NCBI GenBank assembly: GCA_024638805.1
Contig: JAHEJO010000001.1
Coordinates: 31,001-95,000 of the forward strand
From: Acidimicrobiales bacterium
Lineage (GTDB): Bacteria; Actinomycetota; Acidimicrobiia; Acidimicrobiales; SZUA-35
DNA: 64,000 bases
Reading direction: 5' to 3'
Positions 1 through 64,000 of this stretch are shown in pieces. Numbering within the stretch: position 1 is the first letter of the stretch; the number at the start of each line of letters is the position of its first letter. Made by a program: the position numbers and the translations under genes. The notes under the pieces were generated by a model. The model saw nothing but the letters and a program-made list of their open reading frames with translations. It searched no databases and was not told where the DNA came from.

Positions 1-1665
1 TTGACCCATCGGCGTTTGTGGCCCTCTGCTGAAGAGATCGATGACTCGCCCGGTGCGGCGTCAATGGGGGCGCCCTCCACCCCCGGAAGCGACGCGGAAA
101 CTATGGTTTGGGCCGCCATGGCCCTGACCCACACCGACCCCGCCGGCCCCACAGAGGAGGCGTCCACAGATCCCCTGACGCTCGACAGCGCCACGGTCGC
201 CGAGCGAGCGGCGGTGACGGCCCCGGTTCAACGGTCCCAGCGCCCACGCCGGACCAACGGCCAGGAGCTTCTCATCACCGTGGGGAGCCTGGCGGTCGTG
301 ACCCTTCTCTTCATCGCCGCCGGGATCGTGTGGCTCCAGGGCCAGGTGGACAACATCACCGCCGAGGTCGAGGGGCTCGCAGCGGCGGGCGCCACCGGCG
401 AGACGAACTGGCTCATCGTCGGCAGTGACTCCCGAGACGGGATCGACCCGTCCGACGCCGGTTCCGATGTGTTCGTCGGCGAGGAGGTCATCGGCCGTCG
501 AACCGACACGATCATGGTGGCCCGGGTGGATGTCGATCTCGGTCGGGTCGACCTCGTCTCCCTGCCCCGTGATCTGTGGGTTCCGATCGCCGGGACCGCC
601 CGGGACGGACGCATCAACAGCGCCTTCAACGGTGAGGGCGGTCAGCAGCGCCTGATCGACACGGTCGAGAGCGTTCTCGACATCGAGATCAATCACTACG
701 CCGAAATCAACTTCGTCGGTTTCCAGGAGGCGGTCGACGCCATGGGCGGGATCCCGATCTGGTTCGACCGGGCCCTGCGCGATCCTGCGTCCGGCCTGCT
801 CATCGATACCCCTGGATGCCGGGTGCTCGACGGGTACGACGCCCTCGCCTTCGCCAGGAGCCGGAACCTCGAGTTCTACGACGGTCAGGCCTGGCGGGCC
901 GACGGCAGCGGAGATCTGGGTCGATCGACCCGTCAGCAGTTTCTCGTCGAGGAGATGGTCGAGCACGCCACCGACTCACTGAACATCACCGATGTGAATA
1001 CGGTCGTTCGTCTGATCAGCGCCGCAGGTTCCAACCTGACGATCGACACCGGCATCACCGCCGACCGCCTGGTCGAGTTGGCCCAAGTCTTCAAGGATCC
1101 AGGGAGCGACGCGATCACGACCCACGTGCTGCCGACCGTGCCGTTCCGCACCCCTGGAGGCGCCGCCGTGCTGGCGATGCAGCCTGCCGAGGCGCAACAG
1201 ATCCTGGCGGTGTATCGTGGCGAAGAACCCGAACCGGTCGTCGCCGAAGAGGCGGCGGTCCGACTCTCGATCTTCAACGGCAGCAGGACCAGAGGCCAAG
1301 CCGGCGAGGTCGAGGGCCTACTGGGGGCCGAGGGTTTCGAGATCGATCTCATCGACAACGCCCCGACCACCCGGGAGACGCTCATCACCTACGGGCCGGG
1401 CATGGAGATCGGGGCCGAGCGCGTCGCCCGCTATCTGGAGGTTGCGCCCACCTTCGTTCCCGACCCCGAGGCCAACGGTATCTCGTTGACCACCGGCACC
1501 GACTTCGGTGGTATCCGAGCCGAACCGGTCCCGGCTGACGAGATCAGCGCCCCGGAGGTGCCCCTCCCGGCCGGTTCGGTCACCTTGGCGCCACCGACGG
1601 TCACTCCCACGGTGGCTCTTGGCGTGGTGCCAGGCGCCGCGCCCCCGGGTACGACCTGCTCCTGA
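1..1665 (+). CDS. LCP (LytR-CpsA-Psr) family cell-envelope glycopolymer transferase with C-terminal LytR_C-like domain; 5' end may be cut by the window edge
   Basis: Motifs NWLIVGSDSRDG, TDTIMVARVD, SLPRDLWV, INSAF, EINFVGFQEAVDAMGG. One TM helix LLITVGSLAVVTLLFIAAGIVWL. The ORF starts at base 1 (TTG). Confidence 0.85.
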   Translation: MTHRRLWPSAEEIDDSPGAASMGAPSTPGSDAETMVWAAMALTHTDPAGPTEEASTDPLTLDSATVAERAAVTAPVQRSQRPRRTNGQELLITVGSLAVVTLLFIAAGIVWLQGQVDNITAEVEGLAAAGATGETNWLIVGSDSRDGIDPSDAGSDVFVGEEVIGRRTDTIMVARVDVDLGRVDLVSLPRDLWVPIAGTARDGRINSAFNGEGGQQRLIDTVESVLDIEINHYAEINFVGFQEAVDAMGGIPIWFDRALRDPASGLLIDTPGCRVLDGYDALAFARSRNLEFYDGQAWRADGSGDLGRSTRQQFLVEEMVEHATDSLNITDVNTVVRLISAAGSNLTIDTGITADRLVELAQVFKDPGSDAITTHVLPTVPFRTPGGAAVLAMQPAEAQQILAVYRGEEPEPVVAEEAAVRLSIFNGSRTRGQAGEVEGLLGAEGFEIDLIDNAPTTRETLITYGPGMEIGAERVARYLEVAPTFVPDPEANGISLTTGTDFGGIRAEPVPADEISAPEVPLPAGSVTLAPPTVTPTVALGVVPGAAPPGTTCS

Positions 1666-1693
1666 CCTCGGCCGGTCGCCTACCCTCGAGACC

Positions 1694-2272
1694 ATGCCAG
1701 GTCGGGGTGTCGAGCGGGGCGCTGACGGCCTGCTCCGCTGCAGCTGGGGGGCGAGTCCGCCCATCTACGTCGACTATCACGACAACGAGTGGGGAAAACC
1801 GGCCACCGACGAAACCGCCGTGTTCGAAAAGGTCTGCCTCGAGGGATTCCAGGCCGGTCTGAGCTGGCTCACCGTCCTACGCAAACGCCCGGCGTTCCGC
1901 GAGGTCTTTCACGGTTTCGAACCCGCAGCGGTTGCCGGCATGTCGGCCGGCGACGTCGATGCACTACTCGTTGACGAGCGCATCATCCGCCACCGCGGCA
2001 AGATCGAAGCGACGGTCAACAACGCCCGACGACTGCTCGAACTGCACGACTCCGGATCCTCGCTCCTCGAGCTCTTCGGCCAAGCCGCTCCGGCGAAACC
2101 GCACGCGCCCAGGACCCTCGCCGACATACCTTCCACGACCCCCGAATCCGAGGCCTTGTCCCGACGCCTGAAGGATCTCGGCTTCCGTTTCGTCGGCCCG
2201 AAGACCTGTTACGCCGCACTCCAAGCCCTCGGAATCGTCAACGACCATCTCATCAGCTGCCACGCTCGGTGA
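1694..2272 (+). CDS. tag: DNA-3-methyladenine glycosylase I
   Basis: YVDYHDNEWGKP and CLEGFQAGLSWLTVLRKR are typical Tag motifs. The ATG at 1694 was chosen inside the longer 1508 ORF, whose extension is Arg/Pro-rich. Confidence 0.9.
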   Translation: MPGRGVERGADGLLRCSWGASPPIYVDYHDNEWGKPATDETAVFEKVCLEGFQAGLSWLTVLRKRPAFREVFHGFEPAAVAGMSAGDVDALLVDERIIRHRGKIEATVNNARRLLELHDSGSSLLELFGQAAPAKPHAPRTLADIPSTTPESEALSRRLKDLGFRFVGPKTCYAALQALGIVNDHLISCHAR

Positions 2273-2318
2273 CCCCGGGCTCAAGGCGCAGCCCCAAAAG
2301 ACCGATTTTCACAGGGTC

Positions 2319-3620
2319 ATGTCCGAATCCACCGCTCTCGCCAAAGCGCTCGCCGCCCAACTCGGCGACGATCTGGACCGGATTCTCGACACCAACAGCT
2401 CGCCCACCCCCCGGTTCGAGGTGGTCGAAACGTCACCGAAGAGCCTCGAACTCCGCCAGGTGGCAGGACTCGACTCGGGTCACACCAAACCGCTCAAACC
2501 CGGCCATTACCAGTTCGGTCACGGCGGGACCGCAAATGCGGGAGACGATCGAACCAAACCATTCCTCCTCCTGGTCGATGACAACAACGTCGCCTGGATC
2601 TCCTCCGAGGTGGCCGGCGTCCGACTCGACGGCAGGCCGGTCAGAGAACTCACACCGGTCGACCGGGCCGTGATCGACGCCGGCGCGGCTCGATTCGTCG
2701 TCTCCACGTCCCGCCCACCGGCCCGCCGGCGTGGCGGAGGAACACGGCGTACCGACATCGGTCCCACCGAACCCCTCAGACAGGAACGGCTCCGCATCGC
2801 CGACTACGCGAGCACCGACGACGAGCCGATCCAACCGGTTAAGCGCCGCCGGCTCGGACTTCGCTCCCCTGACCGCATCGAAACACCGAAACCCGAACCG
2901 CTGATCACCAAGATCCTCGAGCTGCGAAGCGAGGCAGCTCGCCACGCCCGAGACCAGTTTCCCGATGCCGGACAACTGCTGCAGATGGCTTCAGCCGGCC
3001 GGGATCACATGGGCGACGTCGGCCCGGCCGATCCCGGGTTCGCAACCGTACCCATCGCGTACGGCGACCTCGCGTGGCAACCGCCAATCGACCGCCCCGA
3101 TCGGATCCCCGGTCCGCTGGTCGTCGAAGTGCAACAACTCTCGGTTCTCCCGTCGGTGCCGCTCAGCGTCGATCTGCGCAACGGGCATCTCGGCATCGTC
3201 GGCGACCGAGCCTCATGCCTCGCCGTCGCCCGCCAGATCGCAGTGACGCTGAGAGTCCTCTCACCGACCGACACCATCACCTTTGCGCTGCTCCACCCGA
3301 CCCAACGCTCGGCCGACTGGGCATGGCTCGACCGTGTCCCCAACCACCCCGGAGGGCTTCCGGTGCTTTTCCTCGACGGGATGCGTCAGGTCGCAGACCA
3401 CGGCCTACGGCAATCCCTGATCGAAACCGGCACCGGGGGGGCGGTCATCATCGACGACCAGCTCCACGACATGCCCTCGATATGTGCCAGTGTGCTCGAT
3501 ATCCAACCTTCGGGGAGTGCATCGCTGCTCGACTTCCGCCGAGGTTCAACCACGACCAGGATTGCCACACCGCTCGGGTTCAGCGTCGAGACGACCGACA
3601 GGATCATCGGCTTTCTGTGA
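2319..3620 (+). CDS. Hypothetical protein: N-terminal FHA-like domain plus C-terminal FtsK/EssC-like region with a degenerate P-loop
   Basis: The FHA-like stretch FLLLVDDNNVAWISSEVAGVRLDGRPV...ARFVV resembles EssC/YscD-type FHA domains. GHLGIVGDRASCLAVARQIAVTL sits where FtsK-family proteins carry G-x-GSGKS. No TM helix seen. Confidence 0.45.
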   Translation: MSESTALAKALAAQLGDDLDRILDTNSSPTPRFEVVETSPKSLELRQVAGLDSGHTKPLKPGHYQFGHGGTANAGDDRTKPFLLLVDDNNVAWISSEVAGVRLDGRPVRELTPVDRAVIDAGAARFVVSTSRPPARRRGGGTRRTDIGPTEPLRQERLRIADYASTDDEPIQPVKRRRLGLRSPDRIETPKPEPLITKILELRSEAARHARDQFPDAGQLLQMASAGRDHMGDVGPADPGFATVPIAYGDLAWQPPIDRPDRIPGPLVVEVQQLSVLPSVPLSVDLRNGHLGIVGDRASCLAVARQIAVTLRVLSPTDTITFALLHPTQRSADWAWLDRVPNHPGGLPVLFLDGMRQVADHGLRQSLIETGTGGAVIIDDQLHDMPSICASVLDIQPSGSASLLDFRRGSTTTRIATPLGFSVETTDRIIGFL

Positions 3621-3968
3621 CATTGTCCTCACTCCTGCGGCCGGCACAAGGCGCCCGTCCTCGTCGACCGACTCGCTGACGCTCGAACAACGCCCGGGGC
3701 ACCTCCCCGATTTGATCTGTCGTCGTTCCCTCTTCTGTCGTCTCCAACCCACATCCGCGGGCAAACGACGTTTCCAGCCCACACTCTTGGTGTGCTCCAC
3801 ACGATTTATCGGCGGGAAGGGGACTGGGGACGAGAGAACGGCGCACGACGAACGGCGCCTGCGGGGCGACGCCGGCGGACCGCAGCGTCGACGAGCTGGC
3901 TTCGAAACTGGTTGGGTTCGGTCGTCACCGCAGCTGTCTGCGAGACATCGAACTCCTAGCATCAGTGC

Positions 3969-4325
3969 ATGCCCATCACCATCCACAAGACGGGTGACCT
4001 CATCGTTGTCAAGCTGACCGGACTCAGCCGCATCTTCGGCCTCAAAGGCAGGCTCGACATCCCAACAAGCCACGTCACCTCCGTTGAGGTGAGGCCGAGA
4101 ACGGAAGTCCCACCCACTCCCGGCACATGGCTACGTGCTCCCGGCACGCACATACCGGGACTCGTTCGGTACGGTTCTTACGGGCGAGTACCAAACCGGG
4201 AGTTCTGGGCCGTCTACCGACAGCAAGAAGTCTTGGTGGTTGGCGTCACCGACTGGGCCTACCGCAGAGTCGTCATCGCCACCCGGGACCCACACGCCGA
4301 CGCGGCCCTCTTGGAAGAGGCGTAG
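3969..4325 (+). CDS. Hypothetical small protein (no family recognised)
   Basis: Clean 118-aa ORF with non-repetitive composition and high third-position G+C. It follows a 348-nt non-coding gap. Confidence 0.5.
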   Translation: MPITIHKTGDLIVVKLTGLSRIFGLKGRLDIPTSHVTSVEVRPRTEVPPTPGTWLRAPGTHIPGLVRYGSYGRVPNREFWAVYRQQEVLVVGVTDWAYRRVVIATRDPHADAALLEEA

Positions 4326-4408
4326 TCACGACCCGAGCCTGAAGCGCGCGCGGAACCTCGCGATCCACCACCGGACGCCGGCACCGGCCCCTGCTACGGT
4401 CACCCCCA

Positions 4409-4723
4409 GTGAATCGGTTTCGACGAGCCCTCGCATTTCCCGTGGTCGCGGCAGTGCTGCTCAGCGCATGTGGCGGTGACACACCCGAGGACTACACGAT
4501 CGAGACACGCGACAACTTCCTGGTCGCCTGCACCGACCCTCTCGTCGATTCGATCTTGATCACCGAACTCTGCGAATGCACGTTCGAGTCGGCCCAGAGC
4601 CGGCTCCAATTCGAACGATTCGTGGATATCGAACGGCGATTCGAATCGAATCTGAACGCCGATCTCGGCATCGCCATGGACGACATCCTGGCCGACTGCA
4701 TCCTCCGGGAGGCTGACCTGTGA
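4409..4723 (+). CDS. Putative lipoprotein, Cys-containing
   Basis: Signal peptide with lipobox: MNRFRRALAFPVVAAVLLSAC-GG. Its stop overlaps the next gene's start (GTGA at 4720-4723). Confidence 0.6.
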   Translation: MNRFRRALAFPVVAAVLLSACGGDTPEDYTIETRDNFLVACTDPLVDSILITELCECTFESAQSRLQFERFVDIERRFESNLNADLGIAMDDILADCILREADL

Positions 4724-5862
4724 CCGACACGAGCGGTGCCACCACGCAACGGTGGCGTTTCCAGTGGAAAGAGCTTTACGACGAGGTCATCACGACCGGT
4801 CTGTGCACGGGATGCGCCGGCTGCGTGATCGCCTGTCCCCACGACGTGATCGGATACAAACACGAGCCGGGGGCGTACAAACCCTTCCACCTCGAGGCCG
4901 AACTCGGAGAAGGCGACTGTGGACACGGCCAGAACGGGTGCACATCCTGCACGAGGGCCTGCCCGCGCTTCAGGGACTGGGAGACCGCAGCGGATGAACA
5001 TCTCTTCGGTCGCACTCGTCACCCGGACGAGATGTCGGGCATCTACCGCGACATCCTCCTCGTGCGGGCCGCTGACGACGCCGTCTATCAGAACGGCCAG
5101 GACGGCGGGTTGGTCAGCGCAATCCTGATCTGGTGTCTCGACAACGACATCATCGACGGGGCCCTCGTATCGATGCTCGACGGTGACGCCGCCGGTTGGA
5201 AAGCCGTGCCGGGTGTAGCAACCACCAGAAACGAAGTGCTAGCGGCGTCGGGTAGCCGGTACACCTACTCGGCCAACACGATCGCCTACGACCAGGCCCG
5301 CGAGCGTGGCCTCGAGAGCCTGGCGCTCGTCGGCATGAGCTGTCAAACATCGGTTGCTCCGGTGATGTGGCACCGCAAGGTCGGCAAGGTGTCCAAGCCC
5401 ATCAAGCTCAACATCGGCCTGCTGTGCTCGAAGTCCTTCGACGATGCGCTCTTCGATGAGCTCTTCTGGACGAAGTACCGGTTGGCCAAGGATGACATCG
5501 TCAAGATGAACATCAAGGGCGTGTTCCAGGTGTGGATGCGCAACGGTGACTATCACGAGATCCCGCTCAAGGAATGCCATGCGTGGACCCGGGACGGCTG
5601 CAACCATTGCCCTGACTTCGCCGCCGAACATGCGGACATCTCGACCGGCGGGATCGGCAACGAAACCGACTGGACGCTGACCATCGTTCGCACCGACCTC
5701 GGGCGGGCCATCATCGATGCAATGCTGACCGACGGAGTGATCGAGACACGCCCCGGCGACGACGACCCGGCTGCTGTTGCACTCATGCGCCGCCTCGCCA
5801 AGAAGAGCCGGGAACGCTGGCCCGAGTGGGCACAGGAAGAAGTGCGCGTCGGGATTTCGTGA
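4720..5862 (+). CDS. Coenzyme F420 hydrogenase/dehydrogenase beta-subunit (FrhB) family protein with N-terminal 2x[4Fe-4S] ferredoxin motifs
   Basis: CTGCAGCVIACP and CTSCTRACP cluster motifs, followed by an FrhB-like body (GGLVSAIL..., CNHCPDFAAEHADISTGG). Confidence 0.75.
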   Translation: MTDTSGATTQRWRFQWKELYDEVITTGLCTGCAGCVIACPHDVIGYKHEPGAYKPFHLEAELGEGDCGHGQNGCTSCTRACPRFRDWETAADEHLFGRTRHPDEMSGIYRDILLVRAADDAVYQNGQDGGLVSAILIWCLDNDIIDGALVSMLDGDAAGWKAVPGVATTRNEVLAASGSRYTYSANTIAYDQARERGLESLALVGMSCQTSVAPVMWHRKVGKVSKPIKLNIGLLCSKSFDDALFDELFWTKYRLAKDDIVKMNIKGVFQVWMRNGDYHEIPLKECHAWTRDGCNHCPDFAAEHADISTGGIGNETDWTLTIVRTDLGRAIIDAMLTDGVIETRPGDDDPAAVALMRRLAKKSRERWPEWAQEEVRVGIS

Positions 5863-6530
5863 GTTCGCTCGACGCCATGGCCGACGCCGTGGCCGACTGT
5901 CGACGGTGCCCGCGGTTGGTGCAGTGGCGTGAGCTGATAGCCACCGAGAAACGGGCGGCGTTCGCCAAGGAGGACTACTGGGGCCGTGGCGTCGCCGGTT
6001 TCGGTGATCCCGACGCTCGGCTCATGGTGGTGGGGCTCGCCCCAGCCGCCCACGGCGCCAACCGGACCGGCCGGATGTTCACCGGCGACCGAAGCGGCGA
6101 CTGGCTCTACCGGGCGCTGTGGCGGGCCGGTTTCGCCAACCAGCCACTCAGCGTGGCGGCCAACGACGGCCTGGAGTTGAACGGGGTGTGGGTGACCTCA
6201 CCGGTCAAGTGCGCCCCGCCTGGTAACCGGCCCACGGCGAGCGAGGTCGCCAACTGCCGGCCCTACTTCGCCGAAGAACTACTACTGCTGAAACCACGGG
6301 TCCTCGTCGCGCTCGGTTCGGTCGGTTTCGCCTCGGTCGCCCGCCACTTCGACCTACGACCCCGTCCCCGCTTCGGACATGGCGCCGTCGTACGGATCGA
6401 TGACGAGACGACCCTTCTCGGTTGCTATCACGTGAGCCAGCAGAACACGTTCACGGGCCGACTCACCGAGAGCATGCTCGACGACGTCTTCACCCGCGCC
6501 CGGAGCCTGCTCGCCGAGCCCGGCTCCTGA
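5859..6530 (+). CDS. Uracil-DNA glycosylase superfamily protein, family 4/5 (UdgB-like)
   Basis: CRRCPRL, then VVGLAPAAHGANRTGRMFTGDRSG and YHVSQQN motifs. The GTG start overlaps the upstream stop (GTGA). Confidence 0.85.
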   Translation: MSSLDAMADAVADCRRCPRLVQWRELIATEKRAAFAKEDYWGRGVAGFGDPDARLMVVGLAPAAHGANRTGRMFTGDRSGDWLYRALWRAGFANQPLSVAANDGLELNGVWVTSPVKCAPPGNRPTASEVANCRPYFAEELLLLKPRVLVALGSVGFASVARHFDLRPRPRFGHGAVVRIDDETTLLGCYHVSQQNTFTGRLTESMLDDVFTRARSLLAEPGS

Positions 6531-6551
6531 CGGCACCCCGCACCACCATCC

Positions 6552-7109
6552 TCACCGCCGATCACAACCGGCGATGTCGAGCGCTCGTCGCAGCAACCGG
6601 CGCGTTGATTCGTCCGGCTGAGGGCCCTCGCCGCTGGGGCGCCACCAGGCCAGCTCATGAGATTCGTGGTTCCCGACCGGCTCCGCACCGGGCGGGCACA
6701 GCACGACGAATCGGACGTCGAAATGGAGATGAGCAGGTTCGCCGGGCCGAGCCGGAATCTCATGCACATCGAGATCGACCGCGGGAACCCGCACCGACAG
6801 ACCAGTGATACCGGTCTCCTCCTCGGCTTCGGTCATTGCGACAATGGACAGGTCACCGTGCCCATCGGCGTGACCGCCGGGCTGCAGCCATCGGTCGAGC
6901 TTGACGTGGTGAAGGACCAGTGCCGCCCGCCGGGCGGTGTCGACGACGGCAGCCGAACCGGTCAGATGACCGGTCAGGCACGATCGGTGGAGAGCATCAG
7001 GGTGTCGACGGCAGAACTCGAGCATCCGCTGCCGGTGGTGTTCCTGCTCGGAACCAACGAGTTCGGCCGATCCGATCTGCTCGATGGCGACAGAGAGACC
7101 GGAATGCAC
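6552..7109 (-). CDS. NUDIX hydrolase
   Basis: Nudix-box-like GGHADGHGDLSIVAMTEAEEETGI. The remaining length is consistent with the fold. Confidence 0.85.
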   Translation of the reverse strand: MHSGLSVAIEQIGSAELVGSEQEHHRQRMLEFCRRHPDALHRSCLTGHLTGSAAVVDTARRAALVLHHVKLDRWLQPGGHADGHGDLSIVAMTEAEEETGITGLSVRVPAVDLDVHEIPARPGEPAHLHFDVRFVVLCPPGAEPVGNHESHELAWWRPSGEGPQPDESTRRLLRRALDIAGCDRR

Positions 7110-7137
7110 CTGGGCACGCTAGCCGGGTGCGACCAAC

Positions 7138-8125
7138 TCAACCGAGATCGATCGGGGGCTCGCTCGTGAAACCCAGCTCATCGAAGACGGCCTGAGCCAT
7201 CACCGCCGCAGCCAAGGCGTTCCAGCGGTCGAACCGGCTTGGCGGTGGGACGCGACGGGTCTCGTCGCGCCGGGCCGCCACCCACACCAACTTTCCGTCC
7301 ACGACCGCCGGGCGTGAGTCGTCGGTGTCCATAGTGTGCCATCGGCGCCGGACACCTTCGAGCCAGGGGCCATTCGACCTTCGAGAAGCACCCTCGAGAC
7401 CCATTCTTCGGCACCGTCGGACCGGGAGAAGGTGAATCCCGAATGGAGACCGTCGATCGACGTGGTGCTCCGTAGCCTTGCCGTGACTCAACGGGTCACT
7501 GCGGTCACTAATCGTGAGGCGAGCGGGCACATCTCGGCGGTCGTCCACCGTGCCATCGATCCCGCATCGACCATTGTGATCGCACCGAAGTCGGCATGCT
7601 TCAACGGCCAGGACGACGGGCAGGGCAGCATCCGCGGAATCAGAGAGTTGGCCGAAAGCCACCGCGAGCTCCCTGCCGAGTTGAGGCCATCCGTGTCACG
7701 CCACCAACGCCACAAGCCGAGCGACCTGAGCCGCCACTGCTCCACGATCCACAACATGGAGGAACAGGCCCCGCTTCGTAGAGAGGCCTCCCCCGACATG
7801 GTCATCCGACCGTGTCCGCCCCCGATGACGGTGAGCGCGGCACGATGACCGTCAAGGCCGATCCGAGTCCGCCGATCACAGTGGCACCGGCCGCAGCCGT
7901 GCCGATTCACATGCTCAGCGGATCACCGTCGATCACGATGCTGAAGGCACAAGGGCACACACGGCTGGTCGTCTCGACCTCGGCGTCGATCGCGTACCGA
8001 CCGATGGCGATGGCACCGAAGTCGGCGTGTTTCAACACCCGGTTGACGAGACCGGTTTTGGGCGTATCGAGGGTGAAGGAATCCGAGTACGCGGCCGGCC
8101 GTTCTTGAGGCGATCGGATGCCGGA
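7138..8125 (-). pseudogene. Unresolved region: frame-broken paralogous coding remnants (possible decayed gene or genes) between the NUDIX and SCO1664-family genes
   Basis: No single long ORF. Protein-like minus-strand pieces change frame. Examples: PAAYSDSFTLDTPKTGLVNRVLKHADFGAIAIGRYAIDAEVETTSRVCPCAFSIVIDGDPLSM-stop; LKHADFGAIT.. then IDGTVDDRRDVPARLTISDRSDPLS in another frame. The nucleotide repeat 7579-7609 vs 8010-8040 matches at 26 of 31 positions. The last 64 codons (7138-7332, MDTDDSRPAVVDGKLVWVAARRD...) could be a stand-alone small ORF. Confidence 0.3.
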
Positions 8126-8866
8126 TCAGACCAACGGCCAGGGCCAACGATGCCCCTCGGTGTCGTCCTCGGGAAACGTCGCTTCGCGCAGGACGGCCTT
8201 GGCCCGCGTCATCATTGCATCCCGTTCGAAAGGGCTGAGCAGAGCGGCCAGCCCCTCCGGCGGTCCCGAAGAAACGAAACGGTCGACCGCAGCCAGCATC
8301 GGCGCCGGAATCGGCTGGCCGACGAAGTCCCACATGACGGTCCGCAACTTGAACTCGGTGTGGAAGGACAGGCCGTTGTCGATCCCGTAGACGTGACCAT
8401 CAGGTCCGAGAAGGCAGTGACCGCTCTTGCGGTCGGTGTTGTTGGCGATGATGTCGAGCAGACACAGGCGCTGAAGATCCTCGACCCCTTTGTACGCCTC
8501 CAAGAGGGTGAAGTAATGCTCTGAGAAGTCCGCGTTCACGAACGCCTGGACCGAACCTTCACCGAGCGGGCCGACCGCGAGCGTCGTCGGCGGGACGACC
8601 GACCAGCCGAGCGACTCCGCCAACCGGAATGTCGCAACTTCCCGCCGGTACAGATTGGGAGGGAAATCCCAGAGCGGGCGTTCGCCCTGCCCCGGCTTGT
8701 GTATCGCTCGCACGTCCGAGCCGTCGCCGGCCTCGAAGTGCACCAAGAGGGTCAGGTTCGAGGCGTAGGGCATCCGACCTTCGATCTCGAACTCCCCCGT
8801 TTCGAAGAGCGGAACGAGTTGGTCGGCCGGCAGGTCGAAAGGTTCGGCACACGAATCGGACGGCAC
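8126..8866 (-). CDS. SCO1664 family protein (PI3/4-kinase-like fold, function unknown)
   Basis: FEIEGRMPYASNLTLLV, HKPGQGERPLWDFP, DIIANNTDRKSGHCL and GIDNGLSFH motifs. A GTG start at 8866 sits 5 nt after the upstream stop. The track start at 8932 would overlap DUF3090 by 61 nt. Confidence 0.8.
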   Translation of the reverse strand: MPSDSCAEPFDLPADQLVPLFETGEFEIEGRMPYASNLTLLVHFEAGDGSDVRAIHKPGQGERPLWDFPPNLYRREVATFRLAESLGWSVVPPTTLAVGPLGEGSVQAFVNADFSEHYFTLLEAYKGVEDLQRLCLLDIIANNTDRKSGHCLLGPDGHVYGIDNGLSFHTEFKLRTVMWDFVGQPIPAPMLAAVDRFVSSGPPEGLAALLSPFERDAMMTRAKAVLREATFPEDDTEGHRWPWPLV

Positions 8867-8871
8867 GGTGT

Positions 8872-9390
8872 CTAGTTCAGTCGAGGACAAGCGTGACCTG
8901 CGGGGTCGAGCGGCTGCCCACACAGACGACACGGTGGACGCCCGCTCTGCATCAGGATCTCGGACGTACTGATGAACGCCGCGGCCTGCTCCACCGTCAG
9001 GTGGACTCGGAGGACCGAACCCTTCAGCTCCTCGCCCTCGAGGGCGGCGAGCTCGTCTTCGAGGGTTGGCTGTTCGACGAGTTCCTCGACCACCAGGACG
9101 ACCCTGCTTTCATCCTCGTCGATACCCACGGCGATCTGTCCGACGACGAACGCGGGCTGGGCCGGCTCGAGGAGCGGTACCGGAGTCGGCAGTTCCTCGG
9201 ACGGGGCAGGGAGATCGTCGAGGAGGGTGCTGAGGAAATTGGCCAGGGCCGATACCTGCTGCTTCTCCAGCTTGACGCTGTGGTAGCCGAATGTGTCACC
9301 AGCTTGCAGGAAGAACGTGCGCTGCCCGGGATCACCGACTGCTCCGGCGGTGAAATGACTGGCGTCGCGGTACTCGTACAGTTCTGCCAT
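8872..9390 (-). CDS. DUF3090 domain protein
   Basis: FTAGAVGDPGQRTFFLQA near the N-terminus and the C-terminal CRLCGQPLDPAGHACPRLN zinc-ribbon-like tail are typical of DUF3090. Confidence 0.85.
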   Translation of the reverse strand: MAELYEYRDASHFTAGAVGDPGQRTFFLQAGDTFGYHSVKLEKQQVSALANFLSTLLDDLPAPSEELPTPVPLLEPAQPAFVVGQIAVGIDEDESRVVLVVEELVEQPTLEDELAALEGEELKGSVLRVHLTVEQAAAFISTSEILMQSGRPPCRLCGQPLDPAGHACPRLN

Positions 9391-10046
9391 CAGCTGAGGA
9401 TCAGGGACGAGAGGTCATCGCCGGTCGAGTTGACCGCCAAGACGCGGGGCCCGAACGGTGTGAACAGGATCGCCGAAATCGAGCACGGTCCGATGACGAT
9501 GCGCTGGAACAGATCGAGGTGGGTACCCATGGCGTCCGCCACGGCGGCCTTGATCGGGTCGGCATGGCTCACCGCCACCACGCGGTCGCCGGGGTGCTCG
9601 GCAACGATCTCGTGAAGGACGCCGGAAACCCGTTGCTGCATCTCGGCGAACGATTCACCGCCCGGGAACCGAAAGCTGCTCGGGTAGTTCTGGACCCGCT
9701 GCCATTCGGGCAACTTCGACAGCTCCGACAGCTTCCGGCCGGTCCATTCCCCGAAGTCGGCTTCGATCAGGCCCTTCCGCACAAGAACGCGCTGATGCAG
9801 CGCCCGGCCGATCGGTTTGGCGGTGTCACGCGTTCGTTCCATCGGCGATGCGTACACCGCAGCAAACGAGTCGGCCCCGAGTCCGGCCAGTCGTAGGGCG
9901 GCACGCCCGGCCTGCTGCAGGCCCTCTTCGGAAAGGCGAAGACCCCTGGCGCGTCCGGGCAGTACGGATCCGGTCGTTGGGGTCTTGCCGTGCCTCACCA
10001 GAAAGACGGTCGTCGGCTTGGGAGGCTTGGGCTTCTTGGCTGCCAT
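9390..10046 (-). CDS. Histidine phosphatase family protein (MSMEG_4193-type putative phosphomutase)
   Basis: VFLVRHGKT catalytic RHG motif and the ...VAVSHADPIKA second His motif. ATG at 10046 (MAAKKPKPPK). Confidence 0.85.
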   Translation of the reverse strand: MAAKKPKPPKPTTVFLVRHGKTPTTGSVLPGRARGLRLSEEGLQQAGRAALRLAGLGADSFAAVYASPMERTRDTAKPIGRALHQRVLVRKGLIEADFGEWTGRKLSELSKLPEWQRVQNYPSSFRFPGGESFAEMQQRVSGVLHEIVAEHPGDRVVAVSHADPIKAAVADAMGTHLDLFQRIVIGPCSISAILFTPFGPRVLAVNSTGDDLSSLILS

Positions 10047-10206
10047 AACGCAGCACCACGGTACCGGCGCCGACCGATGGAAGGGCAGAGCGCACACCCC
10101 AGCTCGCGGTCGTGCCGGATGGCACAGCGGCGACCGCGTCGGAGTGCATCTCGATTGCGCTGTCGCACGAAGATAGGAGTGACACTCTTACTCTGGAGGA
10201 AACCAC

Positions 10207-10428
10207 ATGCCCGCCCTTCCCCAAGACGTCCGGCTGAGAATCCCGTTCATCGTTGCCGGATTTGCCTCGTTCCTCTTCTCGGTCTACCTGTATTTTGTGC
10301 AGGACGATCAGATGGCCGGGATCTTCGTTGGACTGTGGGTCCCGTCGATCCACTCGTTGGGCACGCTCCTACTCGGCCCCGTGGACACGCCTGCGCCGAG
10401 CAGCCAGACCGAGCAGGTCCCATCATGA
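10207..10428 (+). CDS. Small membrane protein (2 predicted TM helices)
   Basis: IPFIVAGFASFLFSVYLYFV and GIFVGLWVPSIHSLGTLLLG hydrophobic spans. RBS-like CTGGAGGAA upstream. Confidence 0.5.
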   Translation: MPALPQDVRLRIPFIVAGFASFLFSVYLYFVQDDQMAGIFVGLWVPSIHSLGTLLLGPVDTPAPSSQTEQVPS

Positions 10429-10604
10429 GCGAGACGACCATCTTCATCGTGGGTGTGATCGTCTTCGCCATCACCATCTACGGCGCCGTCATGGCCGGTG
10501 GAATCGCCCTGACCCGGGCCGAGATCGAGCAGAACCCGCGGCGAGAGAGAGGCTTCGCCGACGAGGACCTCAAGAAGCGCTTTCCGTTCCGGGGCAGGTA
10601 CTAG
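10425..10604 (+). CDS. Small membrane protein (59 aa, 1 TM)
   Basis: MSETTIFIVGVIVFAITIYGAVMAGGIAL. Its ATG overlaps the upstream stop (ATGA). It is hidden inside a longer out-of-context track ORF. Confidence 0.45.
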   Translation: MSETTIFIVGVIVFAITIYGAVMAGGIALTRAEIEQNPRRERGFADEDLKKRFPFRGRY

Positions 10605-10662
10605 ACAGCCAAAGAGCTCGGCGCGTACCGAAACCCGCCGCTCGTCGCCGGCCGCGCAGATG

Positions 10663-11115
10663 TCACCCGCTGGTCCGTTCGGGTGAGGCAACCGACTCCA
10701 CGGTGACGACGATCGAACCCTGCCCGGTCAGGGCGCCGAGGAGTGCGAAATCAACCTCGGCGCTAAGCGAAACGACCAGGTCGTTGGGAATACCGTCGCC
10801 ATCGCGCACCTGCACCTCACTCGTGGACGAGATCGCCTGGCCGCCGACCGAGTCGATCGTGCGGTCGGCCACCAAAGGGGCGAGGACAGGATCCAGGACC
10901 AATTGCCCGGTCAGCCGGTACTGGGCGATGTCGATCGCGTTGGCGCCGGCACTCGCTGCCGCATCGGCGCGGTGAAGGAGATCCTGGCGAACCGTGATGA
11001 CACGCCACAGGTCGATACTCATCGCGCCGACGGAGAGAATCAGGACGACGAGTCCGAGGCCGAACACCGTCACCGATCCATCCTCGCTTCCTCGGCCGGC
11101 ACGCCACCAGATCAT
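10663..11115 (-). CDS. TadG/TadE-like pilus assembly (pseudopilin-like) protein
   Basis: N-terminal GSVTVFGLGLVVLILSVGAMSIDLWRV is typical of the TadG-like N-terminal domain. ATG at 11115 overlaps the upstream stop by 4 nt. Confidence 0.7.
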   Translation of the reverse strand: MIWWRAGRGSEDGSVTVFGLGLVVLILSVGAMSIDLWRVITVRQDLLHRADAAASAGANAIDIAQYRLTGQLVLDPVLAPLVADRTIDSVGGQAISSTSEVQVRDGDGIPNDLVVSLSAEVDFALLGALTGQGSIVVTVESVASPERTSG

Positions 11116-11552
11116 TCGGGAATCCGCGCGTAGGTCGGGTATCGCTCGGTATGTCGGGCGGTGTAGTGGAACGAGCCGAAGTCGAAGAACACCACGGCTC
11201 GCAACCGGACGGAAACCTCGATGTCGACCATCGAACCCAACGTTGCAGTTGGACGGGCAGAGGTGACCGACAAGGTCCCAACCTCCAAACGATGGCTCCG
11301 CTCGACCATGCTGACCGCCTCGTCGACCGATCCTTGGTCGCCACCGCTGAGCACGAATGCACGACCGGCTTCCGCCGCCGCGTCGTCGGCGGCATGCGCA
11401 CCCCGAATCCACGTGGGGACCGTCAGGACGATGAAGGCGAACGGCACGATAACCAAACCGATCAGCAGCGGCAGTTCGAGCACTGCAGAGCCGCGCTCGC
11501 CGGCCCGTTCGGCTCGGCCCGGGCACTGCGAACGGGTACTCCGAACCCTCAT
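11112..11552 (-). CDS. TadE-like protein
   Basis: ERGSAVLELPLLIGLVIVPFAFIVL TadE N-terminal motif. 4-nt overlaps with both neighbours. Confidence 0.75.
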   Translation of the reverse strand: MRVRSTRSQCPGRAERAGERGSAVLELPLLIGLVIVPFAFIVLTVPTWIRGAHAADDAAAEAGRAFVLSGGDQGSVDEAVSMVERSHRLEVGTLSVTSARPTATLGSMVDIEVSVRLRAVVFFDFGSFHYTARHTERYPTYARIPE

Positions 11553-11944
11553 GGCGGAAGTCGCTCGGTGACCGCCACCGCTCGGACTTCGAAGGACCAG
11601 TCAGGCGAAAACGGGACCCAGCGGTTGAACGTCACCGGCACCACGAGTTCGGTGAACTCAGGCCCACGGGAACAGCGGGGTTCTCCCACACCCCTACCGA
11701 GACTGCCGCCGAGGAGGGCCATCCGCGCTCTGTCGAACACAACGCTGCACGCCGAGTCATCGGAGCCGTGGGCCGCCGATGCCCGAACCGCATCGTTGGC
11801 CGCGGCTCGAACGGCGCCCTCGCCGTACTGCCAAACGGCGAACTGGGCGATGAGGACGAACGCCACGAACATGACGCTGATCGCCAGGATCCCCGAGAGG
11901 ATGACGGCGCCGCGCTGATCGTCGAGATCGGAAGCGAGCGGCAC
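11549..11944 (-). CDS. TadE-like protein
   Basis: QRGAVILSGILAISVMFVAFVLIAQFAV N-terminal hydrophobic segment. Position in the tad operon. Confidence 0.7.
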   Translation of the reverse strand: MPLASDLDDQRGAVILSGILAISVMFVAFVLIAQFAVWQYGEGAVRAAANDAVRASAAHGSDDSACSVVFDRARMALLGGSLGRGVGEPRCSRGPEFTELVVPVTFNRWVPFSPDWSFEVRAVAVTERLPP

Positions 11945-11948
11945 GACC

Positions 11949-12134
11949 TCAGCCAGTGATCATGTCCCGGATCGACTCCAGCACGGTGCTGCCGATATCG
12001 GTCATCCCGGCCATCAGAGCGACGATGACCCCCACCGCCATCGCGGCGAGGCCGAGATACTCGATCACCCCGGCCCCGCGCTCCGCGGTCCGACGTTCTG
12101 ACCATGTGCGGCTATGTGTGACATATGTTGCCAT
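11949..12134 (-). CDS. flp: Flp family type IVb pilin precursor
   Basis: 61 aa. Flp motif ERG/AGVIEYLGLAAMAVGVIVAL (G-xxxxEY). Strong RBS GGAGAGGAAG upstream on the minus strand. Confidence 0.85.
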   Translation of the reverse strand: MATYVTHSRTWSERRTAERGAGVIEYLGLAAMAVGVIVALMAGMTDIGSTVLESIRDMITG

Positions 12135-12177
12135 TTCGCTTCCTCTCCACTGATTGTCATGTCGATCTGACGTGGCC

Positions 12178-13116
12178 TCACGGTGCGACCCCGAAGACGA
12201 GGGACGGCAGCGCAGCGGCCACGAACAGGATCATCACCGGCGTGATGAACAGGAGTAAAGGGACGAGCATGGCGGTTCGCCTTTTCACCGCCCGACGGGC
12301 GATGTCCTGCTTGCGCTCGAGTCGCAGATCCTCCGCAACCGACAGCAGCGAGGAGCTGATATCGCCGCCAGTGGTGGCAGAGGCTGCCAGCAAACGATAC
12401 AGCCGGGCGGCGGCCGGTTCTTCGGTCGCCTCGGCCAGCCGGTCGTAGGCCTTCTGAGCGGGCGTTCCCGACGAGATCCACGAAACAGCTTCGGTCAGCT
12501 CTACGGCCACGGGACCCGTTGCCCGTCCGCACACCGAACCCACCGCATCCACCGGTCCACTGCCGGTTCTGAGTCGCACGGCAATCAGCTGGGCGATCGT
12601 GTAGACCTCGCTCCGCATGCTCTCGGCTCGGCGCTCGGTCGCCGATGAGAGCCGGCCTCGTTCGATGGTGGCCCCATAGAACCCGAAGCAGGCCATGAAG
12701 AGCGTTGACAGCCACACACTCCCGAAGACGAGGCCGAGAACGACTCCGACGGTGAGACCGCCGATCGCGTGGGCCAGCTGACGAATTCGGTATTGGGAAG
12801 GATCTGTGTCGGTGTACCCGGCGTTGCGGAGGCGACGCTCGAGCGTCTCGTGATCGGCAGCGTCGACCAGTTGACCGAGATGACCGGCGACCCGATCGAG
12901 AAGGGGACCCACGACCCGCCCTATCGGCGTCCTGTCGTCCCCGCCGGTCAGCGCTACCACCGAGATGTCCATGTGTCCGGTGCCGAGTCTGGACCGCGAC
13001 AACGCGGCATACGGAAGCACCCGACCGCCGAGGGGTCGGCGAGGAGGCACGATCGCCCGTGTCACCAGCACGGCAAAGCCGGCTGCGACGATAGCGGCGA
13101 CGAAACCTGCGGTCAC
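12178..13116 (-). CDS. tadC: Type II secretion system F family protein, TadC
   Basis: Polytopic membrane protein with a T2SSF-like C-terminal region (AEDLRLERKQDIARRAVKRRTAMLVPLLLFITPVMILFV). GTG at 13116 overlaps the tadB stop (GTGA). Confidence 0.75.
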   Translation of the reverse strand: MTAGFVAAIVAAGFAVLVTRAIVPPRRPLGGRVLPYAALSRSRLGTGHMDISVVALTGGDDRTPIGRVVGPLLDRVAGHLGQLVDAADHETLERRLRNAGYTDTDPSQYRIRQLAHAIGGLTVGVVLGLVFGSVWLSTLFMACFGFYGATIERGRLSSATERRAESMRSEVYTIAQLIAVRLRTGSGPVDAVGSVCGRATGPVAVELTEAVSWISSGTPAQKAYDRLAEATEEPAAARLYRLLAASATTGGDISSSLLSVAEDLRLERKQDIARRAVKRRTAMLVPLLLFITPVMILFVAAALPSLVFGVAP

Positions 13117-13997
13117 CGCTGGCCCGCCGAGGTCAGAATCCGGTGCTCGACGGGGAGTCGACCGAGCCGGTTGATGGTGACGAGTCCGCCCATGCACAGG
13201 AGCCCTCCGAGACCGATCACCAGCCAACCGGCGCCGGTTCTGTAGAACGCGGCGTACTCGTTCGATGTGGCGATCAGAAGGAACAGGACGGCGAATGGCA
13301 TGATCGCCGCCCCCCGGGCCTCGATCTTGATCTCGAGTTGCGCGGTGCGGATGTCATCGCGAAGTGCAAGGTCGCCAGCGGTGGCGGCCGCCAGGTCGCC
13401 GAGCACGTCGATGACGACGGCCGGCCCCTGTTCGAAGGCGACGAGGATGATCTCGATCACACGGTCGCTGACCGGATCGGCCAGTTCCTCGCGAACGATC
13501 TGGAGCGAGGTGCGCTGGCCGAGCGTCGCCGCCAACCCGGCGTAGCGGTTGAAGTGGGGGCGGAGCGCGAGCGGTCCGCTGGTACCGAGTTCGACGAGCG
13601 CAGCGTGAACCGACATCGAAGACCGGAGGTGTGCGATCAGATCACGAAGAGCGTCGGGCCAGGCGTCGATTCGTTCACGCTCCAACGCGGCGCGGCGGCG
13701 CCCGTAGAACGAACGTGGCAGCCACAGACCGAGACCACCGGCGACCAGAGCGAACGGTGCAACGCCGGTCACGGCCTGAACGACGAGCGAAACAGACGCC
13801 GCCAGGCCGATCGAGACCGCGATGAATTGTGAGGGCGTCACGTCGACCCCGGCTTGGCGTAGCCACTCACGGGTGCGGTGCCGACGTGGTTGGGTCCGGG
13901 AGGTCGATCGCTCGAGGAACCGGGGGGTGATCCCGACGAGCGCGCCGAGGGAAAGGTAGACGAACAGTCCCGCCGACAGCCCTGCGAGCAGTTTCAT
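13113..13997 (-). CDS. tadB: Type II secretion system F family protein, TadB
   Basis: MKLLAGLSAGLFVYLSL... and a T2SSF-like body. ATG at 13997 overlaps the tadA stop (ATGA). The 480-aa track ORF extension is antisense-type Arg-rich sequence. Confidence 0.8.
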   Translation of the reverse strand: MKLLAGLSAGLFVYLSLGALVGITPRFLERSTSRTQPRRHRTREWLRQAGVDVTPSQFIAVSIGLAASVSLVVQAVTGVAPFALVAGGLGLWLPRSFYGRRRAALERERIDAWPDALRDLIAHLRSSMSVHAALVELGTSGPLALRPHFNRYAGLAATLGQRTSLQIVREELADPVSDRVIEIILVAFEQGPAVVIDVLGDLAAATAGDLALRDDIRTAQLEIKIEARGAAIMPFAVLFLLIATSNEYAAFYRTGAGWLVIGLGGLLCMGGLVTINRLGRLPVEHRILTSAGQR

Positions 13998-15298
13998 GAA
14001 TGGTTCTCGCCGCCGCTCAGCAGTTCCATCGTGGTCAAACCGTGGGGAGCCAGAACCAGGTCGAGCCGCTGCTCGAGGTCGACCGGCAATCGAGCACCAG
14101 TCCATTCGAGTTCGTGGTCGAAGGACCGGCGCTGGAAGATCGGTTCGACCGTGAAGTTGAATTCGTTCGTCGGCATGGCCGGAACAGCGAGGATCTCCAT
14201 CACCTTGCGCCGTCCACCGGCACCGCCGACAACGGCCGCCGACGGCTCCTTGGCCGTGTGGACGACAACATCGATGATGCTCGAGAACACGCTGCAGACG
14301 TGCTCGAGCGCCACGTTGGGCCCGGCCATCGTGGCGGTCGAGACGAGAGCCCGCAGACCCTGTCGTGCACTGTTGGCGTGGATCGTGCTCAGCATGCCGG
14401 CTCCGGCGTTTCCGGCCCGGGTCAGTTCGTATGCCTCGGCCCCTCGCACCTCGCCGACCACGATCAGATCGGGTCGCATCCCGAGCGAGACCTTCACCAG
14501 ATCGCGAAGGGTGACCTCGTTGGCACCGTCGGGTCCGGCCGGGCGCGTCCGCCAACGAGCGGCGTGGAGGTGATCCACCGACACCTCCGGCGTGTCCTCA
14601 CATGCGATCACCCGGAGTGTGGGGGGTGCTGCACGCAGCATCGCATTCACGAGCGTGGTCTTACCGGAACCGGGTTGGCCGGTGACGATGACCCCGGTCG
14701 GCGTGGCCATCATGGCGCCGAGCAGGCGAGCGGCCGGCTCGCTGATCGAGTGCCAGTCGATCAGTTCCTGGAAGCTCTCTCGTTTGGAGAGGTACCGCCG
14801 GATCGTGACGTCGATCGCATCCGCGATCGGCGGGAGCACCACGCCGATACGGGCCGTTCCATCCAGGATCTGGGTCTGGACGACCGGCCTGCTCTCGTCG
14901 ACCGCCTGCCCGACCGTGGCCAGCAGCTTGTGAACGACGTGGGTGACCTCCTCCTCGCTCACAGGGTCGGGCCATGCCAGCATCCGTCCGTCGGCGTCGA
15001 CGTACGTGACGTTCGAACCGTGAATGATCAGTTCCTCGTACTTCAACGAGCCGTCGAGGAACGGCGTCAGCGGTCCGAACTCGAAGAGGCTGCGAGCGAG
15101 TCGACTCATCATCGCCGCGGGATCGGACAGGGGCCGCCCGGTACCGCCGGAGGTCGCGTCGGCCTGGTACTGATTCACGAGCTGCTGAATCAACGCTCGC
15201 ACCTCGCCGCGCTCGCGCAGATCGATGCTGAGAAGTCGGATCGCTTCGAGGGCCTGGTAGCGAAGATCCTCGTAGGCGTCGGTGACGGCGGTGCTCAT
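13994..15298 (-). CDS. tadA: CpaF/TadA family secretion ATPase
   Basis: Walker A GQPGSGKTTLVNAML, Walker B region LRVIACEDTPE, and His-box-like GMLSTIHANSA. ATG at 15298 overlaps the upstream stop. Confidence 0.9.
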   Translation of the reverse strand: MSTAVTDAYEDLRYQALEAIRLLSIDLRERGEVRALIQQLVNQYQADATSGGTGRPLSDPAAMMSRLARSLFEFGPLTPFLDGSLKYEELIIHGSNVTYVDADGRMLAWPDPVSEEEVTHVVHKLLATVGQAVDESRPVVQTQILDGTARIGVVLPPIADAIDVTIRRYLSKRESFQELIDWHSISEPAARLLGAMMATPTGVIVTGQPGSGKTTLVNAMLRAAPPTLRVIACEDTPEVSVDHLHAARWRTRPAGPDGANEVTLRDLVKVSLGMRPDLIVVGEVRGAEAYELTRAGNAGAGMLSTIHANSARQGLRALVSTATMAGPNVALEHVCSVFSSIIDVVVHTAKEPSAAVVGGAGGRRKVMEILAVPAMPTNEFNFTVEPIFQRRSFDHELEWTGARLPVDLEQRLDLVLAPHGLTTMELLSGGENHS

Positions 15299-16548
15299 GA
15301 TGCGACCCTTTCGGTCGGGGTGTCCCATCCGGCATGCAATCGGGTCCGCCATCGCGAACCGCTGGGTTGGACACCGCTCAGCGAGCTCAGACCGCGAAGG
15401 AATGGACCGGCGGTGATGGTGGCGGCATCCCACGCAGCCCGGGTGACACGCCGGTCGTTCGACACCAAGGTGAGACTGTTCAGGCGCTCGCCAGCGATCT
15501 CCCGTACCGCGTCACGCAGCTGAGAAGCGTACGCCGTGCCCGCCGGTGCCCGATTGACGACGACGTCGATCGGTGCGCCGTCGGCCAGTGCGACCGCGTC
15601 CACGAGCCAGTCGACGAAGTGGAGGACTCCGGTCGGTGATGCATGAGCGACGCCGATGATTCGGTCGGCTCGCTTGATCACCTGCCGGCTCACCTCGTAG
15701 CGCGGCGTATTGGGGATCTCTTCGAGGGTGGAGCCCACTTTGGCGATGACGTGGGTCCACCGCCGGGTGAGGTGATCGACGAGGTCGATCACCTCGTCGG
15801 CTCGCAGGAGCGACCAGTCCTCACGCGATGCCAGGCCGGTGATCACATCGAAGCCGAGCCCGGGCTGACCCAGGACGGGACGGGCCGTGCATTCCTCGAC
15901 GGTAAGATCGGCTGCTTCGAAACCCGGCGTGGACGCTCGCTGAAGGGCATGTACGGCGGTCACGATGTGTGGGTGGATGGAAACCCCCAGTCGACGGGCC
16001 AGACCGGGATGACTCTCGTCGGTGTCGACGAGGATGGTCGGCTCGGCGGCCATGAGTTGAGCCAAACCCACGGCGACCTCCGTGGCGCCGGCGCCCGACG
16101 GCCCCCCGACAGCGATGACCGGATGGGTGAGGTCAGCGGCCGATCCGTCCGCGGCCGTGGTGGGGTCGTCTTCGGCGAAGGATGTCGCCGGTCGGGGTCG
16201 ATGTTGACGGAGGTAGGCGACGAGCGCTTCGGTGTGAAGGTCTGAAGGGATCGCCAGTTCGATCCCGACGTCGTGGAGGAATCGTTTGCCGAAGCCCTCG
16301 CTCTCGCTGGGATCGAAGATGCCGACAACACTTTTCCCCGACCGGTGGAGGGCGTCCACGACCGGCGCGTTGATCCAACTGGTGTCATCGTCGACGACGA
16401 CCACTTCGACGGTGTGCGCCAACGCCTGGTTGCGATCCCGAACCAGCAACACCACCATGTCGGACTCGTGATCCCTGACATGGCTCTGGAGCCGACCGCG
16501 CCACTGGCGGTTGCTGAGGCAGGCGGCGACCAGCATGGGGCCGTTCAC
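15295..16548 (-). CDS. CpaE/TadZ-like protein of the actinobacterial Ssd type (ParA/MinD-like fold with a lysine-less P-loop)
   Basis: VIAVGGPSGAGATEVAVGLAQLMA occupies the deviant Walker A position but has no Lys. The N-terminal domain is receiver-like. Position between cpaB-like and tadA. Confidence 0.7.
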   Translation of the reverse strand: MNGPMLVAACLSNRQWRGRLQSHVRDHESDMVVLLVRDRNQALAHTVEVVVVDDDTSWINAPVVDALHRSGKSVVGIFDPSESEGFGKRFLHDVGIELAIPSDLHTEALVAYLRQHRPRPATSFAEDDPTTAADGSAADLTHPVIAVGGPSGAGATEVAVGLAQLMAAEPTILVDTDESHPGLARRLGVSIHPHIVTAVHALQRASTPGFEAADLTVEECTARPVLGQPGLGFDVITGLASREDWSLLRADEVIDLVDHLTRRWTHVIAKVGSTLEEIPNTPRYEVSRQVIKRADRIIGVAHASPTGVLHFVDWLVDAVALADGAPIDVVVNRAPAGTAYASQLRDAVREIAGERLNSLTLVSNDRRVTRAAWDAATITAGPFLRGLSSLSGVQPSGSRWRTRLHAGWDTPTERVAS

Positions 16549-17225
16549 GGTCGATCCATTTGACTCTGGGCGTTCTCGTCGGGGCCCGACTGGAACGATC
16601 TCATTGGAAGCGCTCCTGTACTGCGGACGATGTGAAGTGGTCCGTTGCGTTGGCCGAGGCTGAGGCGAAGTGCTTCGTTCTCGCCGACCTGCACTGTGAC
16701 GAAGCTCTGATTCGTGCCGCCGAAGCCTCGGGTGGAACCGCTGGAGGTGGCATCGACGATCAGGTCATGAGCCAGAAAGACCGGTGCATCATCGTCATCG
16801 AAACCAACGATGTCCACTCGGTCATTGCGCACCAGGCCGAGGCCTTCGATCTGATAGCCATCGATCGGAATGGTCAGCGTGCGGAACTCGAGGCGTCCTA
16901 CATCGATGAGGTCCGACTTCATGATCGGGGTCCCACCTGCGATCGAACGGACGAGCACCTTGCCCACGAGATCCTCCGGTCGGGCAAACCGATCGACGCC
17001 GGGGGTCGAGGCGCTGATCGCCTGGGGGGTGGTGGCGATGGCTCCGGCCTGAGACCCGACGTCGGCGTAGGCCACCTCGACGGTTGCGGCCCGGTCGCTC
17101 AGGGCGCTATTGACGAACACGAACGTTGCGAGACCGGCGAGGACCATCAACCCATGAGCCAGTGTGAAGCGCGCCGGAAGGCGAGTCATGAACCGCACCG
17201 CACCCAACGTACGTGTGGACCCCAT
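16545..17225 (-). CDS. CpaB/RcpC-like Flp pilus assembly protein (SAF domain)
   Basis: N-terminal TM LAHGLMVLAGLATFVFV, then a SAF-like region (GKVLVRSIAGGTPIMKSDL). First gene of the operon. Start uncertain (alternative Met at about 17189). Confidence 0.65.
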   Translation of the reverse strand: MGSTRTLGAVRFMTRLPARFTLAHGLMVLAGLATFVFVNSALSDRAATVEVAYADVGSQAGAIATTPQAISASTPGVDRFARPEDLVGKVLVRSIAGGTPIMKSDLIDVGRLEFRTLTIPIDGYQIEGLGLVRNDRVDIVGFDDDDAPVFLAHDLIVDATSSGSTRGFGGTNQSFVTVQVGENEALRLSLGQRNGPLHIVRSTGALPMRSFQSGPDENAQSQMDRP

Positions 17226-17270
17226 TGCCCGTCAGAGCCACCCGGTCCAACCGCTCCCCACATTCCGTGA

Positions 17271-17340
17271 AGGGTAACAACTGCTGTTCAAAGTTGTCAA
17301 CTTACTTTGAAATATGTTAGATGTAATTATACGTACTTAG
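17271..17340. promoter_or_regulatory. AT-rich divergent promoter/operator island upstream of the tad operon
   Basis: The 70-nt stretch agggtaacaactgctgttcaaagttgtcaacttactttgaaatatgttagatgtaattatacgtacttag lies in an otherwise GC-rich context. CAACT/AGTTG repeats occur at 17278-17282, 17292-17296 and 17298-17302. There is a perfect TATAAT on the minus strand (rc of attata at 17325-17330). Confidence 0.55.
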
Positions 17341-17479
17341 CGTGGCATCACGGGAGTGCTGACCGGCCCATACGCTGTCGGGCCCTTTGCTCAGTGAAGG
17401 CGAGACTCGTCATGCGATGCATCGTCACGGCAGCTCGGCGCGAATGGAAACAAGAGCAGTTCTGGGTTATGCTGAGTGA

Positions 17480-17734
17480 ATGAGCGATGAGAACGACGGC
17501 TACGACGCGGTACGAGAACAGTATCCGGCGATCCTCACCACCGCTCAGGTCGCCGAGCTGCTCGATCTGAACGTACGGACCGTGCTGAACATGGCCGGGG
17601 ATGGTCGCCTCCCGGCCAGCCGTCTCGAAGGTAGCCGCAAGTTCCATTTCTCGCGAGACCAGATCATCGACACGTTGAAAGCCAACGTGGTCGTGCCCTC
17701 TGCGCCGGCCACCAAGAACGCCACGAAAGGCTGA
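17480..17734 (+). CDS. Excisionase-family (MerR-like, BldC-like) helix-turn-helix DNA-binding protein
   Basis: ILTTAQVAELLDLNVRTVLNMAGDGRLPASRL..KFHFSRDQI matches the excisionase-type HTH pattern. Confidence 0.7.
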   Translation: MSDENDGYDAVREQYPAILTTAQVAELLDLNVRTVLNMAGDGRLPASRLEGSRKFHFSRDQIIDTLKANVVVPSAPATKNATKG

Positions 17735-17791
17735 GCTCGGGACCACCGTTCACTGCTCAAGGAACACCCCTCGCCAGCCGATGGAGACGGT

Positions 17792-18352
17792 GTGTCTGAC
17801 TTCACTCCAACACCGCCCAGCGCGCCGACGTTTCGGTCCACCGAGATCGACGACATCGCGCAGAGCATGCGGCAGGAACGGCGTCGCCATCTCGAAGACG
17901 TCGAGGCAGCGGTGGCCGAATCCGAGCTGGCGAGAACACCCATCGATCTACGCCTCATGCAGCTCGGCAACCATTCGATCGAAGTGGGCCTCGAACTGAC
18001 CGACCGGGAGATCCGTGGCCGAGTGGTACATGTGGCCGGGGAGATCGTGACTATCGAGACGATCGGAGGTGACCATTTCGACGTCGTGATCGAACGTGTG
18101 CACGGGGTTCACTACATCGATCGCCCTGGGGAGGTCAGAGCCGTGAACACGGGATTCCCTGAAACGCTGGTGGCGCGACTGCGCGAGATCTGGACCGCCG
18201 ACGAACGTTGCACGATCGGACGGCTGGTCGGTCACGCCTTGGTGGGCGACATCCGAGCGGTTACCGACAGCCACATCGAACTCGTCGATCCGCAGGGCAA
18301 TTGCTGGCTGCTCCCGCACTCCAACATCGCGTGGGTCGGCCCCAAGGTGTAG
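17792..18352 (+). CDS. Hypothetical protein with two similar small beta-rich segments
   Basis: Clean 186-aa ORF. GRVVHVAGEIVTIETIGGDHFDVVIERV and GDIRAVTDSHIELVDPQGNCWLLPHSNI look like an internal duplication. No family recognised. Confidence 0.5.
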   Translation: MSDFTPTPPSAPTFRSTEIDDIAQSMRQERRRHLEDVEAAVAESELARTPIDLRLMQLGNHSIEVGLELTDREIRGRVVHVAGEIVTIETIGGDHFDVVIERVHGVHYIDRPGEVRAVNTGFPETLVARLREIWTADERCTIGRLVGHALVGDIRAVTDSHIELVDPQGNCWLLPHSNIAWVGPKV

Positions 18353-18356
18353 CACC

Positions 18357-18785
18357 TCAGCCGGCGAAGACGGTCTCGTCGAAGACGACCCCCTTCTCCA
18401 GCGTCTTGTGAACCGGACACCTCTGGGCGATCTGTTCGAGGCGGGCCCTCGTGGCATTGTCGAAAGCACCGTCGATGAAGATCTGCGATGTCACCCGATC
18501 GACCATGCCCGAACGGCTGTCATCGCATTGCGTGCAGTCATCGGCATGGACCCGCTCGTGTGTGTAGCTCACCGACAGCGACTCGATATCGATGTTCTTG
18601 CGTTTGGCGTACATCGTGACGGTGATGGCGGTGCAGGCCGCCAACGCACCGAGCAGGTAGTCATAGGGGTTCGGCCCGGTGTTGTCGCCGCCGACATCAG
18701 CCGGCTCGTCGGCCCGCCACACGTGAGTCCCATTGGTGATGTCGATGCGGTAGTCGCTGATGTGTTCTGCGGTGATCGTGGTCAT
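18357..18785 (-). CDS. OsmC family peroxiredoxin-like protein
   Basis: GPNPYDYLLGALAACTAITVTMYA and the C-terminal ...RCPVHKTL are typical OsmC/Ohr fold motifs. ATG at 18785 (MTTITAEH). Confidence 0.8.
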   Translation of the reverse strand: MTTITAEHISDYRIDITNGTHVWRADEPADVGGDNTGPNPYDYLLGALAACTAITVTMYAKRKNIDIESLSVSYTHERVHADDCTQCDDSRSGMVDRVTSQIFIDGAFDNATRARLEQIAQRCPVHKTLEKGVVFDETVFAG

Positions 18786-18825
18786 GGACAAGTCCAACCT
18801 GACCCTGTCCTGAGATGTTCCCGTT

Positions 18826-19611
18826 TCACCCGCCATCGAGATCCGGCGGCGGTAGCACAATCACCTCGCCGGGGTGGATGAGATCGGGATCGCCGGATCG
18901 GAGGGAGGCCTGATTGAACCGGACCAGTCGTACCCAGTAGTCCGTGATCTGGGCCACCGATGCCGGACCACCGAGCACGTCGAGGAGCCGGCGTTCGGCG
19001 ATCGACCAGAAGTGCTCCCCGCTCACGACGACATGGGTGAGAGCGGTGGCCGGCCCCACGCTGTCAGCAGCCTCGGGATCAGGCTCGGCGACCTCGGGGG
19101 TCGCCGTCGGGTCCGGGTCGTCAGGGTGGCCGGCTGACGATGTGGCCGATCGTGCACCGCTCGAATCGGTGCTCGCTGCGGGTCGGGTGGTCGACCGAGC
19201 CGCCGGCGTCGTCGTGGATGACACAACGGTTCCCAAGACCTCCAGTCGTGGAGTGGCGACCTCGGACGAACGGGGGGTACATGCCGGCGGAGTTCCCAGG
19301 ACGGCGACGGCGAACACCGCCCGGATCACATGGTGTGAGCCGGGGATCGTGATCTTGGCCAGCCGCGAGCATCGGGAGGTCGGCCGATCGATCACCAGTC
19401 CCAGCACGACGATGCTGAGCGCCAACCAGCCAGAGAGCACAGCGGCCGACCACCATGCTCCCAAGCTCACCAGCTCATCCACAGCCTCGGGCGATTCCAG
19501 CGGCCCGACGATGGGAGCCGAACCGATGAGCCCCACGGCTGGGGCGGTCAGCCCGACCACTAACGCACTCAACCGACGAAGACGTGGAGTCGAGTCGAAC
19601 GTGTTTGTCAT
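18826..19611 (-). CDS. Membrane-anchored LysM domain protein
   Basis: Two N-terminal hydrophobic spans and a low-complexity Thr/Ser/Pro/Ala linker. C-terminal LysM-like HVVVSGEHFWSIAERRL....IHPGEVIVLPP. Confidence 0.65.
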   Translation of the reverse strand: MTNTFDSTPRLRRLSALVVGLTAPAVGLIGSAPIVGPLESPEAVDELVSLGAWWSAAVLSGWLALSIVVLGLVIDRPTSRCSRLAKITIPGSHHVIRAVFAVAVLGTPPACTPRSSEVATPRLEVLGTVVSSTTTPAARSTTRPAASTDSSGARSATSSAGHPDDPDPTATPEVAEPDPEAADSVGPATALTHVVVSGEHFWSIAERRLLDVLGGPASVAQITDYWVRLVRFNQASLRSGDPDLIHPGEVIVLPPPDLDGG

Positions 19612-19650
19612 ATTTCTAGTGTAGTTTAATGTACTTCATTGAACAAGAGG
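19612..19650. promoter_or_regulatory. Second AT-rich island (divergent promoter region between the LysM gene and the helicase gene)
   Basis: atttctagtgtagtttaatgtacttcattgaacaagagg. It shares a TAG-TGTA-TT..GTACTT pattern with the island at 17310-17340. Confidence 0.45.
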
Positions 19651-19705
19651 GGTCCTCAGTATCAGCCTTGCCACCGGTGATCGCGCTCCCCTATTGTGAG
19701 AACAT

Positions 19706-21811
19706 ATGTTCGATTCGAGTGACACGACCGCACTGACAACACTGATCGACGACAGAACTCCCGATCCCGTTGGCCTGAACAGCGCTCAGCGCCGAGCGGT
19801 CGAGCACCGCGACGCTCCGCTGCTCGTCGTCGCCGGCGCAGGAACGGGAAAGACCAGGACGCTCGTCGCCCGGGTCGTCGACCTCATCGACAGCGGAGTG
19901 GACCCCAATCGCATCCTGCTCCTCACGTTCACCCGGCGCGCCGCGGCCGAGATGCTGCAACGGGTACGGGCGAGCTCGACCAGCCGGGCGCCGGAGCAGG
20001 TGTGGGGCGGCACGTTCCACTCGATCGCCAACCGGCTGCTACGCCAGTTCGGTGCGGCCGGCGGATTACCGGCCAACTTCACGGTTCTCGACAACTCCGA
20101 CACCACCGATCTGTTCGGGCTGCTGAGGACCGAGGAGGGATTCGGCGAACGGGCCAAGCGATTCCCACGGGCCAGTGCGGTGGCGAGCATCTACAGCCAG
20201 CTCGTCAACGGCCAGGCCAAGCTCGCCGACGTTCTCGAGACCGACTTTCCGTGGTGCGCTGACCACGCCGAGGACCTCAAGACCCTGTTCGAGGCCTACA
20301 CCACGCGCAAGAGAGCCAATGCCGTTCTCGACTATGACGACCTCCTGCTGTTCTGGCGTGCGCTCACAGCCAGCACGCTCGGGCCCGTGGTCAAGGACCT
20401 GTTCGACCACATCCTCATCGACGAGTATCAGGACACCAACCCGATCCAGGCCGACATCGTCGAGGGAATGTGTGCGCAGACCACGCAGGTGTGCGCCGTC
20501 GGTGACGACGCCCAGGCGATCTACGGATTCCGGTCGGCGACGGTGGCCAACATGTGGAACTTCGGGGACCGATTCACCGGTGCCGTCACGGTCACGCTCG
20601 AACAGAACTACCGCTCCACCATGCCGATCCTCCGATCGGCCAACGCCGTCCTCAGCCAACCGATCGCCGGGACGAACCCCCACCTCGCCAAGGAGTTGTG
20701 GAGTCGGGAGGCCCACGGACGCAAGCCCCTCGTCGTGACCTGCCACGACGAGCCGGCCCAGAGCGCATGGGTGGCCGATCGGGTACTCGACGCGAGAGAA
20801 CGAGGCGTCGACCTGCGAGACCAGGCCATCCTGTTTCGCGCCGGCCATCACTCCAACGGCTTGGAGCTCGAACTGGCCCGGCGGGACATCCCTTTCAAGA
20901 AGTATGGCGGCCTCAAGCACCTCGAGGCGGCGCATGTCAAGGACCTACTGGCGTTGTTGCGGGTGCTCGACAATCCTGCTGACCAGCTGGCATGGCATCG
21001 GGTTCTCGCCGGGCTGGAGGGGGTCGGGCCTGCAACAGAGCGCCGCCTGTCGGCCGAGTTGGGCATCGGGGTGGCGCAAGATCCGCTGCGCAACTTCCTC
21101 GACGGCGCCGGCCGGGTGGGATCCTCCGCACGAGCTCAGGTCGACGAACTCCGAGCCGCCTTCGGTGATTGCCTCGGCGACGGCGAGGAACACAGAGTCC
21201 TCTCCCCCGCAGCTCAGGTCAATCGCCTCCGAGGTTTCTGCGAACTGTTCTTCTCGAACAAGTACGACAACCCGGCGGCCCGGCTGGCCGATCTCGACTC
21301 GATCGCCACGACCGCCGAGCGGTACAACTCCCGTAGTCGAATGCTCGTCGAGCTCACCCTCGATCCACCCGGCGTCACCGGCGAGTGGGCCGGACCCCCT
21401 CATCTCGACGACGATTGGCTCACGCTGTCCACCATCCACTCGGCAAAGGGCCTCGAGTGGCGGCACGTTCACCTTCTCCATGCCACTGACGGCAACATCC
21501 CCTCGGACATGGCGATCGGCGACAACGACGGTCTCGCCGAGGAACTCCGGTTGCTGTACGTGGCGATGACCAGGGCCAAGGAAGAGCTGAACATCACCTT
21601 CCCGTTGCGCTATCACGTCAACCGCTTCGGACCCGACGATCGTCACGTCTACGCCCAGATGAGCCGCTTCCTCGAACCGGTGATCGAGCACTTCGACAAG
21701 GTCGGGGACCGCCACGACAATGGGATGGACCTTCGCCACGAAACCCTGGGCGACGAGCCGGCCCGGGTCGCCGACGGCGTCGACACGCTCCTCGCCAGCC
21801 TCTGGGCATGA
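19706..21811 (+). CDS. UvrD/PcrA/Rep-family ATP-dependent DNA helicase
   Basis: LNSAQRRAV, Walker A VVAGAGTGKTRTLV, DEYQDTN, QNYRST, and the C-terminal TIHSAKGLEW / LLYVAMTRAK motifs. Confidence 0.9.
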   Translation: MFDSSDTTALTTLIDDRTPDPVGLNSAQRRAVEHRDAPLLVVAGAGTGKTRTLVARVVDLIDSGVDPNRILLLTFTRRAAAEMLQRVRASSTSRAPEQVWGGTFHSIANRLLRQFGAAGGLPANFTVLDNSDTTDLFGLLRTEEGFGERAKRFPRASAVASIYSQLVNGQAKLADVLETDFPWCADHAEDLKTLFEAYTTRKRANAVLDYDDLLLFWRALTASTLGPVVKDLFDHILIDEYQDTNPIQADIVEGMCAQTTQVCAVGDDAQAIYGFRSATVANMWNFGDRFTGAVTVTLEQNYRSTMPILRSANAVLSQPIAGTNPHLAKELWSREAHGRKPLVVTCHDEPAQSAWVADRVLDARERGVDLRDQAILFRAGHHSNGLELELARRDIPFKKYGGLKHLEAAHVKDLLALLRVLDNPADQLAWHRVLAGLEGVGPATERRLSAELGIGVAQDPLRNFLDGAGRVGSSARAQVDELRAAFGDCLGDGEEHRVLSPAAQVNRLRGFCELFFSNKYDNPAARLADLDSIATTAERYNSRSRMLVELTLDPPGVTGEWAGPPHLDDDWLTLSTIHSAKGLEWRHVHLLHATDGNIPSDMAIGDNDGLAEELRLLYVAMTRAKEELNITFPLRYHVNRFGPDDRHVYAQMSRFLEPVIEHFDKVGDRHDNGMDLRHETLGDEPARVADGVDTLLASLWA

Positions 21812-22737
21812 GGGCACATCCCTCATCTAGTCTGACCGCTATGAGTTCGAGCCGGACGGTCGACATCCCGGCTGACCTCGACGTCCGCCAGACCGTCCGA
21901 GGCGCAAAGCTCCCGGTGATGGTCGGCCCCAACGGGGCCTGGTGGAGCACCCGTGCCCCCGGCGGCCTCGGCACCCTCTTTCTCGATCGCGTTCGACCCG
22001 ATGCGGTGCGTGGTCAGGCGTGGGGGCCGGGGGCCGAGTGGCTGCTCGAGCAGCTTCCCGCGCTGCTCGGGTCGTGCGACGATTCGAGCGGTTTCGAACC
22101 GGACGGCATCGTGGGCCGACTGTGGGCCAGGTCCCCTCATCGTCTGAGCAGGACCGACCGGCCGTGGGATGCGCTCGTCGGAGCCATCCTCGGGCAAAAG
22201 GTGCAGGTGAGCCGGGCAACCCGTTCGAGACGAATGATCGCTCGTCGCTTCGGCGACCCGGCGCCGGGTCCGGCGCAGCGCCGGACCACCTGGATCCTGC
22301 CGAGCCCCGAGACGGTCGCCGACCTCGCCTACCACGATCTTCACCCCTGCGGCGTGGAGCGCAAACGAGCCGCCACGCTGATCGGGGTGGCCAACGAGGT
22401 TCGCCGGCTCGACCCGTTGTGGGATCGGCGACCGGCTGAGATACGGGCTCGGCTCGAGCGAATCCACGGCATCGGACCGTGGTCGTCGGCGCTGGTCACC
22501 GCAGTCGCCTTCGGCGATCCCGACGCCGTACCGGTCGGCGATTTCCATGTCCCCAACCTGGTGGCGTGGTGCCTGGCCGGTGAACCCAGAGCGACCGACG
22601 AGCGGATGCTCGAATTGCTCGAACCGTATCGAGGTCACCGCTGGCGAGTCATCCGTCTGGCCAAGAACAACGGGGCCGCTCCCAGATACGGTCCCCGCCT
22701 CAGCCTCACCGGCGACGGCCTGACCCGAGGCGGTTGA
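21808..22737 (+). CDS. HhH-GPD superfamily DNA glycosylase (AlkA-like, 3-methyladenine glycosylase II family)
   Basis: WDALVGAILGQKVQV, the hairpin-helix-hairpin RIHGIGPWSSALV, and the catalytic-Asp context AVPVGDFHV. The ATG overlaps the helicase stop (ATGA). Confidence 0.75.
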   Translation: MRAHPSSSLTAMSSSRTVDIPADLDVRQTVRGAKLPVMVGPNGAWWSTRAPGGLGTLFLDRVRPDAVRGQAWGPGAEWLLEQLPALLGSCDDSSGFEPDGIVGRLWARSPHRLSRTDRPWDALVGAILGQKVQVSRATRSRRMIARRFGDPAPGPAQRRTTWILPSPETVADLAYHDLHPCGVERKRAATLIGVANEVRRLDPLWDRRPAEIRARLERIHGIGPWSSALVTAVAFGDPDAVPVGDFHVPNLVAWCLAGEPRATDERMLELLEPYRGHRWRVIRLAKNNGAAPRYGPRLSLTGDGLTRGG

Positions 22738-22741
22738 CGCC

Positions 22742-24466
22742 TCAGCCGACCAGGCGTTCCCGCAGAGTCCGTTTGACGAACTTGCCGTTGGCATTGCGGG
22801 GCAGAGCCTCGTCGAGAAACCAGATATGGGCGGGCACCTTGTAGGCGGCCAGTCGCTCACCGAGGAACGCCCGCACCTGGTCGGCATCGAGCGCTGCCCC
22901 CGGTCGAAGCACAACCGCCATGCCCACCTCCTCTCCCAAGCGCTCGTCGGGCACGGCGAAGACCGCCGCCTCGGCCACGGCATCGTGGTGGTACATGGCG
23001 TTCTCCACCTCCGAGCAATACACGTTCTCGCCGCCGCGCAGGACCATGTCCTTGGCCCGATCGACGATGTAGACGAAACCGTCGTCGTCGATGCGAGCGA
23101 TGTCGCCGGTGTTGAACCAGCCGTCCTGGATCGCCTGGGCGGTCGCCTCCGGTTTGTTCAGGTACCCCTTGATGATGATCGGACCCTTCACCCACAGGAT
23201 TCCCGTTTCGCCCGGTTCGAGGTCGTTGCCCAGCTCATCGCGAATCACCCCGTCGCAGGTGGGGACGATCGGACCGCACGACGCCGGCTTGGCCAGGTAC
23301 ATCGCCGCCGAATTGGCGGCGACGATCCCATGGGTCTCGGTGAGTCCATAACCGGTGGAGGGCATCCCGGACTCCAATGTCGAACCGATCTTTGCCACCA
23401 GGTCCGGTTGGAACGACGCGCCGCCGCCTCCGAGTGACTGCATCGAGGAGGTGTCACGCCGTGCCCAATCGGGGTGGCTGAGCAGTTCCCGACTCATCGT
23501 CGGGACACCGCTGAGGCTCGTGACCCGCTCGCGTTCGATCAGTTCGAGCGCTCGACCCGGGTCCCATCGATAGGTCAGCACGATCGCACCACCCACCGCG
23601 GTCGCGGGGTGGAGGAGACAGTTGTTGGCGGTGACGTGGAAGAGCGGCGTGGGAGCCATGACGCAGGGTTGAAGAGCGTTGGGCGACGGTGCCGCCCCGG
23701 TCTCGGCCGCCATCACCTTGGGGATCTCCTGCATGAAGCCGATGTGCATGAGGTTGTGCACCGACCCCCGATGGGTCAGTTGAGCCCCCTTGGCGTGCCC
23801 GGTCGTGCCGGACGTGTAGAAGATGCACATGTCGTCGTCGGGGTCGATCTCCACCGATGGCAGCGCGTCGGGGGCGGTGTCGGGATCGACCACGTCGGAC
23901 CAGGTGGCGCCGCCGGCGGGCAGAGGCCGGCCGGTTCGCACCGAGATCACACGAAGACCACACCGTTCTTGCAACGCATCGTGAATCGGGTCTACCCGCT
24001 CCAGCCGTTCGTGGTCACAGATCAGAACAGCCGGTTCGGAGTCGGTGAGGGCGTACTCCATCTCGGTGGTGGTCCACCAGGCGTTCATCCCCACGCACGC
24101 CGCACCGGTGCTGATGATCGCCCAATAGCTGAGGACCCATTCGGGATAGTTCCGCATCGCCACAGCCACGCGGTCGCCAGGACCGACCCCGTACCGTTCC
24201 CTCAGGGCGCACGCCAGGGACCGCACGATTCTGTGGGCCTCGGCATAGGTCAGTGTCTCGTCTTCGAACACGAGATACCTCCGGTCGCCGTATCCGGCGG
24301 TGAAGGCCCACAGATCGCGCATGTTGGCCGGTGCGCCGGCGAAGACACGCATCGGGATGCCGCCGACCTCGGTGTCGACCATTTCGAATCTCCCTCCGGG
24401 CTCGATGAGCGAGTTCCAGGCAGCGCGATAGCCGGCGATGAGCTCCGCGGCCGGTGGCGTCGTCAT
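22742..24466 (-). CDS. AMP-dependent acyl-CoA synthetase/ligase (class I adenylate-forming enzyme)
   Basis: FYTSGTTGHAKGAQLTH, YGLTET, and GWFNTGDIARIDDDGFVYIVDRAKD motifs. ATG at 24466 chosen. Confidence 0.9.
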   Translation of the reverse strand: MTTPPAAELIAGYRAAWNSLIEPGGRFEMVDTEVGGIPMRVFAGAPANMRDLWAFTAGYGDRRYLVFEDETLTYAEAHRIVRSLACALRERYGVGPGDRVAVAMRNYPEWVLSYWAIISTGAACVGMNAWWTTTEMEYALTDSEPAVLICDHERLERVDPIHDALQERCGLRVISVRTGRPLPAGGATWSDVVDPDTAPDALPSVEIDPDDDMCIFYTSGTTGHAKGAQLTHRGSVHNLMHIGFMQEIPKVMAAETGAAPSPNALQPCVMAPTPLFHVTANNCLLHPATAVGGAIVLTYRWDPGRALELIERERVTSLSGVPTMSRELLSHPDWARRDTSSMQSLGGGGASFQPDLVAKIGSTLESGMPSTGYGLTETHGIVAANSAAMYLAKPASCGPIVPTCDGVIRDELGNDLEPGETGILWVKGPIIIKGYLNKPEATAQAIQDGWFNTGDIARIDDDGFVYIVDRAKDMVLRGGENVYCSEVENAMYHHDAVAEAAVFAVPDERLGEEVGMAVVLRPGAALDADQVRAFLGERLAAYKVPAHIWFLDEALPRNANGKFVKRTLRERLVG

Positions 24467-24533
24467 GCCGAGATCGTACCGACCGGTCTCGTCCGGGCGG
24501 AACCAAGCCCCGGAGGTGCTAGACCAAAGAACT

Positions 24534-25748
24534 GTGGACATCGTCGTCGTCGGCGCCGGCCTGGCCGGTCTCGCCGCAGCTGTTGATCTGACCGACAAGG
24601 GTCATTCCGTGATCGTGCTCGAAGCATCCGACGGTCCCGGCGGTCGGGTGCGAACCGACACCGTCGACGGCCACCTCTGCGACCGTGGTTTCCAGATCCT
24701 TCTCACCGCTTATCCAGACGCGACCGACCTCCTCGACTACGACGCGCTCGAGCTGCAGGCGTTCACCCCCGGGGCCAAGGTGCTCCTGGGCGACGGGAAG
24801 ACTGCGACGGTCGGCGATCCGCTCCGGGCCCCGAGCCAGCTCATCCCGACGATTGTGGCGCCGGTCGGTTCGCTGGTCGACAAGGCCCGGATCCTCGCCT
24901 ACCGCATCCAGACCACCCGCGGCACCCTCGATGAACTGTGGGCCCGGGAAGACGTCACCGCCAGAACCCGGTTCAGGGAATTCGGCTTCAGCCCGACGAT
25001 GATCGACCGGTTCCTCAAGCCGCTGTTCGCCGGGATCACGCTGGACCCCGAACTCGGTGGCTCCAGCAGAGTTGTCGATTTCGTCTTCCGGATGCTCGCC
25101 CAAGGCGATGCGGCCGTCCCCCGATTCGGTATGGGTCGGATCAGCGAGCAGCTGAGCGGGCGCCTCGCCGAGGGCTCCCTCCGCCTCAACGAGAAAGCGG
25201 TGGACGTCGACAGGAACTCGGTCACCCTCCGGGGCGGTGAGACGATGGAAGCCGATGCGATCGTGGTCGCCACCGGAGCAACCGAAGCCGCTCGACTGAT
25301 CGATGTTCCCGACCCCGGCTGGCGAGGGGTGACGAGTATCTGGTTCGCCGCCCCCGAACCATTGGAACCCGATCCGATCATCGTGCTCAACGGAACCGGG
25401 AAGGGCCCGCTCAATTCGATCGTCACGATGAGCGCGGTGTCAGCGGCCTACGCGCCGGCGGGTTCGCACACCGTCGTCGTGTCCGCGCCGTCGGTCGCCC
25501 AGGGAACCGAGGACGCCATGCGCCGCCAACTGCGAGAGCTGGCCGGTCCTATGACCGACTCGTGGGAGACGCTGCGGGTCGATCGGATCCCGCGAGCCCA
25601 ACCGATCCAACTCCCCGGCTACGACAACAACCCAGCGGTCGAGCTCCCCAACGGGGTCTACGTGTGTGGGGACCACCGGCGCAACGCCAGCATCAACGGT
25701 GCTCTGGCCAGCGGCCGTGCGGTTGCCGAGCACCTGAACGATCGGTGA
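24534..25748 (+). CDS. FAD-dependent oxidoreductase (amine oxidase / phytoene desaturase-like)
   Basis: Dinucleotide-binding motif VDIVVVGAGLAGLAAAVDL...VLEASDGPGGR. The start is uncertain: GTG at 24534, while upstream in-frame codons overlap the divergent gene. Confidence 0.8.
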   Translation: MDIVVVGAGLAGLAAAVDLTDKGHSVIVLEASDGPGGRVRTDTVDGHLCDRGFQILLTAYPDATDLLDYDALELQAFTPGAKVLLGDGKTATVGDPLRAPSQLIPTIVAPVGSLVDKARILAYRIQTTRGTLDELWAREDVTARTRFREFGFSPTMIDRFLKPLFAGITLDPELGGSSRVVDFVFRMLAQGDAAVPRFGMGRISEQLSGRLAEGSLRLNEKAVDVDRNSVTLRGGETMEADAIVVATGATEAARLIDVPDPGWRGVTSIWFAAPEPLEPDPIIVLNGTGKGPLNSIVTMSAVSAAYAPAGSHTVVVSAPSVAQGTEDAMRRQLRELAGPMTDSWETLRVDRIPRAQPIQLPGYDNNPAVELPNGVYVCGDHRRNASINGALASGRAVAEHLNDR

Positions 25749-25754
25749 CCACTC

Positions 25755-27059
25755 TCACGCGGTCGTGTGGCGAAGGATCAAACCCTGTTTCCTGGCCGCC
25801 GCGGTGAGCTTGTCCCGGAAGTCGGGATGGGCCACCTCGATCAGCGCCCGGGCCCGTTCGTCGAGGGTGCGACCCCGCAAGGTGGCCACACCCCACTCGG
25901 TCACCACGTGGTCGACCGTATTCTTCATCGTGGTGACCACCGCACCCGGCTTGAGGGTCGGCACGATCCTGGTCTTGCCTTTCCGGGTGGTACTGGGCAG
26001 CACGATGTAACCGTCGCCACCTCGGGAGTACTGGGCTCCCCTGGCGAAGTCGGCTTGGCCACCGCTGCCCGAGAAGTAACGGGTCCCCAGTGTTTCGGAG
26101 GCGCACTGGCCGATGAGGTCAACCTCGAGCGAGCCGTTCACGGAGACGAACTTGGGTTCCCGTCCGATCCGGCGGGGATCGTTGGTCTCGTTGACGGGCA
26201 GGAACACGACGCCGTCGTTGTTGTCGAGGAAGTCGTAGAGCCGGTTCGTCCCCAGCGCAAAGGTGGCGACCGCCCGTCGCACGTACGAACGCTTGAAGAT
26301 CCCGGTGACCGCACCCGACTCCATCAGATCCACCATCGGATCGGCGAACAGTTCGGTGTGGATGGCGAGGTCCTTGTGCTCGGTGAGGAGAGAGGCGACC
26401 GCGGTGGGAATCCCGCCGATCCCCAGTTGCAGCGTGGCGCCGTCGGGAACCCTCTCGGCGACCAGCTCAGCGATCGTACGTTCTCGGCCGGTGGGCACGA
26501 TCGACGGCACTTCGATCAGCGGATAGCTCGTCTCGCACCAACCCAGGGTTTCACTCAGCCGAATCCGGTTGGCGCCGAAGGTTCTGGGCATCTGGTCGTT
26601 GATCTCGAGGATGAACGGGACCGAACCGATCAGCGAAGTCGAGTAGCTGCCGGTCACGCCGAGCGACACGTACCCGTGCGCGTCGGGCGGACTGGCGGCA
26701 GCCAACACGACGACAGGCTCCTTCTCCCTTAGGAACTCGGGAACCTCGCTGTAGTTGGCCGGGGCGAAATCGACCGTTCCCTTCGAGAAGGCCTTGCGGG
26801 TGACGTGCGACAGGAACCAGGCGATGTGGTTCAGATGCCCATCGAAATCGCCACGGATGTACGGCCGGTCCCTCAGTGCATGCATCTGGTGCAGCCGAAC
26901 GCCGTGCAAACGGTCGGCCCGGGCCTCGATCTCGTTGAGCAGCTCGACGGGTTCGCCGTTGGCGATGGGGAGCACGACGTCGCAGTCGGCGGGGAGCTGG
27001 GCCACCAGCGCCTCGGCGAGACCTACCGGTGTGTGATCCTGAATGCGAGAGAGTGCCAT
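25755..27059 (-). CDS. Acetyl-CoA hydrolase/transferase family protein (4-hydroxybutyrate CoA-transferase-like)
   Basis: Family-typical LQLGIGGIPTAV and SGSGGQADF motifs. Start is ATG 27059 or TTG 27068. Confidence 0.85.
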   Translation of the reverse strand: MALSRIQDHTPVGLAEALVAQLPADCDVVLPIANGEPVELLNEIEARADRLHGVRLHQMHALRDRPYIRGDFDGHLNHIAWFLSHVTRKAFSKGTVDFAPANYSEVPEFLREKEPVVVLAAASPPDAHGYVSLGVTGSYSTSLIGSVPFILEINDQMPRTFGANRIRLSETLGWCETSYPLIEVPSIVPTGRERTIAELVAERVPDGATLQLGIGGIPTAVASLLTEHKDLAIHTELFADPMVDLMESGAVTGIFKRSYVRRAVATFALGTNRLYDFLDNNDGVVFLPVNETNDPRRIGREPKFVSVNGSLEVDLIGQCASETLGTRYFSGSGGQADFARGAQYSRGGDGYIVLPSTTRKGKTRIVPTLKPGAVVTTMKNTVDHVVTEWGVATLRGRTLDERARALIEVAHPDFRDKLTAAARKQGLILRHTTA

Positions 27060-27121
27060 AGCCACCAACGGTAACGACCCGGCCAGCGTCCGGATTGAGA
27101 TCCTCGTCTAGCTTCTGGGAC

Positions 27122-27943
27122 ATGCCCGAGTTACCAGAGGTCGAAACCTTGCGCTCCGCGCTGGATCCACTGGTCACCGGCCGCTGCGTCATCGATGCCT
27201 GGGCGCACCGGTCGGCGAAGTTCACCCCGGCCACGGCGGCGGTCGACGCGACGATCCTCGGGGCCCGGCGGCGGGGCAAATTCCTTCTTCTTCCGCTCGA
27301 CGATGGCCGAGAGCTGGTCATTCACCTCGGCATGACCGGCCGATTGTCGTTCGGGTCTGCGCCGGTGGACGACTCCGACGCCTACTTGCGAGCCTGGTTC
27401 AGATTGGCTGGTACCGCTCTGCGCGACGAGGAGATCCTCCTGTTCCACGACATTCGTCGGTTCGGCAGGATCCGGGTCGTCCCGGCCGGCGACTACGCGA
27501 CAATACCCACCTTGGCCAGGGCCGGGCCCGAGCCGTGGGATCCGGCTCTCACACCGGCGCGGTTCCACCATGCGATCACGACGAGCTCCCGGGCGATCAA
27601 GACCCAGCTGCTGTCCCAGCGACCGGTCGCCGGGGTTGGGAACATCTACGCCGACGAGGCCCTCTGGGCGGCCCGGATCAACCCGAAGGCCCGACGGGTT
27701 GGCGTCGACCGAGCCCGACGTCTGCTCGGCGAGATCCAAACCGCGCTGCAACGAGGCATCGACAACGGCGGCACGACCCTGCGCGACTATCGCAAGATCG
27801 ATGGTGCCGAAGGTGCCAACCGACCGAGCCTCAAGGCCTACGGTCGGGCCGGTGAGCCGTGCCTGAGGTGCGGCGCCACACTGGTGAGCGACGTGATCGA
27901 CGCCCGGACGTCGGTGTGGTGTCCGGTCTGCCAGCGCCGATGA
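27122..27943 (+). CDS. mutM: Formamidopyrimidine-DNA glycosylase
   Basis: N-terminal MPELPEVE, H2TH VAGVGNIYADEALW, and the C-terminal zinc finger CLRCG...CPVCQ. Confidence 0.9.
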   Translation: MPELPEVETLRSALDPLVTGRCVIDAWAHRSAKFTPATAAVDATILGARRRGKFLLLPLDDGRELVIHLGMTGRLSFGSAPVDDSDAYLRAWFRLAGTALRDEEILLFHDIRRFGRIRVVPAGDYATIPTLARAGPEPWDPALTPARFHHAITTSSRAIKTQLLSQRPVAGVGNIYADEALWAARINPKARRVGVDRARRLLGEIQTALQRGIDNGGTTLRDYRKIDGAEGANRPSLKAYGRAGEPCLRCGATLVSDVIDARTSVWCPVCQRR

Positions 27944-27989
27944 CGGCGGCGTGCGTAGCGAGCCGATCGCGCGGGGGTAGGTTCTCCTG

Positions 27990-28451
27990 GTGACCCGATG
28001 GTTGAACGCGGACGAACAGCGGGCGTGGCGGGCGTTTCTCAAGGGCGCCAACCGTCTGATGGAACATCTCGACGACAGCTTGCAGGAGCATCACGAGCTG
28101 GCCCTGACCGACTTCGAGATACTCGTGTTCTTGAGCGAGGCCCCGAACCGGCGTCTGCGTATGTCCGAGATCGCCGAACGGGTGCTCGTCTCCCGCAGCC
28201 GGCTCACCTACCGGGTCGATCGTCTGGTGCAACGAGGCCTGGTCGTACGGTCCGGGGTTGCCGGCGACGGTCGTGGCACGAACGCCGAACTGACCGACGT
28301 CGGTCTCGAACTCCTCGAATCGGCGGCCAGAACCCACGTCGAAGATGTTAGAAACAACCTGATGGACCACATCCCCGCCGCTGAACTGGGCATGTTCACG
28401 CAGATCTGGACATCGGCGAGCGACCGGTGTTCGGACACCGCGGCCGAGTAG
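27990..28451 (+). CDS. MarR family transcriptional regulator
   Basis: Winged-helix pattern LTDFEILVFLSEAPNRRLRMSEIAERVLVSRSRLTYRVDRLVQRGLV. Confidence 0.85.
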   Translation: MTRWLNADEQRAWRAFLKGANRLMEHLDDSLQEHHELALTDFEILVFLSEAPNRRLRMSEIAERVLVSRSRLTYRVDRLVQRGLVVRSGVAGDGRGTNAELTDVGLELLESAARTHVEDVRNNLMDHIPAAELGMFTQIWTSASDRCSDTAAE

Positions 28452-28456
28452 GCGAC

Positions 28457-29194
28457 ATGCCGTCGCTGTCGATCATCGGTCGAGGTCGTGTCGGGTGGTC
28501 GCTCCACGACGCGCTCGCTCGCACGGATGGCCCATGGACGGTGTCGACCCCGATCGGCCGGACGGAGGACCGTTCTCACCTGGTCTCGGTCGATCTCGTC
28601 ATGATCGCCGTTCCCGACCGGGCGATCGCCGACGTCGCCCGTTCGATTCCTGTCGGAGCGGTCGTCGGCCATTTGTCCGGTGCCACGACACTCGATGCTC
28701 TGGCACCCCATGAACGCGCCGGTTCGGCTCATCCCCTGATGACCATCCCCAACCGCGACACCGGGAGTGCCCGGCTACTGGATGGGTGCCCGTTCGCGGT
28801 CGAAGGCCACCCGCTCGTCGGCGAGCTCGTCGACGCGCTGGGCGGGCAACGATTCGCCGTCGACCCTCACCGTCGCACGCTCTACCACGCAGCCGCCGTC
28901 GTGGCGTCCAACCATGTCGTCGCGGTCCTCGCTCAGGCCGAACGGCTCTTCGACCAACTCGGCCTGGACCGCAGACTCCTCCACGGTTTGACGGTCGCCG
29001 CCATCGCCGACGTGGCCGAGATCGGAGCGCGGGATGGCCTCACCGGTCCCGCCGCTCGAGGCGACTGGAGCACCGTAGCCGCCCACCTGTCAGCCCTCGA
29101 GCCCGACGAGATTCCCCTCTACCGCGCGCTGGCGCACGCCGCATCCGAACTCGGCGAACAGCGGTGGCCTCACGATCTACGATTCGGATCATGA
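28457..29194 (+). CDS. Rossmann-like / DUF2520 domain protein (commonly upstream of panC in actinobacteria)
   Basis: LSIIGRGRVGWSL N-terminal nucleotide-binding-like motif. C-terminal LTGPAARGD is typical of DUF2520. ATGA overlap with panC. Confidence 0.7.
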   Translation: MPSLSIIGRGRVGWSLHDALARTDGPWTVSTPIGRTEDRSHLVSVDLVMIAVPDRAIADVARSIPVGAVVGHLSGATTLDALAPHERAGSAHPLMTIPNRDTGSARLLDGCPFAVEGHPLVGELVDALGGQRFAVDPHRRTLYHAAAVVASNHVVAVLAQAERLFDQLGLDRRLLHGLTVAAIADVAEIGARDGLTGPAARGDWSTVAAHLSALEPDEIPLYRALAHAASELGEQRWPHDLRFGS

Positions 29195-30060
29195 CGCCGC
29201 AGTTGATCTCCACGGTCGCGGAACTTCGGTCCGAGCTGGACCGCAGGAGGGCCCTTGGGCACACGATCGGTTTGGTGCCGACGATGGGTTACCTGCATGC
29301 CGGACACGGCTCCCTGATGCAGGCCGCCGGTGAAACCTGTGACACCGTGGCCGCCAGCATCTACGTGAACCCACTCCAGTTCGGTGCCGGCGAGGATCTC
29401 TCCTCCTATCCCCGTGATCTGCAGCGCGACACCGAGATCGCGGCCGGGCGTGAGGTGGACATCCTCTTTGTGCCCACCGAGGAGGAGCTGCACCCTTTGG
29501 GGCCACCCCTGACCGAGATCAACGTGCCCTCGCTCGCCTCCGTCTGGGAGGGGGCCAGCCGACCGACACACTTCGTCGGTGTCGCCACGATCGTCAACAC
29601 GCTCTTGAACATCGTCGGTCCGTGCGCCGCCTTCTTCGGCGAGAAGGACTTCCAGCAACTGGCGATCATCAACAGGATGGTGGCCGATCTGTCGCTCCCG
29701 GTTGAGATCATCGGTTGTCCGACGGTGCGAGAGCCCGATGGGCTCGCCATGAGCAGCCGCAACTCCTACCTGACCCGCGATGAGCGGGAGGCGGCGGCGA
29801 TTCTGCGACTGGCGCTTGATGCCGGCGAAGCGGTCATCAAGGGAGGCGCCCGAGAACCGCAGGAGGTCATCCGGGCGATGGGGGCGGTGGTGAACGGCGA
29901 ACCGCTCGCCAAACTCGACTACGCCACCGTCGTCGACCCGGCAACACTTGAGATTCCCCCCGTTTTGATGAACGATGTGCGTCTACTCATCGCGGCACAG
30001 GTGGGCCGAACCCGGCTCATCGACAACTGTGGCGTTTCCATCCACGGAGATCCGACGTGA
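29191..30060 (+). CDS. panC: Pantoate--beta-alanine ligase
   Basis: GLVPTMGYLHAGHGSLM (HIGH-like motif), FGEKDFQQL, and MSSRNSYL. Confidence 0.95.
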   Translation: MTPQLISTVAELRSELDRRRALGHTIGLVPTMGYLHAGHGSLMQAAGETCDTVAASIYVNPLQFGAGEDLSSYPRDLQRDTEIAAGREVDILFVPTEEELHPLGPPLTEINVPSLASVWEGASRPTHFVGVATIVNTLLNIVGPCAAFFGEKDFQQLAIINRMVADLSLPVEIIGCPTVREPDGLAMSSRNSYLTRDEREAAAILRLALDAGEAVIKGGAREPQEVIRAMGAVVNGEPLAKLDYATVVDPATLEIPPVLMNDVRLLIAAQVGRTRLIDNCGVSIHGDPT

Positions 30061-30947
30061 CCGACAACCCTTCCCCAGCCGCATCTCGCCGCAACGTCAC
30101 CGTCCCGTCCGTGCGGGCTTCGAAGCTGAGCAACGGGGATCGACCATTGGTGATGGTGACCGCCTATGACGCGCCCATGGCACGCATCGCCGAGGAGGCC
30201 GAGGTCGACATGATCCTGGTCGGCGACTCCCTCGGCATGGTGGTGCTCGGCCACGAAAACACTCTCGAAGTGACGGTCGACGACATGGTCCATCACATCA
30301 AAGCGGTCGCACGGACCAGACCCAGGGCGTTGGTCGTCGGTGACATGCCCTGGATGAGTTTCCACGTGAGTCGCGAACAGACCCTGAACAACGCCGCCCG
30401 GATGGTTCGTGCCGGAGCCAACTGCCTCAAGATCGAGGGTGGGATCAAACGAATCCCCATGATGAGCGCGGTCATGGAAGCCGAGATGCCCGTCATCGCC
30501 CACATCGGTCTGACACCGCAGAGCTACAACGCGATGGGCGGGTTCAAGATCCAAGGTCGGGAGGCGGCCGCAGCCCACGCTCTGGTGCAAGAGGCCAAAG
30601 AGGTCGAGGCCGCCGGATGTTTCGCGGTCCTCCTCGAGGGCGTGCCCGACGTGGTGGGCAGGATGGTGACCGATGCGGTCGGCATCCCCACCATCGGTAT
30701 CGGTGCAGGTCCGGACTGCGATGGGCAGGTGCTCGTCTATCACGACATCATCGGGCTCGAGAACAGGTTCAAACCAAAGTTCGTCCGCAGGTTCGGGACC
30801 GCCTACGACGATCAACTGCGGTCGGTGTCCCAGTTCGCACGGGAGGTTCGTTCCCGTACGTTCCCGTCGGAGGCCGAAACCTACGTCGCCCGGGACGAAC
30901 TGACCGAGGCGCTCGGGCTCTACGGCTCCGAGGTCACCGATCACTAG
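30057..30947 (+). CDS. panB: 3-methyl-2-oxobutanoate hydroxymethyltransferase
   Basis: VMVTAYDAPMA, ILVGDSLGMVVLGH, and LKIEGG motifs. The GTG overlaps the panC stop. Confidence 0.95.
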   Translation: MTDNPSPAASRRNVTVPSVRASKLSNGDRPLVMVTAYDAPMARIAEEAEVDMILVGDSLGMVVLGHENTLEVTVDDMVHHIKAVARTRPRALVVGDMPWMSFHVSREQTLNNAARMVRAGANCLKIEGGIKRIPMMSAVMEAEMPVIAHIGLTPQSYNAMGGFKIQGREAAAAHALVQEAKEVEAAGCFAVLLEGVPDVVGRMVTDAVGIPTIGIGAGPDCDGQVLVYHDIIGLENRFKPKFVRRFGTAYDDQLRSVSQFAREVRSRTFPSEAETYVARDELTEALGLYGSEVTDH

Positions 30948-30959
30948 AAGACCGCTGAC

Positions 30960-32372
30960 ATGAGGCCTCGGAAGATCCATGCCCCAGCCGTTTTCGAAGA
31001 CGGTTTTCAGACGATTCGGGACGAACTCGACGTGCCGAAGTCGTTCCCGCCGGCGGTGCTTGCCGCAGCCGAGGTAGCAACGGATCGATTCGCCGACCGA
31101 CGTCGTGACGACCGCTCCCTCCCGCTACTAGCCATCGACCCCCCAGGTGCCCGCGATCTGGATCAGGCCTTCCATGCAGAACGACGCCCGGGTGGCTACC
31201 GCGTGTTCTACGCCATCGCCGACATCGGGGCGTTCATCGAACGGGACGATCCGCTCGATCACGAGGCCCGTCAGAGGGGCACCACCTACTACTCCCCGGA
31301 CCTGCGCACGCCGCTGCATCCGCCGGTTCTCTCAGAAGACCGGGCCAGCCTGTTGTCGGGCACGGACAAACCCTGCCTGATGTGGACGATCGACCTCGAC
31401 GCCGATGGCGAGCCTACCGACGCCGGGCTGGAGCGTTCGGTCGTGCGGGTGCGGGAGGCGATCTCCTATGCCGACGCCCAGGCCAGGATCGATGCCGGGA
31501 CCAACCCCACGCTCGATCTGCTGAGAGAGATCGGGACGTTGCGACAGAGGTCGGAGCTGTTGAGGGGTGGGATCAGCCTGAACCTCCCGAGCCAGGAGGT
31601 CGTCGAAGGAGACGGCACGTACAGGCTCGAGTTCGATCGAGCCCTTCCGGTGGAGGGTTGGAACGCCCAGATCTCCCTGCTGACCGGCATCGTGGCCGGC
31701 GCCACTATGCGCGACGAGGCGGTCGGCGTGCTGCGCACCCTTCCCCCGCCCCGCCGCCAGGACCTGCAACGCCTCCGACGCGCGGCAATCGCCCTCGGTG
31801 TCCCATGGCCCGAGGAACTCACCTATCCCGCGATGATCCGCACGGTCGAACCGGACTCAGCCGCCCGGTCCGCATTCCTCCTGCAGGCCGCACGATCCTT
31901 CCGGGGGGCGGGCTACATCTGGTTCGACGGTGAGGTGCCCGAATTGAGCGAGCACGGCGCCATCGCCGCCCACTACGCCCATGTGACCGCGCCGCTTCGA
32001 CGGCTGGTCGATCGGTTCGGCAACGAGGTTCTTCTCGCCCTGTACGCCGGTCGGCGACCCGACGAGAGCCTCGTGCTCGATCTTGCCGAACTGCCCAGCC
32101 TGATGGGTCGGGCCCGCAGTCGCGCATCGTCGCTGGAACGGGCGCTGGTCGACTACGCCGAAACGATGGTGTTGGCCGGCTCGATCGGGCAACGATTCGA
32201 TGCCGCCGTCGTCTCGATCAGCGAGCGGAGGAATGCCGCAGACATCCAGATCCTCGACCCTGCGATCGAGTCGTCGGTCCCCAGGGTGGGGCGGGAGCTG
32301 GGCGAAACCCTCGCGGTCCGTCTCGATCAGGTCGACACCCGGGCCCGAACGCTCTCGTGGAGTGTCGTGTGA
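30960..32372 (+). CDS. RNB domain ribonuclease (RNase II/R family)
   Basis: AIDPPGARDLDQAFH and TTYYSPDLRTPLHP catalytic-region motifs, plus HYAHVTAPLRR. Confidence 0.85.
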   Translation: MRPRKIHAPAVFEDGFQTIRDELDVPKSFPPAVLAAAEVATDRFADRRRDDRSLPLLAIDPPGARDLDQAFHAERRPGGYRVFYAIADIGAFIERDDPLDHEARQRGTTYYSPDLRTPLHPPVLSEDRASLLSGTDKPCLMWTIDLDADGEPTDAGLERSVVRVREAISYADAQARIDAGTNPTLDLLREIGTLRQRSELLRGGISLNLPSQEVVEGDGTYRLEFDRALPVEGWNAQISLLTGIVAGATMRDEAVGVLRTLPPPRRQDLQRLRRAAIALGVPWPEELTYPAMIRTVEPDSAARSAFLLQAARSFRGAGYIWFDGEVPELSEHGAIAAHYAHVTAPLRRLVDRFGNEVLLALYAGRRPDESLVLDLAELPSLMGRARSRASSLERALVDYAETMVLAGSIGQRFDAAVVSISERRNAADIQILDPAIESSVPRVGRELGETLAVRLDQVDTRARTLSWSVV

Positions 32373-32390
32373 AGTGTCGTTGACGACGGG

Positions 32391-32870
32391 CTACGGCTCA
32401 GGATCCGAGCTCAAGCGTGACAGAAGCGCCGACATCACCTCGATATCCCCGGGGTCGAAACGGTCGACGAGGTGTCGACGGACCGAGTCCACATGACCGG
32501 GGGCGGCCGACTCGAGACGGGCGACGCCGTCATCGGTCAGGACGGCGAAGAACCCGCGACGGTCCTCCGGGCACCGTTCCCGCGCCACCAGCCCGAGTTT
32601 GACCATTCGGTCGACCCGCATACTGAGACGGCTCGCCGAGTGGACGGTTCGTTCGGCAAGCTCACTCATGCGAAGACGGCGCTCCGGAGACTCTGACAGC
32701 TCGACGAGGACCTCGTAATCCCCGAAGGTGAGTCCGGCTGACCTCTTCAGGTCGTGCTCGATCGCCTCGGCGATACGGGCGGTGCCGGTCATCCACCGAC
32801 GCCAGAAGGCCTGCTCGGCTTCGTTCAACCAGTTGGTGCCGCCAGGAGACGAATGTGACACAACCCACAC
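32391..32870 (-). CDS. MarR family transcriptional regulator
   Basis: FGDYEVLVELSESPERRLRMSELAERTVHSASRLSMRVDRMVKLGLV. Paralogous in pattern to the regulator at 27990. Confidence 0.85.
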   Translation of the reverse strand: MWVVSHSSPGGTNWLNEAEQAFWRRWMTGTARIAEAIEHDLKRSAGLTFGDYEVLVELSESPERRLRMSELAERTVHSASRLSMRVDRMVKLGLVARERCPEDRRGFFAVLTDDGVARLESAAPGHVDSVRRHLVDRFDPGDIEVMSALLSRLSSDPEP

Positions 32871-32949
32871 GATACCACCCGTGCGCTTTGATTCAGAATT
32901 GAACTATATTACTTTCAATATTGAACTACTTGCCCGAGGAGGCACCTGC

Positions 32950-33498
32950 ATGACCATCAACGAATCCCCCACGCTCAGCACCGGCACCTGGACCATCGAT
33001 CCGACCCATACCGAAATCGGCTTCGTTGTCCGCCACATGGGCCTCTCCAAGGTACGAGGCCGCTTCAACGCCTTCGTCGGCGCGGCGGACATCGCCGATG
33101 ACCTCACCACCTCGGCGGTTCATGCATCGATCGACATGGCATCGGTGGACACCAACAACGAACTGCGCGACAACCACCTGAAGAGCACCGACTTCTTCGG
33201 CGCCGACAACCATCCGCAGATGGTCTTCCGGTCCACCGCTATCAACGGCAACGGCTCCGAAGGGATCATCTCCGGTGACCTGACGGTCAATGGCGTCACC
33301 AAGGGTGTCGATCTCGAGACCGAGTTCTTCGGTGTCGGCGTCGACCCCTACGGCAACGTCAAGGCCGGCTTCGCGGCCACAACCCAGATCAGTCGCAAGG
33401 ACTTCGGGATCGACTTCAACGTTCCGCTCGACGCCGGCGGCGTGCTGATCGGCGACAAGGTGACGATCGAGCTCGACGTGCAGTTGGCCAGGAGCTGA
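32950..33498 (+). CDS. YceI family protein
   Basis: WTIDPTHTEIGFVVRHMGLSKVRGRF and GDLTVNGVTK are typical YceI motifs. ATG at 32950 lies inside a longer track ORF. Confidence 0.85.
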   Translation: MTINESPTLSTGTWTIDPTHTEIGFVVRHMGLSKVRGRFNAFVGAADIADDLTTSAVHASIDMASVDTNNELRDNHLKSTDFFGADNHPQMVFRSTAINGNGSEGIISGDLTVNGVTKGVDLETEFFGVGVDPYGNVKAGFAATTQISRKDFGIDFNVPLDAGGVLIGDKVTIELDVQLARS

Positions 33499-33516
33499 CT
33501 CGCGGCCCGAGCCCGG

Positions 33517-33543
33517 CTAGGAGGTTGCTGAGCAATCTCCTAG
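33517..33543. terminator. Putative bidirectional hairpin between the convergent yceI-like and ridA-like genes
   Basis: CTAGGAGgTTGC-tga-GCAAtCTCCTAG inverted repeat (about 11 bp stem with one mismatch). No clear U-tract. It overlaps the ridA-like stop codon. Confidence 0.4.
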
Positions 33544-33914
33544 CGCTGGGCGACGAGCTCGATCTCGATGTCAGACCCGAGCGGTAGCTGGGCGACAGCG
33601 ACGGTGCTGCGGGCCGGATAGGGCTCGGAGAACTGTCGCTCGTAAACCTCATTCATCGCTGCGAAGTCGGACATGTCGATCAGGAAGACGTTGACCTTCA
33701 CGACATCTTCGGGACCCAGGTCACCGGCGGCGAGAACGTCGAACAGGTTGTCGAAGCATTTCTGGGTTCGAGCACCGATGTCGCCGTCGATCAGGCGGCC
33801 GGTGGCAGAGTCCAAAGGGGTCTGACCGCTGAGAAAGACGAGGGTGCCGGTGTCGACGGCGTGACTGTAGGGGCCGACCGAGGAGGCGGTGGGACTGGTG
33901 ATCGGATTGCGCAT
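33540..33914 (-). CDS. RidA/YjgF/UK114 family protein
   Basis: GPYSHAV..G.LVFLSGQ and VEIELVA motifs of the RidA family. Confidence 0.85.
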   Translation of the reverse strand: MRNPITSPTASSVGPYSHAVDTGTLVFLSGQTPLDSATGRLIDGDIGARTQKCFDNLFDVLAAGDLGPEDVVKVNVFLIDMSDFAAMNEVYERQFSEPYPARSTVAVAQLPLGSDIEIELVAQR

Positions 33915-34045
33915 GTCTGTGTTCTAGTCCGCTGCCTTGACCATCGCGCCCCGAACGGCGAAAAGAGCCGCCGCAGACCCGCACGCCGTACTGGCGGCGC
34001 CGGCGTGCCGATGGATCGGAGCGTTGCCTGCCGCCTAGTCTGACG

Positions 34046-36160
34046 GTGGTGTTCCGGCAGCTGAGCGTGAAGTCCAAGCTGCTGGCAACCGTTTTGGGGA
34101 TCTCCATCTCCTCGGTTCTGATCGTCGCCGTGATCAGCTTCACTCAGAGTCAACGGTCGCTCAGCGACGCTGTCCTGCGGAACCAGGTCGCCCAGCTCCA
34201 GTCACGCACCGAGCTCATACAGCGCTTCATCTCTTCGATCGACGACGAGGCCTCGACCCTAAGCCAGGACCGGGGGGTCGCGACAGCGTCGGCCGAGTTC
34301 GCCGTCGCCGCCCAGCAGCTGGCCGGACAGGCAACCGATCCTGCGTGGGACGAGGCGGCGACGAACTTCTACACCGAGCTGGTCGAAGGACTACCCCAGA
34401 CCGATCGACTGGTCACGGTGAACGCCGACCAATACGTACCTCGAGATCCGGTTGCCCGCTATCTGCAGCACTACTACACCGTGACCAATCCCGACCCGGA
34501 CAGGAGTCAGCTCGACGACCCGGGCGATGACTCCTTCTACAGCAGGGTCCACAGCCGTTTCCACCCGTCGTTTCGAGCGATCGCAGAACGCTTCGGTTTC
34601 ACCGACATCTACCTGATCGAACCGGAGAGCAACCGGATCGTCTATTCGGTGAACAAAGACGTCGATTTCGGCACCAGCCTCGCCTCGGGACCCTGGGGCC
34701 GAAGTGCACTGGCCGACGTCGTGAAGGAGGTCGAACGAAACCCGGTGCCCGGCAGCACGAGCTTCTCCGACCACGAGTTCTACCGACCCACACTCGACGA
34801 ACCGGCAGCGTTCGTCGCGGCCCCGGTCTTCAACCAGGTCGACCAGGGCCTGCTCGGCATCATCGCCCTTCAGTTACCGTTGGCCGAGATCGATCGGGTC
34901 ATGACCTCCGACTCAAACTGGGTCGATGCCGGATTCGGGCAGACGGGGGAGACCTACCTCGTCGGCGCCGATCTGCTCATGCGATCCCAATCCCGAACAC
35001 TGGCCGAGGATCCGGAGCGCTTCCGGGCCGAAAGCCCCCTCGCCGTCACCCAACCCGAAACGCTTGAACGGATCATGACCCAAGGCAACACGGTTCTGCT
35101 CCAGCCGGTTCGGAGTGCCGCCGCCCAGCGGGCGCTGTCGGGCCAGACCGGCACCGCCGTCGTCACCAGCTATCACGGGGGCATCACATTGAGCAGCTAC
35201 GGACCTCTGGATCTTCCGGGCGGCCTCCGGTGGGTGATCATCGCCGACCAGTCGCTGTCGGAGTCCGAAGCCCCGGTGAACGACCTCCAGCGTGCGCTGC
35301 TCATCGCCACCGGTCTCATCCTGCTCATCCTCACGGGCATCGCAATGTTGATGGCCGCCCGGTTCACGCGACCACTCCTCCGCCTGATCGATTGGACCGG
35401 TCGCGTCGGCGATGGCGATCTGAGCGCCGACGTACCTGTCACCGGCGGCGACGAGATCGGGCAGCTGGCGGAATCGGTGGACTTGATGGTCGACAACCTG
35501 AGGACACAGAGCGAGACGATCGACAGCCAACGCACCGAGATGCAGACGCTGATCCTCAACCTCATGCCACCCCAGATCGCCGACCGGCTGGCCGGTGGCG
35601 ACACCCAGGTCGCCGACGCCTATCCGAATGTCACGATGGTCGTCGCCCAGTTGAGCGGTTTCAGCCGGTACACCCGCGTCGCGTCCCCGGGGGAGGGAAA
35701 GGAGTTGCTCGACGAGGTGATCGGCAGCTTCGACGAGGTGGCCGCCGACCTGGGAATGGAGAAGATTCGCGGCAGCAGCGCCGGGTATGTGGCCGCCTCG
35801 GGTCTACTCGAACCCCGTCTCGACCAGCGTCAACGGGCCATGCAGTTCGCGGTGGCGATCGACCAGAAACTGGAGGTGCTCACCAAGTTCAACAAATCGG
35901 ATCTCGAACTGCGGATCGGAGTTGCCTCCGGTGATGTCGAGGCCGGGATCGTTGGCCAGAGTCAGATCAGCTTCGAGGTGTGGGGCGACCCGGTCAGCGA
36001 TGCCTCGGCTCTTGCCGAGGCGGCTCCACCCGGGTCCGTGCTCGTTGCCAAGGACATCGCCGATGCCCTGCGCGAACGATTCCCGTTCGACGCGTTCGAC
36101 ACGGTGAACTCCGATGGGCAGCCGATCGAGGCGTGGCGCTGGACAGGGAGTGACAACTGA
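34046..36160 (+). CDS. Membrane sensor: periplasmic Cache-like domain, HAMP, and class III cyclase-homology domain (catalytic residues appear substituted)
   Basis: TM1 LLATVLGISISSVLIVAVISF, about 370 aa extracytoplasmic, TM2 LLIATGLILLILTGIAMLMAA. HAMP: RFTRPLLRLIDWTGRVGDGDL...IGQLAESVDLMVDNL. CHD: VTMVVAQLSGFSRYT...RIGVASGDVEAGIVG...VWGDPVSDASALAE. Confidence 0.75.
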   Translation: MVFRQLSVKSKLLATVLGISISSVLIVAVISFTQSQRSLSDAVLRNQVAQLQSRTELIQRFISSIDDEASTLSQDRGVATASAEFAVAAQQLAGQATDPAWDEAATNFYTELVEGLPQTDRLVTVNADQYVPRDPVARYLQHYYTVTNPDPDRSQLDDPGDDSFYSRVHSRFHPSFRAIAERFGFTDIYLIEPESNRIVYSVNKDVDFGTSLASGPWGRSALADVVKEVERNPVPGSTSFSDHEFYRPTLDEPAAFVAAPVFNQVDQGLLGIIALQLPLAEIDRVMTSDSNWVDAGFGQTGETYLVGADLLMRSQSRTLAEDPERFRAESPLAVTQPETLERIMTQGNTVLLQPVRSAAAQRALSGQTGTAVVTSYHGGITLSSYGPLDLPGGLRWVIIADQSLSESEAPVNDLQRALLIATGLILLILTGIAMLMAARFTRPLLRLIDWTGRVGDGDLSADVPVTGGDEIGQLAESVDLMVDNLRTQSETIDSQRTEMQTLILNLMPPQIADRLAGGDTQVADAYPNVTMVVAQLSGFSRYTRVASPGEGKELLDEVIGSFDEVAADLGMEKIRGSSAGYVAASGLLEPRLDQRQRAMQFAVAIDQKLEVLTKFNKSDLELRIGVASGDVEAGIVGQSQISFEVWGDPVSDASALAEAAPPGSVLVAKDIADALRERFPFDAFDTVNSDGQPIEAWRWTGSDN

Positions 36161-37683
36161 TGCTCGGCCGCTCGATCTTCGCCGAGCCGTGGTTCCAGTG
36201 GGCTCTGGTCCTCGTCTTCGGTTTCCCGGTGGTGGTGATCCTGCTCGGCGAGATCCTCGCCCGTCTGGAACGGCGCAAGAGCCTCCTCGTCGGTCCGGTC
36301 CGCCTGCTCAGGAACGCTTTCGTCCCGCTGCTCGTCGTCATCCTGTTCCTCCAGCAGGTGCTGGAATTGGATCCCAACGGCGCGGAGGACCCGAACGGGC
36401 TCATCCAGGTAGCTGCCACGATCGTCGCCGTGGCCAGCCTGGCGGTGCTGCTATCGATCGTGCGGGGCATCATCACCGCCGAGCAGTCGCCCACCAGTTG
36501 GCGGGGACGGGCGCCGCGTCTGCTGGTGGACATCGCCCGGTTCGTCCTCCTCGGGGTCGGCTCCCTCCTCATCCTCACCAGCATCTGGGGGCTGAGCATC
36601 ACCGGCACGTTCGCGGCCCTCGGCATCGGCGGGCTTGTCATCGGCCTGGCGCTGCAGGACACGCTGGCCAGCCTGATGGGCGGGATCGCCATACTCAGCG
36701 AGAAACCCTTTGCCGTAGGCGACTGGATCGACATCGACGGCACCGAGGGCAAAGTCACCGACATCAACTGGCGGACCGTGCGAATGCTCAACCGCGAACA
36801 GGACCTCATCGTCGTGCCGAACATCGTGTTCGGCAATCAGTTGATCATCAACAACTCACGCCCCGAAATCGAGCACGTCGAGGTGATCTCACTCGGTTTC
36901 AGCTACGACGACCCGCCGAACGCCGTCAAGGCGATGCTGGCCGAGGTGGTGGCGGGCACACCCAACCTGGTGGCCGGCGCACCGCTCGACATCCGCTGCA
37001 CCAGCTACGACGACTTCTCCATCGGCTACCAGGTGTGGCTGCACATCGAATCGTACGACGTAATGCCGCAGGTGCGAAATCATTTCATGACCAGGATCTG
37101 GTACGCCGCAAAGCGCCGGAACATCACGATTCCGTTCCCGATCAGAACGGTTCACCACTACGAGGCCGGCGAGCTGCCGCGCAACGACACCCCCGAGCAG
37201 GTCCAGCGAAGGGTCCGATCACTCACGGGCACCACCATCGCCGAACCGGTCGCATCGAAGCTCGCCGACGAACAGGTCGTCGGTGAATCGGCCGGTGCCA
37301 ACTTGGACGACAACCACCTTCTCAGTTTCGCCGCCGGCGAGGTCCTCCAGCTCGAGGGAGGCGGCAGTCGGGGGTTGGGCATCATCCTTCGGGGAACGGC
37401 GGTCGGCCTTCGGGCGGACAACGAGGTGGTCACCATCCGGGCAGGTGAGGTGTTCGGGGAACAGGCGATGCTCGGCACCAAACCGAACCTCCTCACGATT
37501 CGTGCTCTGACCGACGTGGAGGCGATCGTGATCTCCGGGTCGGCGGTCGACGACATCGCCCGCGGGGATCTCGGTTTCGCCGAGGAGATCCAAGCCGTCG
37601 TTCAGAGCCGGCGTGCCGCGGTGGCCAGAACCAAGCTGAACCCGACCAACGGCAACGAACCCGAGACGGGTACGGGTCGGTGA
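36160..37683 (+). CDS. MscS-family mechanosensitive channel with C-terminal cyclic-nucleotide-binding-like domain
   Basis: MscS core LGIGGLVIGLALQDTLASLMGGIAILSEKPFAVGDWIDIDGTEGKVTDINWRTVRM. C-terminal CNB-like AGEVLQLEG...GEVFGEQAML. The ATG overlaps the upstream stop (TGATG). Confidence 0.8.
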   Translation: MLGRSIFAEPWFQWALVLVFGFPVVVILLGEILARLERRKSLLVGPVRLLRNAFVPLLVVILFLQQVLELDPNGAEDPNGLIQVAATIVAVASLAVLLSIVRGIITAEQSPTSWRGRAPRLLVDIARFVLLGVGSLLILTSIWGLSITGTFAALGIGGLVIGLALQDTLASLMGGIAILSEKPFAVGDWIDIDGTEGKVTDINWRTVRMLNREQDLIVVPNIVFGNQLIINNSRPEIEHVEVISLGFSYDDPPNAVKAMLAEVVAGTPNLVAGAPLDIRCTSYDDFSIGYQVWLHIESYDVMPQVRNHFMTRIWYAAKRRNITIPFPIRTVHHYEAGELPRNDTPEQVQRRVRSLTGTTIAEPVASKLADEQVVGESAGANLDDNHLLSFAAGEVLQLEGGGSRGLGIILRGTAVGLRADNEVVTIRAGEVFGEQAMLGTKPNLLTIRALTDVEAIVISGSAVDDIARGDLGFAEEIQAVVQSRRAAVARTKLNPTNGNEPETGTGR

Positions 37684-39137
37684 GCGCGACAGCGGCCCGG
37701 GCTCTGTCGGCCTGCCTTGTCACCCTACTGCTCGCCGGGTCCGCCTGCTCGGTCGAGGTCGCCGCGTTCGACCCGACCCGCCAAGAGGATGAAGGACGCT
37801 CGGACAGCCCGCTCGGCGGGCTCAGCGCCGTCGACGCAACCGACGCCGCAGATGTCGAGGGTCCGACCGCCCAGATCCGAATACCCCGATTCACCTACAC
37901 GGGATTCGATCCCACCGGTCCTGCCCTGGGTCAATTGGGTCGACTGGAGGGGAACATGGTGAGCGTCCTGGGACCCGAGGTGGGCGCCGGCCAGACGAGC
38001 CTCGAATCCGCATTCGCCCGCTTCACGACCGCAACCGGCATCGAGGTGGTCTACACCGGCGACACCCAGGCCGACGACGTCCTCGAAGAACTCCTGGGAA
38101 CACCCGACCAACCCGATGTTGTGCTGACCCCCCAGCCCGGTCGATTGCGGCAGCTGGTACACGAAGGCCACGTGGCGCCCCTCCCCCGGCTGATCCGGGA
38201 TCAGGTGGCCGCCGGGTACGACCCGTTCTGGTCGAGTCTGGCCTCGGTCGACGGGCGTCTCTACGGCGTGCCGGCCTCCGCCAACGTGAAGAGTCTGGTC
38301 TGGTACCGGCCTGATGTGTTCGCCGAGCAGGACTACCAGCCCCCCGCGACCTTCGGCGAACTCGAGGCACTGGTGGACCAGATCCGCAGCGACGGACTGA
38401 CGCCGTGGTGCGTCGGGGTTGCCTCCGGCGCAGATTCGGGATGGCCGTTCACCGACTGGCTCGAGGACTATGTCCTGCGTTTCGAGGGACCGGCCTTCTA
38501 CGACCAGTGGATCGCCCACCAGGTGCCCTTCAACGATGCCCGGGTCACCGCCCTGATGCAGCGGGTGGGCGATCTGTGGTCCCGACCGGGCAACGTGTAC
38601 GGGGGGCGGGAGGCGGTCGCCGCCACTTCGGTTTCGCAAGCTGCGGGGGATCATCTGCGGGACCGATGTGTCCTGCACAAACAGGGAAGCCTCATCGTGC
38701 GGGACTACCGAGTGCTCGGTGGACGGGTCGGTCCCGGCGAGGACGTCGACGCCTTCTATTTGCCCGACATCGGGGAGTCGGGTCGGGTGGTTCTGGGCGC
38801 CGGGACCTTCGCCGCCACCCTCAGCGGTTCCACACCCGCCCTGGGGTTGCTTTCGTACATCGCGGCGCCGGATTTCGCCGACAACCGAATCGCTGCGGGC
38901 GCCGGCGGCTACCTCAGCGCGCATCGTTTTCACAACACCGACCTGTACCGGGACGCGATCGACCGTTCGATGGCCAACATCCTGGTGGCAGCCGATCCTT
39001 TCCGCTTCGACGGCTCGGACCTGATGCCTGCTCAGGTCGGCGCAGACGTGTATCCCCGAACGGCCACGCTCTACGCCAGCGGAGCGATCGACGCGTGGGA
39101 ACTGGCCGACGAGGTGGAGGCAGCCTGGCCCAGCTGA
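37680..39137 (+). CDS. ABC-transporter-type extracellular solute-binding lipoprotein (family 1, sugar-type), orphan
   Basis: Lipobox LLLAGSAC-S. SBP-typical segments: DVVLTPQPG, GVPASANVKSLVWYRPDVF, TPWCVGVASGADSGWPFTDWLEDY. The GTG overlaps the channel gene's stop. No permease or ATPase genes are adjacent. Confidence 0.75.
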   Translation: MSATAARALSACLVTLLLAGSACSVEVAAFDPTRQEDEGRSDSPLGGLSAVDATDAADVEGPTAQIRIPRFTYTGFDPTGPALGQLGRLEGNMVSVLGPEVGAGQTSLESAFARFTTATGIEVVYTGDTQADDVLEELLGTPDQPDVVLTPQPGRLRQLVHEGHVAPLPRLIRDQVAAGYDPFWSSLASVDGRLYGVPASANVKSLVWYRPDVFAEQDYQPPATFGELEALVDQIRSDGLTPWCVGVASGADSGWPFTDWLEDYVLRFEGPAFYDQWIAHQVPFNDARVTALMQRVGDLWSRPGNVYGGREAVAATSVSQAAGDHLRDRCVLHKQGSLIVRDYRVLGGRVGPGEDVDAFYLPDIGESGRVVLGAGTFAATLSGSTPALGLLSYIAAPDFADNRIAAGAGGYLSAHRFHNTDLYRDAIDRSMANILVAADPFRFDGSDLMPAQVGADVYPRTATLYASGAIDAWELADEVEAAWPS

Positions 39138-39178
39138 GTACGGGCGACCCTGTCACACCCCCCGGTCATCATCAATCC

Positions 39179-40183
39179 ATGACCGCCCTCACCGATTCCT
39201 CGGAGATCGAGATCCGTCTGCCGTCGGCCCTCTGGCTGGCCAAACTCACCTCGTCCGACGATGCCGATGTCCTGCTGTCTCCGGTCACCGACGGCATTCC
39301 GACCTACTGGCTGCCGACCCCCTTGGCTACCTCGGCCACCTTCGGCGGGATTCTGTCACTGACCGATGTAGGCCACGGGATCGAACCCAATCTCTCCCCC
39401 CACGGCTCGCTTCCACTGCCCGGTGATCGGGTACTGGTCGCCCGCACGGGCCAGACCGTCGAGCTTCTCGGGGTTGTGGTCATCGACGGACTGAGCGTGT
39501 GCTCCGACGGGTCGATTCGTATCGGTCACCGGCCCCTCGTTCGTCTCGAGGACCCGCTCGACCTCCGCAAGGCGCGCCGCGTCAATCGCCTGCTCGATCA
39601 ACGATGGGATGCCCTCTTCGGCACCCGAGGTCGCGACCGCCGACTGCTTCCTCTTGGCGACGCCGACGTGACACTGACGTTCTCGGCCTTCGGAGTGTCG
39701 CTCCGGCAGATCTTCTCGTCGCCACCGTCGCCCGCAGCCGTCGCCGTGGTGCCGGCGCTACCGATCTGGAAGCTCGACGAACACATCGAACAGAGCCGGA
39801 TCTCCAGCTGCGTGGTCGCCGATCGTGTGGCCGACGGGGTGGCTGCCTATCACGCGCTCGGCGCGGCGTTCGCCGACTACGACGGTGTCCGGACCATCGA
39901 TCTGTCAGCACACGGGACCGGGCGCGGCCTGTTGCTGAGCGTGCACCACGTCGACCGCGTGTCGTACGTGGTCGCGTCGGGTGTGCCACTCGGCGAGCCC
40001 GTCCGCGTCAACGAGAGCCGTCGCCACCTTTTCACCGACGAGTCCACGGTCGTCCTGCTGGCGGTGGAACAACAGGAGGAGTGGGTGATCGTCGAGCTGG
40101 GGGGTGAGGAGCTCGAACGGCTCGACGGCGCTCTCGGTGATCGCATTGTCTCGATCCACCACCACATCGACGTTTCGGACTGA
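39179..40183 (+). CDS. Hypothetical protein (334 aa), no family recognised
   Basis: The ATG at 39179 was chosen. The upstream part of the 592-aa track ORF overlaps the SBP gene out of frame and is Arg/Gly-rich. The body has ordinary globular composition. Confidence 0.55.
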   Translation: MTALTDSSEIEIRLPSALWLAKLTSSDDADVLLSPVTDGIPTYWLPTPLATSATFGGILSLTDVGHGIEPNLSPHGSLPLPGDRVLVARTGQTVELLGVVVIDGLSVCSDGSIRIGHRPLVRLEDPLDLRKARRVNRLLDQRWDALFGTRGRDRRLLPLGDADVTLTFSAFGVSLRQIFSSPPSPAAVAVVPALPIWKLDEHIEQSRISSCVVADRVADGVAAYHALGAAFADYDGVRTIDLSAHGTGRGLLLSVHHVDRVSYVVASGVPLGEPVRVNESRRHLFTDESTVVLLAVEQQEEWVIVELGGEELERLDGALGDRIVSIHHHIDVSD

Positions 40184-40225
40184 ACCGCATGAGTATCCGG
40201 GCTCGATCGGTGCTTCACTGTTCCG

Positions 40226-40660
40226 GTGCAACACGGTTCTGGCCCAACCGCTGCGCTGGTGGCATCCCTGCTGATGGTCTTCGTCGCGTGCGGCTCCGAT
40301 CCGGTCGGCATGGGCACCCTCGCCGAGAGTCGCACCGCCGACGAACCCGTCGACGACCTGTTCCCCGATGTTGTCGACGCCACAGCCAGCCGCGCCGGCG
40401 ACGGGACATGGACGATCGCCGCCACACTGTCGTCCCCCTACGACAGCCCCGCACGCTACGCCGATTCGTGGCGGGTCCTCGGCCCCGACGGCACCGTCTA
40501 CGGCGAACGGTTCCTCACCCATGATCACGCCGGTGAACAACCGTTCACGCGATCCCAACCCGGGATCTCGATACCCGAGGAGGTAGAGACCGTCACGATT
40601 CAGGGTCGGGATCAGCGAAACGGTTGGGGTGGGGTCACCTTCGAGTTGGACCTCCGATGA
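40226..40660 (+). CDS. Putative lipoprotein
   Basis: LVASLLMVFVAC-GS lipobox. 144 aa. Its stop overlaps the next start (ATGA). Confidence 0.6.
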   Translation: MQHGSGPTAALVASLLMVFVACGSDPVGMGTLAESRTADEPVDDLFPDVVDATASRAGDGTWTIAATLSSPYDSPARYADSWRVLGPDGTVYGERFLTHDHAGEQPFTRSQPGISIPEEVETVTIQGRDQRNGWGGVTFELDLR

Positions 40661-42222
40661 TGACGCCGATCGAACGCGGCGATCTGATCGCAGCCATCGA
40701 TATCGGCACCAACTCGATCCACCTCGTCGTGGCCCGCCTCACCGACACGTCAGGATTCGAGATCGTCACCACCCAGAAAGAGGTGGTCCGCCTCGGTGGG
40801 GGTTCTGGCGACATGAAGACCCTCGCCGCTGATGCGATAGACCGTGGCATCGAGGCGCTGACGAGGATGGCCGAGGTGGCCACGAGTCTCGGCGCGGTGA
40901 CCTACGCCGTGGCCACGAGTGCGATACGGGAGGCCGAGAACCGGTCGGACTTCCTCGAGCGGGCACGGGCCGAATCGGGCATCGACGTGAAGGTGATCAA
41001 TGGTTTCGAGGAGGCGAGGCTGATCCACCTCGGTGTTCTCCAGGCGCTGCCCATCTTCGACATGCGCATGATGGGATTCGACATCGGGGGTGGCAGCACC
41101 GAAATCGTTGTCGGACAGGGCTCCACCCTGCTGGCGGCACGATCGTTCCGACTTGGCGCCATCCGTCTCACCGAGCGCTTCTTTCCCGGCGGACGGGTCA
41201 AGAACCCCACTGCGATCACCCGATGTCGGGACTTCGTGCAACAAACCCTGGCCGGGGTTCGGGTGGAGTTCGTCGGCCACCAGCCCGAGATCCTCGTCGC
41301 CTCTTCGGGAACGGCCGCAACCCTGACCGAGATGGCCGCGGCACGCTCCGGCCGGGATCCGGCCAACCTCAATGGTGCAATGGTCAGCGCCGCCGAGTTG
41401 GCAGAGTTGGTCGAGCTGATCATCGGCACCAAACCCTCCAAGCGGGGGCGCATCCCCGGCTTGGATGACAAGCGCAGCGACATCATCTTGGGAGGCGCGA
41501 TCCTCGCCCAACAGGTAGTCGCCTTGACCGAGCTCGACGGTTTCACCTACAGCGCCTACGCGCTGAGAGAAGGCGTGCTGCTGGATCGAATGCCGGGGCC
41601 GGCCGCCGAGCGCCTCCAGAACCTGCGCCGAGGAAACGTGCAGCGCTTGGCCCGACAGCTCGATCCCGACTTCGAACACGCCATCCACTGCACCGAGCTG
41701 ACGCTGCAACTGTTCGACCGGACCACCGCCTTGCACGGCCTCGGTCCTGCCGAGCGCGAACTGCTCGACATGGCCGGCTTGCTCCACAACGTCGGCCTCT
41801 TCATCAGCCACAGTGGCCACCACAAACACAGCTATTACGTGATACGCCACTCCGAGCAGCTCACCGGATTCAGCGACAACGAGATCGAGTTGATCGCCCA
41901 GATCTCCCGCTATCACCGCAAATCGCACCCCAGCAAGAGGCACGCCGAGTTCATGATGATGTCCGAGCCAGATCGGGAGCGGATTCGTATCCTGGCCGGA
42001 ATCCTCCGGGTGGCGATCGGCCTCGACCGGCGCCACCAGAGCGCCGTCCGCTCCGTCCGGGTCCTGTGGGACGATGCCATTCGGATCGAACCCGTCGGCG
42101 AGGAGGGGGCGGACCTGTCGGTCGAGGTCCATGCCGCCCAGGAGCGGGTCAGCCTTCTATCCGAAGCGCTTGGACGGGAAGTGATCGTCTCGCCGCCGTC
42201 GGAGGTGACACCGGCCGCCTGA
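40657..42222 (+). CDS. Ppx/GppA family phosphatase with C-terminal HD domain
   Basis: AAIDIGTNSIHLVVA, FDIGGGSTE (ASKHA fold), and C-terminal LLHNVGLFISHSGHHKHSYY (HD). Confidence 0.9.
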   Translation: MMTPIERGDLIAAIDIGTNSIHLVVARLTDTSGFEIVTTQKEVVRLGGGSGDMKTLAADAIDRGIEALTRMAEVATSLGAVTYAVATSAIREAENRSDFLERARAESGIDVKVINGFEEARLIHLGVLQALPIFDMRMMGFDIGGGSTEIVVGQGSTLLAARSFRLGAIRLTERFFPGGRVKNPTAITRCRDFVQQTLAGVRVEFVGHQPEILVASSGTAATLTEMAAARSGRDPANLNGAMVSAAELAELVELIIGTKPSKRGRIPGLDDKRSDIILGGAILAQQVVALTELDGFTYSAYALREGVLLDRMPGPAAERLQNLRRGNVQRLARQLDPDFEHAIHCTELTLQLFDRTTALHGLGPAERELLDMAGLLHNVGLFISHSGHHKHSYYVIRHSEQLTGFSDNEIELIAQISRYHRKSHPSKRHAEFMMMSEPDRERIRILAGILRVAIGLDRRHQSAVRSVRVLWDDAIRIEPVGEEGADLSVEVHAAQERVSLLSEALGREVIVSPPSEVTPAA

Positions 42223-42310
42223 GTTTCGCCTCTACTACTGAAGTCTCGATCCGGTTCGCCGATGGGAGACTACGGGACCTGTCCCGTCGACATTCAGGGG
42301 AGGATCTCAC

Positions 42311-43954
42311 ATGCGATCACGAGTACTTCGGCGCTTCATCATCGCCGCCGTGGGCTTGGGCCTGGCGGCCTCGGCCACGATGGCGGTCACACCCGCAGGA
42401 GCGGACTCGAATGCGGTCGGACCGGTGTCGACCGAGAAACTGTTCGTCACCCAACAGTATGAGGACTTCCTCGGACGACAGCCCGATGCTGCCGGACTGG
42501 ACTACTGGGTCGGGCGAATGAAGCAGGGCGCCGGCGGCTCTGCACTGGTGAATGCGTTCGCCACCTCGCCGGAGTTCGAAGGGCGTATCGCACCGGTTGT
42601 GCGCCTCTACTACGCCTACTTCCTCCGCCCGCCGGACTACGCCGGTCTCCGATTCTGGGCCGGCCGGTTGGAGGCCGGCGCAAGCGTGCGGGCGGTATCG
42701 GAGGAATTCGCCAAGTCGGCCGAGTTCATCAACACGTACGGCTCGCTCGACGACCGTCAGTTCGTGGAGCTCGTGTACCGCAATGTCCTCGATCGTGAGG
42801 CCGACGGTCCCGGACTCGACTACTGGTCGTCGCGGATGGCAGCCGGCCTGGGCAGGGGCGGGGTGATGCTCGGCTTCAGCGACAGCGTCGAGAACCGGGC
42901 CGAGATGGACCCGGTGGTCAAGGCGACGATGCTCTACGTGGGCCTGCTCGGGCGCGCTCCCGATCCGTTGGGCCTCGACTACTGGAGCGGCCGACTGCGC
43001 GACGGTGGATCCTACAAAGGCGCGATCGGCGGCTTCCTGACCGGCCCGGAGTACCGGGCTCGGATGGACAGCATCTACCGTGAAGTGCAACCGCTCACCG
43101 GCGAACGTGTGCGGGTTGCCAACACCGATCCTGCACTGGCCGTCAAGGTGGACAATCACAACGGCTCTCGCCCCCAGAGCATGCTCCACCGCGCCGACAT
43201 CGTGATCGAAGAAGAGGTCGAGTACACCGTCACCCGGTTCGTGGCGCTGTATCACAGCGACATCCCGGCCACGGTCGGCCCGATCCGGTCGGCCCGCACC
43301 ACCGACTTCAGCGTGCTCGCTGCGTACAACGATCCGCTGCTCGTGTCGAGCGGGGCCAACCCCACCGTCCTCGCCCTGCTCGAAAACGCGCCGGTGGTCA
43401 ACCGGAACCAGAGGACCCTCCCGACCGCCTATTTCCGCAGCACCTCCCGGTCCGCGCCCCACAACCTCTACGCCAGGACCGCCACGGTTCTCCGAACCGC
43501 ACCGACGGGCGCCTCGGCCCCCCAGCCGATCTTTCGATATCGACCGAGCGGGGTGTCCTCGCCGGTCGGCGAACCGACCGGCGGGGTCAGGATCGACTTC
43601 GGGCACAGCGACGTCACCTACTCCTGGAACCAGGCGGCCAAGGGTTGGCGGAGGACCCAGAACGGCACGGCTCACAAGATGGACGACGGGACGATCATCG
43701 CCCCCGACAACGTGGTCGTGCAGGAAACCGAGTACGGCGTGAGCGTCGCGGACTCGAACACCCCTGAAGCGGTGACGACGGGAACCGGCCGGGTTCACGT
43801 CTTCACCGACGGCAAGTACATCAGCGGCACGTGGTCACGATCGAACAAGGAGGCACCCACGACGCTGACCGATGACGCCGGCCAGCCGATCCTGCTGACC
43901 CCGGGAGAAACCTGGGTGGCCCTCGCCCGACCCCAGTTCATTACGCTGAAGTAG
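42311..43954 (+). CDS. Secreted protein with repeated DUF4214 modules and a C-terminal DUF3048-like domain
   Basis: Signal peptide MRSRVLRRFIIAAVGLGLAASATMAV. Four repeats of the ...GR.PD..GLDYW..R... pattern. The C-terminal region ALAVKVDNHNGSRPQSML...TRFVALYHSD is DUF3048-like. Confidence 0.7.
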   Translation: MRSRVLRRFIIAAVGLGLAASATMAVTPAGADSNAVGPVSTEKLFVTQQYEDFLGRQPDAAGLDYWVGRMKQGAGGSALVNAFATSPEFEGRIAPVVRLYYAYFLRPPDYAGLRFWAGRLEAGASVRAVSEEFAKSAEFINTYGSLDDRQFVELVYRNVLDREADGPGLDYWSSRMAAGLGRGGVMLGFSDSVENRAEMDPVVKATMLYVGLLGRAPDPLGLDYWSGRLRDGGSYKGAIGGFLTGPEYRARMDSIYREVQPLTGERVRVANTDPALAVKVDNHNGSRPQSMLHRADIVIEEEVEYTVTRFVALYHSDIPATVGPIRSARTTDFSVLAAYNDPLLVSSGANPTVLALLENAPVVNRNQRTLPTAYFRSTSRSAPHNLYARTATVLRTAPTGASAPQPIFRYRPSGVSSPVGEPTGGVRIDFGHSDVTYSWNQAAKGWRRTQNGTAHKMDDGTIIAPDNVVVQETEYGVSVADSNTPEAVTTGTGRVHVFTDGKYISGTWSRSNKEAPTTLTDDAGQPILLTPGETWVALARPQFITLK

Positions 43955-44743
43955 ATGAGCTGGATCGTCCGGGTTCGATGCGGCCCGGAACGATCTGAGG
44001 GCATCGAGATCCTCGCCAGCATGTCCACCTCGCGGGGTGTGGCCGAGGTGCCCGTCGATGGGCGCAAGGACGTTGTGGAGCTGCTCATCGGATTCGACCG
44101 TGGCGACGACGCAGTCGACTTCAGCGAAGTGCTGGCCGGCCACGGACACCGAGCCGAGATCGAACGGTCCTCACCGGTCGACTGGGCCCACCGGGGGACC
44201 GTCGTCGTGGCAGCCGCTGGCGGGATGATCGCGCTCGAGGTCCTGACCGCGTTCGGCCACGGAGGCCATCCGACCACCCGGCTGGCGCTCGAAGGGCTGG
44301 AACGCCTCGCCCTTCCCGAGGACTCAACGGTGCTCGACGTCGGCTGTGGGACGGGGATTCTCAGCATCGCCGCAGCTCGCCTCGGTCATCGGGCGGTCGG
44401 GTGTGACCTCGATGCCGAAGCCGTGGCGATCTCGGCCCGCAACGCCGAGCGCAACTCGGTCGAGTGCAGAACCAACTTCGTGGTAGCGAGCCCTGTCGAT
44501 CTGGTCACCGGGCGATGGCCGTGCCGACCGGCCGGATTCGATGCGATCCTGGCGAACGTTCCGATCGGTGTCCACGAGGCGACCGCCGCCGCGCTGGACC
44601 GACTCGCCGCTCCTGCTGGCCCGATCGTGGTGACGGGGATCCTGCTCGAGCAGAGCGAACGCGCACTCGCGGCCCACGCTCCCCGACACGAGATCGACCG
44701 GGCCAGCACAGACGGCTGGCTACGAGTGACCTTGCGGCGATAG
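43955..44743 (+). CDS. prmA: Ribosomal protein L11 methyltransferase-like SAM-dependent methyltransferase
   Basis: AFGHGGHPTTRLALE (PrmA FGTGxHxTT motif) and SAM motif VLDVGCGTGILSIAA. Confidence 0.75.
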   Translation: MSWIVRVRCGPERSEGIEILASMSTSRGVAEVPVDGRKDVVELLIGFDRGDDAVDFSEVLAGHGHRAEIERSSPVDWAHRGTVVVAAAGGMIALEVLTAFGHGGHPTTRLALEGLERLALPEDSTVLDVGCGTGILSIAAARLGHRAVGCDLDAEAVAISARNAERNSVECRTNFVVASPVDLVTGRWPCRPAGFDAILANVPIGVHEATAAALDRLAAPAGPIVVTGILLEQSERALAAHAPRHEIDRASTDGWLRVTLRR

Positions 44744-44753
44744 GTTCTCAGAG

Positions 44754-45233
44754 GTGAGCCCCACCACACCACCGAACCACCCGAATCCGAGTTCATCGGA
44801 TCCCCATGCAGCCGCCGGTTGGTACCCGGTCGACTCGGTGACGCAGCGCTACTGGGACGGCGCAGCGTGGACCGAGCACACCGCGCCGCTCACCGGTGCG
44901 CCGCCGATCAGCGTCACGAATGATGAACGCACATTTGCGGTGTTGATCCACGTCGTGTCGATCGTCAGCAGTTTCCTCGGTCCGCTCATCCTCTGGCTGG
45001 TCAAACGTGACGAGTCGGCCTTCGTCGATCACCACGGCAAAGAAGCGTTGAACTTTCAGATCACGATGTTCATCGCCTGGAGTCTGTCGATCCTGCTGGT
45101 GATCGTGCTCATCGGGCTGCTGCTGCTGCCGGTCCTCTTCATCGTCCAGATCGTGTTACCGATCATCGCCGCATTCGGCGCCAGCCGCGACGAGTACTAC
45201 CGCTACCCCTTCACGATCCGGCTCATCTCATAG
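44754..45233 (+). CDS. DUF2510 + DUF4870 membrane protein
   Basis: AGWYPVD...RYWDGAAWTEH (DUF2510) followed by ERTFAVLIHV....GPLILWLVKRDESAFVDHHGKEALNFQIT (DUF4870). Confidence 0.75.
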   Translation: MSPTTPPNHPNPSSSDPHAAAGWYPVDSVTQRYWDGAAWTEHTAPLTGAPPISVTNDERTFAVLIHVVSIVSSFLGPLILWLVKRDESAFVDHHGKEALNFQITMFIAWSLSILLVIVLIGLLLLPVLFIVQIVLPIIAAFGASRDEYYRYPFTIRLIS

Positions 45234-45349
45234 GGGATCTGCGGGTCGGCCCCGTGGGGGCCGCCGCACCCGGACACAGCTCCCGGCGGGGGACGCACAA
45301 TGTCACCCGGGGGGCGCAGCCTCCGTGTGACTGTGCTAGTACGGCGAGG

Positions 45350-46399
45350 GTGACGAACCAGACCGAGATACCAGGGATCGATCCGGGCCCTGTCACCGCC
45401 TGGATGACTGGGACGATCGACGATGTCGAAGCGCCATTGCAGTTCACTCCCATCGCCGGCGGTCACAGCAATCTGACGTTCCGGGTCACCGATGCCAGCG
45501 GGCGCCGACTCGTGCTGCGCCGCCCGCCCCTCGCCGCTGTTCTGGCGACGGCCCACGACATGGTGAGAGAACACCGGGTGATCTCGGCCTTTGGACCCAC
45601 CGCTGTCGCTTGCCCCGCAACCCTCGGGCTCTGCACCGACGAGGCGGTGAACGGTGCCCCGTTCTACGTGATGGAGTTCGTCGACGGTGTCGTGTTGCAC
45701 GATCGTGCTGTCACCGCCGCGACCGTGCCGCTCGACAAACGGATCTCGCTCAGCCATTCGGTGATCGACACACTCGCCGCCCTCCACACGGCCGACCCCG
45801 ACGCCATCGGTCTGGGTGATCTCGGTCGCCGATCGGGGTACCTAGAGCGACAACTCAAGCGCTGGCAAGGTCAATGGGAGAAGACGAGAACCCGTCAACT
45901 GTCCGAAATGGACAGGACCTACGAACTGCTCATGGATGCAATGCCGGAGGAGAACTACAACACGGTCGTCCACGGCGACTACCGCCTCGGGAACATGCTG
46001 GTGGACCCTGCCACGGGCGCGGTCGCGGCCGTTCTGGACTGGGAACTCTGCACGCTCGGCGACCCCCTGGCCGATCTCGGCTACTTACTGAACAACTGGG
46101 TGGGGCCCGAGGACTCCGACCAGGTGGCCGGTGCCACGGACTTCCCGACCGCCGAAGGCGGGTTCTCCACACGCGACGAGCTCATCGGTCGGTACGCCGC
46201 CGCGACCGGCTTCGACGTCGAGAACGCCGACTACTACCGGGCGTTCCAGTTCTGGCGCCTCGGAGCGATCGTCGAAGGTGTGCTGAGCCGGTACATGAAG
46301 GGGGCGCTGGACAACGAGGTCGATCTCGACGCTTTTCGGGTTCAGGTCGACTCACTGGCGGCGATGGCCCTCGACCTGGCCGAGGGCATGGGGAGCTGA
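45350..46399 (+). CDS. Phosphotransferase (APH/choline-kinase-like) family protein
   Basis: Catalytic loop VVHGDYRLGNMLV and LDWELCTLGDPLADLGY. Start uncertain (GTG at 45350 chosen). Confidence 0.8.
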   Translation: MTNQTEIPGIDPGPVTAWMTGTIDDVEAPLQFTPIAGGHSNLTFRVTDASGRRLVLRRPPLAAVLATAHDMVREHRVISAFGPTAVACPATLGLCTDEAVNGAPFYVMEFVDGVVLHDRAVTAATVPLDKRISLSHSVIDTLAALHTADPDAIGLGDLGRRSGYLERQLKRWQGQWEKTRTRQLSEMDRTYELLMDAMPEENYNTVVHGDYRLGNMLVDPATGAVAAVLDWELCTLGDPLADLGYLLNNWVGPEDSDQVAGATDFPTAEGGFSTRDELIGRYAAATGFDVENADYYRAFQFWRLGAIVEGVLSRYMKGALDNEVDLDAFRVQVDSLAAMALDLAEGMGS

Positions 46400-46444
46400 T
46401 CGAGAATCTGACAACGTTTGCCTCTGGCCCTACCGTTTGCGCCC

Positions 46445-47491
46445 ATGACGACCACGGCAAAGAAGATCCGACTCGCCTATTCGACCGGGTACTGGAGTTC
46501 GGGCCCACCTGAAGGCGCACTGGAGGGAATCCTCGAAGCGGACCGACTCGGTTTCGATTCGATCTGGACCGCCGAGGCCTACGGCTCGGACTGCATGACC
46601 CCACTGGCCTGGTGGGGATCGCGGACCGCCACGGTCAAACTCGGTTGTGGTATCGCCCAGATGTCGGCCAGGACCCCGGCCGCCACCGCCATGGCGGCGA
46701 TGACGATCGACCATCTCTCCGGGGGTCGAATGATCCTCGGCATCGGCGCTTCGGGTCCGCAGGTGGTCGAAGGGTGGTACGGCCAGCCCTATCCCAAGCC
46801 GCTGGCCCGTACCCGCGAATACGTGTCGATCCTGCGCCAGATCTTCGCTCGCCAGGAGCCGGTGGTCTTCGACGGGGCCCACTACCAGCTCCCCTTCGAG
46901 GGCGGCACCCGCCTCGGCAAGCCGCTGAAGTCGACGCTCCACCCGTTCCGGCCGGACATCCCGATCTATCTCGCCGCAGAAGGTCCGAAGAACGTCGCTC
47001 TTTCGGCGGAGATCTGTGACGGCTGGTTGCCGTTGTTCTTCACGCCCAAGGAGGACGGCTGGTACCGAGCCCGCCTGGCCGAGGGGTTCGAGGCCGCCGG
47101 CGACCTGGGCAAAGCGGAGCGTTTCGAGGTGTACTCGCCGCTGTGGATCTCGCCCGACGACGATGTCGAGAAGGCGGCGGACCGGATACGCCCCGTGCTA
47201 GCGCTCTACGCCGGCGGGATGGGGGCCAAAGGAGCCAATTTCCATTTTGACGTGTTCGCCCGCATGGGCTGGGAAGCGGCAGCCACCAAGATCCAGGAGT
47301 TGTACCTGGAGGGTCGCAAGGAGGAAGCCATCGCCGCGGTGCCGCTGGCGATGGTCGAGGACGTCGCTCTCGTCGGTCCGATTCCGAAGATCCAGGAAGA
47401 GTTGGCCGAGTGGCGCAAGACATGCATCACGACGTTCATGCTGAGCGGCCCCGCCAGCATGCTCGAACTGTTCGCCGCCGCTCTGGGCTGA
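46445..47491 (+). CDS. LLM-class (luciferase-like) oxidoreductase, F420-dependent type by resemblance
   Basis: LGFDSIWTAEAYGSD, ILGIGASGPQVVEGWYG, and overall LLM architecture. The cofactor cannot be verified from sequence here. Confidence 0.75.
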   Translation: MTTTAKKIRLAYSTGYWSSGPPEGALEGILEADRLGFDSIWTAEAYGSDCMTPLAWWGSRTATVKLGCGIAQMSARTPAATAMAAMTIDHLSGGRMILGIGASGPQVVEGWYGQPYPKPLARTREYVSILRQIFARQEPVVFDGAHYQLPFEGGTRLGKPLKSTLHPFRPDIPIYLAAEGPKNVALSAEICDGWLPLFFTPKEDGWYRARLAEGFEAAGDLGKAERFEVYSPLWISPDDDVEKAADRIRPVLALYAGGMGAKGANFHFDVFARMGWEAAATKIQELYLEGRKEEAIAAVPLAMVEDVALVGPIPKIQEELAEWRKTCITTFMLSGPASMLELFAAALG

Positions 47492-47495
47492 GCGC

Positions 47496-48332
47496 TCAAC
47501 CGATCAAACGGTCGAGAGCTGCGCCGATCCCAGAACCCTGATCGGCCTCGGCCCGAATCCGCCCGACCCAGGTAGCCGACACCTTTCCCTCGGCGATGGC
47601 GTTCACGTCGCTGCCGTTCTCACCGACCCACTTGGAGCCCCAATCGATTTCGACCCTGTAGGAGTTGGTGTGACCGCCGATCACCTCCAGGCGAGCTCTC
47701 GAGGACTCCTGGGGCGGTTCTTCGGCGATGGTCGTCCACGCCCATTTACTGATCTCGGCCAGTGGTTTGTCGGGAACGTTCAGATTCAGGACTGCCGGTT
47801 CTCCGCTCGCTGAGTCCAGCACCGCCTTGGTGGCCCGGGCCGCGATCACCGCAGCGGTCGACCAGTCGATCTTGGCGATGGCCTCCTCCCAGGTCTGGCC
47901 GTCGGTGGCCCACTCCTGTAGCGCCTGGCTGACCGCGATCCCCGGAACCCCGCCGTTGCGACCGGTCAAGCAAGCGCCGACCGTGCCGGAATGGTAGACG
48001 CTGCGGCCCACGTTGGCGCCTGGGTTGATGCCGCTCACGATCAGGTCCGGTTGAACGCCGAAGGCGCCCATGCGGGCGAAGAGAATACACAGTGCCGGTG
48101 GACCATTGATCGCCCACACGTTGTCGCCGGGAAGGTCCGGGATGGACCGCCGGTGGGCCTCGGGTTCGATGTCGAAGATCGACCCGATAGCAGAACTGGA
48201 CCCGCTGTATTCCTGATCGGGGGCAACGACCATGACGTCACCGTGTTCGGCGACGGCACAGGCGAGAGCATGCAATCCCAGCGAGTCGATGCCGTCGTCG
48301 TTGGTGACAAGGATCTGCCTGCGTTTGGCCAT
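47496..48332 (-). CDS. surE: 5'/3'-nucleotidase SurE
   Basis: ILVTNDDGIDSLGL N-terminal motif, SGINPGANVG, and YSGTVGA-like HSGTVGAC. Confidence 0.9.
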   Translation of the reverse strand: MAKRRQILVTNDDGIDSLGLHALACAVAEHGDVMVVAPDQEYSGSSSAIGSIFDIEPEAHRRSIPDLPGDNVWAINGPPALCILFARMGAFGVQPDLIVSGINPGANVGRSVYHSGTVGACLTGRNGGVPGIAVSQALQEWATDGQTWEEAIAKIDWSTAAVIAARATKAVLDSASGEPAVLNLNVPDKPLAEISKWAWTTIAEEPPQESSRARLEVIGGHTNSYRVEIDWGSKWVGENGSDVNAIAEGKVSATWVGRIRAEADQGSGIGAALDRLIG

Positions 48333-48479
48333 GTCTTCACGATAGGCCTCTTCTCGAAAGGCACCGTGACCGGGCCCGCCTTCTGCGCGTTTTCAACAGC
48401 GGCGATCGAACGGTCCGCGCAACCGGTTCCCGGAGGGGCCGACCGTGCTGCTAACGTCTCAATCGAGTCGCACGTGTTG

Positions 48480-48650
48480 TGTGGGAGAGCACCGGTCCGA
48501 TCCCGGTCGCCGAAGGAGCAACCGCCCCGGAAACTCTCAGGCACCCTTACCGCACAGCCGATCGGCTCCTCTGGAGAGTGTCGGAGGGAGCGATCCCCAA
48601 CCGATCACCGAAGGGGCAAACGCTCTCAGGTACCGACGACAGAGGGGGTG
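48480..48650 (+). promoter_or_regulatory. Tandem glycine riboswitch (two aptamers) in the gcvT leader
   Basis: Aptamer 1: GGGAGAG..GCCGAAGGAGCAA..CTCAGGCA. Aptamer 2: CTCTGGAGAG..CACCGAAGGGGCAA..CTCAGGTACCGACGACAGAGGG. It lies directly upstream of the gcvT start at 48679. Confidence 0.9.
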
Positions 48651-48678
48651 TCTCCACCACGTCTCTTGAGGTACCCCG

Positions 48679-49788
48679 ATGTCGGCAAATCAACTGAAAA
48701 GAACGCCACTCCACGGTTTGCACCTGGAGTTGGATGCTCGGCTCGTGCCATTCGCCGGGTGGGAGATGCCCATCCAATTCGAAGGTGTTGTTGCAGAGCA
48801 CACATGGTGCCGCGCATCGGCAGCATTGTTCGATGTGGCCCACATGGCGGTGGTCGAGTTATGGGGGGAGGATCCGACCGCTGCGCTCGAAACCATCACG
48901 CCGGGCGGATATCGCAACCTGGCGCCCGGCCGTCAGCGATATGGGCTCTTCACCAACGACACCGGTGGCATAATCGACGACTTCATGGGCGTCAACTGGG
49001 GTGATCACCTCACCCTGGTCGTGAATGCCGGCCGAGCCGACGTCGACCTCCCCCATCTGAGCGACCGACTCGGTCCGCTGGGTATCGACGTCCGGCCGGC
49101 GCCCGACATCGCGCTGCTCGCCATCCAGGGCCCGCTCGCCGCAGACGTCGTCATCGCTCTCGACCCGGGTTTGGCTGACACCGTTTTCCTCGACGCCCGT
49201 CGCGCCGATCTGGGTGGCGTCCAGGCGTGCGCGTTCCGGGCCGGATACACCGGCGAAGACGGGTTCGAGTTGGCGGTCCCAGCCGAAGACGCCGAGGCTC
49301 TCGCCCGGCGCCTCCTTTCCGACGATCGGGTCAAACCGGCCGGCTTGGGCGCCCGGGACACGCTTCGCCTCGAGGCGGGACTGTGCCTCTACGGCAACGA
49401 CCTGGACGAAACCACCTCACCGGTCGAAGCCGACCTGAAGTGGACGATCCCCAAACGCAGGCGCGACGCAGCCGACTTTCCCGGGGCCGGGCGCATCCTG
49501 GACGAATGGAGCCACGGCCCCCAACGGGTCCGAGTCGGCATACAGCCCCTCGGGCGCCGACCGGTCCGGGACCGCGCCACCCTCCACATTCCCGGGGGCG
49601 AGGCGGTAGGCACCGTGACCAGCGGCGGTTTCGGACCATCGGTCGAGGCTCCGGTGGCCATGGGCTACGTCCAACCCGAGGCTGCCGCCATCGGCACTGA
49701 ACTCATCGCCGACGTGCGCGGCCGGGATGAGGCGTGTGTCGTGGCATCACTGCCGTTCTTCCCCCACCGTTTCCACCGAGGAGCATGA
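48679..49788 (+). CDS. gcvT: Glycine cleavage system aminomethyltransferase (T protein)
   Basis: RTPLH..H..L.A..V.F.GW.MP..F, GYTGEDGFEL, and GARDTLRLEAG motifs. Confidence 0.95.
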   Translation: MSANQLKRTPLHGLHLELDARLVPFAGWEMPIQFEGVVAEHTWCRASAALFDVAHMAVVELWGEDPTAALETITPGGYRNLAPGRQRYGLFTNDTGGIIDDFMGVNWGDHLTLVVNAGRADVDLPHLSDRLGPLGIDVRPAPDIALLAIQGPLAADVVIALDPGLADTVFLDARRADLGGVQACAFRAGYTGEDGFELAVPAEDAEALARRLLSDDRVKPAGLGARDTLRLEAGLCLYGNDLDETTSPVEADLKWTIPKRRRDAADFPGAGRILDEWSHGPQRVRVGIQPLGRRPVRDRATLHIPGGEAVGTVTSGGFGPSVEAPVAMGYVQPEAAAIGTELIADVRGRDEACVVASLPFFPHRFHRGA

Positions 49789-49791
49789 GCG

Positions 49792-52647
49792 ATGACCTCC
49801 CCCGACACCCATCACAGCTTTGCCGACCGTCACATCGGGCTAAGCGAGCACGAACGCCAGAAGATGCTCGCCGATCTCGGCTACAGGTCCGCCAGCGATC
49901 TGCTCGAGGACGCCGTTCCCGACGACATTCACGTCAACGTCCGCCTCGAGCTTCCTGAGGCGCTGAGCGAAACCCAGGCGGTGACCCGGCTCCGCTCCTA
50001 CGCCGATCGGAACGAGCTGTTCACCAGCTTGATCGGGCAGGGCTGGAACGACACGATCACTCCAGCCGTCATCCGCCGGAACATGGTGGAGAATCCGGCG
50101 TGGTACACCTCCTACACCCCCTACCAGCCCGAGATCAGCCAGGGCCGACTCGAGATGCTGCTCGTCTTCCAGACGATGATCGCCGATCTGACCGGGTGCG
50201 AATTGGCAAACGCATCGTTGCTGGACGAGTCGACAGCCGCAGCGGAGGCCATGACCATGTTGCGACGCATCGACCGGACGAAACGCTCGACGTTCTTCGT
50301 CGATGCCGACTGCCACCCTCAGACGATCGCGGTGTGCACCACACGATCGGCTCCTCTCGGAATCGAAGTGGTCATCGGTGATCCGGCCATCGACCTTGAT
50401 CCCAACGAGGTCTACGGAGCACTCCTCGCTCAGCCCGGCTCGAGCGGGCTCGTCGCCGACCTGGCACCGATCATCGAGGCGCTCCATGCCGCCGGAGCCA
50501 CCGCCGCGGTCACGACCGATCTGTTCTTCTGCACGATCGCCACCCCACCGGGCGAGGTCGGCGCTGACGTGGTCGTGGGCAGCGCCCAGCGCTTCGGCGT
50601 ACCGATGGGTTTCGGCGGCCCGCATGCGGGCTTCATGGCAGCCAAGGAAAAACACGCACGCTCGTTGCCGGGTCGCCTCGTGGGGGTCAGCGTCGATACC
50701 CGCGGCCTGCCCGCCTACCGTCTCGCCCTCCAGACCCGGGAACAACACATCCGGCGGGACAGGGCAACGTCGAACATCTGCACCGCCCAGGCTCTCCTCG
50801 CCAACGTCGCCGCCGCATATGCTTGTTGGCACGGGCCGGAGGGCCTCGCCGCTATCGCTCGACGGGTGAACCGGTTGACCGCCACTCTTCGTTCGGTGCT
50901 CACCGAGGCCGGTTTTGCGGTGTCCGAGACCTTCTTCGACACGCTCACCGTCGAGGTCGCCGATGGTGCAGATCGGGTCATCGCCGCCGCCGCCCAACAG
51001 CGGATCAACCTGCGCCGGCTGGACGGCCGGCGGGTGGGTATCAGTCTCGACGAAACCACGACCTCCGATGTCATCGCCAGGGTGGCAGCAGCATTCGGCA
51101 TATCCTACCCCGGCGATGCCGGTGAGGAAGCAGGAGAAACACTCCACGGGATCCCCGCGTCCCAGCGCCGGACCAGCCCGTTCCTCACCGACGACCGTTT
51201 CCACCGTTTCCAGACCGAACACGAGATGTTGCGGTGGCTCCGACGTCTCGCCGACCGGGATCTCGCCCTCGACCGAACGATGATTCCGCTCGGATCGTGC
51301 ACGATGAAACTGAACGCCGCCTCGGAGATGGAACCCATCAGTTGGCCAGGGTTCGCCGACATCCATCCGTTCGCGCCGGCGGACCAGACAAACGGTTATG
51401 CCATGTTGATCTCCGATCTCGCGAACGAACTGGCGAAGATCACCGGCTATGACGCCATCAGCCTCCAGCCCAACGCCGGCAGTCAGGGAGAGTATGCCGG
51501 CCTGTTGGCAATCCGGGCCTGGCACGAGAGCCGCGGACACCACGACCGGACCATCTGTCTCATACCCTCATCGGCCCACGGCACCAACGCCGCATCGGCG
51601 GTGATGGCCGGTCTGAGGGTGGTCGTCGTCGCCTGCAACGATCGCGGTGACATCGACCTCGACGACCTCAGCGCCAAGATCGACGATCACGGCCCGAATC
51701 TCGCCGCACTCATGGTGACGTACCCATCGACACACGGTGTGTACGAACACACCGTCACCGAGGTCTGCGCCCGGGTGCACGATGCCGGTGGACAGGTCTA
51801 CACCGATGGAGCGAACCTCAATGCGCTCGTCGGCATCGCCCAGCCTGGCCGGTTCGGCTCCGACGTCAGCCACCTGAACCTGCACAAGACATTCTGCATA
51901 CCTCACGGCGGCGGCGGACCCGGCGTGGGACCCATCGGCGTGGGAGAACACCTGATCCCGTTCCTTCCCGAGATCGATCTCGGCGAACCCGGCACCGCCC
52001 GGCGACGGATCTCGGGAGCACCCTTCGGGTCGGCGGGCATCCTGCCGATCTCGTGGATGTACCTGCGCATGATGGGACCCGATGGTTTGCGCAGAGCGAC
52101 CGAGGGGGCGGTCCTGGCTGCCAACTACGTCGCCAGCCGGCTCCGCGAGCACTACCCGATCCTGTACACGGGGCCCGGTGGGCTCATCGCCCACGAATGC
52201 ATCATCGACATCCGGCCGCTTCACGAGACGACCGGGGTGGACGTCGACGACATCGCCAAGCGCCTGGCAGACTACGGCTTCCATGCTCCGACGATGAGCT
52301 TTCCCGTCGGTGGCACGCTCATGATCGAACCGACCGAGAGCGAGAGCCTCGCTGAACTCGACCGTTTCTGCGACGCCATGATCGCCATCGCCAACGAGAT
52401 CGGTCAGGTTGCCTCCGGTGAGTTCACGATCGATGACAGTCCGCTCCGCCATGCACCCCACACCGCTGCCGACCTCACCGCCGACGAGTGGACCCGTCCC
52501 TACCCTCGCAGCCAGGCCGCGTTCCCTCTGGCCGGGATGACGAGCGACAAGTACTTCCCACCGGTCGGCCGGATCGACAACGCCCACGGTGATCGGCACC
52601 TCCAGTGTTCGTGTCCTCCGCTCGATGCGTTCGCCGAGACCGTGTGA
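49792..52647 (+). CDS. gcvP: Glycine dehydrogenase (decarboxylating), single-chain P protein
   Basis: 951 aa. [33 protein letters not shown] (PLP-Lys region). Confidence 0.95.
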
Positions 52648-52691
52648 CAATAGCTATTGCGTCATGGGGGTCGTCGGACTACCGTTGACCT

Positions 52692-53066
52692 GTGAACACC
52701 AACGCGTCGCCCGACAACGACCACCTCGTGGTCTTCGAAGCCGCCCTGGCCGATCTGCAGCGCACCGCCGAACTCAACATCGCCACCGGAACGCTCATGC
52801 AGGAACGCATCGAGTGGTTTCGTCGACAACTGGCGTCGGGACGATCGATCGTGGAAGCCGTGCAGGACGAGGACAGTCCGCCTCTGGTGGAGTTGGTCAC
52901 CCACAACATGGATCGGTTGCACACGGTCGGGGCTCGTTACCGTGCCGCACAGGCCCACGCACTTCGTGAGGAGGGTCTGACGATGGCAGCGATCGCCCAG
53001 TTGTTCGGTCTCACCCGTCAGCGCATCTCGGCTCTGTTACGCCAGAAGAGCGCGCCCGGACACTGA
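52692..53066 (+). CDS. Small helix-turn-helix protein (sigma-70 region-4-like C-terminus)
   Basis: C-terminal LREEGLTMAAIAQLFGLTRQRISALLRQ HTH pattern. GTG start. Confidence 0.55.
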   Translation: MNTNASPDNDHLVVFEAALADLQRTAELNIATGTLMQERIEWFRRQLASGRSIVEAVQDEDSPPLVELVTHNMDRLHTVGARYRAAQAHALREEGLTMAAIAQLFGLTRQRISALLRQKSAPGH

Positions 53067-53103
53067 CCCTTGCCGGGAGGGTGGATCGATCGCCGGAAAC
53101 GGG

Positions 53104-53658
53104 CTACTTCGCAGCTCGAAAGGCACGCGACAGCAGCGGACTGTCCGCTCCAAGGCCCTCCGCTTCGTCCTCGGTGTCGTCGGCTTCCTCACCGTGTTTG
53201 GGCCAGCGAAATCCTTCGGTCGGCGCTTCCTTGCCGGTCTCGTCGTCCCGGGGCCTCACGGGGGCGGCCTCGGCGGTCACGGCCTCAGGCGCCGTTGTCC
53301 CTGCCTCGTCGTCGACACGATCCTCAGCGCGGCGGTGAGGGGTTTCTCGCGGTCGTCGTGCACTCGGGCGAGCGGTCGGCGGCGAGAATCGTGGCACGGC
53401 AACGTCGTCGTCCTCTGCGGACCACACCTCGATCTTTTTGGCGCCGGTCCGTCGATCGACCAACTGCCAGCCGATGGGGGCCGTCCGTGACGATGCGTGA
53501 CGCTCGCACAAGGGCATCCCGTTGCGAGCGTGGGTCAAATCGATGAGTACAGCGGTCGATCGGTCGGCATCGAACTGAAGGCTTGCTGCAGCCTTCTCTC
53601 GACACCCGATGCGGCTGCAAATCAAACCCACGGCGCAAAGAGTACCTCCTACCGGCAT
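53104..53658 (-). CDS. DUF3499 domain protein
   Basis: CSRIGCREKAAASLQFD...LCERHASSRTAPIGWQLVDRR matches the DUF3499 pattern. Acidic low-complexity tail. Start uncertain. Confidence 0.7.
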   Translation of the reverse strand: MPVGGTLCAVGLICSRIGCREKAAASLQFDADRSTAVLIDLTHARNGMPLCERHASSRTAPIGWQLVDRRTGAKKIEVWSAEDDDVAVPRFSPPTARPSARRPRETPHRRAEDRVDDEAGTTAPEAVTAEAAPVRPRDDETGKEAPTEGFRWPKHGEEADDTEDEAEGLGADSPLLSRAFRAAK

Positions 53659-53667
53659 GCTGTGGTG

Positions 53668-54642
53668 ATGGAACGGGCACGAGAATTCCTTCGCCCGGCC
53701 GCCGACGCCAATGGAGCGCTCGTCAGAGTGCTTCGGATCACTGGCATGGGACTTCGCAACGGCGATGACGGGGCGGTGATCGTCCCGAACGACCGGGGTG
53801 GCGCCACCGTCCTGGGGTCGGTGATCGGGGGCTTCGCCGATTCCCTGATCTCGACCCAGCCGCGCACCGAAAGAACGATCGTCGAGGTGGCGATCACCGA
53901 CCGGGAGGCGGTCGATGCCGACCTGGTCTGCGGAGGTCAGGCGACCCTACTGATCTCCCCACTGTCGGACCTGGCTCCCGAGGCGATCGCGTGGTTCGAG
54001 GCATCCGAGCCGGTCGTGCTGGTCACCCGGGCCGATGGACGCGGTGGGGAACTGTCGGTCGGCCCTCGCGGCCATGTCGGATCGGTCGGACCGGACGAGG
54101 CGGCTCTGTCCACCGCCCGCAAGGTCATGCGCGGCGGGGTATCGGTCGCCGAAATCCACGAGATCGAAGGAACACAACTCCTGTTCAGCGCAGCAGTCCC
54201 GCGCACTCGAGCCGTCATCGTCGGGAGCGGCTCGATGGCCGACGCGTTCGCAGCCCAGGGTGCGCTGATGAACTGGGACGTGACGATCACCGACGAAGCG
54301 ACACCGGCGATCGAGTTGTGCGGCACCGCGACGGCCGCCGACGCCCTGATCGTCATCAGCCACGACCCAGAGGTGTCCACCGCCGTGCTGGCGGCGGGTC
54401 TCGACAGCGCAATGGGCTACATCGGAGCCATGGGGTCCCGCAAGACTCAATCGGCGCGATCGGTTCGGCTGAAGGCCCTCGGCCATGACGACCTCGACCG
54501 GATCTGCGGTCCCCTGGGGTTGGATCTCGGATCGAGGACACCGGCGGAAACAGCCGTGGCCATGGCTGCGGAGTTCCTCGCCGTCCGGCAGGGGCGGCCC
54601 CCGGTTCGCCTGTCGAGCCATGACGGCCCGATCCATTCATGA
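53668..54642 (+). CDS. XdhC/CoxI family accessory protein
   Basis: XdhC N-domain-like ...LVRVLRITG.., Rossmann part RAVIVGSGSMADAFA, and GYIGAMGSRKT. ATG at 53668 lies inside a longer track ORF. Confidence 0.75.
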   Translation: MERAREFLRPAADANGALVRVLRITGMGLRNGDDGAVIVPNDRGGATVLGSVIGGFADSLISTQPRTERTIVEVAITDREAVDADLVCGGQATLLISPLSDLAPEAIAWFEASEPVVLVTRADGRGGELSVGPRGHVGSVGPDEAALSTARKVMRGGVSVAEIHEIEGTQLLFSAAVPRTRAVIVGSGSMADAFAAQGALMNWDVTITDEATPAIELCGTATAADALIVISHDPEVSTAVLAAGLDSAMGYIGAMGSRKTQSARSVRLKALGHDDLDRICGPLGLDLGSRTPAETAVAMAAEFLAVRQGRPPVRLSSHDGPIHS

Positions 54643-55598
54643 CCGGCGATCCCGGTGATCTGTCCCGGCCGGTCCCTCCCCACCCGCTGCCCGAGCTCGG
54701 TCCCTACGGTGGACCGCTACCCCGACGGGACAACCCGATCAGCAAAGTGCGAGGCGCTGCCCTCGGCTCCCTCCGCCGGTTCGGCGCCGCGACCTCGGCT
54801 CTGCGAGCCAAACCCGACTATCTGATCATCGGCACCAAACGGGGCGGCAGCACGTCACTGGCCCGATGGCTCGTCGAACATCCCGACGTGGCCTCGCTCT
54901 TCCCCAGCCGGGAGGGCCGCAAGGGGACGTACTATTTCGACGTCAACTACCATCGCGGCTCGAAGTGGCACCTGTCCCACTACCCGACGAGGACGTCGAT
55001 GGCACTCCGAGAACGTCGCGCCGGGCGGCCCCAACTCATCGGCGAAGCCGACCCCTATCACCTCCACCACCCCCATGCCGCAGTCCGGGCCAGAACGATG
55101 GTGCCCGACGCCAAGGTCATCGCACTGTTGCGCCATCCGGTCGACCGCGCCTACGGGCACTGGGGGGAACGGACCCGCAACGGTGTCGAGTGGCTGCCCT
55201 TCCCGGAGGCGATCGAGGCGGAGCCGGCCCGCATCGAAGGCGAAGAACAGCGCATGATCGACCAACCCGGTTACCTGAGCTTTGCCCACCAGCACTACTC
55301 CTATGTGGATCAGGGCCGCTACGAGCGCGGACTGAGACGGTGGATGACCCACTGGCCGGCGCCGCAACTGCTCATCCTCCGGTCCGAGGACATGTACGCC
55401 GATCCGGCCCGGATCTACGCGCGCGTGCTCGACTTCCTGGGATTGGCACCATTCGAACCGTCTGCGTTCACCGCGTGGAACAAGAACCCCACGACGGATC
55501 TCGACCCGGCTATCCGATCCCGGTTGTGGGAGATGCTCCACCCGAGCGTGCAAGCCCTCGAGGCACTTCTCGGGCGGTCGATGGGGTGGACGCAGTGA
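54639..55598 (+). CDS. Sulfotransferase family protein
   Basis: PAPS 5'-phosphosulfate-binding loop-like YLIIGTKRGGSTSLARWL and ALLRHPVDRAYGHW. The ATG overlaps the xdhC-like stop (ATGA). Confidence 0.75.
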   Translation: MTGDPGDLSRPVPPHPLPELGPYGGPLPRRDNPISKVRGAALGSLRRFGAATSALRAKPDYLIIGTKRGGSTSLARWLVEHPDVASLFPSREGRKGTYYFDVNYHRGSKWHLSHYPTRTSMALRERRAGRPQLIGEADPYHLHHPHAAVRARTMVPDAKVIALLRHPVDRAYGHWGERTRNGVEWLPFPEAIEAEPARIEGEEQRMIDQPGYLSFAHQHYSYVDQGRYERGLRRWMTHWPAPQLLILRSEDMYADPARIYARVLDFLGLAPFEPSAFTAWNKNPTTDLDPAIRSRLWEMLHPSVQALEALLGRSMGWTQ

Positions 55599-56542
55599 GC
55601 GTTCAACGCGTCCTCTTCATCGGGAGTCTGGGCCGATCCGGCAGCACCCTCATCGAACGGCTCCTCAACGAGTTCACCGACGTCGCTGCGGTGGGTGAGA
55701 CCGTCCACCTGTGGGAGCGCGGTGTGCGTGACAACGAGCGTTGTGGCTGTGGCGAGCCGTTCCACCGCTGTCCGTTCTGGACCCGGGTCGGCCAGCTCGC
55801 CTTCGGCGGCTGGTCCGAGCTCGACCTCGACCGGGCCATCGACCTGCGGTGGTCGGTCGACCGTTCCCGACGTCTCCCGGCGATGGTGCATGCTCATCGC
55901 CGCGGGGCAGCGACGGGCGATCAACGGGAGTACCTCGATCTGATCGGATCCGTGCTCACGGCGGCGGGCCGGGTGGCGCACGGCGACACCGGGGCCGATG
56001 TGGTCGTCGACTCGTCCAAACATTTGAGCAGCGCGGCGCTCTACTCCCTCAACCCCCGACTCGACGTCCGCGTACTCCACCTGGTCCGAGACCCGAGGGG
56101 AGTCGCATTCTCGGGCACCAGAGCCGTTGATCGACCCGAGTCGAGCGAGGCTAGCACGATGGCCGAAATGCCGACCTACAAACCGGCCCGAACCGCCGGT
56201 CGATGGGTCACCGACAACATGGGGTTCACGCAATTGGGTCGCCTCGATGTTCGAACCATGAGACTTCGGCACGAGGACTTCCTCGCTCGGCCGATCGAAT
56301 CCCTGGCTGACATCGCCACGTTTGCGGGACTGTCCGCGGCGCGCCTGCCCAGAGACGTCTTCGATGGCACCGATGGCGTTCTGGGCACACCGATGCACTC
56401 GGTCGCCGGGAACCCGATGCGTTTCGGCGGACACCACGTCACCCTCCGCCACGACGAATCGTGGAGGACGGGTTTGCCGTTGTCCCAACAACGCATGGTC
56501 TCGGCCATCACCGCACCGGCCCGCAGGTTCCTGGGGTATTGA
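55595..56542 (+). CDS. Sulfotransferase family protein (second, distinct; Cys-rich insert)
   Basis: VLFIGSLGRSGSTLIERLL PSB-loop-like motif, CGCGEPFHRCPFW, and LHLVRDPRGVAFS. The GTG overlaps the upstream stop (GTGA). Confidence 0.7.
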   Translation: MSVQRVLFIGSLGRSGSTLIERLLNEFTDVAAVGETVHLWERGVRDNERCGCGEPFHRCPFWTRVGQLAFGGWSELDLDRAIDLRWSVDRSRRLPAMVHAHRRGAATGDQREYLDLIGSVLTAAGRVAHGDTGADVVVDSSKHLSSAALYSLNPRLDVRVLHLVRDPRGVAFSGTRAVDRPESSEASTMAEMPTYKPARTAGRWVTDNMGFTQLGRLDVRTMRLRHEDFLARPIESLADIATFAGLSAARLPRDVFDGTDGVLGTPMHSVAGNPMRFGGHHVTLRHDESWRTGLPLSQQRMVSAITAPARRFLGY

Positions 56543-56565
56543 GACCGGTTCGTCGGTCGAGCTGA

Positions 56566-56847
56566 TCATCGGAGTCGAATGCGACCGCTTCCGTCCACGT
56601 CGATCTCGTGACCCTCGGCCCGCAGCCGCTCAGCCTGATCGGATTCGATGCGTGGACTCAGACGACCTGATGCCGCAACCACCCGCCACCACGGCAGTCC
56701 TTCGCTGGATCTCAAGAGGTTTCCGACCGCCCTCGCCGCGCCGGGGAATCCAGCTTCGGCCGCAACCTCGCCGTAGGTCAACACATCGCCTGGTTCGGTC
56801 GATTCGATCACCTGTCTGACCGCCGCCTCGAACCCGAGGTCACCCAC
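56566..56847 (-). CDS. Alkyltransferase-like (ATL) protein: MGMT DNA-binding domain without the acceptor cysteine
   Basis: VLTYGEVAAEAGFPGAARAVGNLL....LPWWRVV. The MGMT active-site PCHRV reads PWWRV. The GTG at 56847 sits 3 nt after the upstream stop. Confidence 0.75.
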   Translation of the reverse strand: MGDLGFEAAVRQVIESTEPGDVLTYGEVAAEAGFPGAARAVGNLLRSSEGLPWWRVVAASGRLSPRIESDQAERLRAEGHEIDVDGSGRIRLR

Positions 56848-56849
56848 GT

Positions 56850-57692
56850 TCAGTCCTGCCCGGCTGGCTTGTTGGCCACCCACCAGGCGTCGAGACGGTG
56901 TTCGAGCTCGCGCTGGGTCAGTTCACCTTCGGTCCGCTTGATCTCCAGGAGGTGGGCCAGCGCTCGACCCACGAGAGGCCCGCCGCCGAGGCCGAGGTAG
57001 CGCATGACCGCGTTGCCATCCATTTGTGGCCGCTCCTTGGCCTTGGCGTCGGCGCGGGCCAGGTCGACGATCCGTCGTTCGAGCTCGTCGATGTGGGCCA
57101 TCAACCGGGCCTCCTTGGCCCGGTTTCTGGTCGTGCAGTCACAACGAACCAGCTCGTTGAGGTGGCCGAGCAGATGACCGGCATCACGGGCGTATCTCCG
57201 GACCGCGGCGTCACTCCACCCGTCAGCGTACCCCTTGAACCGCCCCGAGAGCCGCACGAGTTCGGCCACATCGTTGACGACGGGCGGGTCGAAGCCCAAC
57301 GCTCGCATCCGTTTCTTGGTGATCTTGGCGCCGACGGCCTCATGATGACGGAACGTGACTCCGCCGTGGTCGAACGAACGGGTCGCCGGCTTTCCGATGT
57401 CGTGGAACAGGGCGGCCAGGCGTATCACGATCTCAGGTTGGGTCTTGTTGGTCACCGCGATCGTGTGGGCCAATACGTCCTTGTGTCTGTGGATAGGATC
57501 CTGTTCGAGCTGTAGAGCCGGGAGTTCGGGCACCGCCATCTCGGCCATTCCCGACTCGACGAACCGCCACAGACTCTCGACGCAGTCGTCGTGGAGAACA
57601 GCCTCGATGAGGGCATGGCGGAGCTGGTCGGTGGAGAACTCGGTGGTGGTCATGGTTGGACCCACAACGATAGGACTTCGACCGTCGTTCAT
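56850..57692 (-). CDS. HD domain protein resembling the C-terminal half of actinobacterial CCA-adding/poly(A) polymerase enzymes (no nucleotidyltransferase head)
   Basis: HRHKDVLAHTIAV and LAALFHDIGKPATR HD motifs. Only 280 aa. Start uncertain (alternative Met at 57653). Confidence 0.7.
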   Translation of the reverse strand: MNDGRSPIVVGPTMTTTEFSTDQLRHALIEAVLHDDCVESLWRFVESGMAEMAVPELPALQLEQDPIHRHKDVLAHTIAVTNKTQPEIVIRLAALFHDIGKPATRSFDHGGVTFRHHEAVGAKITKKRMRALGFDPPVVNDVAELVRLSGRFKGYADGWSDAAVRRYARDAGHLLGHLNELVRCDCTTRNRAKEARLMAHIDELERRIVDLARADAKAKERPQMDGNAVMRYLGLGGGPLVGRALAHLLEIKRTEGELTQRELEHRLDAWWVANKPAGQD

Positions 57693-57750
57693 CGCCGGTC
57701 CGATTCGCCGCGACTTCTGCCGACGTCAGGCGTCGTACAATCGAGGACAA

Positions 57751-58509
57751 ATGAAACGAATCTTCACGGGCATAGCGGTAGGCGTGATCGCCGTGGTGGT
57801 CTTTGTTGCCACCACGGGTTCGTTGTCGTTCTCCTGGCCATGGGATGTCGTGCCAGATTTCAACGAGGTGGAGGTGGAGCTCACCCTGCCCACCGAGGCG
57901 AGGATCGTCAACATCGAGCCCATCATGTTGGATTGTCGGGCCCGCGTGCATGCAGAGGTCCCCGTCAGTGGCACACGCGAGCACAACCTGCTCGGTCAGG
58001 TCTACCGCACCGACACGCTCAACATGCTGGCGATCGGTGACGTCGACACTTGCGTGGACGGAGGAGCCGCACGAGTGCTCCGACGTACCGACGGCACAAC
58101 CGAGATCGTCATTCCCGGCCAGTCCATCAAGTTCGTCCGACCGCGTGTGAATACCGTCGAGACGGCGGCGTCGGTCGCGGTCTCCAAGGGTCTGCTCGGC
58201 AAGGTGACCGATGTTTTCCCCTGGGTGAGCGATGACCTCGGTCTGACCCCGACAGCGTATGCGTATTCCCAGAACGTCATCGGCTCCAGCAGCTGTATGC
58301 AAACGGCCTACACGATTACAGAGGGACTGATCACCGACGCCTACCGACAACAATTCCTCGACCAGGGTGCCGATCCCGCCACATTGACCGTCCGCATCGA
58401 CGGCGAACCGACCTTCGACGATCCGGCGCCGCTGTACATGGGCGAAGGAGTGCAGATGAGCGTGGGCGGCGGGTCGGTGAGCTGTATCGCATCGGACACA
58501 GTCGGCTAG
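57751..58509 (+). CDS. Hypothetical membrane-anchored protein
   Basis: MKRIFTGIAVGVIAVVVFVATTG signal-anchor. 252 aa with ordinary composition. ATG at 57751 lies inside a longer track ORF. Confidence 0.55.
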   Translation: MKRIFTGIAVGVIAVVVFVATTGSLSFSWPWDVVPDFNEVEVELTLPTEARIVNIEPIMLDCRARVHAEVPVSGTREHNLLGQVYRTDTLNMLAIGDVDTCVDGGAARVLRRTDGTTEIVIPGQSIKFVRPRVNTVETAASVAVSKGLLGKVTDVFPWVSDDLGLTPTAYAYSQNVIGSSSCMQTAYTITEGLITDAYRQQFLDQGADPATLTVRIDGEPTFDDPAPLYMGEGVQMSVGGGSVSCIASDTVG

Positions 58510-58518
58510 AGCTCACAA

Positions 58519-59184
58519 CTACGCATCGACGGTCCAGGTCGGAGGCGGAAACGTTCGGGGTGGCTTGGTGGTCGGGGGCCGGGTCGTGGTTCTCGGCGGC
58601 TTGGTCGGCGGCGGCTTGGTTGTGGTCCTGCGGGTCGGCGGTGGAACCGTCACCGTGGGCACGGGTTTGGTCGTCGGCGCTACCGTGGTCGTGGGCGCTG
58701 CCGTGGTGGTCGGCGCTGCCGTCGTCGTGGGCGCTGCCGTCGTCGTGGGCGCTGCCGTCGTCGAGGGCGCTGCCGTCGTCGAGGGCGCTGCCGTCGTCGA
58801 GGGCGCTGCTGCCGTGCTGGTCGGCGCCCTCGTTGTCAGAACCGCAGCCGTGGTGCTGGCGCCGGCTTCGCTGGTCACCCGTACCGATGTCGTACGGGTC
58901 GGCTCGGTCGAGGCGCTCGTACTCGTACCGAGCACCGACACCTCCGGCGACACGGGGTCGGCTTCGTCGTTGCCGGAGCGGTCACGGCTGAAGCCGACGA
59001 GCAGCAGGTTGAGCGCGATCAGAACGGCGATCACGGCCACGATCGTTTCGGTCCGCCTGAATCCACCCACGTGGGCCCTCCTCCGGCTCGTTGGGCTCGC
59101 GGTCTCTGCGGCAATGCCACGAACGCTCCCAGGATGCCAAGGAATGGCTCGCGATTCCAGCTGCAGCTCCGATAGGCAGATCAC
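58519..59184 (-). CDS. Membrane-anchored Thr/Pro/Ala-rich repeat protein
   Basis: TM IVAVIAVLIALNLLLVGF, then APSTTA x3 and APTTTA x4 hexapeptide repeats and a TTKPPP/TKPPR tail. Start uncertain. Confidence 0.55.
   Translation of the reverse strand: MICLSELQLESRAIPWHPGSVRGIAAETASPTSRRRAHVGGFRRTETIVAVIAVLIALNLLLVGFSRDRSGNDEADPVSPEVSVLGTSTSASTEPTRTTSVRVTSEAGASTTAAVLTTRAPTSTAAAPSTTAAPSTTAAPSTTAAPTTTAAPTTTAAPTTTAAPTTTVAPTTKPVPTVTVPPPTRRTTTKPPPTKPPRTTTRPPTTKPPRTFPPPTWTVDA
58676..58819. repeat. 8 tandem copies of an 18-nt unit (ggcgctgccgtcgtcgtg / ..gag variants)
   Basis: Read directly from the sequence. The units encode the hexapeptide repeats of the minus-strand CDS. Confidence 0.9.
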
Positions 59185-59263
59185 CCCATTGCTCGCCGGT
59201 TCGACACTCTGTGACTCACGTCACTACCCTGTCGACGGCAACCACAACACGAAGGAGGTCCCC

Positions 59264-60436
59264 GTGAGACTGCGATTCGGGACGTTCATGGCCCCGTTCC
59301 ATTCACCGGAGCACAACCCGACCCTGTCACTCGAACAGGACCTCGAGCTGATCGAACACATGGATCGGCTTGGATTCGACGAGGCCTGGATCGGTGAGCA
59401 CCACTCTGCTGGAAGTGAGATCATCGCCTCACCCGAGATCTTCATCGCCAACGCCGCCGCCCGCACCAAGAACATCAAGTTGGGCACCGGTGTGGTCTCG
59501 CTCCCGTACCACAACCCGCTGTGGGTCGCCGAGCGAATGGTGTTGCTGGACCATCTGACCCGGGGCAGGATCATGCTCGGTGTCGGTCCAGGGGCCCTCC
59601 CCACCGACGCCGCGATGCTGGGACTCGAACCGCCGGAGATGCGCCCGCTGCTCCACGAGTACATGCAGATCGTGATGCAGCTCCTCACCTCTGACGAACC
59701 GGTGAACTACAGCTCGAACCGGCTCACGCTCACCGACGCCCGTCTTCATCTGCGCCCGTACTCCGATCCGCTGTTCGACATCGCCGTCGCCGCCGTGGCC
59801 TCACCGTCGGGAGCCAAGCTGGCCGGCAAGTACGGCGCCGGCATCCTGTCGCTGGGGGCGACCGTAGCGGTCGGTATGGACGTTCTCGCCCATCACTGGT
59901 CGATCCAGGAGGAGGTGGCCGCCGTGCACGGTCGCACAGCGGACCGAGCCAAATGGCGACTGGTCGGCCTCATGCATCTGGCCGAGACCGAACAGGAGGC
60001 TCGACGGGATGTCGATTACGGTATGACGCAGTGGTTCCGGTATTTCCAGAACGTCGCCGCATTCCCGCAGATGGCGGTCGAGGGTGGCGATGTCGACGAG
60101 ATGGTGAACTTCGTCAACGGTGGGCTCGGTGTCGTCGGCACACCCGATCAAGCCGTCGCTCAGATCGAGGAGTTGCTCGAGCAGAGCAACGGCGGCTTCG
60201 GCGCCTACCTCATGCTCGCCCACAACTGGGCCAACCCCGAGGCCACGAAGAAGAGCTGGGATCTGTTCGCCCGCCACGTCATGCCGCGATTCCAAAGCGG
60301 CGGCGGTGGCTTGGTCGGGGCCGCTGATCGGGCCCGGGCACGCCGTCCCGAACTTGCCGAGCAGCAGCTCCGAGCGGTCGACGAGGCCACGCAGAGTTAC
60401 GAAGAGGAACGCCAGATCATCCTGACCACAACCTGA
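59264..60436 (+). CDS. LLM-class flavin-dependent monooxygenase/oxidoreductase
   Basis: RFGTFMAPFH, LGFDEAWIGEHH, and IMLGVGPGALPTDA are luciferase-like monooxygenase patterns. GTG at 59264 chosen. Confidence 0.8.
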   Translation: MRLRFGTFMAPFHSPEHNPTLSLEQDLELIEHMDRLGFDEAWIGEHHSAGSEIIASPEIFIANAAARTKNIKLGTGVVSLPYHNPLWVAERMVLLDHLTRGRIMLGVGPGALPTDAAMLGLEPPEMRPLLHEYMQIVMQLLTSDEPVNYSSNRLTLTDARLHLRPYSDPLFDIAVAAVASPSGAKLAGKYGAGILSLGATVAVGMDVLAHHWSIQEEVAAVHGRTADRAKWRLVGLMHLAETEQEARRDVDYGMTQWFRYFQNVAAFPQMAVEGGDVDEMVNFVNGGLGVVGTPDQAVAQIEELLEQSNGGFGAYLMLAHNWANPEATKKSWDLFARHVMPRFQSGGGGLVGAADRARARRPELAEQQLRAVDEATQSYEEERQIILTTT

Positions 60437-60514
60437 GAACCAACGACGCCCAGGTTGGGCGGGCCCGACCCGACCTGGCCCGGTCGGCGTCGGGCGCCTA
60501 CCCTGGCTGAGTAC

Positions 60515-61162
60515 ATGACGACCGACGTTGCCCCCTCCACTTCTCGTTGGTCCCGAGGCGTCGTCCTCGCGGTCAGCACCCTCGCCGTCGTCGTGGTGGC
60601 GTGGTGGTCGATCGAACTCGTCGACACCTATGTCCTCGACGACCGTCTCCAGGGCAACGGGATCGTCCCTCGGGAACGCAGAGGGCTCGACGGGATCCTG
60701 TGGGCTCCGTTCCTCCACAGCGACGTCGGTCATTTGATCTCGAACACGTTTCCGTTCCTGGTCCTGTCCGGGCTGATCATGATCCGCGGCTTCTGGCGGT
60801 GGGTCATGATCACCGTGATCGGTCTGATCGGGGGAGGTCTCCTGACGTGGGTCTTCGGGGGCTCGGGCAACCACATCGGTGCCAGCGGCGTGATCTTCGC
60901 CTATTTCGGTGCGCTCCTCGGGGCGGCCTTTTTCGAACGGCGTCCGGCGGCGCTCGCTCCGGCGCTCGTGGCACTGATGCTCTACACCACCATGCTGATC
61001 GGTCTGGTTCCTCAGGATCGGATCTCGTGGGAGGGCCATCTGGCCGGCTTCGTGTGCGGTATCGCCGCCTCCAAACTGCTGGCGCAGCGGCGAACCCGGC
61101 CCGACCCGGACGCCGATGTCGACCGCATCTTCGGAGGTCAACAACCCTGGCTCGAGTCGTGA
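60515..61162 (+). CDS. Rhomboid family intramembrane serine protease
   Basis: HLISNTFPFLVL, catalytic GASGVIFAYFG, and HLAGFVCG motifs. Confidence 0.8.
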   Translation: MTTDVAPSTSRWSRGVVLAVSTLAVVVVAWWSIELVDTYVLDDRLQGNGIVPRERRGLDGILWAPFLHSDVGHLISNTFPFLVLSGLIMIRGFWRWVMITVIGLIGGGLLTWVFGGSGNHIGASGVIFAYFGALLGAAFFERRPAALAPALVALMLYTTMLIGLVPQDRISWEGHLAGFVCGIAASKLLAQRRTRPDPDADVDRIFGGQQPWLES

Positions 61163-61271
61163 GGATCACTCGGGTCGTTGGTGACTACCACCGCCTCGAC
61201 TCGGAAATCACGTGGTTCACCACGGAGTGAAACATGAGGCCGTGTGCGCCCGGAGCCGCCAATAGGATCGA

Positions 61272-61688
61272 ATGATGGGGTCGGGTCTACGGGTCAGTGA
61301 CCATCTCACAATCCCCGAACACGAACTGCGGTGGAGTTTCGGTCCCTCCGGAGGCCCAGGCGGTCAACATGCCAACACGTCCAACACCAGGGCCGACGTC
61401 GTGTTCGCCGTCGCCGACAGTCAGGTATTGACCGCGGCACAACAAGCCCGACTGGGTGAGGTCTTCGGATCCCACATTCGGGTCTCCGCCGACGACAGCC
61501 GATCGCAGGCCCGGAACCGCGACATCGCCTCGACCAGGCTGGCCGAACGCATCGAGCGAGCCTTGCGACCCCCCCGACGGCGCCGAGCCACCAAACCCGG
61601 TCGCGGTGCCATCGAGCGGCGCCTCCGCAACAAACGCGCACGATCCCAGCGCAAGGCGAGTCGCCGCTACCGACCCGAGCGCGAATGA
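61272..61688 (+). CDS. arfB: Alternative ribosome-rescue factor ArfB (peptidyl-tRNA hydrolase, class I RF domain)
   Basis: SGGPGGQHANTSNTRA GGQ motif and a basic C-terminal tail RRRRATKPGRGAIERRLRNKRARSQRK. Confidence 0.9.
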   Translation: MMGSGLRVSDHLTIPEHELRWSFGPSGGPGGQHANTSNTRADVVFAVADSQVLTAAQQARLGEVFGSHIRVSADDSRSQARNRDIASTRLAERIERALRPPRRRRATKPGRGAIERRLRNKRARSQRKASRRYRPERE

Positions 61689-61689
61689 C

Positions 61690-62541
61690 GTGAAGGTTCA
61701 CCTGTTGTACAAGGCCGAACAGGCCGATATCGACGCAACGATCGACGAGCTCGAATCCCAGCGGAGCGTTGTGGTACCCGTGCCGTCACGCAACACCGAC
61801 GAGATTCCTCGCCTGCTCGCCGCCGGTGGGATCGAGCGGATCATCGTGTCCGGTGGCGACGGTATGATCCATCACGCCGCCCAGAGTCTGGCCGAGACCG
61901 GTATCCCACTCGGCATCATCCCCGCCGGAACGGGCAACGACATCGCCCGGGCGTTGAAGATCCCCAGACGGCTGAAGGCGGCGGCCCGTCTAGCGCGGTC
62001 CGAACCGACCCCGCTCGATGTTCTGAAGGTCGCCGAGAACGGACCGAACGGTCGCAGCGTCTACGTGGTCAGCGTCGTCACCGCCGGGTTCTCCGGCCTG
62101 GTCAACGAGCATGCTAACCGGATGCGTTGGGCCGGCGGGCAGCTGAAGTACACGGTGGCAACGCTGCGCAACCTCACGCGGCTGCGTAGCTACCGGCAGA
62201 GCGGGATGGACGACATGCCGGGGTCGTTCAGCCTCATCGCGTTCGGCAACACCATGTATTTCGGCGGCGGTATCGCCATCTGCCCCAAGGCGTCGCCTAC
62301 GGACGGCATGATGGATGTGATCCTCGTCGCCGACGTCCACCCCGCCCACCTGGCCGCGGTCCTTCCCGCCGCCTTCGTCGGGCGTCATCTCCTCGACCCC
62401 AAGGTCCATGCCGGACATGCCGGCCGGGTCACGATCGAGATCGACACCGACTGGTGGGCCGACGGTGAACCGCTCGGGCTGTGCGGGGCGGTGGACATCG
62501 CCGTGGTTCCGGCCGGGCTCCGCGTCGCGACCGGTCTCTGA
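61690..62541 (+). CDS. Diacylglycerol/lipid kinase family protein (YegS/DAGK catalytic domain)
   Basis: IIVSGGDGMIHHAA and LGIIPAGTGNDIARAL motifs. GTG at 61690 sits just after the arfB stop. Confidence 0.85.
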   Translation: MKVHLLYKAEQADIDATIDELESQRSVVVPVPSRNTDEIPRLLAAGGIERIIVSGGDGMIHHAAQSLAETGIPLGIIPAGTGNDIARALKIPRRLKAAARLARSEPTPLDVLKVAENGPNGRSVYVVSVVTAGFSGLVNEHANRMRWAGGQLKYTVATLRNLTRLRSYRQSGMDDMPGSFSLIAFGNTMYFGGGIAICPKASPTDGMMDVILVADVHPAHLAAVLPAAFVGRHLLDPKVHAGHAGRVTIEIDTDWWADGEPLGLCGAVDIAVVPAGLRVATGL

Positions 62542-62555
62542 CGCGGTCGAGCATC

Positions 62556-63467
62556 GTGCCCGAAGGTGACACCATCCGCCGGTTGGCGGCACGCATCGAC
62601 CGCTTTGCGGGCCAGACGGTGGTGGCTGCGGATTTCCGACATCCCCGCCTCGCCACCGCCCGGCTCGAACGACGGAGGATCGAATCGGCCGACGCCCGAG
62701 GCAAACATCTGCTCATCCGATTCGACGACGGTCGCACTTTGCACGCCCACATGCTGATGCAAGGCCGCATCGTTTGTTCCCGGTCCTTCGATGTACCGGC
62801 GTGGCGCCGGCGGTTCGAAATCGAACTGTCCAACGGGTATCTGACCGGGATCGACGTGCCGCAGCTCGACCTCATCGGTTCCCGGGACGAACGACAAGTC
62901 CTGGCTCATCTCGGCCCCGATCTGTGCGGGTCCTACGACCACAACGCCGCCGTTGCGCGGATCCGGACCGTCGCCGGTCGACCGATCGGCGGGGCCCTGC
63001 TCGATCAGACGCTCGTGGCCGGCTTCGGCAACATCTACGCCGTGGAGACCCCGTTCATCTGCGGGATCTCTCCGTTTCAGAAGGTGGGAACGATCGAGGA
63101 CCTCGAGCGGGTCGTGGCCGTCGGTGCTGCCTTGATCAGAACCAACGCCCAGCTCGGGCCCCAGAACACGACCGGAAGCAACCTCCATCGCACCGAACAC
63201 TGGGTCCTCGCCCGGGACCGCCGGCGTTGCGGTGTCTGCGGCGACCGGCTCATCCGCATCGCCGGCCACGATTCACCGTGGAAGCGCCGCCTCGTATTCT
63301 GTCCCATCTGCCAGCCGGAACGCCCGACGTCGGCGCTGGACCGGAGTCGGGTCACCCGGCTGCTGAGAACCCATCCGGCCAGGCGACTGCTCGATCTGGT
63401 CCACGGTCAACTGTCCGTGGCGACGGACGTCCCCGTAGCCGTGCACGATCCCAGGGCCACCGGGTGA
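62556..63467 (+). CDS. nei: Fpg/Nei family DNA glycosylase (endonuclease VIII-like)
   Basis: N-terminal (V)PEGDTIRR, H2TH LVAGFGNIYAVETPF, and the C-terminal zinc finger CGVCG...CPICQ. Confidence 0.85.
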   Translation: MPEGDTIRRLAARIDRFAGQTVVAADFRHPRLATARLERRRIESADARGKHLLIRFDDGRTLHAHMLMQGRIVCSRSFDVPAWRRRFEIELSNGYLTGIDVPQLDLIGSRDERQVLAHLGPDLCGSYDHNAAVARIRTVAGRPIGGALLDQTLVAGFGNIYAVETPFICGISPFQKVGTIEDLERVVAVGAALIRTNAQLGPQNTTGSNLHRTEHWVLARDRRRCGVCGDRLIRIAGHDSPWKRRLVFCPICQPERPTSALDRSRVTRLLRTHPARRLLDLVHGQLSVATDVPVAVHDPRATG

Positions 63468-63519
63468 TCCGACCGACCGGGTCAGACCCTAGGCCCTCAC
63501 CGAAGGTAGCGTCGATGCG

Positions 63520-63948
63520 GTGGAGAGTCCTCCCACCGAACGGGCGGTGCACCGCTCACTTCCGCTGCGAAGTCTGTACGTAGCCGCCGGCTTGGTCTTG
63601 GTCGGTATCGGCGCTCTCGGTGTGGTCGTGCCGGGGCTGCCGACCACCGTCTTCCTGATCTTGGCCTCGTGGTGCTTTTCCCGGAGCAGCCCCCGTCTCG
63701 AACGCTGGCTGCTCGACCTGCCCGTTCTCGGCCAGTTCGTCCGCGGCTACCGGGCGGGACTGGGAATGCCAAGGTCAGCAAAGCGTTCGGCATATGCGTC
63801 GATCGTCGTGGCGGTTGCGATCTCCACGGTCTTCCTCCTGGACCACTGGTGGATTCGTCTGGGTCTGGTTGCGGTCGGTCTGATCGGGATCGCCTACATC
63901 AAGGTGGTAGTCCCAACGCGTCGAGGTCCCGAGATCTCGGACCTCTGA
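63520..63948 (+). CDS. DUF454 (YbaN) family inner-membrane protein
   Basis: GALGVVVPGLPTTVFLILASWCFSRSSPRLERWL is typical of DUF454. Confidence 0.75.
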   Translation: MESPPTERAVHRSLPLRSLYVAAGLVLVGIGALGVVVPGLPTTVFLILASWCFSRSSPRLERWLLDLPVLGQFVRGYRAGLGMPRSAKRSAYASIVVAVAISTVFLLDHWWIRLGLVAVGLIGIAYIKVVVPTRRGPEISDL

Positions 63949-64000
63949 GCGGGAGAGCACACTCCGGTATCTGGCCGGATCCCCCGGGGAGCAGGCGTTT

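Follow-up and report, generated by a model that had tools for sequence, protein, structure and literature searches.

Why would a gene pair laid out to make and to read a cyclic nucleotide carry residues that appear to suit it to neither task? The question is raised by a locus in the window analysed here, a 64,000-nucleotide stretch from an Acidimicrobiales bacterium, in which a membrane sensor ending in a class III cyclase homology domain (CHD) is followed by an MscS-family channel that has a cyclic-nucleotide-binding (CNB)-like domain at its C-terminus.

Layout of the locus

Three translationally coupled genes, for the sensor, the channel and an orphan lipoprotein, make up the locus, which is a membrane signalling module of Acidimicrobiales (Table 1). 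The initial annotation had described a Cache-HAMP-CHD sensor coupled to an MscS channel with a C-terminal CNB-like domain, and open reading frames, Pfam and structure comparison confirmed this, with the Cache ectodomain as a probable assignment. It had also placed a TGATG overlap between the two genes at 36157–36162; the overlap is real, but the motif is one base shorter, because the sensor TGA occupies 36158–36160 and the channel ATG 36160–36162. A third overlapping gene (37680–39137), which encodes a solute-binding protein (SBP), had been overlooked; it begins with a GTG that shares bases with the stop codon of the channel gene (GTGA, 37680).

The same TGATG or an ATGA overlap is present in 38 of about 78 sensor-channel pairs of other genomes, and in all Acidimicrobiales loci, at channel identities down to 41%, the three genes follow in the same order and their stops and starts overlap. 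The earlier statement that the pair stays intact and coupled was borne out both in orthologues (58–73% identity) and in relatives (41–48%). The surroundings of the locus consist of housekeeping genes, which are syntenic in one related genome.

Table 1. Features of the sensor-channel-lipoprotein locus, in window coordinates.
Feature	Position	Strand	Basis
Gene 1, membrane sensor TM-dCache-TM-HAMP-CHD, predicted pseudo-cyclase, 704 aa	34046..36160	+	ORF, Pfam, AF2
Extracytoplasmic dCache-like ectodomain, ~aa 35–410	34148..35275	+	subthreshold dCache_1, orthologues, AF2
HAMP domain, aa 435–487	35348..35506	+	Pfam, 1e-15, 58.2 bits
Class III CHD, aa 523–691; canonical six = Q535, R575, A579, E644, S651, A655	35612..36118	+	Pfam, HMMER
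TGATG stop/start overlap, sensor-channel	36158..36162	+	sequence
Gene 2, YnaI-like 5-TM MscS-family channel with C-terminal CNB-like domain, 507 aa	36160..37683	+	Pfam, AF2
MscS core (pore helix TM3, beta and alpha-beta domains), aa 125–330	36532..37149	+	Pfam
CNB-like domain, aa 389–467	37324..37560	+	Pfam cNMP_binding
Altered phosphate-binding cassette FGEQAMLGTKPNLLTIRA, N443 at the phosphate-clamping Arg position	37453..37506	+	alignment to PKA/PKG CNB domains
Gene 3, orphan SBP_bac_1 (CUT1-type) lipoprotein, 485 aa	37680..39137	+	Pfam, 1.8e-15

The sensor and its cyclase homology domain

In the AF2 model of the sensor (mean pLDDT 84.7), the ectodomain is composed of a long stalk helix and two alpha/beta modules, a topology that fits dCache; Foldseek matches of the sensor model were dominated by the CHD. 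The window sensor scored 20 bits against dCache_1 (Pfam cutoff 45); orthologues and cyanobacterial partners passed the cutoff with up to 56.9 bits, and PF02743 is annotated in most sensor orthologues in precomputed records. The close orthologues P0002–P0009 are 58–64% identical to the sensor.

The CHD matches Guanylate_cyc (PF00211) with 84.7 bits (7.9e-24; Pfam cutoff 21.9). Among PDB entries it resembles AC8/AC9 and Rv1625c most, and Foldseek gave TMt values of 0.81–0.88 to Rv1625c, M. intracellulare Cya, 5o5k and AC C1/C2. We assigned the catalytic positions by HMMER alignment to the C1 and C2 domains of AC8/AC9, according to which (i) the first and second metal-binding Asp residues are replaced by Q535 and A579; (ii) the transition-state Asn and Arg are replaced by S651 and A655; and (iii) the substrate-specifying Lys and Asp are replaced by R575 and E644, which match neither the Lys/Asp pattern of adenylate cyclases nor the Glu/Cys pattern of guanylate cyclases. 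E644 is invariant across the clade. In the orthologue alignment we read the C-terminal KGKG-type motif as SDGQP, so that its Lys, which contacts the triphosphate in cyclases, appears to be absent as well. Judged from sequence and model, the CHD is a putative pseudo-cyclase that has kept the cyclase fold and lost the catalytic residues, and the sensor appears unable to supply either half of the dimeric active site. It shares the CHD fold and family and the TM-sensor-HAMP-CHD layout with the class IIIa membrane adenylate cyclases (Rv1625c, mammalian AC C1/C2) but differs from them in that all 4 catalytic and both substrate-specifying residues are replaced.

Every CHD of the cassettes is degenerate, with catalytic sets that differ (QRAESA, NRSESG, HSGESA, KKDEEQ and RKPETL). 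The metal Asp sites hold residues other than Asp in P0002–P0009; a more distant cassette type (L003) has Lys at the first site and Asp at the second. Among orthologues, the first metal site is Q/H/N/T/K/R, the second A/G/S/W/R/D/P, the Asn site S/A/E/T and the Arg site A/G/T/E/L/Q, and when columns are ranked by variability, the two former metal positions come at the 91st and 98th percentile. The flanking motifs FEVWG and EAGIVG are kept, and no other domain of the sensor is as well conserved as the CHD, with 64–76% identity among orthologues compared with 56–60% for the Cache ectodomain.

The channel and its CNB-like domain

The channel matched MscS/YnaI in a phmmer search against the PDB, and its AF2 model (mean pLDDT 85.5) had YnaI and MscS as best Foldseek matches. 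The core contains the Pfam domains MS_channel_1st, MS_channel_2nd (1e-17, 64.4 bits) and MS_channel_3rd, and the positions aligned with the pore residues L105 and L109 of E. coli MscS are both Leu. The CNB-like domain matches cNMP_binding (PF00027) with 38.5 bits (cutoff 27.5), is modeled as a beta-roll with C-helices (pLDDT ~90) and is 67–81% identical among close orthologues.

Alignment to PKA/PKG CNB domains sets the phosphate-binding cassette (PBC) FGEQAMLGTKPNLLTIRA against FGELALLKNKPRAATIKA, with the Arg replaced by Asn; the F-G-E is retained, and P-N-L-L stands where P-R-[ST]-A is expected. This altered stretch is nearly invariant within the clade. In the L003-type cassette the F-G-E is lost too (FVAVS), and most cyanobacterial relatives have Ser at the PBC Arg position.

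The by-eye residue calls of the initial annotation were correct at both sites: the AC8/AC9 alignment reproduced the change of the first metal Asp to Gln and the absence of the second metal Asp and of both transition-state residues, and the PKA/PKG alignment reproduced the kept F-G-E and the P-N-L-L. In the profile alignment, no Asp/Asp/Asn/Arg pattern emerged and the degeneracy of CHD and PBC was upheld. Since the CHD is the best conserved part of the sensor and the altered PBC is nearly invariant, repurposing, as had been suggested, is favoured over decay.

The lipoprotein

The product of the third gene matches SBP_bac_1 (PF01547) with 58.2 bits (1.8e-15), and it finds sugar-binding lipoproteins in the PDB, among them 3vxb and AcbH. 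All 4 cassette SBP copies that were examined carry a signal peptide with a Cys. The gene is confined to the Acidimicrobiales cassettes, in each of which it lies 3' of the channel gene; none of the cyanobacterial loci has it there, and neither in the window nor in the other cassettes did we find permease or ATPase genes beside it. The closest relatives outside the cassettes (e.g., at loci L090 and L127) belong to LacI-SBP-permease-GH13-MalK operons, which do contain permease and ATPase. We take the third gene product to be an orphan lipoprotein that arose from ABC binding proteins of the alpha-glucoside type.

In the LuxP-LuxQ system, the tandem-PAS/dCache-like ectodomain of the sensor serves as the docking site for a periplasmic binding protein. 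The locus resembles that system in having an orphan solute-binding protein gene beside a dCache-type membrane sensor and no transporter genes; it differs in its output, which is a histidine kinase in LuxQ and a predicted pseudo-cyclase with a channel here. By this analogy and given its orphan status, the SBP would most likely be a co-receptor.

Distribution of the pair and the PBC Arg

MscS-CNB channels constitute the bCNG family (Caldwell et al. 2010; Malcolm et al. 2012; both cited in PMC13591265), for which gating by cAMP was reported in 2010. A 2026 review (PMC13591265) describes bCNG channels as lacking a structure and the role of cyclic nucleotides in their gating as not understood. Cyclase genes adjoining a "cAMP-regulated MscS" were noted in marine Synechococcus in 2020 (PMC7522525). 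The earlier view that no system of this kind had been described was thus overstated. The window channel shares with bCNG channels an MscS-type core followed by a variable linker and, at the C-terminus, a CNB domain; different here are the missing phosphate-clamping Arg and the translational coupling of the gene to a sensor-CHD gene and, in this clade, an SBP gene. The Synechococcus neighbourhood is of the same type, and our scan shows the pair to be tight and widespread; however, it was mentioned in passing with cAMP regulation assumed, in a report without analysis of catalytic or PBC residues and without the actinobacterial variant with dead cyclase and SBP.

The nearest sequence relatives of the channel are cyanobacterial members of the bCNG type. 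In the genome scan, a dCache-HAMP-CHD gene was located directly upstream of the MscS-CNB channel gene in 72 of 80 relatives, from cyanobacteria, a count that ignores kinship, and a sensor-CHD gene preceding such a channel gene was also found in Frigoribacterium faeni (Microbacteriaceae) and one Chloroflexota MAG. The module descends from this widespread pair of sensor-cyclase and MscS-CNB channel. The catalytic residues are also lost in a cyanobacterial clade (NKSDVY) and in the Chloroflexota pair, so that more than one lineage has lost these residues.

No CHD-paired channel has the PBC Arg, and this includes cyanobacterial pairs with near-canonical cyclases, and one channel lacks it even though its partner is a fully canonical DKDDNR cyclase. 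The Arg-less PBC therefore tracks pairing and not cyclase loss, and the proposal that maker and reader were lost jointly is not supported. The gene order and altered PBC are conserved in orthologous pairs, whereas the catalytic substitutions of the CHD vary. The canonical GEPR[ST]A cassette occurs in 20 of 136 family representatives; genomic context was examined for 4 of the Arg-bearing channels, and none of these has a neighbouring CHD gene (4/4, again without regard to kinship).

How the module may signal

We tentatively propose, with a confidence a little short of even, that the locus encodes a hard-wired sensor-channel module of the bCNG family that signals without cAMP through a presumed CHD-CNB contact. 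An external solute, which is probably a sugar or a disaccharide, would be bound by the lipoprotein, and the lipoprotein would then dock on the dCache ectodomain; alternatively, the ectodomain itself would bind the ligand. HAMP would relay the ectodomain change to the CHD dimer, and the CHD would act directly on the CNB-like domains under the channel cage, biasing gating with no cyclic nucleotide made. In ancestral pairs, a reader weakened by the absence of the PBC Arg may have responded only to its own co-assembled cyclase; once contact was established, catalysis would have become dispensable and would have been lost several times.

Of the routes considered, direct CHD-to-CNB contact would be the most likely one, and the protein-protein switch suggested in the initial annotation is plausible. 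A functional analogy is offered by the CNBHD of KCNH (EAG/hERG) channels, a channel-attached CNB fold that does not bind cyclic nucleotides and influences gating via inter-domain contact, although KCNH channels are eukaryotic and voltage-gated and carry the partner domain in the same polypeptide. Two points count against this reading: no geometry has been worked out for a dimeric CHD that acts on a heptameric channel, and the F-G-E kept in the close clade leaves room for an unconventional nucleotide or other small ligand. Adjacency and co-conservation are proof of co-function and not of direct interaction.

Sensor and channel might instead be co-expressed and never touch, the CNB-like domain binding a diffusible ligand made elsewhere (cAMP in a non-canonical manner, or another metabolite) and the sensor acting on another target or serving only assembly or localisation. 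The F-G-E and beta-roll kept in the close clade are compatible with this, CNB-fold domains of the CRP/FNR superfamily bind many ligands, and reading of cyclic nucleotides exists in the family, as the 20 canonical cassettes indicate. However, none of the paired channels has the PBC Arg, the F-G-E is lost in the L003 type, and a conserved dead CHD would still need a partner or ligand as explanation; moreover, that stops and starts overlap tightly and that the genes are strictly inherited together across phyla argues for stoichiometric co-assembly. We consider separate action unlikely, though worth serious attention.

It is improbable that the CHD is still catalytic or nucleotide-binding, by way of relocated residues, an unusual substrate or a role as an ATP or metabolite sensor, and that the CNB-like domain reads its product or state. 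Catalytic residues of pseudoenzymes are sometimes relocated (PMC10211241), E644 is invariant at the purine-specifying position, and FEVWG and EAGIVG are conserved; but both metal Asp residues, the Asn, the Arg and the KGKG-type Lys are all missing, and the metal positions vary freely among orthologues, unlike a relocated active site. As both half-sites are dead, a heterodimer, given the known mechanism of CHD dimers, could not rebuild an active site.

A decaying relic, that is, a pseudogene or remnant retained in the operon by chance, would account for the loss of all catalytic residues and for the frameshifted CHD genes of some related MAGs (L006 and L012), but it is very improbable: the L012 frameshifts affect all genes of the region, a pattern typical of assembly errors, the window and at least 9 orthologues have an intact gene, and the CHD is the most conserved domain with a confident AF2 cyclase fold. 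A Pycsar-like anti-phage pair of a cyclase and a membrane effector with a CNB domain, which has a similar layout (a CHD gene beside a membrane protein with a CNB domain) and to which weak PADLOC PycC matches (24.8 and 19.8 bits) pointed, can hardly be credited, as these matches reflect generic domain similarity only, the CHD lies within a transmembrane dCache-HAMP sensor and lacks the catalytic residues, and the pair sits in a housekeeping neighbourhood that is syntenic in a related genome and is vertically conserved in Acidimicrobiales and cyanobacteria.

Implications for the bCNG family

The locus and the family pattern bear on the gap in the understanding of bCNG structure and nucleotide role stated in PMC13591265. 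They provide a natural experiment, in which a channel keeps its partner gene and CNB-like domain where the partner, by its residues, would make no nucleotide. The canonical phosphate clamp was found only in stand-alone channels (4/4), which would divide the family into channels that read free cAMP and channels locked to a partner. The CHD offers a candidate bacterial pseudo-cyclase in which strong purifying selection acts on the fold and the once catalytic positions drift.

It is possible, though doubtful, that most bCNG channels are output subunits of hard-wired sensor-channel complexes and not readers of free cAMP, with nucleotide chemistry optional and repeatedly discarded. A dCache-HAMP-CHD protein would then gate an MscS-type pore by contact between cyclase fold and CNB fold, and the Acidimicrobiales cassette, with its own lipoprotein co-receptor, may be the extreme case. 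Related pairs have cultured carriers in Frigoribacterium faeni, Synechococcus, Pseudanabaena and Planktothrix. The module is a candidate route by which a sugar-type ligand outside the cell would act on an MscS-type valve, with relevance to osmolyte release; if this reading of bCNG channels is true, bacteria would have a new means of coupling a chemical signal from outside with the flux of solutes, and the cyclase/CNB domain pair would be the first to act as a protein-protein switch.

A three-gene cassette encoding a sensor, a channel, and a binding lipoprotein

The first 2 genes of the locus encode a dCache-HAMP-CHD sensor (CHD, cyclase homology domain) and an MscS channel with a cyclic-nucleotide-binding (CNB)-like domain. 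They share one base of the stop/start junction AACTGATGCTC, with the TGA codon at 36158–36160 and the ATG codon at 36160–36162; both ORFs and the TGATG overlap (36158–36162) that the initial annotation took as translational coupling are therefore present. Pfam analysis of the sensor identified Guanylate_cyc (84.7 bits) and HAMP (58.2 bits), and dCache_1 scored 20 bits, below the cutoff of 45. A fold search with the full sensor model returned mostly matches to the CHD, and thus gave no independent confirmation of the dCache fold. The channel matched MS_channel_2nd (64.4 bits), MS_channel_3rd, and cNMP_binding (38.5 bits, cutoff 27.5), and its confident model (pLDDT 85.5) has a YnaI-like core with 5 predicted transmembrane helices. 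NCBIfam added nothing beyond generic HAMP and MscS similarity for both proteins, and an exact-sequence look-up of the channel protein returned no match.

The initial annotation missed a third gene, whose GTG start overlaps the channel stop codon and which encodes a substrate-binding protein (SBP) with a lipoprotein-type signal. The proteins of known structure that match it best are sugar-binding lipoproteins, and no permease or ATPase gene was found after it. The SBP gene follows the channel in the Acidimicrobiales cassette only. A metagenome scan gathered 80 SBP relatives at 33–45% identity; a CHD or channel gene was upstream of none of them (0/80), which rules out an SBP family that is always cassette-bound, and the 2 relatives examined both lie in LacI/SBP/two permeases/GH13/MalK operons. 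The cassette SBP is therefore an orphan that branched off from the binding proteins of alpha-glucoside-type transport.

The upstream MarR/YceI/RidA block is syntenic only in the closest relative (locus L012); it is absent from the other cassette loci and therefore lies outside the module. The 2 ORFs downstream of the SBP gene are not conserved next to the cassette in L001–L003, which are more distant Acidimicrobiales loci.

Coordinates of the features discussed (L-numbers denote loci from related genomes)
Feature	Location	Strand	Basis
MarR regulator, YceI, RidA/L-PSP, upstream of cassette	window:32391-33914	-, +, -	
Sensor, 704 aa	window:34046-36160	+	ORF call
Channel, 507 aa	window:36160-37683	+	ORF call
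SBP_bac_1 protein	window:37680-39137	+	Pfam, 58.2 bits
ORF downstream of SBP	window:39260-40183	+	No Pfam match
ORF downstream of SBP, lipoprotein-like signal (…LLMVFVACGSD…) at start	window:40226-40660	+	No Pfam match
Region syntenic with the window	L012:4843-12854		DNA alignment
Examples of cyanobacterial subfamilies with complementary defects	L032:4671-6965; L042:225-2375		
EKDDNA CHD upstream of channel	L031:105-2180		
DKDDND CHD downstream of channel, at contig end	L031:5130-5930		
Globin-pentapeptide-repeat protein	L085:9987-11339		
MFS/HEAT protein, 1121 aa	L088:9730-13095		
PBP_like_2 binding protein	L088:13101-14163		

Catalytic and ligand-binding sites of the 2 domains

HMMER alignment of the CHD to both halves (C1 and C2) of the solved cyclases AC8 and AC9 revealed that (i) ILFADVKGF of AC8/AC9 reads MVVAQLSGF in the sensor, which places Q535 at the first metal Asp; (ii) RIKILGDCYY/KIKTIGSTYM reads KIRGSSAGYV, which places A579 at the second metal Asp and R575 at the substrate Lys; and (iii) YDIWGKTVNLASR reads FEVWGDPVSDASA, which places E644, S651, and A655 at the substrate Asp, the Asn, and the Arg. 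The degenerate cyclase sites noticed by eye in the initial annotation were thus recovered by profile alignment (Q535, A579, S651, and A655). The KGKG-type C-terminal motif, whose Lys contacts the triphosphate, reads SDGQP and has lost the Lys, as judged by eye from the orthologue alignment. A CHD active site combines the Asp pair of one subunit with the Lys/Asp/Asn/Arg set of the other; since the sensor lacks both sets, it would complete no active site, even as a heterodimer. The cyclase fold itself is intact (AF2 pLDDT 84–95), with Foldseek TM-scores of 0.81–0.88 against Rv1625c, a Mycobacterium intracellulare cyclase, and adenylyl cyclase C1/C2. The sensor is by homology a member of the class III CHD superfamily, but appears to have kept none of its catalytic features. 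A literature text search for bacterial pseudo-cyclases gave nothing specific.

In the CNB-like domain, alignment of the PKA/PKG CNB domains (FGELALLKNKPRAATIKA) with the channel (FGEQAMLGTKPNLLTIRA) revealed that F-G-E is kept and that N443 replaces the phosphate-clamping Arg, in agreement with the degenerate phosphate-binding cassette (PBC) proposed initially. This domain is 67–81% identical among close orthologues, and the altered PBC stretch NLLTIRALTDVEA shows hardly any variation. The channel shares the architecture of the published bCNG family (MscS-CNB channels) but lacks its canonical PBC. According to a 2026 review, bCNG channels have neither a structure nor a defined role for cyclic nucleotides (PMC13591265).

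Conservation of the cassette in Acidimicrobiales

Orthologues of the sensor (58–64% identity) and of the channel (67–73%) lie on the same contigs. All Acidimicrobiales loci examined share the gene order sensor-channel-SBP, with the same overlapping junctions, down to relatives at 41–48% channel identity (L001–L012). All cassette CHDs are degenerate, with signatures of QRAESA, NRSESG, HSGESA, KKDEEQ, and RKPETL (residues at metal Asp 1, substrate Lys, metal Asp 2, substrate Asp, Asn, and Arg). Of the orthologue conservation considered in the initial annotation, gene order and degeneracy hold, whereas the catalytic-site substitutions vary between loci. Among the orthologues, the CHD is more conserved (64–76% identity) than the ectodomain (56–60%) and HAMP (43–58%), the 2 former metal positions rank in the 91st and 98th percentiles of CHD column variability, and E644 is invariant. 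Conserved CHD stretches include FEVWG and EPRLDQRQRAM. This pattern is the signature of a pseudoenzyme, in which scaffold and surfaces would be selected and catalytic positions released.

An apparent CHD-MscS-CNB fusion, P0101, joins the tail of a CHD to the channel in 614 aa (87% identity). A natural fusion would argue for physical coupling, but this reading was rejected: DNA alignment of the L012 region with the window revealed single-base indels scattered over all genes, so the fusion is taken as an assembly artefact. Many such indels interrupt the CHD, channel, or SBP reading frames in L012, L006, and L009 (MFD03551 MAGs). These frameshifts and P0101 most likely represent long-read assembly error and not biology.

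The sensor-channel pair is old and widespread

A genome scan with the channel profile, using one genome per species, yielded 80 loci (8 from Acidimicrobiales, about 70 from cyanobacteria, and one unclassified). A CHD gene of ~700 codons lies upstream on the same strand in 72/80, directly adjacent except in 3, and all 4 upstream partners run against Pfam have the dCache-HAMP-CHD layout. TGATG or ATGA overlaps occur at 38 of ~78 junctions, with gaps of <70 nt at most others. The pair, which also occurs in Frigoribacterium faeni, a Chloroflexota MAG, and a low-GC contig, is both ancient and widely distributed. Cyclases near a "cAMP-regulated" MscS receive a passing mention in a study of marine Synechococcus (PMC7522525).

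Downstream of the Chloroflexota pair (L088) come, in this order, an MFS/HEAT protein that itself contains a cNMP_binding domain and a PBP_like_2 binding protein; these 2 may be different third and fourth partners of the core pair. In the cyanobacterial contig L031, the channel is flanked by CHD genes on both sides. The search of cluster representatives also returned 2 proteins of ~2,650 aa (P0330 and P0332) that align with the CNB portion of the profile in 16 separate stretches, and thus look like giant arrays built from CNB-like domains.

An Arg-less PBC accompanies pairing, and catalytic loss recurs

Across the 80-locus scan, no cyanobacterial CHD encoded next to a channel carries all 6 canonical residues. 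Most cyanobacterial partners are DKDDNA, in which the Arg alone is missing, or DKDDK-x, and one group is DKSDN[RHQ], in which the second Asp is missing. The Chloroflexota partner is also dead by its signature. In the cyanobacterial clade of L014, L028, L044, L050, L070, and L075, the signature NKSD[VAI][YH] (NKSDVY) retains none of the 4 catalytic residues (the metal Asp pair, the Asn, and the Arg), and the channels also lack the Glu of F-G-E (FFGYSAVLANEPTPMTVTA); this clade appears to be a second catalytic loss, separate from that in Acidimicrobiales. A fully canonical cyclase (DKDDNR) was found in one pair alone, L085, which is followed by a gene for a globin-pentapeptide-repeat protein.

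The DKDDNA and DKSDN[RHQ] subfamilies (within L013–L084) have complementary defects. Mammalian C1/C2 build an active site as a heterodimer, and by analogy pairing of the 2 types could, in principle, restore a single complete site.

The PBC Arg is absent from every paired channel, including that beside the canonical L085 cyclase; it is replaced by Ser in most cyanobacteria and by Asn in Acidimicrobiales and L085. An exhaustive profile search gave 5,041 cluster representatives at E<1e-30, and the textbook GEPR[ST]A cassette occurs in 20 of the best 136 full-length representatives. No CHD neighbour was present at the 4 GEPR[ST]A channels whose gene context was examined (0/4 versus 72/80 paired among Arg-less channels; Fisher by hand, about 3e-4, from four loci and with kinship ignored). 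The Crocosphaera/Cyanothece subgroup (L022, L035, L037, L051, L054, and L063) is an exception to this link: its PBC, GECSDVSV, is Arg-less, yet there is no upstream CHD gene.

The unusual, Arg-less reader goes with being paired, and catalytic loss is probably a later, repeated event inside the paired lineage. The joint loss of maker and reader proposed in the initial annotation is therefore not right, as the Arg is missing even beside the canonical L085 cyclase. The SBP was recruited in the same lineage as the completely dead cyclase. The literature searched contained no description of a dead-cyclase/orphan-SBP cassette, of paired channels lacking the Arg as a rule, or of repeated catalytic loss.

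Proposed signaling mechanism

The locus shows 3 co-translated membrane or envelope proteins that are strictly co-inherited. They include a cyclase fold predicted to be unable to catalyze and a CNB fold that lacks the phosphate clamp, both strongly conserved. A diffusible non-canonical ligand acting without direct contact is a rather unlikely explanation of the pair, and a CHD that still binds nucleotide or performs some residual or unusual chemistry is less probable still. Pycsar-like defence is essentially excluded, because PADLOC matches were weak and generic and the CHD lacks catalytic residues. So is plain decay, since conservation of the CHD and CNB-like domain rules out a pseudogene or relic.

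We tentatively favour a model of direct contact between the CHD and the CNB-like domains. An external solute would be sensed by the lipoprotein or by the dCache domain on its own, the signal would pass through HAMP, and the CHD dimer would bias opening by direct action on the CNB-like domains that lie beneath the channel cage. LuxP-LuxQ, in which a binding protein docks on a dCache-like sensor, offers a possible likeness for SBP docking. The CNBHD of KCNH channels, a CNB fold that is blind to nucleotides and controls gating through domain contact, may be a likeness, in function only, for the CNB-like domain. In evolution, a weak reader that heard only its co-assembled cyclase may have come to be gated by direct allosteric contact, after which catalysis would have become dispensable.
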